NCBI RefSeq assembly: GCF_016714285.1
Contig: NZ_JADJNN010000012.1
Span: 218,040-282,039 of the forward strand
Direction of reading: 5' to 3'
Length of the DNA: 64,000 bases
DNA from: Nannocystis sp.
GTDB taxonomy: Bacteria; Myxococcota_A; Polyangia; Nannocystales; Nannocystaceae
Shown: positions 1 to 64,000 of the stretch, piece after piece
Layout: each line of letters starts with the position of its first letter
Numbering within the stretch: position 1 is the stretch's first letter
Translations under genes and position numbers: made by a program
Notes under the pieces: generated by a model
The model's input: the letters and a program-made list of their open reading frames with translations, nothing else
Database searches by the model: none
Told to the model about the DNA's origin: nothing

Positions 1-1345
1 GAAGTCGAGCGGCCACCTCGCCAACTTCTCGGACCCGCTGGTCGACTGCAAGGTCTGTGGCGAGCGCTTCCGGGCTGACAAGGCGCCGAAGCTGGCTGAA
101 GGCGCCGACGCCCCGATCACCCTCGCCGACAAGGGCCGCGCCAAGGCGGCCCTCGACAAGCTGGAGAGCCAGGGCGTCGCCCTGCGCCGCGACGGCGCCA
201 GCCTGCTCGGCGCCAAGGCCGGCCCCGCCGGCTACGTGTGCAGCAACTGCGGCTCGCCCTTCCTCAGCGAGGAGCGCCGCTTCAACCTCATGTTCCGCAC
301 CACCCTCGGCCCGGTCGACCCGATCGGCGACATCGTCGGCATGGTCCGCAGCGCCATCGCCGAGGGCGCCGACGACAAGCAGCTGCGCGCCCGCGTCGAG
401 GCCGCCATGGCCAGCAGCTCGGTCTACCTCCGCCCCGAGACCGCCCAGGCGATGTTCGTGCAATTCATGAACACCCAGCAGAGCACCGGCATCAAGGTGC
501 CCTTCGGCATCGCCCAGATGGGCAAGAGCTTCCGCAACGAGGTCACCGCCGAGCACTTCATCTTCCGCTCCTGCGAGTTCGAGCAGATGGAGTGCGAATA
601 CTTCGTGCCGCCCGGCGAGGGCCCGAAGTACCTCGAGTACTGGAAGGAGCAGCGCATGAAGTGGTGGCGCGGCCTCGGCATCGCCGCCGACAACCTGCGC
701 TTCCGGGCCCACGACGCCGACGAGCTCGCCCACTACAGCGACGGCTGCTTCGACGTCGAGTACCAGTTCCCGTGGGGCTGGGACGAGCTCGAGGGCATCG
801 CCAGCCGCACCGACTACGACCTCAAGGCCCACGCCGCCGGCAGCAACAAGAAGCTCACCTACTTTGACCCCGAGGCGATCGACCCCACGACCGGCAAGCC
901 CGGCTGGCACTACGTGCCGCACGTGGTCGAGCCCGCGGCCGGGGCCACCCGCGGCGTGCTCGCGGTGCTGTGCGACGCCTACGCCGAGGAGGCCGGCGAC
1001 GCCGAGGGCAAGGGGGCGCGCACCGTGCTGCGGCTGCACCCGCGCCTGGCCCCGATCAAGGCCGCGATCTTGCCGCTGGTCAAGCGCGACGGCATGCCAG
1101 AGATCGCCCGCCGCATCGCCGATCAGTTCTTCAGCGCCGGCGTCAACGCCAAGTACGACGAGCAGCACGCGATCGGCAAGCGCTACGCCCGGCACGACGA
1201 GATCGGCACGCCCTACTGCCTCACCGTCGACACCCAGACCCTCAGCGACGACACTGTCACGATCCGCCACCGCGACGATCGTCGCCAGGAGCGCATCAAG
1301 GTGCAGGAGGCCGTCGACGTGGTTCAGCGCGCCCTCAAGGCCTGA
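1..1345 (+). CDS. glyQS: glycyl-tRNA synthetase, dimeric class II type (5' end outside window)
   Basis: The frame is open from base 2 and translates to ...GHLANFSDPLVDCKVCGERFRADK... then CSNCGSP...FRNE...FEQMECEYF...; the C-terminal anticodon-binding region reads through to the stop at 1345. These are hallmark GlyRS (alpha2) motifs. Confidence 0.9.
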   Translation, partial: KSSGHLANFSDPLVDCKVCGERFRADKAPKLAEGADAPITLADKGRAKAALDKLESQGVALRRDGASLLGAKAGPAGYVCSNCGSPFLSEERRFNLMFRTTLGPVDPIGDIVGMVRSAIAEGADDKQLRARVEAAMASSSVYLRPETAQAMFVQFMNTQQSTGIKVPFGIAQMGKSFRNEVTAEHFIFRSCEFEQMECEYFVPPGEGPKYLEYWKEQRMKWWRGLGIAADNLRFRAHDADELAHYSDGCFDVEYQFPWGWDELEGIASRTDYDLKAHAAGSNKKLTYFDPEAIDPTTGKPGWHYVPHVVEPAAGATRGVLAVLCDAYAEEAGDAEGKGARTVLRLHPRLAPIKAAILPLVKRDGMPEIARRIADQFFSAGVNAKYDEQHAIGKRYARHDEIGTPYCLTVDTQTLSDDTVTIRHRDDRRQERIKVQEAVDVVQRALKA

Positions 1346-1379
1346 ATCTCCGCGATCGCCCATCAACCAGGAGCCCCGT

Positions 1380-1667
1380 ATGTCCGCCACTCAGCCCCGC
1401 ATCGTCCACTGCAAGAAGCTCGGCAAGGACCTGCCGGGCCTGCCCTTCAAGCCCTTCCCCAACGAGCTCGGTCAGCTCATCTTCGACAACATCAGCCGCG
1501 AGGCGTGGCAGATGTGGCTCAAGGAGTCGCCGCGCTATATCAACACCTACCGCCTCGACCTGCAGTCGAAGGACGGCCGCGACTTCCTCGAGAAGCAGAT
1601 GAAGATCTTCTTCGGTTTCGAGGCTGGCGAGCTCGCCGACACGGCGTATACGCCCCGCGAGGGCTGA
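1380..1667 (+). CDS. yggX: YggX-family Fe(2+)-trafficking / oxidative-damage protection protein
   Basis: 96 aa: MSATQPRIVHCKKLGKDLPGLPFKPFPNELGQLIFDNISREAWQMW.... AGGAG RBS about 8 nt upstream; small-protein length and motif match YggX. Confidence 0.8.
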   Translation: MSATQPRIVHCKKLGKDLPGLPFKPFPNELGQLIFDNISREAWQMWLKESPRYINTYRLDLQSKDGRDFLEKQMKIFFGFEAGELADTAYTPREG

Positions 1668-1864
1668 GCCGCGGCGAGCGAGGACTCGCGCCTCAAGCGA
1701 AACTGCGTAAGCGCCCGCGAGGGATGATCAGCGAGCAAGACTTGCGGCTCAGGTGGTGACGCGGGGGCGCAAGCGCGCAGCGGTCTTCGTACGGCCGTTC
1801 TTGCGTCCGCGGTCGCCGGCGGCCTACGATGCGTGGCCTCTCCGTGAGGCCAGGACTAATTGAC

Positions 1865-3639
1865 ATGATCACCGCAGGTCAAGTGAGCAAATATCGTTTG
1901 TTCTTCCGTCGCCGCACCGCGGCCCTTTGCTTGCCCCTCGGCCTGCTCCTCGGGTCCACGCTCGCGAGCGGCTGCCAGAAGGTCTGCAACGACGACGGCT
2001 TCGCCTGGCAGCAAGATCCGAGCTGTCTCGCGGGGCTGACGGCCACCGAGACCGCGAGCGAGACCGACACCGACGATCCCAGCGCGACCGACAGCGCGAC
2101 CGACTCGCCGACCAGCTCGGGCGGCGGCGGGCAGTGGTGTGTCGACGCCGACGGCGACATGTACGGCGATCCCGATCAATGCACCGACGTGCCCCCGGGC
2201 GGCACGCCGCCGGACGGCACGGTCAACAACGACGACGATTGCGACGACGGCAGCGACACCACGTATCCGGGGGCCGCGCCGCTCGACAGTCCGACCGCCT
2301 GCATGGCCGACGTCGACGGTGACGACTACGGCGACGTCGATCCGCGCCCGGGCAGGGCGGCGGCGGCGGTGCGGTGCCGGGCAGCGACTGCGACGACACC
2401 AGCGCCAACACCTTCCCCGGCGCCGCGCCCAAGGACGACCCTGACGCCTGCATGAAGGACGAGGACGGCGACGACTGGGGCGACAAGGATCCCCCCGGTG
2501 GCGGCGGCCCCAACGAGCCCCAGCCGGGCACCGACTGCGACGATACCAACCCCAACGCCTTCGCCATGTGCGGCGCCTGCAACGACGTCGACGGCGACGG
2601 CTGGCTGGTCGACTGCGACTCCTATCCGCCGGGTATGCCCGGCCCCGACTGCGACGACAGCGATCCGAACACCTTCCCGGGCGCCGCGCCGAACGACGAC
2701 CCGAAGGCGTGCATGACCGACAAGGACGGCGACGACTGGGGCGACGACATGCCCACCAGCCCCGACGCCGTGCCCGGCACCGACTGCGACGATGACGACG
2801 AGAACACCTCGCCCGGAGCTGCGCCGAAGGACGACCCGGACGCGTGCATGACCGACAAGGACGGCGACGATCGCGGCGACGCCAAGCCGCCGGGCGGCAA
2901 GCCTGGCGTCGTCGCCGGCAGCGATTGCTACGACGATAACCCTTCGCTCAACCCCGACAACAATGTCCTGCTGACCGCCGAGATCACCAGCGGCAAGCTG
3001 CTCGAGGTCGACATCGCCACCGGCGACATGACCGAATACGCCGCGGTCGACGTGAAGGACTTTAACCCGTGGATCCCCACCAGTATCGCCGTCAGCCCGC
3101 TCGACGGGACGGTCTACGCCGCGCTCGCGTTCCGCGATCGCCTGGTGACGATGAACTACTGCGGCGCGGGCGTACCGACGGCGCTGCCGATGGCCCACAA
3201 GAAGAACATCTGCGGCATCGGCTTCGACCGCGCGGGCGTCCTCTACGGCATCGACGGCCAGGTCGACCAGTTCCTCACCTTCAACGCCGACGGCTCGCTC
3301 AAGCCGACCTTGCCGCTCACCTTCGAGGGCAAGCTGCTGAACGTCGCTGACTGCGGCATGGCCTTTGATTGCCACGAGGACCGCCTGCTCGTCTCCGACT
3401 CCGGCTCCGGCGGTATCTACGTGGTCAACCCGGCCGATGGCTCCACCACCCGCGTCGCCGACCTCCCGAACGAGGTGTTCGGCAGCGGCCTCGAGTACGA
3501 TCCCACCACCAAGCTCGCGCTCTCGTGCGACCAGAACTCGCTGCTGTCGATCGCTATCGACGGCAGCAACGACTTCACCCAGCTCCCCGACCTCGCCGCC
3601 CCGGCCGACGACCTCGGCTTCGGCCCGAAGTGCAACTAG
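1865..3639 (+). CDS. lipoprotein with about 7 MopE-like putative metal-binding repeats (DCDDxxxNxFPGAAPxDDPxACMxDxDGDDWGD) and a C-terminal beta-propeller-like domain; apparent frameshift near 2350
   Basis: Lipobox LASGC follows the signal peptide. The repeat consensus recurs about every 33 aa. Reading switches from frame 2 (1829..2455) to frame 1 (2374..3639) inside a GGC/GCG run at about 2351-2370, with repeat units on both sides, so this is one gene. Confidence 0.6.
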
Positions 3640-3670
3640 TCCCCAACGGCTCTCACACGGATCGACGATC

Positions 3671-5269
<1,599 letters not shown>

Positions 5270-5299
5270 GCGGGCGCGGCTGCCCGCGAGGGCAGGGCG

Positions 5300-6013
5300 C
5301 TAGATCGTGGCAGCGGCGGCGCGCAGGGCCGCCGCTGCGTCGTCGCGGACCATGCGGTCGTGCGAGACGATCATGCGCCGCAGCGCCGGGGTGTCGGCGA
5401 GGCGCAGGAGGTGCTCGCGGAACCGTCGGCGGTCCTTCACCACGAACAGCTTGACGATCCTGGAGATGCGCGGGCCGCCGGTGGACTGGGTGATGTTGCG
5501 CAGGATCCATCCGGTGAGGCCCTTCACGTCGGGCATGTTGAAGACCGCGTCGTTGAACACCAGGGTGACGCCGTCGGGCGAGCGCACGATCATGACGCCC
5601 TCCTGCTCGCCGACGCCGTCGAGGGTCTCGAAGGCGACGTCGCGGTCGACCGGGAAATCTGCGTAGTTGCCATCGACCGCGACCACCTCGGCGACCTTCT
5701 TGGTGGCGCCGGCCGGGCACAGCACCCGCGCCTGCGGGTAGCGGTCCTTGAAGACCCTGGCGTCGAGGCGGTGGTACCCATTGGGCACCACCAGCCAGGC
5801 CACGGGGCCCCAGGCGTCGATCTTCGCCATCGATTCGTCGTCGAGGGCGATCGCGTTGTGGACCACCAGTTGGCCGTCGCTGCGGCGGGCGATCGTCATC
5901 ACCCGCTTGAGCGGCATGGTCTCCAGCTTGCCCTCGACGCGCCAGAGGTTGTCCGCGACGACCTCGATCGGGCGGTGGGGGAGGACCTTCCAGCTGTCGT
6001 GCGCCTTCGCCAT
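5300..6013 (-). CDS. hypothetical protein (DUF4336-like, MBL-fold-like)
   Basis: 237-aa ORF with balanced composition (W, F, Y, D, E, K present). The overlapping plus-strand ORF is Arg/Gly-rich antisense junk. Family assignment is tentative. Confidence 0.55.
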   Translation of the reverse strand: MAKAHDSWKVLPHRPIEVVADNLWRVEGKLETMPLKRVMTIARRSDGQLVVHNAIALDDESMAKIDAWGPVAWLVVPNGYHRLDARVFKDRYPQARVLCPAGATKKVAEVVAVDGNYADFPVDRDVAFETLDGVGEQEGVMIVRSPDGVTLVFNDAVFNMPDVKGLTGWILRNITQSTGGPRISRIVKLFVVKDRRRFREHLLRLADTPALRRMIVSHDRMVRDDAAAALRAAAATI

Positions 6014-6050
6014 GGCGCTGGTATGCCGCAGTCGCGCGCGGCCGACAAGC

Positions 6051-7211
6051 TCAGCGCGGGGCGTAGGCGGCGGCCGGGACGCGGACCTCGCGGCCCACCT
6101 CGAATCGCCGCGCCCGCAGCACCAGCGGCGTCATGAGCAGGCCGAACACGAATCCGCCGAGGTGGGCGAACCACGCGAACTGCACCTTGGTGGTGAAGAA
6201 GCCCATGACCAGCTGCAGTCCGACCCAGGCCCCGAGGTACAGCCAGGCTGGGATCTTGAGCTGCACGAAGAAGATCGTCTGGAACAGCTTGGCCCGCGGG
6301 AAGCTCCACAGGTATGCCGCCATGACCCCGGCGATCGAGCCCGAGGCGCCGACCACCGGCGTGGCCGTGGCGTAGCTGAGCAGCACGTGCAGCGCCCCGC
6401 CGGCCACGCCGGCCCCGATGAACAGCAGGGCGAAGCGCCAGCGCCCGAACAGGTGCTCGATGTTGTCGCCGAAGATGTAGAGAAAGTAGGCGTTGAACAG
6501 GACGTGGTACCAGCTGCCGTGCAGGAACTGGTGGGTGACGAGGGTGTGGACCGAATCGTCGTAGTCGCGGACGATCTTGCCGGAGATGACGGCCCAATCG
6601 CGGTAGAAGAGGAAGCCCTGGACCTCGGCGAAGAACAGCAGGAGAAAGCCGCCGAGCAGGAGATACACCAGCCAGGGGGTGCCGCGCGCCGGGTTGTCGA
6701 CCTCGACCGGGAGCTGGGTGACGATCTGCGCGACCCAGATGACGCCGCGCCGCACCAGCTTCTCCTTGAGCGCCTGCTGGCCCTCCGTGGTCGTCCGCAC
6801 CGCGAGCTTGCGCCGCTCCTCGCCGTCGAGCCAGATGCCGGCGCAGCGCGAACAGCACTCGATCGGGGTCTTGAGCAATCCGGGCAGCTGATGCTCGTAC
6901 ATCGGCCCGTGGCCGCGCGGGCACACGCGGGTCGATCGCCGGGCCTCCATGCCCGCGAGCCGCACCGAGTCGACGGCGCCGTCGCCGAGGACATCGAACT
7001 CGCCGCGGTCGAACCACGCGCCGAAGCAGACCGGGCAGGTGTCGAGTACGACGTGCTGGGCGGCCGTCGGGTCGGGCTCATCCACCTGGCGCCAGCGACC
7101 ATTGGCGAGCTGCGCCAGCGTCACTGGCACGAGCGCGTGCAGGCCACACGCGGGGCATTGCGCGTCGACGGGCGCCTGCGGGGCGTCGCTGGTATCCACT
7201 GCGCGATCCAT
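6051..7211 (-). CDS. rhomboid-family intramembrane serine protease with two N-terminal CxxC zinc-ribbon modules
   Basis: GASGSIAG (GxSG) and AHLGGF catalytic His motifs in a multi-TM C-terminal domain; N-terminal CPAC...CPVC and CPRGH...CSRC ribbons. Confidence 0.85.
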   Translation of the reverse strand: MDRAVDTSDAPQAPVDAQCPACGLHALVPVTLAQLANGRWRQVDEPDPTAAQHVVLDTCPVCFGAWFDRGEFDVLGDGAVDSVRLAGMEARRSTRVCPRGHGPMYEHQLPGLLKTPIECCSRCAGIWLDGEERRKLAVRTTTEGQQALKEKLVRRGVIWVAQIVTQLPVEVDNPARGTPWLVYLLLGGFLLLFFAEVQGFLFYRDWAVISGKIVRDYDDSVHTLVTHQFLHGSWYHVLFNAYFLYIFGDNIEHLFGRWRFALLFIGAGVAGGALHVLLSYATATPVVGASGSIAGVMAAYLWSFPRAKLFQTIFFVQLKIPAWLYLGAWVGLQLVMGFFTTKVQFAWFAHLGGFVFGLLMTPLVLRARRFEVGREVRVPAAAYAPR

Positions 7212-7335
7212 GGCCAGTAGGCTCTCGGGGCGAAAACGCCGCTGTCCAACGAGAGGAAGCGCAGCGTATCATTTCGCGGCGGGCCTGAACACGCGGGCCC
7301 GCGGCGACGTACCGGTGCGAGTCGGAGGGGAATGT

Positions 7336-7833
7336 ATGGCGAGAGCGAGCATGTGGATATTCGTGGTGGCTGGGATGATGACGGCGACGGCGTGCGGCTG
7401 GAAGCCCGCTGAACCGGCGGGCGAGCGCGGGCGAAAGGCCAGCATGGCGAGCATCGCCAGCTTCGACCCCAACGAGGACATCCAGTTCGACCTCGAGGCC
7501 TACGGTTCAGACAGACCGGACCAGTACGCGATCGAGCAGGCCTTCGCGACCCGCTACGGCGCGTTCGATGACTGTGTCGCCGCCGAGAAGAAGCGCCGGC
7601 ACAAGGACGCCCAGCTGCCCGGCGACGTGGCGATGGCGATCAAGCTGAACCCGAAGAGCAACAAGCCCTTCGCGGTCAACGCCGAGCTCGACCCCGGCGC
7701 CGAGAGCAAGAAGCTCAACGACTGCCTGCGCGACGCGGCCGCGGCCGCGACCTACCCGGAGTACGATGGCCCGCCGGTGCAGGTGAAGTTCAGCTTCGAG
7801 CTCGATCCGGGATCGGTCGAGGTCGAGGAGTAG
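7336..7833 (+). CDS. hypothetical secreted or lipoprotein
   Basis: GGAGGGG RBS 5 nt upstream of ATG 7336. Signal-like N-terminus MARASMWIFVVAGMMTATACGW; charged mature region. Confidence 0.55.
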   Translation: MARASMWIFVVAGMMTATACGWKPAEPAGERGRKASMASIASFDPNEDIQFDLEAYGSDRPDQYAIEQAFATRYGAFDDCVAAEKKRRHKDAQLPGDVAMAIKLNPKSNKPFAVNAELDPGAESKKLNDCLRDAAAAATYPEYDGPPVQVKFSFELDPGSVEVEE

Positions 7834-7856
7834 CGCCGCCCGCCACGCGCGGACGA

Positions 7857-7892
7857 AGCAAGGACCTGGCCCCAAGGCCAGGTCCTTTTGCT
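7857..7892. terminator. bidirectional rho-independent terminator hairpin between convergent genes
   Basis: gcaAGGACCTGGCC-ccaa-GGCCAGGTCCTtttg: a perfect 11-12 bp stem with a 4-nt loop and a T-run on the plus side (A-run on minus). Confidence 0.5.
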
Positions 7893-7922
7893 CGTCGCCC
7901 ACACGTCGGCTGGCGTCAGGCC

Positions 7923-9236
7923 TCAGCGGCCGATGCCGCTGTAGAAGAAGCCGAGGCCCTCGAGCAGCACGCGGTCCCACTGGTTGCGGCCGTCGAACAG
8001 CGAGGGGCGGGCCATGGTCCGCTTGAGGCGCTCGAAGTCCGGGCTCCGGTACTCGCGCCACTCGGTGACGAGGAGCAGGGCGTGCGCGCCCTCGGCGGCC
8101 TCGTAGGGGTCGTCGACGAGGGTGCAGGACGGGGCGACGCTGTCGCCGAGGGCGGCGAGGAAGTTCGGGCCGGCCTCGGGGTCGTGCATCTTGATCTTCG
8201 CGCCGTCGGCGACCAGGGTGCGGATGATCTTGAGGGCGGGCGCCTCGCGGATGTCGTCGGTGTTGGGCTTGAAGGCCAGGCCCCACACGCCGAAGGTCTT
8301 GCCGGCGATGTCGTTGTCGAAGTGCTTGCGCAGCTTGCGGACCAGCACGAGCTTCTGCGCCTCGTTGATGCGCTCGGCGCTGGCGACGATCTCGAGGGTG
8401 TGGCCGTACTCGCGGGCGGTCGTGAGGATCGCGCGGATGTCCTTGGGGAAGCAGGAGCCGCCGTAGCCGACGCCGGGGAACAGGAACTTGGGGCCGATCC
8501 GCGGGTCGCTGCCCATGCCGCGGCGCACCATCTCGATGTCCGCGCCGACGCTGTCGGCGAGGTTGGCCATGTCGTTCATGAAGGAGATGCGGGTCGCCAG
8601 GTAGGCGTTGCAGGCGTACTTGGTGAGCTCGGCCGAGCGCGCGTCCATGAAGATCATGCGATCGTTGGTGCGACAGAACGGCTGGTAGAGCCGGTGCAGG
8701 GTCTGCCGCGCGGCGTCGTCGCTGGTGCCGATGATGATGCGGTCCGGGTGCATGAAGTCGTCGACCGCGGCGCCCTCCTTGAGGAACTCGGGGTTGGAGA
8801 CGACGACGAAGGGCTGCTTGGTCTGCTCGCTGAGGATCCGGGTGATGCGCTCCGCGGTGCCGACCGGCACGGTGCTCTTGTCGACGATGATCGCCGGACG
8901 CTCGAGGTGCCGGCCGACCTCGGCCGCGGCCTGGAACAGGAAGGAGAGGTCGGCGGCGCCGTCGGAGCCGAGCGTGGGGGTGCCCACCGCCATGAAGATG
9001 ATGTCGCCGTGGCGGGCGGCCTCGGCGTTGCTGGTGGTGAAGCGCAGGCGCCCGGCGGCGACGTTGTGCTCGACCAGCGGCTGCAAGCCGGGTTCAAAAA
9101 TGGGCAGCTTGCCGGCCCGGATCGACTCGATCTTGCCGGCGTCGATGTCCGCACAGAGCACGTCGTTGCCGAAGTCGGCGAACACGGCGGCCGCAACGAG
9201 GCCGACGTAACCGGTACCGATGACGCTGATCTTCAT
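7923..9236 (-). CDS. ugd: UDP-glucose 6-dehydrogenase
   Basis: MKISVIGTGYVGLV Rossmann N-terminus, ...GGSCFPKD catalytic Cys motif, about 437 aa. Confidence 0.9.
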   Translation of the reverse strand: MKISVIGTGYVGLVAAAVFADFGNDVLCADIDAGKIESIRAGKLPIFEPGLQPLVEHNVAAGRLRFTTSNAEAARHGDIIFMAVGTPTLGSDGAADLSFLFQAAAEVGRHLERPAIIVDKSTVPVGTAERITRILSEQTKQPFVVVSNPEFLKEGAAVDDFMHPDRIIIGTSDDAARQTLHRLYQPFCRTNDRMIFMDARSAELTKYACNAYLATRISFMNDMANLADSVGADIEMVRRGMGSDPRIGPKFLFPGVGYGGSCFPKDIRAILTTAREYGHTLEIVASAERINEAQKLVLVRKLRKHFDNDIAGKTFGVWGLAFKPNTDDIREAPALKIIRTLVADGAKIKMHDPEAGPNFLAALGDSVAPSCTLVDDPYEAAEGAHALLLVTEWREYRSPDFERLKRTMARPSLFDGRNQWDRVLLEGLGFFYSGIGR

Positions 9237-9409
9237 AAGGCGGCGAGGATACTGCATCGCAGTCGGGTCTGCTACGATGCCGGCCGCGGTTCGCGGGGCT
9301 TTTCTCGCCCGCAGAGGTGCGTGTGGATCGACCACCAGGCGATGCAGACAACCCGGCACGGGCCGCGGAGGAGCCGACGATCGCCGAGTCGCGGCTCACC
9401 CGTGTGGCG

Positions 9410-11283
9410 ATGCTGCTGCCGGTGATCGGCGCCCCGGCGGGGCTGCTGTTCGCGATCCTCGCCAGCCTGATGATCTCCGGCTGGCACGTGCAGCACTCGG
9501 CGATCGTCCAGGTCGACACGCAGTGGCGGGCCGGCGAGCAGCTCGCGCTGCGCGTGCATGTGCAAGACGGCGAGGGCGCGGGGATGCCCGACGCCGCGGT
9601 GACCGCGACGCTGCGCCGCGGCGAGCAGTCGGCCCCGCTGGCCGAGGCGACGGACGCGACGGGTGGGGGCTCGACCCAGGCCACGCTGCGGGTGCCGGAC
9701 TGGGACGCGGGCCCGGCCGAGCTCGTGCTCGACATCGCCGGCGGCGGCCAGCGCTTCCGCGAGACGGTGCCGGTGACGCTCGCGTCGGTCCGGGAGGCCC
9801 GCCGCGGCACCGTCACGATCTCCACCTCGGTGAAGAACTGGTCCGACGACACGGAGCCGCAGCCGGAGCGCCTGCGCATCGCCCTGCGTCCGCTCGGTCG
9901 CATCGCCGCTGGCTTCGACAACACGCTGCTGGTCCGCGTCACGGACCTCGAGGGCGCGCCGCACGTCGGCCCGATCGAGGTGCTGCTGCTCGACGGCGAG
10001 TTCGGGCACAAGCCCGACGGCGCGACCACGGGCCCGCGGGTGATCGCCGGCGGACACACCGATGCGCAGGGCCTGCTGCGCTTCGACGGGCCGCTGAGCA
10101 CCGATGTCGTGCGCTTCGAGGTCCGCGTGCTGGCGCCGCCGGTGATCGTCGGGCCGGTCACCGGCGGGTGCTCGAAGTGCGCGGCCGCAGCTGCGGCTGC
10201 GGCCGCGACGGGTGTGGCACCCGCGTTGATCGTGACGAACGCGGCAGGCACCGTGGCCCCGGGCACGACGGCGGGCACGACGGCAGGCACGACAGCGGGC
10301 ACGACGGCGGCGGGCACGACGGCAGGCACGACAGCGGGCACGACGGCGCCGGGCACGACGGCGGGCACGACGGGCACGCGGCGGGCACGACGGCGCCGGG
10401 CAGCGTTGCGCCGGGCAGCATGGCGGTGGCTGAGCCGCTCGGTACGCGGAAGTTTCGTCTCGTCAGCTTCGCGGGCGCGGTGCGGGTCAGCGCGGAGCCG
10501 CTGGCCGTGCGCGCCGGCGCCTCGCTGCAGATCAACGCGCGCGCGCTGCGGGCCAAGAAGCCGGTGTTCGTCGACTTGCACGGCCCGGACGGCGCGTGGG
10601 TCGACACGCTGGCGCCGGTCACGGGCCCCGAGCCGCCGCGCGAGTGGTCGACCGCCGGGCTGGCGCCGGGCTTCCTGCAGATCGAGGCCTACCAGTTCAC
10701 GACTTCGCCGGGGGAGTCGGCGGCGCTGGTGCGGGTGCAGATCACCGAGGGCGAGCCCGACACCGACGCGGCCCTCACCCCGCTGTTCGAGCAGCAGCGG
10801 GCGCTGATGTCGGTGGGTCGGGTGGAGAAGGGCTTCGACCGCGAGTTGGAGCGCAAGTATCTCGACGCGATCGAGCGGACCGTGATCCCCTCGCTCGAGG
10901 TGCCGATGGCCCGCGCCTGGTTGCTCGGCACTTTGCCGGTCGAGGTGCTCGGGCCGCCGCTGGCGCTCAGCAGCTTGCCGCGCGAGCAGGCCGATCTGGC
11001 GGCCCGCAAGCAGCGCTGGGCCAGCGGCCTGCGCTGGTTCCTGCTCGGGGGCGGCGGGGTGTTCTTGCTGGCGACCCTGCTGCTGATCGTCCTCAGCCAC
11101 CGGCGGGCGGCGGCGCGGCTCACCCGTGAGATCCACGGACAGGCGGCGGCGGCGGAGATCGCCCGCGAGATCGGGCAGGCGCAGCGGGCCGTGCTGCTGC
11201 GGGCGGTCGCTCTGGTGGTCACGATGGCGCTCGGGCTGGTCCTGATGGTCGTCGTGCTCGACAAGCTGCTGTGGAACGCGTGA
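9410..11283 (+). CDS. membrane protein with N-terminal TM helix, large extracytoplasmic region, (GTTA)n low-complexity linker and two C-terminal TM helices; frameshift inside the 12-nt tandem repeat at about 10385
   Basis: Frame 2 (9317..10807) carries the N-terminal 360 aa and frame 1 (9220..11283) the C-terminal 300 aa. They join inside ggcacgacggcg repeats, where one unit reads ggcacgCggcg (one base missing). The start could also be GTG 9323. Confidence 0.5.
10255..10400. repeat. 12-nt tandem repeat (ggcacgacggcg)n encoding (GTTA)n
   Basis: About 12 consecutive units, seen directly. One unit has a 1-nt deletion that causes the frameshift above. Confidence 0.8.
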
Positions 11284-11350
11284 GCGCGGCAAAGTGGGAG
11301 CGGCCCGGGGCCTCGAGGTATGTAGCGGCGTGACGCGAACTCCGAGGGCG

Positions 11351-12319
11351 ATGATCATGGCCGCCGGCTTCGGCACGCGGCTCGGCGAGCTGAGCGAGCT
11401 GCGACCCAAGCCGATGCTGCCGGTCTGCGGCGCGCCGCTGGTCCGCTGGGCGGCGCTGTGGCTGCGCGCGCAGGGGATCCGCGAGATCGTGATCAACCTG
11501 CACCACCGCGGCGAGCAGATCGAGGCCGAGCTCGGCGACGGCAGCGAGCTCGGCCTGGCGATCGCCTACTCGCGCGAGGACGGCGAGATCCTCGGCACGG
11601 GCGGCGGCCTGCGCCAGGCCAGGCCGCTGCTCGACGACGGCCACGGCACCCCGATCGTGGCGATGAACGGCAAGATCATCCTCGACCAGGCGCTCGCGCC
11701 GGTGCTCGCGCTGCACCACGCGCTCGCGGCCGAGGCGACCATGCTGCTGCGCCCCGACCCCGAGGCCGAGCGCTGGGGCAGCCTGCGCGTCGACCCCGAG
11801 GGCCGCGTGACGCACCTGCTCGGAAAGTCAGGTCCCAAAGACCAGGTCGGCGGCGCGGCGCTGATGTTCACCGGCGTGCAGGTGCTGGCGCCGCGCTTCC
11901 TCGATCGCATCCCGGCGAGCGGTCAGCAGTGCATCGTGCGCACGGCGTACAGCCAGCTGCACGCCGAGGGCGGCGCCTTCGCCGGCTTCGTCACCGACGA
12001 CTACTGGTGGGAGCACTCGACCCGCGAGCGCTACCTGCAGGGCGTCGCCAACGTGATCGAGGGCCGGGCCCGCGTCGCCCACGCCCCGGGCCCGGTGCGC
12101 GGCGTCGGTGCGAGCGCGCAGATCGACGCGACGGCGCGGGTCGACCCGATGACGTGGATCGGCCCGGGCGTGCGCGTGGGCGCGGGCGCCGAGATCGGTC
12201 CCCGCGTCCAGCTCGGCGCCGGTGTCGTCGTCGACCCCGGCGTCCGCCTACGCGACGCGATCGTGTGGGACGACGCGCACGTCACCCGCGACCTCGAGCA
12301 CGAGGTGCTGGCCCGCTGA
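11351..12319 (+). CDS. sugar-1-phosphate nucleotidyltransferase (NDP-sugar pyrophosphorylase, mannose-1-P guanylyltransferase-like) with C-terminal left-handed beta-helix
   Basis: MIMAAGFGTRLGELS...KPMLPV...GTGG motif of the NTP_transferase family; hexapeptide-like C-terminus. Confidence 0.8.
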   Translation: MIMAAGFGTRLGELSELRPKPMLPVCGAPLVRWAALWLRAQGIREIVINLHHRGEQIEAELGDGSELGLAIAYSREDGEILGTGGGLRQARPLLDDGHGTPIVAMNGKIILDQALAPVLALHHALAAEATMLLRPDPEAERWGSLRVDPEGRVTHLLGKSGPKDQVGGAALMFTGVQVLAPRFLDRIPASGQQCIVRTAYSQLHAEGGAFAGFVTDDYWWEHSTRERYLQGVANVIEGRARVAHAPGPVRGVGASAQIDATARVDPMTWIGPGVRVGAGAEIGPRVQLGAGVVVDPGVRLRDAIVWDDAHVTRDLEHEVLAR

Positions 12320-12484
12320 TCACTTGCTGGCTGATTGGACATGTCCGTCACGACATGTCCGCCCAGCCATGTTGCTCAGGTCGGGCCTGTCACAGGCGCG
12401 ACCCATGGCCGAGGATCACGAGACCGGACCAAAGGTCCGGATCGCGCCGCAGGCGCGACCCAGGCCCCGGATGGGGCCGTGAAG

Positions 12485-14515
12485 CTAATTCTGGCGCTCG
12501 CGGGGCGGGGGCAGGCCGTCGAGGATGCGCTTGAACTCCGGGTGGTCCGGGATCATCTGCAGGGCCGCGGTGCAGACCTGGCGGGCCTCGTCGAAGAGGT
12601 TCGCGTCGCGCATGCAGGAGGCGAGGGCGATCACCGGCTCGACGTCGCGCGGGTTGATGGCGACCACGGCGCGCAGGTGATCGACGGCCTCGCGCGGGCG
12701 GCCGAGCTTGCGCAGGATGATGGCGAGCAGGCTGCGGACCTCGGCGTCGTTCGGGCGCAGGCGGACGGCGTCCATCAGGTGGGCGAGGGCCGCGGTGTCG
12801 CCGTCGCTGCCGCGGACGGCGAGCGCGAGCAGCAGGTGCGGCTGCCAGTAGCGGGGGTCGCGGGCGATGAGCTCGCGCAGGAACTTGGCGGCGTTCTGCT
12901 TGCCCTTCGGGTCGTCGCCGCGGACGGCGTCGATGACGGCGTCGTAGCGGTCCTCGAAGTCCTCGATGTCGAGCGCGAGCATCGAGCGGCGGGCGAAGGC
13001 GTCGTCGTCGAGGCTGCGGCGGGGCAGGGCGAGGATCTTCTCGAGGTAGGGGCGAGCGGCGAGCGGGTTGTCGCCGTCGAGGTACATGCTGGCGCCGTAG
13101 CGCAGGACGGTGGCGTTCTGCGGGTGCTTCTCGGCGGCGCGCAGGAGCATGCGGGTGGCCGACTCGAGCTTCTCCTCCTCGTGCAGGTCGAGCAGCATGT
13201 CGAGCGAGCTCTTGGCCAGCGAGGGCTGCTCGATCGCGTGGGCGAGCAGGGCCAGCGCCTCCTCCTTGTCCTCGCGGATCTTGCTGGCCTCGGTCTCGGC
13301 GGTGTCCCACAGGACGTTGGCGAGGTCGCCGTAGGCGCTGGGGACCTGGCCCTCCTCGACGGCGCGGCGCAGGAAGGGCTCGGCCTGGTCGAACTGGTCG
13401 TTCTCGATCAGCAGGCTGCCGAGCTGGGCGAACACCACCGGGCCCTCGTTGCCGTTCTCGACCACGAACTGGGCGACCTTGAAGGCGTTCTCGAGGTCGC
13501 CGGCGCTGCGCAGGGTGTCGATGAAGGTGGCCGCGACGGCCGGGTTCTGCGGGTTCAGGTTGAGCGCCTGCTGGAAGGCCTGGACGGCGCTGCCGACGTC
13601 GCCGACGCGGCGCAGCGCGAGCGCGAGGTGGTGCCACGCGCCCTGGTCGCCCTTGCGGCGCTGGGCGGCGATGTTGAGGGCCTGGATCGAGAGGGGGATC
13701 GCGCCCTGGTCCGGCTGGCCGCCGATCAGGATGTCGACCATCGCGTGCAGGGCCTGCATCGCGGCGTCCATCTCGGGCGCGCGGGCCAGGGCGTCCATCA
13801 GCGGCGAGAGCAGCTGCTCGGAGGTGGTCGGCACGCAGCGGCCCTGCAGCGCGCTGAGGTTGCCGAGGCCGACGAGGAAGGAGACGAGGGCCTGGATGTT
13901 CTCGCTGCCGAAGGCCTCCTGCCAGGTCTTGCTGGTGGCGGCGAGGCCGAGGCGGTTGGCGATGCCCTGCTGCAGCTCGAACAGCTTGGCGGGCAGCTCC
14001 TCGGGGGTGCCGGCGAAGGCCCACTGCTCGAGGGTGGTGAGCGAGGCGCCCTCGCCGGAGCCGTTGAGCTCGACCATGCGGGCGCTGACCTGCAGCTGAT
14101 CCTCTTGCACGTGCATGTCGGTGACGAGGCCGCGGCGGGCGTTGGCGAAGCGCTGGATGCCCTCGAGCGCGCGCTGGTCGGTCCACGGCTCGCGGAAGAT
14201 CATCAGCGCGGGGATCTTGCGGCCCTGCTGCTCGTGCAGGGCGGTGAACACTGGCGCGGCCGCCTTGCCGCCGGCCTCGGCAAGTTCCTGGGCCCACCAG
14301 CGCTGGATGCCCATCGCCAGGGGGGCGCCCTTGCCCTCGTTGGTGCAGGCGATCGGGAGGCAGACGAAGTCGATCGCCTGGGCCGCTTGCTGCAGCTCCG
14401 CGGGCGAACCCTCTTCTTCTTCACCCTCGCCTTCGCCGCTCTCGTCGATCATGAGCTCGCCGTCGTCGAGGGCTTCGGCGTTGTCAAAGTCGGGGTTCGT
14501 CTCGTCAGCGGACAT
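12485..14515 (-). CDS. TPR-repeat protein
   Basis: 677-aa acidic N-terminus followed by many 34-aa TPR-like helical repeats (e.g. ...AVQAFQQALNLNPQNPAVAATFIDTL...). An alternative GTG start lies at 14542. Confidence 0.75.
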   Translation of the reverse strand: MSADETNPDFDNAEALDDGELMIDESGEGEGEEEEGSPAELQQAAQAIDFVCLPIACTNEGKGAPLAMGIQRWWAQELAEAGGKAAAPVFTALHEQQGRKIPALMIFREPWTDQRALEGIQRFANARRGLVTDMHVQEDQLQVSARMVELNGSGEGASLTTLEQWAFAGTPEELPAKLFELQQGIANRLGLAATSKTWQEAFGSENIQALVSFLVGLGNLSALQGRCVPTTSEQLLSPLMDALARAPEMDAAMQALHAMVDILIGGQPDQGAIPLSIQALNIAAQRRKGDQGAWHHLALALRRVGDVGSAVQAFQQALNLNPQNPAVAATFIDTLRSAGDLENAFKVAQFVVENGNEGPVVFAQLGSLLIENDQFDQAEPFLRRAVEEGQVPSAYGDLANVLWDTAETEASKIREDKEEALALLAHAIEQPSLAKSSLDMLLDLHEEEKLESATRMLLRAAEKHPQNATVLRYGASMYLDGDNPLAARPYLEKILALPRRSLDDDAFARRSMLALDIEDFEDRYDAVIDAVRGDDPKGKQNAAKFLRELIARDPRYWQPHLLLALAVRGSDGDTAALAHLMDAVRLRPNDAEVRSLLAIILRKLGRPREAVDHLRAVVAINPRDVEPVIALASCMRDANLFDEARQVCTAALQMIPDHPEFKRILDGLPPPRERQN

Positions 14516-14592
14516 AGGCGCGAAGCCTGCCAAAGCCGGCACGAACGCGCAACCGCGGATCTGGTACGTTGGCCGCCGTGCCGCCCCGAATC

Positions 14593-16212
14593 ATGGCGAC
14601 CGCGGGAGCCAAGTCACGCCCACGGAATTGGGCCGCGCGGGCCGTGGGGACGCTGTGCTTGCTGCACCTGCCGCAGCTGCTGTCATTGGGCTGTACGCCC
14701 TCGGTCGCGGCGCGGGCGGTGTGGATCGGCAGTGCGCACGACGTCGACGGCGGTCGCACGCTGTTCGCGTACTCGGCCGGATCGTTCACCAGCAGCCACA
14801 TCGCTCCGCTCGCGGGCGAGGCCGACGCCGAGGTCGGCGAGTTGCCGCTGCTCCTCGAGCTCGAGCCGCGTGGCCGCGGTGTGCTCGTGCGGGCGGTCGA
14901 CAGCGGGTGGTTGCACGAGATCGGGACCGGCTCGACGCTGCGCGCGGGCTACGTCGACCTGGCGCATGAGCGGGTGCTGCCGCTGGCGCTGCCGTCGGGG
15001 CGCGACGCGGCCAGCTTCCTCGCCGCGGGCGACGGGCTGTGGTGGTTCGAGGACTGCCCGCGGGCGCTGGCCGTGCTGCCGCTGGCGCCGGAGCTGGTGC
15101 TCGCGCGCGAGGGCGAGGCCGGCACGGTGGCGCCGCTGCGGCACCTGCTGGACGCGAGCGCGGGCAAGCCGGCGGCGCGCGCGTGCAACCCCGGGGCGAT
15201 CGACCACGCGGTGGTCTCGGCCGCCGATGCGCCGCGCCTGTTCCTGATCGCGGCGCGCGGGACGAGCCCCGACCTGCGGGCCGAGCAGGAGGCGACGATC
15301 GAGCTGTGGCAGGTGCCACGCGGCGACGGTGCGGCCCAGCTGCAGCGCGTCGTGCAGGGCAGCTTGCCGGCGGGGCATGTGCCGGTGCGCCTGCCGGGCC
15401 TGCAGTGCAGTGGGGGTCCGGCGTGTCCGATCGCGGCGGTCGACCCCGACGGGATGGGGCTGACCTTGTCGGTGTACGGCGCGGGCTGCCGGCTGCTGCG
15501 CTTCGACGCGGCCAGCGGCGCGGCCAGCTGCGCGGTCGCTGACGACGCGCCGGCCGAGCTCGCGGCGGCGCGGATGGTCGCGGCGATCTCGAGCGATCAC
15601 TACGTGTTTCACGACGGGCTCACGCTGCTGCTCCACGACTGGCGCACGGGCAAACGGGTGCTCCGCACGTTGCCGGGCGACCCGGACGACGCCTTCGTGC
15701 GCGTCACCCAGGACGGGCGCGCCGTGGTGCTCGGCTCGAGCCGGGGGCCAGTGCTGCGGGGCGACGCGCAGGGCCTCGACATCCTGAACCTCGAGCAGGG
15801 CCTGTGTCCGAACCCGCAGCCGCCGGTGCTGAGCCCGTCGGGGGCCTTCGTCGCGTGGACCTGTACGATCAGCCCGCCGGAGGACGGGACGCTGGTCAAC
15901 GAGGACGAGCCCAGCGCGGACGCGCTGTCGCTGGGCGACGTGATCCGGGTGTCGGGCGCGGGGCTCGAGCGCTACCAGGGCGTGCCGATGTGGGCCCTGG
16001 CGATCGACGACAGCGGCGACCTGCTGATCCACAGCCGCAAGAACCCGCGCCTCGATCACGAGACCCTGCTGCCGCCCGATCCGCCGCGCAACCTCTACGT
16101 GCTGGCCCGCGACGGCGAGCTGGCCCGGATCGACGGCCTCGAGCCCGACCCGGAGCAGAGCGTCGGCCTGGCCCAGGACAGCTACCAGTGGATCGCCGCG
16201 CAGGCGCTGTGA
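14593..16212 (+). CDS. hypothetical lipoprotein
   Basis: Signal peptide with lipobox LLSLGC. 540-aa ORF of balanced composition. The overlapping minus ORF is Arg-rich antisense. Confidence 0.5.
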   Translation: MATAGAKSRPRNWAARAVGTLCLLHLPQLLSLGCTPSVAARAVWIGSAHDVDGGRTLFAYSAGSFTSSHIAPLAGEADAEVGELPLLLELEPRGRGVLVRAVDSGWLHEIGTGSTLRAGYVDLAHERVLPLALPSGRDAASFLAAGDGLWWFEDCPRALAVLPLAPELVLAREGEAGTVAPLRHLLDASAGKPAARACNPGAIDHAVVSAADAPRLFLIAARGTSPDLRAEQEATIELWQVPRGDGAAQLQRVVQGSLPAGHVPVRLPGLQCSGGPACPIAAVDPDGMGLTLSVYGAGCRLLRFDAASGAASCAVADDAPAELAAARMVAAISSDHYVFHDGLTLLLHDWRTGKRVLRTLPGDPDDAFVRVTQDGRAVVLGSSRGPVLRGDAQGLDILNLEQGLCPNPQPPVLSPSGAFVAWTCTISPPEDGTLVNEDEPSADALSLGDVIRVSGAGLERYQGVPMWALAIDDSGDLLIHSRKNPRLDHETLLPPDPPRNLYVLARDGELARIDGLEPDPEQSVGLAQDSYQWIAAQAL

Positions 16213-16225
16213 GGGGCAGATGGCC

Positions 16226-17635
16226 TCACGGGGCGGCCGCGTTGGCGCGCGTCAGCATCGCGTCGGCGAGCGACCTGAGCATGCGCAGGTAGATGACCAG
16301 GATCGTGATCGCGGCGGCGAGCAGGCTGAAGGCGACGCCCATGAACAGCAGCAGCGCGGTGTTGCGGTGGAGGCGTAGTTCGGGGGTGAGGTCGTGGGCC
16401 GCGAGGTAGTAGGCGCCGAGGCCGAGGCCGACGATGGTGGCGAAGGCGATGAGCAGGGCGTCGCAGCGGGCCCGCGCGGCGTCGGCCTGCGCGGCGCGGG
16501 CGAGGCCGCGAAAGCTCAGCAGCAGCACGACGGTGGCGACGAGGGCGAGCAGCTGAGTGCCGCCGGTGAGACCGCCGAGGTTGAGGTCGCGCAGGGCGTT
16601 GCGGTCGCCGTCGCCGAGGACGAAGCCGGCGATCGGGAGCAGGGCGGCGCACTCGGCCGCGAGCCCGAGGGCCATGAGTTGCACGCCGAGGCCGAGGCGG
16701 GCGCGAGCGACCGGGACATCGGTGACGCGGACGAGGGCGGCGATCTGGACCAGCCCGATCAGCGGTCCGACCGCGCCGAGCAGGGCGAGGCCGCCGAGCG
16801 TGACCCGCGGCGAGAAGCCGCTGTAGCGGGCGAGAAACACGAACGCGGCGGTGCAGACGACAAGGAGCACGCGCAGGGCGGTGGCGTCGCGGTAGCGCTC
16901 GATGCCAGCGGCGGCGCGACGCCAGGCGTTCGCGGGCGGGCCGGGCTCGGCGCGGGCGGCGTGGCGGAGGAGGCCGACGACGATCGCCGCGGTGCCCGCG
17001 CCGAGGATCAGCGGCAGGGCGTCGCGGATGGTGAACGGCGGGGGCGTGCCCTGTGCGAACGCGGGGAGGTCGGTCATCCAGGCGAGCGGGTAGGCGAGGA
17101 GGGCGAGCGTGGCGACGAGCGACCAGATCGGCACGCGAGGCCGGCGCGCGCCCTGCCCTCGCTCGCCGCGGAGGAGGGCGGCGATCAGCAGGCCGAAGCC
17201 GCCGAGGCGCAGGGCGAGGCCGCCGAGCAGAAACAGCTGCGCCGACGCCTGGCGATCGGCGGGCGCCATGTTCGGGTCGCCCCACGCGAACATCAGGGCG
17301 AACGCGGCGGCCCGCGCGGCGTCGAGGGCGAGGAGTACACCTGCCCCGAGGGACAGGTGATGGGTCAGGCGATCCGCGGTGGCCCGGCCCAGGCGGCTGG
17401 CGCCGACGAGCACGAAGCTGACGAGCAGCAGCTCGCCGCCGAGCTCGGCGTGGGCGGCCGCGTCGAGCGCGGCGAACAGCGACTCGCGCTGGTCGTCGGG
17501 GATCTCCAGCAGCGCGAAGCCGCGGATCGCCCGCTGCCGGGCCCACAGCACGACCAGCCCGAATAGCGCCGAGCTGGCGAGGGCGAGGGCGAGGAGGCGG
17601 GCGCCGAACGGCGTGTCCTGGCGGGGGTCGGACAT
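16226..17635 (-). CDS. polytopic integral membrane protein, function unknown
   Basis: 469 aa with at least 10 hydrophobic helices; convergent with the previous gene (stops 14 nt apart). Confidence 0.5.
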   Translation of the reverse strand: MSDPRQDTPFGARLLALALASSALFGLVVLWARQRAIRGFALLEIPDDQRESLFAALDAAAHAELGGELLLVSFVLVGASRLGRATADRLTHHLSLGAGVLLALDAARAAAFALMFAWGDPNMAPADRQASAQLFLLGGLALRLGGFGLLIAALLRGERGQGARRPRVPIWSLVATLALLAYPLAWMTDLPAFAQGTPPPFTIRDALPLILGAGTAAIVVGLLRHAARAEPGPPANAWRRAAAGIERYRDATALRVLLVVCTAAFVFLARYSGFSPRVTLGGLALLGAVGPLIGLVQIAALVRVTDVPVARARLGLGVQLMALGLAAECAALLPIAGFVLGDGDRNALRDLNLGGLTGGTQLLALVATVVLLLSFRGLARAAQADAARARCDALLIAFATIVGLGLGAYYLAAHDLTPELRLHRNTALLLFMGVAFSLLAAAITILVIYLRMLRSLADAMLTRANAAAP

Positions 17636-17657
17636 CTTGGGGCTCAGGGTGCTGGGC

Positions 17658-17771
17658 TCAGGCGCGGCCGGCGAGGGCGGTGATGCGGTCCATCAGGCGC
17701 GGCCGGCGAGGGCGGTGATGCGGTCCGATCAGGCGCGGCCGGCGAGTACGGCGACGCGGTCCATCAGGCGC
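17658..17771. repeat. 35-36-nt tandem triplication of the kynU 3' end including its stop codon
   Basis: tcaggcgcggccggcgag(g/t)(g/a)cgg(t/c)ga(t/c)gcggtcc(g)a x3 plus a partial 4th copy. Each copy on the minus strand encodes ...MDR(I/V)(T/A)(A/V)LAGRA-stop. Confidence 0.85.
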
Positions 17772-18898
17772 TGGACCTCGGCCTCGGTGTTGTAGAAGTG
17801 GGGGCCGAGGCGCAGGCCGCAGTTGGGGCGCCAGTCGAGCTTGAAGCGCTCCGCGATCAGCTGTTTGCTGGCGGCCTCGCTGGAGGGGAAGTCGACGGCG
17901 ACGAAGCCGGTGCGCTGGTCGTCGGCGAGGGGCGAGTGGACGGTGAGGCCGCGGGCCTGGGCGCGCTCGATGATGATGTGCGCGAGGGCGAGGTTGTGGG
18001 CCCGGATGCGATCGAGGCCGATCGCGTGGAGGTTCTCGTAGGCGGCGCGGGCGACGTAGTAGGCGGGCATCGAGGGGGTGCCGGCGAGGAAGTGGCGGTG
18101 GTCGCTGGCGTAGCGGATCGGCGGGGCCTCGAAGTTGAAGGGGTCAGCGTGGCCCATCCAGCCGGTCAGGCGCGGCCGCATGCGCTCGCGCAGCGCGGGC
18201 TTCATCCACATGAAGGCGGTGCCCGGGCCGCCGCACAGCCACTTGTGACTGCCGCCGACGACGAGGTCGGCGTCCCACTCGTGCACGTCGATCGGCATGA
18301 CGCCGACGGTCTGATAGACGTCGACCATGACGAGCGCGCCGACCTCGTGGGCGCGGGCGCAGATCGCCTTGACGTCCTGCAGCGCCCCGGAGACGTAGAT
18401 GCCGTGGGAGATCGGGACGATCGCGGTGCGCTCGTCGATCGCGGCGAGCATGCGCTCCAACGGGATCGTCATGCCGTCGTCGGAGGGGACCAGGTGGAGG
18501 TCGGCCCCAAGCTCGCGGTAGCGGTCCCACACGTAGAGCACGTTGGGGAACTGCAGGGCCTCGACGACGACCTTGTTTCGGGGGCCGGAGAAGTCGAGGG
18601 CGCTGGCGACGGCGGCCTGAAAGTAGGCGACGTTCTGATTGAGGATCGTCTGGCCGGCGGGGGCGCCGAGGAAGCGGGCCGCGCTGTCGGCGGTGGCCTG
18701 CAGCACGTCGAACCAGTGCGGCCAGACCTCGACGCCCTCGCGGGCCCAGTCGGCGGCGTACTGGGCGAGCGCGGCGACGGCCTGTCGCGGCATGGCGCCC
18801 ATGCTGTTGCTGTTCATGTAGGTCGTGTCGGCGAGGATCGGGTAGTCCTCGCGGTAGCGGGCCAGATCGGGCTGAAATTGCGGGCGGATCGCGGTCAT
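17729..18898 (-). CDS. kynU: kynureninase
   Basis: 389 aa, ...ILADTTYMNSNSMGAMPRQ...VPISHGIYVSGALQDV...VVGGSHKWLCGGPG..., aligning along its length with bacterial kynureninase. Its ATG overlaps the upstream stop (ATGA). Confidence 0.9.
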   Translation of the reverse strand: MTAIRPQFQPDLARYREDYPILADTTYMNSNSMGAMPRQAVAALAQYAADWAREGVEVWPHWFDVLQATADSAARFLGAPAGQTILNQNVAYFQAAVASALDFSGPRNKVVVEALQFPNVLYVWDRYRELGADLHLVPSDDGMTIPLERMLAAIDERTAIVPISHGIYVSGALQDVKAICARAHEVGALVMVDVYQTVGVMPIDVHEWDADLVVGGSHKWLCGGPGTAFMWMKPALRERMRPRLTGWMGHADPFNFEAPPIRYASDHRHFLAGTPSMPAYYVARAAYENLHAIGLDRIRAHNLALAHIIIERAQARGLTVHSPLADDQRTGFVAVDFPSSEAASKQLIAERFKLDWRPNCGLRLGPHFYNTEAEVQRLMDRVAVLAGRA

Positions 18899-20040
18899 GG
18901 CTGGGCTGCTCCGGAGGACATGTCCCTGGGGACAGGAGATGAGGGGCGGGCGGCGCGGGCCTCGTAGGGGGCGAAGGGTTCGACGCTGACGCGGCGGCGG
19001 TTGAGCTCCTTGAGCTCGTCCGCGGTGTAGGCGCGGGCGCTGCCGCGGGGCAGCTGGCGGCGGATGAAGCCCTCGATGGTGCGGCGGGCCTTCTCGGCGG
19101 CGGCGAGGCGGGCCTCGTCGATCGCCGAGACGGCCTCGGCCGGGAGCTCGCCGCCGCTGCCGGGCAGGCCGGCGAGCATGCGCTCGTCGCACTCGTCCCA
19201 GCGCTGGAACAGGATCGCGCGGCGTTCGACGAGGCTGCGGCTGGCGTCGGTGGTGAGGCCGAGCAGCTCCTGGCCGAGCTCGGCGAGGCGGGTCTCGAGC
19301 AGCTGGCGGGTGAAGGCGACGGCGATCTGGATGCGCAGCTCGCGGGTCTGGTTGAGGAAGGCCGTCTTGGCCGCGGCGTCGAACTCCTGGCCGGACAGCG
19401 CGAGCAGCCACTCGGTCGGGCCGGTGACGGCCATGCCGACGCCGCCGATGCCGCTCGGGCCGAAGGTCCGCAGGGCCGCGCCCGAGCCGCGCATGCGCTT
19501 GCCGTGCTGGTCGCGGCCCCAGCGGTCGCCGAAGCGCACCGAGCCGTCGCGGTTGACGGCGGCGGTGAAGCGCTTGCCGGGGTCGACGAAGAGCACGCTG
19601 CCGTCGCGCTGACGGGTCAGGCCGAGGCCGCCGCGCGAGGCCTCGGGGTCGCCGGGCGGGGCCTCGGCGAGCCAGGGGCGGGCGGTCTCGATGCGCGCGC
19701 CGCCGGGGTCGGGCGGCAGCGCTGGGCCCTCCGGGGTCGGCTTGGAGCTGGCCTTTGGGGCAGGTGAAGCTGGGCCCTCCGGGGTCGGCTTGGAGCTGGC
19801 CTTTGGGGCAGGTGAAGCTGGGCCCTCCGGGGTCGGCTTGGAGCTGGCCTTTGGGGCAGGTGAAGCTGGGCCCTCGGGGGTCGGCGCGGGGCTGGCCTTT
19901 GGGGCAGGCGACGCTGGCGGGGCCGGGCCCTCGGGGGTCGCGGCTTTGGAGCTGGCCTTTGGGGCAGGTGACGCGGCGGACGCGGACGCGCTCGCGCTGG
20001 TGAGCGCGAGCGCGAGGCCGACGGGGAGCCAGCGGCGCAC
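18895..20040 (-). CDS. secreted protein with 5 tandem 16-aa repeats (PAPKASSKPTPEGPAS) and a C-terminal domain of unknown function; translationally coupled to kynU
   Basis: Signal peptide MRRWLPVGLALALTSASASA; 48-nt coding repeats at about 19700-19990; stop overlaps the kynU start. Confidence 0.6.
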   Translation of the reverse strand: MRRWLPVGLALALTSASASASAASPAPKASSKAATPEGPAPPASPAPKASPAPTPEGPASPAPKASSKPTPEGPASPAPKASSKPTPEGPASPAPKASSKPTPEGPALPPDPGGARIETARPWLAEAPPGDPEASRGGLGLTRQRDGSVLFVDPGKRFTAAVNRDGSVRFGDRWGRDQHGKRMRGSGAALRTFGPSGIGGVGMAVTGPTEWLLALSGQEFDAAAKTAFLNQTRELRIQIAVAFTRQLLETRLAELGQELLGLTTDASRSLVERRAILFQRWDECDERMLAGLPGSGGELPAEAVSAIDEARLAAAEKARRTIEGFIRRQLPRGSARAYTADELKELNRRRVSVEPFAPYEARAARPSSPVPRDMSSGAAQP

Positions 20041-20049
20041 CTGCGTGTC

Positions 20050-20448
20050 TCAGCCGTTCTCGGCGACGTGCCGGATGTACTGCTCCGCGCTGAGCAGGTC
20101 GCCCAGGGCGGCGGGGTCGCTCGGGCGGACCTTGAGCATCCAGCCGACGCCGTAGGGCTCGGCGTTGACGGCCTCGGGCGAGTCGTTCAGGTGCTCGTTG
20201 ACCGCGACGACGGTGCCGGAGATCGGCGCGAACAGCTCCGAGACGGCCTTGACCGAGTCGACGTCGCCGAAGCGCTCGCCCGCGGTGACGCTGGCGCCGA
20301 CGGCGGGGAGCGAGACCATGGTGATGTCGCCGAGCTGGTCGACCGCGTGGGTGGTGATCCCGATGGTGACCGTGCCGTTGGCCTCGGCGCGGGCCCACTC
20401 GTGATCCTTGGTGTAACGCAGGTTGTTGGGGATGCTGCTCTCGGACAT
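20050..20448 (-). CDS. gcvH: glycine cleavage system H protein
   Basis: 132 aa with the lipoyl-lysine motif ...VDSVKAVSELFAPISG... and the typical length. Confidence 0.92.
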   Translation of the reverse strand: MSESSIPNNLRYTKDHEWARAEANGTVTIGITTHAVDQLGDITMVSLPAVGASVTAGERFGDVDSVKAVSELFAPISGTVVAVNEHLNDSPEAVNAEPYGVGWMLKVRPSDPAALGDLLSAEQYIRHVAENG

Positions 20449-20523
20449 GACGGGGTCCCTGGTGGGCCTGATGGTGGTTGGCTGGCTGGCGCTCGGGCCA
20501 GGTACTTACGGACAGGTTGTTGC

Positions 20524-20585
20524 GGCCAGGTGCTACGGCCAAATGCTACGGCCAAATGCTACGGCCAAATGCTGCGGCCAGACGG
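20524..20585. repeat. 13-nt tandem repeat (ggccaaatgctac) x4.5 in the gcvT-gcvH intergenic region
   Basis: ggccaggtgctac ggccaaatgctac ggccaaatgctac ggccaaatgctgc ggccagacgg, 76-137 nt upstream of the gcvH start. Confidence 0.85.
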
Positions 20586-20586
20586 T

Positions 20587-21693
<1,107 letters not shown>

Positions 21694-21833
21694 ACCGTAC
21701 CCACGAATAGCCAATCTCGACCCCCGCGGGCAAGGGCACGTGCTACACATGCCCGGCGATGTCGACCTCGGTGAGCGCACGCAGCAGCAGTTCGCCAGGG
21801 GCCACAAAGGTGGCCACGAGTGTGGCCGCGCGA

Positions 21834-22949
21834 ATGGCGCGAGGGGGCCTGCTGGTGCATTTGCTGCCCCTGGTGGCGGGTGCGCTGCTGTTGGGCGGCA
21901 TGGGCGGCTGCAGCGGCAAGGGGCGCCGCGACGAGGTGGTGCCGCCGACGGGGATGAACACGCAGTCGCAGATCCGGCGCTATGTCGACAAGGCGGTGCG
22001 ACGCTCGAGCGAGGGCGTGATCCTCATGCCGTCGAAGAAGGCCGACACCCTCTTCGATCGCACGCGGCTCAACGAGATCGCCCAGAGCCTGCGGGTGCCT
22101 GCGGCGCTGTGCTTCGTCAACCGGGCGATCGAGACGATGAAGCTCGGGCAGCAGGACGGCGAGACGACCTTCCTCGGCGTGCCCGAGGGCCAGATCCGCA
22201 TCCGCACGCGCATCAACCCGGCCGGCGAGGTGCTCCGCACCGAGATCGTCGAGACCGGCTTCCAGGACGAGTCGATGTACGCGTGCCTCAGCAAGGCGAT
22301 CAAGGCGATTCGCTGGACCACCAACAAGAGCGGGGTGGTCCAGTTCATCGACGTGATCTACTGGGTCAGCCTCGGCTACCAGGCCGAGGACCACTCGGAC
22401 GAGGCCCTGCTGCTGCTGCGCAAGCAGCAGGCGATCGCGGCCGAGAAGGCGCGCGGCTGCCTGGTCAACCGGGTCTCGGCCGGGCGCTACCAGGTCCAGG
22501 GGCTGTCGCTGATGGACCGCGACGGCCGCACGCTGGTCAACCGCGTCGAGCCGGGGGTGCTGCCCGAGAACGTCGGCGAGTGCGTGGCGATCGTGTTTCG
22601 TGACATCCGTATGCAGCCGGTCAAGGAGGCGTTCGTGCGGCCGTTCACGCCGCGCGCGGACTTCGTGGTCGCGACCGACGGGACCGTGAACTTCACCGAC
22701 GAGCGCTGGCTCGCCGTGCTCAAGCTCGAGGAAGAGGCGATGCGCGAGGCCCGGCTCGCCGAGCTGGCCGGCGACGACCCGGTGACGCAGGTCGATGAGG
22801 GCGAGGCGCGGCCAGGCCCGGGCACGCCGCGGCCGTCGCAGGTGGCGGGCACCAGCGGCGCCTCGACCCCGGAGGCGACCCGCGCTGACCCGGCCGCGGG
22901 CGGGCAGAAGCTCAAGCTCGGCGGGATGCGCAAGAAGCCGCCGGGCTGA
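21834..22949 (+). CDS. hypothetical lipoprotein
   Basis: [28 protein letters not shown] signal/lipobox. 370-aa ORF with balanced composition and an acidic, Pro-rich tail. Confidence 0.55.
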
Positions 22950-23033
22950 GCTGCTGCGGCCTCAGGGCCCGTGGGCAGGGTTCGTGTGCGGGGCCCGTTC
23001 GCGGTCCGTTTGCGTTCGCGGCCCGGCGCTCGT

Positions 23034-40336: not shown

Positions 40337-42313
40337 CTACTGCGGGAGGGTCTCGAGGTCGAGGCCGCCGGGGTACCAGTAGCTGGTGTACTGGCCGTAG
40401 CCGTAGACGCTGATGCCGACCGGGAGGTCGGACTTCACGTCGTGGTTGCCGTCGATGTTGTTGCCGAGCTTGACGCGGGCGACGCCGAAGTTGGTCGCGC
40501 CGATCGGCGTAAAGCCGCCGACGGCGACGGCGTCGAGGGTGACCTTGGCGGCCATCGGGGCGACGATGTTGACGTAGTTGGTCTCGTAGTTGATCGGCGC
40601 GTGGAACAGGTAGGTCTTGCGAAACTGCTCGGTGGCGACGGCGAGGGCCATCGCGGGGTCGCCCGAGTTACCGCCGGCGTCCTGACCGAGCATGGTCTGG
40701 GCGATGATGATCTTCTTGTCGGAGGTGACCTCGAAGTCGGCCTTGGTCTGGAGGATCTCGATGTACTGGCCGCCCTTGGCGATGTTCGCGGGGGCGCCCT
40801 GGGGCGGGTCGTAGGTGAGGTTGGTGTCGTCCTCGGTGGCGACGATGCGGACCATCTGGGCCTTGGGCACGTTGCCGCCGGTGGGGATCAGCGGCGGGGT
40901 GACGATGTACTTCTTGGCCAGGGTCTCGTAGGGGAACATCGACTCCTCGAGGTGGTCGCAGTAGCCGACGTCGAAGGGGACGAACGAGCAGATGTGGCCG
41001 CCGATGACCTGGATCGGCTTGTCGGCCTTGACGCGGGTGCCGGTGACGTCGGCGATGCTGGGGTTGCCGTTGACCTCGGACGAGAAGACCTCGAGCACGT
41101 CGCCGCGGTTGAGCATGATCTGGCCGGTGCCGTCGGCCTGGACGCCGCCGCCGGCCTTGACCAGCTTGCCGGTCTCGGAGGGGCTGAGGGTGACGGTGGT
41201 GCCGTTCTCGCTGGCGGTGACGGCGTAGAAGCCGGAGATGCGGGTGCCGAAGTTGACGGCGTCCCAGGTGTTGCGGGCGACCACGAAGTAGTCGCCGCTC
41301 CACACGTTGACGGGGAGCAGCAGCGAGGCGTCGTTGGTGAACGAGTTGCCGCCGTTGAGCTGGTACTCGAGCGGGTTGTACTGGTAGACGGTGACCGGCT
41401 GGTCGGAGCGCAGGCGGTAGGCGCCGCCCTTGACGTTGATCGAGGCCGGGGGGTTCTGCACGCTCTTGAGGGTGAGGTCCCACGGGAGGGTGATGGCCTT
41501 GACGCTCTGCGGGCCGACCATGTCGTTCTTGATGACCTGGCCGTTCTTCTCGATCACGATCTTCGCGTTGCTGTCAGTGGTGTTGGCGACGGTGACGGCG
41601 AAGTTGAAGTTGTTGGCGACGATGTTGGCGGTGACGGTGGGGTAGTAGTCGCAGCCGATGTAGCTGGTGCCGAGCGACTTGGGCGCGCAGTTGCCGAGGC
41701 ACTGGCCGCTGTTGGCGTCACAGGTGACGCCCTGGACGCCGTCGCAGAAGTACTCGTCCTCGGCGGTGCCCTCGGCGTTGCAGACCTTCGAGATCTCGCC
41801 CTCACACTTGGCCTCGTTGGGGACGCAGAACAGGCAGCCGAGGTCCGGGGCGCAGCCGTTGTCGCAGGGGGTCTCGTCGGTGAAGCCGCCCATGCCGTCG
41901 CAGGTCTTGGCGGTGTCACCTTCACAGATGATCGTGCCGGCGTCGCAGGGGGGGCCGCCGGTCGAACCGCTCGAGCCGGCGCTGGTGCTGTCGCCGATCG
42001 AGGTGCTGTCGCCGCTGGTGGTCTGGGTAACCACGCCCATGGTGGTGCCGGTCGACGCGTCGGTGGTCGGGCCCGCGGTGGTGAGGCCGGTGGTGCCTTC
42101 GGTGCCGCCCATCGTGCCCCCGGTCGGGACGTCGGTGGTCGGGGTCTCGCTGGTGGGCGCCACGGTGGTCGGGTTGTCGGTGGCGCTGGCGGCGGTGCCA
42201 GTGCTGCTCGACTCGCCGGTGGTGGTGGTCGCGGTGCCGTCGTCGCTGCAGGCGGAGGCGACGAGGCCGAGACAGAAGAGGGCGTGCGGGGAGGAGGGTA
42301 GGCGAATGCTCAT
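40337..42313 (-). CDS. Cys-rich secreted lipoprotein, paralogue 1 (possibly IgGFc-binding-N-like beta domain)
   Basis: MSIRLPSSPHALFCLGLVASAC lipobox, Thr-rich linker, a Cys-rich module, then a large beta-rich domain. About 55% identical to the next gene over roughly 500 aa (...GTSYIGCDY...AVTVANTTD...GAYRLRS.QPVTVYQY...YGYGQYTSYWYPGGLDL...). GAGAGG RBS. Confidence 0.7.
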   Translation of the reverse strand: MSIRLPSSPHALFCLGLVASACSDDGTATTTTGESSSTGTAASATDNPTTVAPTSETPTTDVPTGGTMGGTEGTTGLTTAGPTTDASTGTTMGVVTQTTSGDSTSIGDSTSAGSSGSTGGPPCDAGTIICEGDTAKTCDGMGGFTDETPCDNGCAPDLGCLFCVPNEAKCEGEISKVCNAEGTAEDEYFCDGVQGVTCDANSGQCLGNCAPKSLGTSYIGCDYYPTVTANIVANNFNFAVTVANTTDSNAKIVIEKNGQVIKNDMVGPQSVKAITLPWDLTLKSVQNPPASINVKGGAYRLRSDQPVTVYQYNPLEYQLNGGNSFTNDASLLLPVNVWSGDYFVVARNTWDAVNFGTRISGFYAVTASENGTTVTLSPSETGKLVKAGGGVQADGTGQIMLNRGDVLEVFSSEVNGNPSIADVTGTRVKADKPIQVIGGHICSFVPFDVGYCDHLEESMFPYETLAKKYIVTPPLIPTGGNVPKAQMVRIVATEDDTNLTYDPPQGAPANIAKGGQYIEILQTKADFEVTSDKKIIIAQTMLGQDAGGNSGDPAMALAVATEQFRKTYLFHAPINYETNYVNIVAPMAAKVTLDAVAVGGFTPIGATNFGVARVKLGNNIDGNHDVKSDLPVGISVYGYGQYTSYWYPGGLDLETLPQ

Positions 42314-42371
42314 GCATCGGAGCCTCTCAGCTCTGCGTGCGGGCCGCAATCGCCGATGTCCTGCCGGGGGG

Positions 42372-42428
42372 CCCCAGGACCCAGGCCCCAGGATCCAGGC
42401 CCCAGGACCCAGGCCACAGGACCCAGGC
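42372..42428. repeat. 4 x 14-15-nt tandem repeats (cccaggacccaggc) between the two paralogous lipoprotein genes
   Basis: Seen directly; lies 59-115 nt upstream of the paralogue-1 start. Confidence 0.8.
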
Positions 42429-42444
42429 CCCGGAGACAGGTGCT

Positions 42445-44334
42445 TCACCCGGGGATGAGCTTGAGGTCGAGGCCGCCCGGGTACCAGTAGCTGGTGTACT
42501 GGCCGTAGCCATAGACGGTGACGCCGAAGGGCTTGTCGCCGGCGAGGGAGTGGTTGCCGTCCATGTTGTTGCTGAGGGTGACGCGCATGACGCTGTAGCC
42601 GGTGGTGCCGATCGGCTTGAAGCCGTTGACCGGCTGGCCGTCGAGGGTGATCTTGGCGTCGCTCGGGGCGACCAGGTTGGCGTAGTTGTTCTCGTAGCTG
42701 AGCGGGGCGTGGACCAGGTAGCTGTCGCGAAACTGCTCAGTGGCGACGGCGAGGGTCATGGCGGGGTCGCCGGAGCTGTCGTTGCCCTGGCCCTGCATGT
42801 ACTGGGCGACCAGGATCTTCTTGTCGCCGGTGATCTGGAAGTCGGTGAAGTTGGCCGACATCTCGAACCAGTCGCCGGCCTTGGCGAGCATCGTCGGGGC
42901 GCCGTTCTGCGGCGGCTCGTAGCTGATCGTGGTGGCGTCCTCGGTGGCGATGACGCGGACCATCTCGGCCTTGGGGACGTTGCCGCCGGTGGGGATCAGC
43001 GGGGGGGTGACGATGTAGCTCTTGGCGAGGGTCTCGATCGGCAGCATGGCCTCCTCGAGGCGGTCACAGGCCTGGGTGCCGAGGGGGACCTGGGTGCACT
43101 TGTGCCCGCCGAACACGGCGACCGGCTTGTCGGAGCTGACGAGGGTGCCGGTGAGGTCAGCGTCGGGGATCTGGCCGGTGGTCTTGGTGAAGACCTCGAG
43201 CACGTCGCCCTCGTTGAGCTTGATCTGGCCGGTGCCGTTGGACTTGACGCCGGCGCCCGCGTACACGGAGGCACCCGTGGCGCCGGGCGTGAGGGTGACG
43301 GTGGTGTCGTCCTCGCGGGCGACGACGGCGTAGAAGCCGGGCAGGTAGAAGTTGCCGGTGGTCCAGTGGTTGCGCGAGGCGACCATGTAGCTGCCGGTCC
43401 AGATGTGCGTCGGCAGCAGCAGGCTGGCGTCGTTGGTGTAGGAGAAGGAGCCGCCGACCTCGTACTCGATCGGCTCGTACTGGTAGACGGTGACGGGCTG
43501 GGTCGAGCGCAGGCGGTAGGCGCCGTCGACGACCAGCACGGTCGGGCCGGCCTCCTCGATGGTGGGTTTGACGAGGGCGTCGACGTAGGGGAGGTTGATG
43601 ACCTTGGCGGTGCCCGGGCCGACGCTGGTCATCTGGATCACGCCGTCGCCCTTGGTGATGGTGATGTCGGCGGCGGCGTCGGTCGTGTTGGCGACGACGA
43701 CGGCGTAGTTGAAGACCCAGGGCTGGGTCTCGTGCAGGTTGCTGAGGGTCGCGGGGAAGTAGTCGCAGCCGATGTAGCTGGTGCCGAGGGCGAGCTTCGA
43801 GCAGGTGCCGAGGCACTCGCCGGTGCCGGGGTCGCAGGTGACGCCCTGGACCGGATCGCAGGTCTCGGCGTCGACCCACTCGTACTTGTCGTTGCACTTC
43901 TGCGAGAGCATGTCGACGCACTGGTAGGTGTCGGGGACGCAGGGGGTGCAGCCGACGTCGTCGATGCAGGCGTCGGGACAGGCCTCCTCGCTCTTGTAGC
44001 CGCCGGTACCGTCGCAGACCTTGGCCGAGCCGGCTTCGCAGACGATCGTGTCCTCGGCGCAAGGGGTCGAGCCGGTGCTGGCGGCGACACCACTGCTGCT
44101 GGCGTCGCCGCTGGTGCTGATCACCGCCATCGTGGTCTCACCCGAGGTGGGACCGCCGGTGGTGAGATCGGGGGTGCCGGTGGTCGTCGGGGTGCCGGTG
44201 GTGGGCGTGACGGTGGTCGGGCCGGGGCCGGTCTCGGTCTGGCTGGCGAAGGAGGTGGCGTCGCCGTTGTCGCCGCAGGCGGCGAGGAGCAGCGCGAGCG
44301 CGAGAGGGCCGGGGGTTCCGTGCGTCCAATTCAT
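42445..44334 (-). CDS. Cys-rich secreted lipoprotein, paralogue 2
   Basis: MNWTHGTPGPLALALLLAACGDNG lipobox; same architecture as paralogue 1. Confidence 0.7.
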   Translation of the reverse strand: MNWTHGTPGPLALALLLAACGDNGDATSFASQTETGPGPTTVTPTTGTPTTTGTPDLTTGGPTSGETTMAVISTSGDASSSGVAASTGSTPCAEDTIVCEAGSAKVCDGTGGYKSEEACPDACIDDVGCTPCVPDTYQCVDMLSQKCNDKYEWVDAETCDPVQGVTCDPGTGECLGTCSKLALGTSYIGCDYFPATLSNLHETQPWVFNYAVVVANTTDAAADITITKGDGVIQMTSVGPGTAKVINLPYVDALVKPTIEEAGPTVLVVDGAYRLRSTQPVTVYQYEPIEYEVGGSFSYTNDASLLLPTHIWTGSYMVASRNHWTTGNFYLPGFYAVVAREDDTTVTLTPGATGASVYAGAGVKSNGTGQIKLNEGDVLEVFTKTTGQIPDADLTGTLVSSDKPVAVFGGHKCTQVPLGTQACDRLEEAMLPIETLAKSYIVTPPLIPTGGNVPKAEMVRVIATEDATTISYEPPQNGAPTMLAKAGDWFEMSANFTDFQITGDKKILVAQYMQGQGNDSSGDPAMTLAVATEQFRDSYLVHAPLSYENNYANLVAPSDAKITLDGQPVNGFKPIGTTGYSVMRVTLSNNMDGNHSLAGDKPFGVTVYGYGQYTSYWYPGGLDLKLIPG

Positions 44335-44456
44335 GTCGGCGACACTCGCACGCTTCACGGGCTCGTCGCAAACACGGCCTCGACCTGGAGCGGGACCTGA
44401 AGCGGGGCTGAAGCGGGGCTGAAGCGGGGGCTCCAGCTTTGCTCCCGTTGGCTCGC

Positions 44457-46358
44457 TCAGGGCTTGAAGACGTGGGTGTAGCGGGCCACCTGCTCGGAGG
44501 CGGGGAAGCGCAGGCGAGAGACCAGCGGGGCGAGGCAGCGGAGCAGGGCCGCGTCGCCCTGGTGCTCGCCGAGGTCCATGGCGACGCCGTTGTGGCGCGG
44601 GCCGCCGACCTGCAAGGAGAGCTCCAGGCGGGCGAGCGGGGGAGCATGGCTGCGCATACACCGATGCACGCCGGGGGTGACGGTGTCGATGAGGCGGTGG
44701 AAGGTGGCCTCGGGCGGGGCGCCAGGGGTTCGCGGTGAGGCGAGCTCGGGCTCGGCGGCAGGCGGGCGCTTGCGGGGCCTCGGGGGCTGCGCTGCGTGGT
44801 CGTCGTTCGTGGGGGCGCGGCCGCTGAGCTGTGGACCGGACGCCTCGATCGCGAGTACGGGCGGGACCCCGGGGCCGGGCGCCTCGATCGCTGGTAGTGG
44901 GTGGGGTGCCGCGGCGGGGATCGGGATCGTGGGGCCGGGGTCCACGGTGGTGGGGATCGGGTCAGCGAGGGCCGTGGCGGCGCCTGTGGGGGCGCTAGCG
45001 AGGGCTGCCGCGCTGGCGTCGAACCAGGTGTCGCGGGGGCCGCCTGGGATCGTCGCGGCGAGCAGGATGCCGGCGAGGGCGAGGACCAGGCCGAGCAGGC
45101 CGCTGCGTAGGTTGGGACCGCGGCCGAAGGCGGGCACCAGGATCATCGTGGTCGAGGTGGAGGCGCCAGCTCCGAGGCCAGCTCCTGGGCCAGCGCCTGG
45201 GCCAGCGCCGAGGTGGTGGGCCGCGCGGGCGGGCAGCATGCCGAGGCGCCACAGGCCCGAGGGTTCGGCTTCGGCCTCGTGGATGGCGATCGTCTCGGCC
45301 TCGGCGTCGGCGGCGGCGCCACGGATCGCCTGCGCCATCGCGTGGGCGCTGGGGTAGCGATCGGCGCGGTCCTTGGCCAGGGCGCGCAGGACCACGGCCT
45401 CGAGGGTGGCGGGGATCTCCGAGCCGGCGGCGCGGCGCAGGGGCGCCGGCGGGGTCTCGATGTGCATCCGCATGATCGCGGCCGGGTTGTCGCCGGTGAA
45501 CGGCAAGCGGCCGGTCAGCAGCATGTACATCATCACGCCGAGCGCGTAGATGTCGACGCGGTGGTCGCAGGTGAAGCCCTGGATCTGCTCCGGGGCGAGG
45601 TACTCGGGGGCGCCGAGGCGGCCGGGCGGCGTCGGCCGACCGGTGCTGGGCATCAGCCGCGCGAGGCCGAGGTCGAGCACCTTGACGAAGGTGAAGGGCG
45701 GGCCCTCGTCGAGGTCGCGCTCGAGGGCACGATCCGGGCGCCGGTCGGGGTCGTGGCCGTCGCGGCGGACCAGGAAGCAGTTGCCAGGCTTGATGTCGCG
45801 ATGGATGACGCCGCGGTCGTGCGCGGCCTGCAGCGCGGCGCAGACCTGGACGGCGATGGTGACGACGCGGCGCCACGGGAGCGGGCCGGGGCGGGCCTCG
45901 AGCAGGGCGTCGAGGCTCTCACCCTCGAGGAACTCCATCACCGAGTAGAGCAGGCCGTCGTCGCTCTGGCCGAGGTCGGTGACGGCGACGCTGTGCTCGT
46001 GGCGGAGCCGGGCGCCGAGCAGGGCCTCCTGGTGGAAGCGGCGGCGGAAGTCCTCGTCGCCGCAGTAGTCAGGGTGGAGCACCTTGACGGCGACGGCTGT
46101 CCCGAGGGTCATGTCGCGCGCCTCGTAGACGGTGCCCATGCTGCCGCCGCCGATCCGCCGGCGCAGGCTGTAGCGGGCCCCGAGCACGCGGCCCGAGAGA
46201 TCCGGCGCGCGCACGACCGGGAGCGGCAGCTCGGCGTCAGCCGAGGCCCGGGGTTGCTTGCTCGAGGTGAACCGGATCTCCACCAATCTCTCTGAGATTT
46301 CATGGATCGCGCAGGATGTCCACCGCTCTGATCCTGGGCTTCGATCAGGTGCTGTCAT
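44457..46358 (-). CDS. Ser/Thr protein kinase with one TM helix and a Pro-rich extracellular C-terminal region
   Basis: Kinase subdomains: G-loop LGARYSLRRRIGGGSMGTVYEA, VAVK, HRDIKPGN, DLGLA, APE. TM segment GLLGLVLALAGILLAATI. Confidence 0.85.
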   Translation of the reverse strand: MTAPDRSPGSERWTSCAIHEISERLVEIRFTSSKQPRASADAELPLPVVRAPDLSGRVLGARYSLRRRIGGGSMGTVYEARDMTLGTAVAVKVLHPDYCGDEDFRRRFHQEALLGARLRHEHSVAVTDLGQSDDGLLYSVMEFLEGESLDALLEARPGPLPWRRVVTIAVQVCAALQAAHDRGVIHRDIKPGNCFLVRRDGHDPDRRPDRALERDLDEGPPFTFVKVLDLGLARLMPSTGRPTPPGRLGAPEYLAPEQIQGFTCDHRVDIYALGVMMYMLLTGRLPFTGDNPAAIMRMHIETPPAPLRRAAGSEIPATLEAVVLRALAKDRADRYPSAHAMAQAIRGAAADAEAETIAIHEAEAEPSGLWRLGMLPARAAHHLGAGPGAGPGAGLGAGASTSTTMILVPAFGRGPNLRSGLLGLVLALAGILLAATIPGGPRDTWFDASAAALASAPTGAATALADPIPTTVDPGPTIPIPAAAPHPLPAIEAPGPGVPPVLAIEASGPQLSGRAPTNDDHAAQPPRPRKRPPAAEPELASPRTPGAPPEATFHRLIDTVTPGVHRCMRSHAPPLARLELSLQVGGPRHNGVAMDLGEHQGDAALLRCLAPLVSRLRFPASEQVARYTHVFKP

Positions 46359-46482
46359 TTGTGAATTCTGGCTAACACTTGTTTCACGAGACGATGCTCG
46401 GTGAGGGCGGCGACAGGGATGTCGTGACGATGTTCACGGTGGCCTGTGCGGGCACTGGCGGTTTGCCGGAGTTGCCTCGCAA

Positions 46483-46582
46483 GGGTGCGTGGGTGTGGCT
46501 GGCCGTTCAGTCCTCGCCTGGCGTGCTTCGCTTCGCTCGCCCACCCGGCTGCGGATTCACGGCCAGCCACACCCACGCACCC
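46483..46582. promoter_or_regulatory. 23-bp perfect inverted repeat with a 54-nt spacer in the intergenic region upstream of the kinase gene
   Basis: 46483-46505 gggtgcgtgggtgtggctggccg pairs with 46560-46582 cggccagccacacccacgcaccc. Confidence 0.5.
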
Positions 46583-46804
46583 ACGCACGGTAACGCCGTG
46601 AACGGCGCTGGCGGCGGCTCTGGCTTGATCGCATCGCGTGGTTCGAAGCCAGGGCCGAGTCGGGCAGCTTGCGGCCGTGATCGGCCGCAAGATGCCCGAC
46701 ACCCTGAACCCGTTACCCGCCGCAGATCCGATTGCGTGCATCCGGGAATACGTGCACGTGACGCGATTGAGTTGCGTGGCGCATGGGAGTGCACGTGCGG
46801 CCAG

Positions 46805-46844
46805 CTCGTGGATCGGACAGCGAGCTCGCTGTCCGATCCACGAG
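46805..46844. promoter_or_regulatory. 40-bp perfect palindrome (no spacer)
   Basis: ctcgtggatcggacagcgag|ctcgctgtccgatccacgag, centred on GAGCTC. Confidence 0.5.
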
Positions 46845-46929
46845 ACATTCAAACGTGCGAAGCGTTGCCCGCGGAGGATCTGCGGCGGGTACCGGTTCCA
46901 GGGGTCGGGTCCGCGGCGGCCGTGGCCGT

Positions 46930-48144
46930 CTAGCCGGGAGGCATGGTCATGGGCTTGTTGCCGGTGGGCTCGCAGCCCCACTTGAAGTTGTCGAGGAAGA
47001 TGTAGCTGTCGAGGATCGGGTCGGCGAGGTCGAAGATCGCGAACACGACGGTGATCTGCTCGCCCGGGGTGACGCCGGCCGTGGTCTGCAGCCAGTTGGT
47101 GCCGGCGTGCTGACGCATGCAGGTGCCGCCGAACACCGCGAGGTTGCCGCCGTCGTCCTTGAAGTCGAGGAAGCCGGCGTTGAGCGAGATCGGGTGGCCC
47201 TGCTGATCGAAGGAGATGTTGCCGGTCCACTGCTCCGACTCGAGCCAGCCGATATACATGTCGTTGTATTGCGACTGGTAGTAGTCGGGGTATTCGACGG
47301 AGAAGAAGGCGAAGTCGTAGCTGAAGGAGGTGACGTCGGGCGGGACCTGCAGGGTGAAGCGCAGCTCGGCGTAGTCGAAGGCGGCGCCGCCGGCCTGGAA
47401 CTGGGCCTGGAGGGTGTTGGAGCAGTCGCCGGTGCCGATCAGGCCGGGGTTTTGCGTGCAGTCGCCGCCGACCTGGTTGATCTTGATCGGGGGCATCGGG
47501 TTGCCGACGTCGTTGTTGCCGGGGAGCTCGTCGTTGCAGTGGGTCGGGCCGAGGTTGCTGTCGCCGTTGGGGGTGACGAGGTTCAGGTCGGCGACCAGGC
47601 CGCTGCCGAGGACGGCGAACTGCGAGCCCTCGCGGGCGTTGTAGATGCCGGCCTGGCCGAAGTTGCTGCGCACGCCCATGGCGCCGACGTTGCCGAAGGT
47701 GGTGGCGTTGACCTGCAGCTCGCCGGGGCAGTTGAGGCCGATGGCGTTGAACAGGTTCTGGGTGCCGTTGTCGCAGGGCACGTGCTCGGGGATCGTGCAC
47801 ATGCACTCGGGGTTCATGGGGTCGGCCTTGCAGTCGATGTCGCCGGTGTCGACGGGGCCGCTGGTCGCGGGGGGCTCGCCGAGGTCGAACTTGGGGCCGT
47901 TGCTGTCGTCGCCGGTGTCGGCGGGCGGGTTGTCCGTGGCGGAGCCGCCGGTGCCGTTGCTGGTCGCCTCGGTGGCGGCGCTGGTGCCGGCCTCGGTGGC
48001 CGGGGCGGTGGCGGTGATGCTGCCGATGCCGGGGCCGCCGCCCACGTCCTCGCCGTCGTCGGAGCCGCTGTCCTTGCCGCAGCCCGTGAGGGCGAGCGCC
48101 ACCATGAGTCCGCGAATAACGGTGTTCGAGACGGAGGACATCAT
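46930..48144 (-). CDS. hypothetical lipoprotein with an N-terminal Cys cluster and a C-terminal beta-rich domain
   Basis: MMSSVSNTVIRGLMVALALTGC lipobox, then ...CKADPMNPECMCTIPEHVPCDNG...; 404 aa with balanced composition. Confidence 0.6.
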   Translation of the reverse strand: MMSSVSNTVIRGLMVALALTGCGKDSGSDDGEDVGGGPGIGSITATAPATEAGTSAATEATSNGTGGSATDNPPADTGDDSNGPKFDLGEPPATSGPVDTGDIDCKADPMNPECMCTIPEHVPCDNGTQNLFNAIGLNCPGELQVNATTFGNVGAMGVRSNFGQAGIYNAREGSQFAVLGSGLVADLNLVTPNGDSNLGPTHCNDELPGNNDVGNPMPPIKINQVGGDCTQNPGLIGTGDCSNTLQAQFQAGGAAFDYAELRFTLQVPPDVTSFSYDFAFFSVEYPDYYQSQYNDMYIGWLESEQWTGNISFDQQGHPISLNAGFLDFKDDGGNLAVFGGTCMRQHAGTNWLQTTAGVTPGEQITVVFAIFDLADPILDSYIFLDNFKWGCEPTGNKPMTMPPG

Positions 48145-48323
48145 GGCCTCACGGTACCGAAGTTCGCGGCGATGAGAAGGCTGGAAATGGGGTCGGCGAC
48201 CCGAGTCGGGGTCGGGGTCCGGGGCTGGAGGGGGCGCAGAACGCTGAACCACGGGAGCTGGCGGGCGATCTGTGTGGTGTTGCAACGACGGGGCGGCCGG
48301 CGGTGGTGAAAGTCACGGCGCTG

Positions 48324-49398
48324 TCAGTCGAGCAGGCGGATGCCGAACAGGCGGTGCTGCTGCTGGCGGAAGCGGGCCTCGTGGTAGAGGCCGAGGTAGT
48401 TGATCTCGGTCTCCCACGGGGGGCCGGCGCGCTGGAGGTGCTCGAGGCCGGCGATCACGTCCTCGAACTTGTGGATGAAGCGCCAGGCGGGGCGGTCGAC
48501 GCTGGCCTCGAGGGCGTCGAGGGCGGCGGTCAGCTTGCGGATCGCGGGCGGCTGGACGAAGCCGCGGCGCATGAGGTCCTGCACCGAGTTGGCGACGCGC
48601 TCGGGGGTGTAGCCGGCGGCGGCCATGGCGGTGAGGACGCGGACCAGGCCGGCGCCGGAGAGGAGGCCGGCGTCGAACAGGAGGACGGCGACCTGGAAGT
48701 AGTTGTAGTTGGCGACGACGCGGGCGCCGTAGGGGGCGAAGCGCTCGAGCGGGGAGCGGCGGTCGAGGTGGATGAAGATCCGGCGGACGACGTCGCCGGC
48801 GCCGGCGAGGCGGCCGTGCATACGTCATGATCTCGTCGACGTCGTGGCGGTAGACCTTGCAGGCGGTGAGGATCGCGGCCATGCGCTCGGCGGAGATCCG
48901 GCCGGCGAGGATGTCGGCGTAGAGGCTGTAGACGAAGGCGTCCTGCTCGGCGTCGTCGCCGAACAGGTACTCGTCCTGGGTCTCGTCCCCCAGGTGGCTG
49001 TGCAGGAGGGCCTTGAGCTTGTAGCCGACCTGGCCGCGCAGGGCCCGGAAGCGGCCGCGCAGGAGGTTCTCGAGGTTCGGCTTGAGGATGAAGACGTCGG
49101 GCTCGACGCCGTCGAGGCTGAGCTTGCGGGCGAGCACCTTGCGCATCTGCTGGGGCGAGCCGCTGATGAAGGTGACGTGGCGGTTGCTGCGGTCGGCGGG
49201 GTCGAGGAGGGCCTGCAGGAGGGCCTGGGCGCCGGCGATCGTGGCCTTGTCCTCGGGCTTCTGCCGGAAGGTCTTGATCAGGTCCTTGAGGGTGTCGAAG
49301 TTGGTCGCGAGGTAGGTCTTGTCGAGGTCCCAGCGCAGGTGGACGAGGCGGCGCGGGGGCCCGGCTCCGGGGGGGGTGGGCGGAGGCGCGTCGGTCAT
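48324..49398 (-). CDS. HAD-like DUF2183/App1-like phosphatase-family protein; frameshift near 48822
   Basis: N-terminal part (49398 down to about 48822 in the 738-aa ORF frame) has DxDxT (HLRWDLDKTYL) and ...FISGSPQQM.... The C-terminal part continues in the frame of ORF 48324..48821; the junction is ...atcatgacgt|atgcacggc.... The ATG overlaps the plsX stop (ATGA). Confidence 0.5.
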
Positions 49399-50510
49399 GG
49401 GGCGGGCTCCTCGAGGTCGCGGGCGACGGGATCGGCGACACCTTCGGCGACACCTTCGGCGACACCTTCGGCGAGCTTGCTGCGCATCGCGGCGACGCCG
49501 GCGGCGACGGCGTCGAGGACCTGCAGGCGATCGATCTTGGCGCCGAGGCGGATGGCGTTGAGGAAGGCGCGGCGGCCGGAGTTGGCCTGGGTGACGATGA
49601 CGGCGCGGTCGAGGCCGAGGAGGGGGGCGCCGCCGTAGTTCTCCCAGTCGGTGAACTCGCGGACGGCGGTGATGCCGTCGGCGAGCATGCGTACGCCGAC
49701 GCGCCACTGGATCCGTTCGGCGGCGCGCTGGATCAGGGCCTCGGCGGTGGCGGCGACGCCCTCGAGGGTGCGCAGCAGGACGTCGCCGGTGAAGCCGTCG
49801 GTGACGACGACATCGGCGTCGCCGGAGGTGACGTGGTCGGCGCGCAGGCAGCCGATGTACTCGAAGCCGGGCTGGCTGTGTTGGAGCTGGCGGTGGGCGT
49901 CGCGGATCCGCTGCGGGGCGCTGCTGGTGCTGGCGCCGTTGGACAGCAGGGCGACGCGCGGGCGCTCGAGGCGGGAGATCTTGGCGGCGTAGGCGGCACC
50001 CATGGCGGCGAAGGTGACGAGGTCGTCGCTGGTACACGAGACGGTGGCGCCGACGTCGAGCAGGAGGGCGAAGGGGTCGGAGGCGGGGCCGTGCGGGCGC
50101 AGGGTCGGGTAGACGGCCGCGAGCGCGGCGCGGCTGACCGAGGGGATCCGCTGCAAGGTTGCGAGGGCGGCGGTGACGATCGCCCCGGGGCCGCCGGCGG
50201 ACACGAAGATCGCGGCGGGGTCGCGGGCGAGCAGCTCCATGCCGACGACGACGCTCGAGCGCGGGGCGCGGGCGAGGGCGGTGCGGAGGTCCTGCTCGGG
50301 GTCGATGCGGTCGGCGGCGTGGACGACCCGCAGGTGCTCGGCGTCGTGGGCGATCCGCTGGAGGGCGAGGGTGATCTCGGACTCGTCGCCGACGACGGTG
50401 ATCTGGTGGAGGCGCTCGAGGCTGGCGATCGCGGCGGCCTCGAGGGCCTCGCCGTTGCACTCGCGTCCGGCCCCTGCGCCGGGACAGCTGTCGATGACGA
50501 TGTGCGCCAC
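49395..50510 (-). CDS. plsX: phosphate acyltransferase PlsX
   Basis: ...VSAGGPGAIV...RVALLSNGASTSS...DVVVTDGFTGDVLLRTLEG... aligns with E. coli PlsX. GTG start. The C-terminus has (AEGV)3 from a 12-nt tandem repeat. Confidence 0.85.
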   Translation of the reverse strand: MAHIVIDSCPGAGAGRECNGEALEAAAIASLERLHQITVVGDESEITLALQRIAHDAEHLRVVHAADRIDPEQDLRTALARAPRSSVVVGMELLARDPAAIFVSAGGPGAIVTAALATLQRIPSVSRAALAAVYPTLRPHGPASDPFALLLDVGATVSCTSDDLVTFAAMGAAYAAKISRLERPRVALLSNGASTSSAPQRIRDAHRQLQHSQPGFEYIGCLRADHVTSGDADVVVTDGFTGDVLLRTLEGVAATAEALIQRAAERIQWRVGVRMLADGITAVREFTDWENYGGAPLLGLDRAVIVTQANSGRRAFLNAIRLGAKIDRLQVLDAVAAGVAAMRSKLAEGVAEGVAEGVADPVARDLEEPAP

Positions 50511-50642
50511 GGGGCTCGCGTTGTACCAAACCCGGGCGCTGACTGGCGAGGCCCCAGCGAGCCGGACCGCCGCTCGCCAGTGTGACGGGCGCTACAGGGC
50601 GAAGCGGTTAGCGAAGCTCGCCGGTGGACGGCGTGACCGGGG

Positions 50643-51482
50643 CTACAGGCGGGCGCAGCGGAGCTCGACCAGCCAGGCCTCGCAGTCGGCCTCGTTGGCG
50701 GCCTCCTCGGGCAATGGGCTGCGGGCGAGGGCGTCGCTGAGTTCGGCCTCGAGCGCGGGCCAGGCGGCCCGGTGGCGGGCGTCGACCTCGGGGCTGACGG
50801 CGCCCTTCTCGGCGCCCTCGGCCTTGATCTTGATCAGCTCGAGGGCGTCCGGATAACCGAGCTGCGGGGCGAGGATCCGGAGGTCGGCGATGAGCTCCCC
50901 GGTGCGCAGCAGGTGGATGCCGGTGAGGGCGACGCGGTAGGCGTAAAGCAGGGTCTTGGCCCGCGGTCGCTCGGCCTTCTCGTGCTCGCGGCACATGCCC
51001 TTGAAGAAGCCCTGGTAGTGGCGAGCGCAGCGGCGCGAGACGCTGGCGCGGGCGAGGGCTTGCAGCTGCAAGAGCTCGGGGCCGGGGTAGAGCTGGAACT
51101 TGGAGAGCAGGCGCTCGAGCAGGTTGCCGTTGCCGTTGACGAGCAGCTGGAGGCCCTTGCCGAGCTCGGTGAGGGTGAGGTCGCACTCGGTGGCCTCGAA
51201 GTCGACGAGGCGGTCGAAGGTCTCGGGCGGGCGGTGGAGGCCGAGCAGCTTGCGGGTGGGGGCGAGGAACAGGCCCTTGAGGTCGAGGTCGCTGTCGGCC
51301 GAGGAGAAGCCGTAGTCGTGGCTGCCGGTGACGCCGCACTGGATCGCCAGGCCGGGCACGGGGCACTGGGCGATGAAGCGGCGGCCGAGCTCGAGGTCGG
51401 GGAGGGCGTTGGGCGGGAGGTCGATGGCGGCGGCATGGCGGGGTGCCCGCGGGGGGGGGGGGGGGGGGGGGGGCCCGGTCAT
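50643..51482 (-). CDS. Pol-beta-superfamily nucleotidyltransferase (PF10127/RlaP-like), paralogue 2, with an N-terminal Pro8 tract
   Basis: MTGPPPPPPPPRAP...GVTGSHDYGFSSADSDLDLKGLF (GS...D.D NTase motif). Its ATG overlaps the stop of paralogue 1 (ATGA). Confidence 0.7.
   Translation of the reverse strand: MTGPPPPPPPPRAPRHAAAIDLPPNALPDLELGRRFIAQCPVPGLAIQCGVTGSHDYGFSSADSDLDLKGLFLAPTRKLLGLHRPPETFDRLVDFEATECDLTLTELGKGLQLLVNGNGNLLERLLSKFQLYPGPELLQLQALARASVSRRCARHYQGFFKGMCREHEKAERPRAKTLLYAYRVALTGIHLLRTGELIADLRILAPQLGYPDALELIKIKAEGAEKGAVSPEVDARHRAAWPALEAELSDALARSPLPEEAANEADCEAWLVELRCARL
51451..51473. repeat. 23-nt poly(G) homopolymer (poly-C on the coding strand = Pro8)
   Basis: cgc-G23-cccggtcat, seen directly. 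Confidence 0.9.
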
Positions 51483-52408
51483 GGCGAGGCCTTCAGGACG
51501 TCGGCGACGAGCTCGGCGCACAGGCGGTCGAGGCCGGCGTCGTCGGGGGCGGCGGGCAGGGGCGAGGTCGCGGCGGCGGCGTGGACCTGCTGGCCGAGGG
51601 CCTCGGCGCGGGCCATGAGCTCGTCGTAGCTGAGGGCGCCGGACTTGATGCCGAGCAGGTCGTCGCGGTCGTCGCGGCGGACCAGGACGCGGCCGGTGCT
51701 GACGATCTCGAGGCCCATGCGCAGCAGACGGATGAGGTGGAGGGCGTGCTTGGTGTCGTAGCCGAAGCGGGCCTCGAGCTCGCTGCGCCGCGGGTTGCGG
51801 GTCTTTTGCCACGAGAGGTAGGAGTCCCACTCCTTGCGGGCGCCGCGGTAGCGACGCTCGCGTTCGAGGATGTCGAGGAAGTTGGTGCTGAGGTCGACCA
51901 GCTCGAGGCGCTGGTCGGCGAGCATGGCCTCGACGGCGCCGAGCTGGTCGCGCGAGATCTGGGCGCGGTCGGGGAGGCCGAAGTCGGCGCGCTGGGGCTC
52001 CTTCTGCGGCGGGTTCATGACCCACTTGCGGTGGGTCTTGATCCGGCCGAGCTGCGACATGGCGTAGCCGGAGAAGCTGTCCTTGACGCGCAGCGAGAGG
52101 AACTGCTCGCGCGCGGCGAGCAGGCGCTCACCGGCGGGGGTCATGTGCATGTGGCACTCGCTCGGGGTCCACAGCAGCTCGAGCACGGTCGGGTTGGCGG
52201 CGGCGGCGAGGCGGAAGTACTTGCGGATCTCGTAGCGGACGTGATCGCCGGTGAGCTCGATCTGCTCCGGGCCGCCGAGGTAGCCGTGGTACCAGCCGGC
52301 GGGGCCGACGAGCACGCCCTTGAGGTCGACGTCGGAGGCGGGGGTGGCGAGGCCGTAGGCTTGCGAGCCGTGCACGGTCTCGTAGATGAGGGTGCCGGGG
52401 GTCTCCAT
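51479..52408 (-). CDS. Pol-beta-superfamily nucleotidyltransferase (PF10127/RlaP-like), paralogue 1
   Basis: METPGTLIYETVHGSQAYGLATPASDVDLKGVLV...; same family as the downstream gene. Confidence 0.7.
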   Translation of the reverse strand: METPGTLIYETVHGSQAYGLATPASDVDLKGVLVGPAGWYHGYLGGPEQIELTGDHVRYEIRKYFRLAAAANPTVLELLWTPSECHMHMTPAGERLLAAREQFLSLRVKDSFSGYAMSQLGRIKTHRKWVMNPPQKEPQRADFGLPDRAQISRDQLGAVEAMLADQRLELVDLSTNFLDILERERRYRGARKEWDSYLSWQKTRNPRRSELEARFGYDTKHALHLIRLLRMGLEIVSTGRVLVRRDDRDDLLGIKSGALSYDELMARAEALGQQVHAAAATSPLPAAPDDAGLDRLCAELVADVLKASP

Positions 52409-52424
52409 GACGCCGGGGACGGTA

Positions 52425-53242
52425 TCACGGGGCGCGGGGCGGGGGCGGGCCGGCGAGGGGGAGGTCTTGCAGCTCGGCGCGGACGGCTTGCATGAAGGCG
52501 GGGCCGGGGTCGCCCTTGCGGGTGCGGTAGTCGGGCTCGCGCTCCTGGAAGTAGGGGTGGGCCTCGAAGGCGAGGTACTCGTGGTGGCCGATGAGGTGGG
52601 TGATGCCGGGGAAGCGGGCGACGAGGTGGCGGACGAGGGCGACGTTGGCGGCGCGCTGGGCCGCGGTGAGCGGGAAGCGGCCGTTGTCGCCGACGTTCTC
52701 GACGCCGATCGCGAGGTGGTTCAGGCCGACGACGTGGCGGGCCATCCAGGTCTCGGGCATGAGGCGGACGATGGTGCCGTCGCGGTCGACCAGGAAGTGG
52801 GCGGAGACGTTGAGGTCGCCGGCTTTGGCGATGATCGTGCGGCCGCGCTCGACGCTGGGGCGATCGAAGTAGCGCCAGGTGCCGTCGAGCGAGCCGCCGC
52901 CGGTGAAGTGCAGGACGATTATCTTCGGGTCGATCGTGATGTCGCTGGCGGCCGGGTCCTGGTGGCGCTTGCGGTAGGTGATCGTCTTCTCGCGGCGGGC
53001 GGCGTCGTAGGTGATCGGGCGGTCGAGGATCGCTAGCTCGGGGATCGCGGGCGGTGGTTCAGGGGCGGGTGGCGTGGCGATCGCAGGTGGCGCGTCGGGG
53101 GCGGGGTGGGCCGGCGGGCGGCGGGTCGAGCGCGGGCGGCGGGCGGGGGCGAGCGGCGGGGGATGGCGGCGGGCGGCGGGGCGCAGGCGATCAGGAGGCT
53201 GGCCGCGAGGACAGGGCCGGAGAGACAGGGTCTTTGGGACAT
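52425..53242 (-). CDS. N-acetylmuramoyl-L-alanine amidase (Amidase_2/PGRP-like) lipoprotein; frameshift in the Pro/Ala-rich linker (about 53100-53200)
   Basis: ATG 53242 gives MSQRPCLSGPVLAASLLIAC (lipobox), then the frame degrades. The amidase frame reads ...PPAPEPPPAIPELAILDRPITY...VLHFTGGGSLDGTWRYF...NVSAHFLVDRDGTIVRLMPETW...HLIGHHEY...KGDPGP without a start codon of its own. Confidence 0.6.
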
Positions 53243-53271
53243 GTACGTGGGGCCAGGCGAGCGCACGGGGC

Positions 53272-54282
53272 TCACTCGTCCTCGCGGCGGGCCTTGCGGG
53301 CGGCCTTGCGCTCGCGGCGGGCCTGCTTGTCCTCGACGGCCTGGATGCGCTTGGCCTGGCGGCGCTCGCTGGGCGGGCGGCCGGGGAGGGCGGGCTGCTC
53401 GTCGTGGTGCTCGGGGAAGCTGCCCGGGGTGGCGCCGAGCTCGAAGATGGCGACCTCGCGGCGGGCTCGCTCGCCGATCCGCAGGGGGATGACGGCGGCG
53501 CCGATGCCGGCGCCGACGTACACGGCGCCGGAGGGGGGCGTGGCGGTGCGGGTGCCGTAGATGCCGTGGATGTAGCGGTGGCCGATGACGCGGCCGAGGG
53601 CGAGCTCGTTGAGGCGGGCGAGGGTGACCTGGCCGGCGTGGGTGTGGCCGGAGAGGACCAGCGAGACGCCGGCGCTCCACAGGCGGTCGGCCTCCTCGGC
53701 GATGTGCGAGAGGCCGAGGGTGGGGAGGTCCGGGCGCAGGCCGTGGACGGCGCGCTGCCAGTCGGCGTGGCCGGTGTAGGCGTCGTCGAGGCCGACGACC
53801 TGGAGCTGCTGGTTGTGGAGGGTCAGGGTGGTGTGGGCGTTGTCGAGGACGAGGGCGCCGGCGCGTTGCAGGGTGCGGCGGACCTCGGCGCCGCCGGCCC
53901 AGTGGTCGTGGTTGCCGAGGACGCAGATGACGGGCGATCGGTAGGCGGCGATGAGCTCGGCGAGGGGGTCGAGGTAGAGCTGGCTGTGGCACACGAAGTC
54001 GCCGGTGATGACGACGAGGTCGGGGCTCTGGGCGTTGACGAGGTCGACGGCGGCGCGCTGGACGGCCATCGGGGTGATGCGGCCGACGTGGATGTCGGTG
54101 ACGTGGGCGACGCGGAGCGGATGGGTGAGCAGCTCGGCGTGGCGGACCGGGCCGGCGAAGCGGCGCAGCTCGATGTGGTCGCCGCCGTCGATCAGCTTGA
54201 GCGGGTTCCAGGCGCGGGCGCGGAGGATGCGGGCGGCGAGGCCGGCTTCGGGCGAACCGTCGCGGACGGGCGTGCGGGCCAT
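53272..54282 (-). CDS. calcineurin-like metallophosphoesterase
   Basis: ...VAHVTDIHVG...VVITGDFV...VLGNHDH...LSGHTHAGQ... MPE motifs. An alternative start is at 54366. Confidence 0.75.
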   Translation of the reverse strand: MARTPVRDGSPEAGLAARILRARAWNPLKLIDGGDHIELRRFAGPVRHAELLTHPLRVAHVTDIHVGRITPMAVQRAAVDLVNAQSPDLVVITGDFVCHSQLYLDPLAELIAAYRSPVICVLGNHDHWAGGAEVRRTLQRAGALVLDNAHTTLTLHNQQLQVVGLDDAYTGHADWQRAVHGLRPDLPTLGLSHIAEEADRLWSAGVSLVLSGHTHAGQVTLARLNELALGRVIGHRYIHGIYGTRTATPPSGAVYVGAGIGAAVIPLRIGERARREVAIFELGATPGSFPEHHDEQPALPGRPPSERRQAKRIQAVEDKQARRERKAARKARREDE

Positions 54283-54440
54283 GGAGCGGCAGTATAGCGG
54301 CCTGGGCGTGCGGGTCGGCGGGCGCGAGGTGTCGCGCGGGCAGCGCGTGATCGCGCCGCGGGGCATGGACCCGGCCGGGCGGCGGTGATATTGGGGTGAG
54401 CGGGCGCGGAGGCGCCGACGATCCACGCCGTGATCGGCCC

Positions 54441-56516
54441 ATGAGCGCAGCACCGATCCCTCGCCCGGCGCGACGACTGCAGGCAGCGCGGATGATCGGC
54501 GCGGCCATCATCGGCATCCTCGCGGAGCGGGTGGTCTCGGGGTCGCCGCACAGCTATCTGGCGCTGACGGTGCCGCCGGGGCTGAGCGTCGGGGCGCTGT
54601 ACAGCCTGACGATGGCGCTGCTGTCGGGGCTGTGCGCGCTCGGTCTGCTGACCGGGCGGCGCTCGGCCTACGTGGTGTTCCCGCTGCTGCTGTCGATCCA
54701 CATCGGGGTGTTCGTGCCGGTGCTGGCTCAGGACGCGCCGGTGGCGGCGGTGGTGTTGCTGTGGAATCTGCTGCTGATCGGCGACTACCTGTTCTCGCTG
54801 AGCGTGCGCAACCCGCGGGCGCGACGGGCCGAGGTGCACGACGCCCAGGCGACCTGGGTGGCCCGCTACGGCGGCGCGGCGCGGCACCTGCTGCTGGTGT
54901 CGGTGCTGGCGACGACGGCGGTCGGCGGGTTTCGCCTGACCGAGTCGTCGACGGCGCTGTACCTGTGTCTGGGGCTCGACGCGGCGGTGGTGGCCGCGAC
55001 GGCGCCGTTCGTGTTCGGGCTGCTGCGTCAGCGGCGGCGCTACATCATCGGGTTGGCGCTGCTGCTGGTGTTGATGCTGCCGCCGGCGCTGGTGAACCCG
55101 GCGGCGCTGCTGGCCCTGCTCGGGGTGTACGCGGCGGGGGTGTTGACGCTGATGCTCGGGCGCAGCCAGGTGTTCGCCGACCTGCTGCAGAGCTTCTATA
55201 CCCGGCCGGCGCTGCTGATCCTGTCGACCTTCGGGATGATCGCGGGGACGGGGGCGCTGCTCCTGACCTTCCCGGCGGCCTCGGCGGGGCCGCACGCGGT
55301 GCCCTTCCTCGACGCGCTGTTCACGGCGATGAGCGCGACCTGCGTGACGGGGCTGATCGTGCTCGACACGCCGGTGGCGTTCTCGGGCTTCGGGCAGGTC
55401 GTGATCCTGCTGCTGATCCAGCTCGGGGGCCTCGGGATCATGGTGCTGTCGACCTTCGCCACCGTGCTGCTGGGCGGGCGCCTGGCGCTGCGCGGGGAGC
55501 AGGCGCTCGAGGAGGTGCTGGACCTGGCCAGCCCGGGCTCGGCCTACGAGCTGACGCGCTTCATCGTGGTCTCGACGCTGCTGATCGAGGCGGCGGGGGC
55601 CGGGCTGCTGGCGCTGTCGTACCACTACCACTACGGCTACGAGCCGCTCGAGGCGCTGTGGCGCGGGGGCTTCCACGCGGTGTCGGCGTTCTGCAACGCG
55701 GGCTTCTCGCTGTGGAGCGACTCGCTGATCCAGTTCCAGCGCGACGCGTTCGTGCAGGGGGTGCACATGGCGCTGATCGTGCTCGGGGGGCTCGGCTTCT
55801 CGGTGCTGGCGGCGCTGTGGATGTCGGCGCGCGGGGGCTCTCGGCGGTGGTCGCTGCAGACGCGGATCGTGCTGCTGATGTCGGCGGGGCTGCTGGCGGG
55901 CGGCTGGGCGCTGTACGCGATGACGGAGTGGAACGCCTCGCTGGCGGGCTTCGGGTCGGCGAGCGACAAGCTGCTGAACGCGCTGTTCCAGAGCGTGTCG
56001 CTGCGCACGGCGGGCTTCAACACGGTGGACTATGCGGGGCTCGAGGGCGCGACGATCCTGATGATGGTCGTGTGGATGTTCGTCGGCGCGTCGCCGGGGA
56101 GCACGGGCGGCGGGATCAAGACGACGACCCTCGCGGTGATGCTGGCGGCGCTCCCGGCGCTGATCCGCAACCAGCCGCGGGCGATGCTGCTGCGCCGCAC
56201 CATCCCGCACGACATCGTGTACCGGGCGGCGACGATCATGACGGTGGCGACGATGGTCGCGGTGCTGGCGATCTTCCTGCTGCTGGCGACGCACGAGGAG
56301 ATGGGCTTCGAGAAGGCGGCGTTCGAGGCGGTCAGCGCGCTGGCGACGGTCGGGCTGAGCATCGGGGCGACGGGCGAGTTGAACGCGACGGGCAAGTGGG
56401 TGATCATCTTGACCATGTTCATCGGCCGGGTCGGACCGATCTCCCTCGCGCTGGCCCTGGGCTCGCCGAACGGCAGCCAGATCACGTACCCCGAGGCGAA
56501 GATCATGGTGGGCTAG
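54441..56516 (+). CDS. trkH: Trk/Ktr-type K+ transporter membrane subunit (TrkH/KtrB) with an extended N-terminal membrane region
   Basis: C-terminal 450 aa contain repeated selectivity-filter-like segments (...LLIQLGGLGIM..., ...TGGGIKTTT...). The preceding 230 aa are hydrophobic helices. Start ambiguous (GTG 54396, ATG 54441 or ATG 54492). Confidence 0.8.
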   Translation: MSAAPIPRPARRLQAARMIGAAIIGILAERVVSGSPHSYLALTVPPGLSVGALYSLTMALLSGLCALGLLTGRRSAYVVFPLLLSIHIGVFVPVLAQDAPVAAVVLLWNLLLIGDYLFSLSVRNPRARRAEVHDAQATWVARYGGAARHLLLVSVLATTAVGGFRLTESSTALYLCLGLDAAVVAATAPFVFGLLRQRRRYIIGLALLLVLMLPPALVNPAALLALLGVYAAGVLTLMLGRSQVFADLLQSFYTRPALLILSTFGMIAGTGALLLTFPAASAGPHAVPFLDALFTAMSATCVTGLIVLDTPVAFSGFGQVVILLLIQLGGLGIMVLSTFATVLLGGRLALRGEQALEEVLDLASPGSAYELTRFIVVSTLLIEAAGAGLLALSYHYHYGYEPLEALWRGGFHAVSAFCNAGFSLWSDSLIQFQRDAFVQGVHMALIVLGGLGFSVLAALWMSARGGSRRWSLQTRIVLLMSAGLLAGGWALYAMTEWNASLAGFGSASDKLLNALFQSVSLRTAGFNTVDYAGLEGATILMMVVWMFVGASPGSTGGGIKTTTLAVMLAALPALIRNQPRAMLLRRTIPHDIVYRAATIMTVATMVAVLAIFLLLATHEEMGFEKAAFEAVSALATVGLSIGATGELNATGKWVIILTMFIGRVGPISLALALGSPNGSQITYPEAKIMVG

Positions 56517-56536
56517 GGCTCGCCGGAGGTTGCAGA

Positions 56537-57193
56537 ATGAGCGGAGATTTCGCGGTCATCGGTCTCGGGCAGTTCGGTCGCGCGGTGGCGCTGTCGCTGG
56601 TGCGCGAGGGCGCGGCGGTGCTGGCGATCGACCAGCTGCAGGAGCGGGCGCAGATGGTGGAGTCGGAGGTCGACGCGGTCGCCTGCGCCGACGCGACCAA
56701 CGAGCTGGCGCTCGAGGAGCTGGGGCTCGAGCGCATGAGCTGCGTGGTCGTGGCGATGGGGGCGCGCGCGCGCGAGACGTCGATCCTGACGACCGCGCTG
56801 CTGCGCCAGCGCGGCATCCCGCGGATCATCAGCCGCGCGGCCAACGAGCTGCACGGGCGGGTGCTGCTGGCGGTCGGGGCCCACGAGATCATCAACCCGG
56901 AGCTGCAGATGGGGCAGCGTCTGGCGCGCAACCTGGCCCACCCGACGATCCTCGAGCAGATCGCGCTCGACGAGAACACCAACCTGGTCGAGCTGGCGAA
57001 CCCGGAGCAGTTCATCGGCAAGAGCCAGGAGGAGCTCGACCTGCGCCGACGCTACGGGATCTCGGTGGTGGCGGTCCGGCGCGGGGGCCAGGTGCTGCCG
57101 CCGATGGTGCCGGGTGACCGACTCGAGCGCGGCGACCGACTGATCGTGGTCGGGCCGCCGGCGTCGGTGCGACGGATCGCCAGCCTGGCGTGA
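56537..57193 (+). CDS. trkA: TrkA/KtrA K+ transport regulatory subunit (TrkA-N Rossmann plus TrkA-C)
   Basis: MSGDFAVIGLGQFGRAVA GxGxxG; GGAGG RBS 7 nt upstream. Confidence 0.85.
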   Translation: MSGDFAVIGLGQFGRAVALSLVREGAAVLAIDQLQERAQMVESEVDAVACADATNELALEELGLERMSCVVVAMGARARETSILTTALLRQRGIPRIISRAANELHGRVLLAVGAHEIINPELQMGQRLARNLAHPTILEQIALDENTNLVELANPEQFIGKSQEELDLRRRYGISVVAVRRGGQVLPPMVPGDRLERGDRLIVVGPPASVRRIASLA

Positions 57194-57205
57194 ACGAGGG
57201 CCCCG

Positions 57206-58744
57206 ATGACACTGCGCACGCGGATCCTCCTCGGCTACGGGTACCTGATCGGGCTGCTGCTGTTTAGCGTGTCGGTGGCGGCGGTCAACTCGCAGCGGGT
57301 GGCCGGCAACGCCAAGCTGATCATCGAGCGAAACATTCGCAGCCTGACGCCCGCGATCGCGATGCTGGAGCAGCTGGAGCGCCAGGACTCGGAGACCCTG
57401 TTCGCGCTGCTGCACCCGACCACTGGCACGGGGCTCGACGTCGCGGAGCGGGGCTTCGAGGCGGCGCTGGTGGCCGCCGAGGACGTGAGCAAGGTCGGCG
57501 GCGACGAGTTGGACGGGCCGACGCTGGCGGCGATGCGTAAGAACTACGACACCTATCGCAAGGCCCGCGCCGAGCTGCTGTCGCGGGTGTACGAGGACTC
57601 GGTGGCGGCGGCGGACGACTACCGCGGGCCGACGCAGACGGCGCTGCTGGTGCTCAAGGCGGAGCTCGACGACTACGTGCAGCGCAAGACCGGGGCGCTC
57701 AAGCAGGCCAACGACGAGGCGTCGCGCTCGGCGGTGGAGGGGGCGGTGCTGCTGGGGGTGATGGTGACGGTCGCGCTGCTGTCGCTCGGGTTCTTGTCGC
57801 GCAGCTTGCAGCGCGACGTGCTCGGGCGGCTGACGGAGGTGGGGCACGTGACCGAGGCGATCGCGGCGGGCGACCGCCGTCGCCGGGTCCGCGACTTCTA
57901 TCAGGACGAGCTCGGGCTGGTCGCGCGCCAGCTGAACGCGGCGCTCGACCGTCAGCAGGAGCTCGAGTCGCAGATGCAGGGTCGCCTGCTCGAGCAGCGG
58001 CGGATCCTGGTCGGGCTGATGAATCAGTGGCCGACGCCCGCGGGGATGATCGGCATCGACGGCGAGCTGGTAGCGACCACGCTGACCCTGGAGGACGAGG
58101 CCGAGCTGCACCGGCTGACCCCGCGGGTGCGGGTCGCGGCGAAGGTCCTGATGACGCGGCGCTTCGTCAAGGCCGAGGAGCTGGCGGTCGACATCAAGGC
58201 GAGCGACGGGCGGCGTGTGGTCCAGATCCGGGCGCTGGCCTCGGGTGACAACCAGATCGCGGGCTGGCTGGCGAGCTTCGTCGACCCGAAGATGCATGAG
58301 CCCAGCGGGGTGATGGCGCTGCCGCGCGAGCCGAGCGGGGTGTTCCCGATCGGGCCGGACCTGAGCGGGGTGACGCCGATCGTGCGTGAGGGGAGCGGGG
58401 TGTTCCCGGTCGGACCGGAGCTCAGCGGGGTGACGCCGGTGCCGCGCGAGGGCAGCGGGCCGATCGGTGGTGGTGGCAGCGGTGAGAGCGGGACGGTGCG
58501 GCCAGTGCCGCGGGGCCTCAGCGCCTCGCTGGCGGCGGCGGCGAGCGGGCCGATGCGGGCCGCGTCGCGCGAGCGCGGCGGCGTGATGGCGGCGGCGACG
58601 AGCGTGGTGGCGAGCGCGGTGCCCGGCCCCGTGCCGGTCCCCGCGCCCGCTGCCGCGCCAAACCCCGTGGTGCCCGTGGTGCCCGCGGTGCCGGCCCCCG
58701 CGTTCGTGCGGCCCCCGCCGCGCGGTTCTGAGGGGTCGTCCTGA
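57206..58744 (+). CDS. membrane protein with periplasmic helical domain, HAMP-like linker and a C-terminal P/S/G-rich tandem-repeat region
   Basis: TM1 LIGLLLFSVSVAAV and TM2 VLLGVMVTVALLSLGFL followed by a HAMP-like stretch; repeats EPSGVFPIGPDLSGVTP x4; no output domain recognised. Confidence 0.55.
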   Translation: MTLRTRILLGYGYLIGLLLFSVSVAAVNSQRVAGNAKLIIERNIRSLTPAIAMLEQLERQDSETLFALLHPTTGTGLDVAERGFEAALVAAEDVSKVGGDELDGPTLAAMRKNYDTYRKARAELLSRVYEDSVAAADDYRGPTQTALLVLKAELDDYVQRKTGALKQANDEASRSAVEGAVLLGVMVTVALLSLGFLSRSLQRDVLGRLTEVGHVTEAIAAGDRRRRVRDFYQDELGLVARQLNAALDRQQELESQMQGRLLEQRRILVGLMNQWPTPAGMIGIDGELVATTLTLEDEAELHRLTPRVRVAAKVLMTRRFVKAEELAVDIKASDGRRVVQIRALASGDNQIAGWLASFVDPKMHEPSGVMALPREPSGVFPIGPDLSGVTPIVREGSGVFPVGPELSGVTPVPREGSGPIGGGGSGESGTVRPVPRGLSASLAAAASGPMRAASRERGGVMAAATSVVASAVPGPVPVPAPAAAPNPVVPVVPAVPAPAFVRPPPRGSEGSS

Positions 58745-58852
58745 CCTGGCTCGTACGACGTTCTGCCGGCTGTTGCGAGCCGTGGCGGCGATGGGCCGGG
58801 GCTGGTGTAGGATGCGGGCGGCGTGTGCACATGCACGCGGCGGAGGTAGAAC

Positions 58853-64000: not shown

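Follow-up and report, generated by a model that had tools for sequence, protein, structure and literature searches.

The run of 23 consecutive guanines at the junction of the RlaP1 and RlaP2 genes in the 64-kb window (that is, the whole stretch of Nannocystis sp. DNA which we analysed), together with the 45-nt insertion that carries it, most likely arose as a local error of consensus calling or assembly in a metagenome built from noisy long reads. We conclude that G23 is most likely not a real feature and that the phase variation proposed for it in an earlier note on this DNA is unsupported. The descriptive elements of that note are all correct for the sequence as given, and the doubt is whether the assembly mirrors the real genome. 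The caveat in the note that the tract could be an assembly artefact has become the best-supported explanation, given that the tract is unique to this assembly, that near-identical contigs are without the insertion, and that junk sequence is found in a sister MAG. The closest contigs read ...GGCCTCGCCATGACCGCCGCCATCGAC... here, which is probably the real junction, and judging from this sequence the true RlaP2 is likely to be a protein of ~264 aa which starts MTAAIDLPPN and is translationally coupled to RlaP1 via ATGA.

The homopolymer was read directly from the window as 23 consecutive G at positions 51451–51473 of the plus strand (C23 on the coding minus strand). It is the longest run in the window and the only one above 8 nt, with the next longest being a single G8 followed by four G7 runs. 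The window has a G+C content of 71.3%, and runs of at least 23 nt are expected only 3e-5 times under an iid model and 5e-7 times under a first-order Markov model; the tract is as extreme for GC-rich DNA as had been claimed. Translation of the minus strand, ATG ACC GGG (CCC)x7 CCG CGG, gives M T G P8 R A P R H A A A I D L and confirms the in-frame Pro8, encoded by C23, at codons 4–11 of the downstream gene, RlaP2, whose assembled start is MTGPPPPPPPPR (with the longer extent MTGPPPPPPPPRAPRHAAAIDLPPN...). Alignments with the near-identical contigs L021 and L022 and direct reading place the tract within a 45-nt insertion at 51432–51476 (minus strand). The coding strand of this insertion is GGG-C23-GCGGGCACCCCGCCATGCC, laid out as GGG-C23-GCGGGCACC and then CCCCGCCATG-CC. 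This last part, at the 3' end of the insertion (51432–51443, minus strand), is a degenerate second copy of the genuine junction 13-mer CCTCGCCATGACC (51477–51489, minus strand), which contains the RlaP2 ATG and the RlaP1 TGA and is the same in L020, L021, L022, L023 and L024. The A of ATGACC is absent from the second copy (position 51433), and the second ATG (51436–51434) leads into a wrong-frame ORF of 200 aa (50834–51436). A downstream in-frame start which would make the tract non-coding was also considered and rejected, as the homologues all start at the coupled ATG (M-T/L/S), which makes the start as annotated that of the whole family.

RlaP2 as assembled is a protein of 279 aa (50643–51482, minus strand) identical to MBK7827829.1 / WP_293273180.1, and RlaP1 is a protein of 309 aa (51479–52408, minus strand) identical to MBK7827830.1. 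The earlier identification of two nucleotidyltransferase paralogues holds, with both matching Pfam PF10127 (RlaP) above the gathering threshold of 23 bits (E 8e-28 and 98.2 bits for RlaP2, and E 5e-22 and 79.4 bits for RlaP1, where the match is in the N-terminal half) and sharing ~27% identity over the NTase domain. NCBIfam and PADLOC searches returned zero matches for either protein. The RlaP2 ATG (51482–51480) overlaps the RlaP1 TGA (51481–51479) as ATGA on the minus strand, as had also been described, and this 4-nt overlap is likewise kept in relatives, where the gene order TrkH, metallophosphoesterase, amidase_2, RlaP1, RlaP2, PlsX and APP1_cat is conserved across the Nannocystaceae.

We note some variation at this junction outside the immediate group to which the window belongs. 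In cultured Nannocystis spp. (L011–L015, at ~2910–3000) RlaP1 and RlaP2 do not overlap and are separated by a spacer of ~50–80 nt, which holds a GGAGG Shine-Dalgarno sequence and a conserved palindrome (GGACATGc...ACATGTCC) that may be an operator or form an RNA hairpin. In L016 (2986–3012) RlaP2 begins MTTDLAMDLPPN; its linker, downstream of a new ATGA overlap, has CCTCGCCATGGACC, which nearly repeats the 13-mer found at the junction in the window group, and this locus is a natural precedent for junction remodelling in this family. The 544-aa product P0121, from an 85-kb JGI contig, is a frameshifted RlaP1 C-terminus fused to a full-length RlaP2, which is another sign of common frameshifts around the RlaP pair in public assemblies.

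A Pro tract was found in none of ~155 RlaP2 homologues, in a set made up of the best 120 homologues and 36 additional proteins from the four nearest 90% clusters, and its sole carrier, P0128, is the window itself. The N-termini of the homologues consist of M-(T/L/S), then a variable linker of 0–15 residues, and then DLPPNALPDLELGRRF. No orthologous or shorter G/C tract was present among these ~155 proteins and the 26 loci compared, and homopolymers of at least 10 nt were absent from 24 other Nannocystis and Myxococcota loci (~130 kb in total). These 24 loci include complete or near-complete N. exedens, N. pusilla, N. punicea and N. radixulma genomes as well as many short metagenome contigs, which we take to be short-read assemblies. 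Exact-product look-ups with the RlaP1, RlaP2 and PlsX proteins of the window yielded no contig of the same strain, and a scan of the genome contigs of representatives returned relatives at no more than 90% identity, the source species not being among the representatives. A metagenome scan produced one match to the 22-nt 3' part of the insertion (L019), which was rejected as unrelated and due to chance, and a Logan contig which ends 5 nt past the junction (L026) carries an L023-type allele (ATGACCCCC...) and was uninformative on the tract.

Three sets of contigs are far closer to the window than these relatives. The SNP divergence from the window is 0.62% for L021/L028 (GCA_964267895.1; RlaP1 to PlsX) and also 0.62% for L022 (the Logan assembly of SRR11674041), while L020 shows ~0.6% divergence when insertion columns are set aside; L020, L021 and L022 are mutually 0.26–0.31% divergent, and together with the window they are one species-level population. 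Both L021 and L022 read the plain junction CCTCGCCATGACCGCCGCC (longer context ...AAGGCCTCGCCATGACCGCCGCCATCGACC...), which encodes MTAAIDLPPN, without the insertion. The tract is thus absent from independent near-identical assemblies, of which L022, a Logan assembly, is presumably a short-read one. With the insertion left aside, the window differs from L022 by a single 1-nt gap in 2.6 kb. A comparison of tract length in related strains had been suggested in the earlier note as a check, and it went against the tract, for the closest contigs at 0.6% divergence are without any tract and L020 has an unrelated filler in its place.

Apart from that of the window itself, the nearest genome record is JADKFZ010000003.1 (GCA_016717175.1; loci L020 and L027), and this sister MAG also has an insertion at the RlaP1/RlaP2 junction, of 50 nt (L020:3957–4006), at exactly the same nucleotide as the 45-nt insertion of the window. 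In it a unique 37-nt filler, GAATCGGTCCGCACGCGACCCACCGCCGCCAGGGAAC, is joined to an exact duplicate of the junction 13-mer, and in consequence the L020 RlaP2 as assembled starts at the second ATG (ATGACC), 46 nt after the RlaP1 stop, leaving the genes uncoupled. Alignments between the window and L020 fillers, and between the fillers and their flanks, were no better than those of shuffled sequences (z -0.1 to 1.15), and on these values we rejected both an origin of the insertions by noisy tandem duplication of their flanks and homology between them. The L020 filler had no other copy among all of the sequences compared. Another candidate, a transposon footprint or CRISPR-like ectopic integration (as a 13-nt duplication with ~35 nt of filler might suggest), was set aside, as the insertions show neither terminal inverted repeats nor a common filler, and genes that would support such an event are absent.

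The same record contains a ~1.7-kb G/C-rich block 1 kb upstream of the junction insertion (L020:1290–2995, equivalent to L027:7290–8995), composed of 1009 C, 634 G, 62 T and 1 A, with 11 runs of at least 10 nt (C14–C27 among them) of which the longest is C27. The block replaces the amidase stop codon and a C-rich 30-nt stretch between the amidase and RlaP1 genes (...GCCGGCCCGCCCCCGCCCCGCGCCCCGTGATACC...), of which the window, L021 and L022 all have the same undamaged copy. We regard the block as almost certainly junk, and not genuine genome sequence, in a public RefSeq-linked MAG.

The MAG table in Singleton et al. 2021 lists JADJ-series WGS prefixes and also includes Nannocystaceae MAGs (PMC8012365). 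The pipeline of that study used PromethION R9 reads called by Guppy 2.2.3 flip-flop, assembly by CANU, and then polishing by Racon, by medaka (twice) and lastly by Racon again with HiSeq X reads (PMC8012365). From the accession series we infer this project, with one shared pipeline, as the source of both the window and L020, and the 1.7-kb block of L020, and perhaps its 50-nt insertion, would then be comparable junk from a common source. A two-colour Illumina poly-G artefact was rejected as an origin of the tract, as the HiSeq X used in the inferred source project is a four-colour instrument. In bacteria, homopolymers above 10 nt are seldom found, and nanopore consensus sequences still do not render them reliably (PMC9262707).

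Other uncorrected errors lie near the junction. A 1-nt insertion at ~48822 (48815–48830), seen in comparison with both L020 and L021, splits the APP1_cat gene (~48327–49398, minus strand) between frames -2 and -3, with tblastn recovering it in two pieces (aa 1–191 and 192–356); this frameshift is probably an uncorrected consensus error, or else marks a real pseudogene. The signal peptide of the amidase_2 lipoprotein, MSQRPCLSGPVLAASLLIACAPPPAA, is out of frame with the catalytic domain near 53160–53210 (minus strand), and across the 5' part of this gene (53090–53260) the window, L020 and L021 disagree by dozens of small indels in a stretch which encodes a Pro/Ala-rich linker and is itself C-rich. 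A further 1-nt indel (C4 vs C5) is found at 46904, and to these can be added the base missing at 51433. As a separate observation, a 12-nt tandem repeat, GCCAGCGCCGAG, is present in ~4 copies at 45165–45213 inside a gene of ~630 aa without a Pfam match, and L027 and L028 are longer by 48 nt (~four more copies) at this array, which is either a VNTR or a collapsed repeat. In the same gene, L028 (~15697–15704, opposite 45694–45743 of the window) is without ~42 nt which are kept in the window and L027.

We suggest that the artefact may have arisen when the consensus broke down at a C-rich site whose indels vary among co-occurring strains of Nannocystis. The consensus would have placed two alleles, or a noisy piece of read, one after another to give the arrangement of junction, filler and junction copy, and short-read Racon polishing would then have mended 1-nt indels and left the 45-nt block in place. 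The N-terminal linker alleles ATGACCGCCGCC, ATGACCCCCGCC and ATGACCGCGATCGAATTGCCTGGCCACCTT are all found in related contigs, which suggests that mixed or noisy reads could have been joined in this way, and the single 1-nt gap separating the window from L022 over 2.6 kb would fit with Racon repairing single-base indels and not multi-base blocks.

It should be noted that several observations count against an artefact. The 45-nt insertion preserves the reading frame, for which there would be a 1 in 3 chance if it were an error, and typical nanopore errors are indels of 1–2 nt and not blocks of 45 nt. Two independently assembled MAGs have an insertion at the same nucleotide, each with a terminal copy of the junction, and the 3' ends of the two insertions are alike (GGGnACCC-CGCCATG); the shared site and similar ends could indicate that the insertion is genuine and polymorphic, or that the site is a true hot spot. 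Precise loss of the insertion in L021 and L022 would be possible through the 13-nt repeats on either side, and the cultured Nannocystis species have a spacer between RlaP1 and RlaP2. On account of these points we keep a small but not negligible probability for a true insertion of 45–50 nt, duplicating the 13-nt junction in the Nannocystis population, whose interior was garbled to poly-C and whose second ATG lost its A. RlaP2 would then start at the second ATGACC, with the spacer uncoupling the genes and the tract being non-coding, though this arrangement too is unlikely. Such an insertion would account for the common site, the similar sizes (45 vs 50 nt) and the terminal junction copies in the window and L020, the L020 filler is a complex, non-repetitive sequence, a spacer of ~50–80 nt is natural in the cultured species, and the A missing at 51433 is a typical 1-nt deletion error. 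However, L020 diverges by only 0.3% from L021 and L022, which have no insertion, and by 0.6% from the window, so that two events are needed, the two fillers have no significant similarity, and the L020 insertion is itself suspect with gross junk only 1 kb away.

The phase-variation reading would have a real hypermutable poly-G tract acting as an SSR switch of RlaP2, the second subunit of the conserved pair, and newly arisen in an insertion hot spot of an uncultured Nannocystis, and this we regard as very improbable. Slipped-strand mispairing would alter the length of the C-run and only lengths equal to 23 modulo 3 would translate RlaP2 from the coupled ATG, a mechanism to which we likewise give only a slim chance of operating here. 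The frame-dependent on/off behaviour put forward in the earlier note stands in silico, where tract lengths of 20, 23 and 26 give full-length RlaP2 (ON) and lengths of 19, 21, 22, 24, 25 and 27 give wrong-frame products of 214–292 aa (OFF). The repeat length thus sets the reading frame, and for the assembled sequence a simple repeat (C23, codons 4–11) does lie inside the ORF. In addition, the tract is in the first 11 codons, where the N-terminal linker is tolerant of indels across the family, and the second ATG, at 51436, lies in another frame and would allow no bypass. The phase variation itself did not survive comparison, however, as relatives have no precursor and the two closest contigs have a plain ATGA. 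Length polymorphism, which would be looked for among close relatives at a contingency locus, was not seen in the contigs compared, and the three closest (0.6%) have no tract at all; neither was the tract or a shorter version of it found at the orthologous site in ~155 proteins and 26 loci. The tract would have had to originate de novo within 0.6% divergence, and in a conserved, syntenic and housekeeping-like pair of genes which has no PADLOC match and does not belong to the surface, restriction-modification or defence genes. All of the evidence for an artefact applies here as well, and the tract occurs only in the type of assembly to which the poly-C/G junk of JADKFZ01 also belongs.

A real but functionally neutral in-frame insertion of 45 nt encoding Pro8, having at most a polyproline-stalling side effect needing EF-P, seems to us extremely unlikely. 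In its favour, the length of the RlaP2 N-terminal linker varies among homologues (2 to 17 residues), and L016 provides a natural in-frame extension with a near-copy of the junction. Against this, the evidence opposing any real tract applies equally, and a run of C23 would be unstable and, without selection, would be expected to lose its frame.

If the tract were real, it would be one of few examples of phase variation by a homopolymer in a myxobacterium of high GC content, and would act on a conserved pair of nucleotidyltransferases. As an artefact, which is the reading we prefer, it has consequences for the public record instead. In the deposited protein MBK7827829.1 / WP_293273180.1, 15 residues near the N-terminus (GPPPPPPPPRAPRHA) are probably a spurious insertion, and in JADKFZ01 the 3' end of a gene is ruined by 1.7 kb of junk. 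In nanopore MAGs of the R9 era, G/C homopolymers as extreme as this ought to be taken as quality flags and not as biology.

Comparison with known systems helps to place these observations. The gene pair resembles other RlaP (PF10127) pairs of nucleotidyltransferases with a pol-beta fold in that it passes the gathering score and sits in a neighbourhood conserved in the Nannocystaceae, although RlaP1 of the window fits only the N-terminal half of the model, and this family assignment says nothing about the G23 tract. Homopolymeric-tract contingency loci, which undergo slipped-strand phase variation, are known from Neisseria, Haemophilus, Campylobacter and Helicobacter, and reversible frameshifts occur in mycobacterial glpK. 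The window shares with these loci a long G/C run in the first codons of an ORF, where length modulo 3 sets translation. It differs from them in showing no length polymorphism and no conservation in related strains or species, in affecting a gene outside the typical phase-variable classes, in the length of the run (typical contingency tracts are ~7–15 nt, and G23 is much longer), and in coming from a source sequence which is unreliable at exactly such features. A Pro8 near the start codon is a strong stalling motif, and polyproline stalling is relieved by EF-P; the assembled RlaP2 has such a run near its start, which is relevant only if the tract is real, whereas homologues have no Pro run there.

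The remaining comparison is with the consensus errors which affect homopolymers and low-complexity sequence in nanopore R9.4.1 MAGs. The usual error of this kind is a miscall of 1–2 nt in the length of a real homopolymer, and the window differs from this in having a whole 45-nt block with a duplicated flank at a place where relatives have no homopolymer. The likenesses are that the run is confined to MAGs of such a type and has frameshifts alongside it, that poly-C/G junk on the kilobase scale is found in the sister MAG JADKFZ01, and that large blocks survive short-read polishing.
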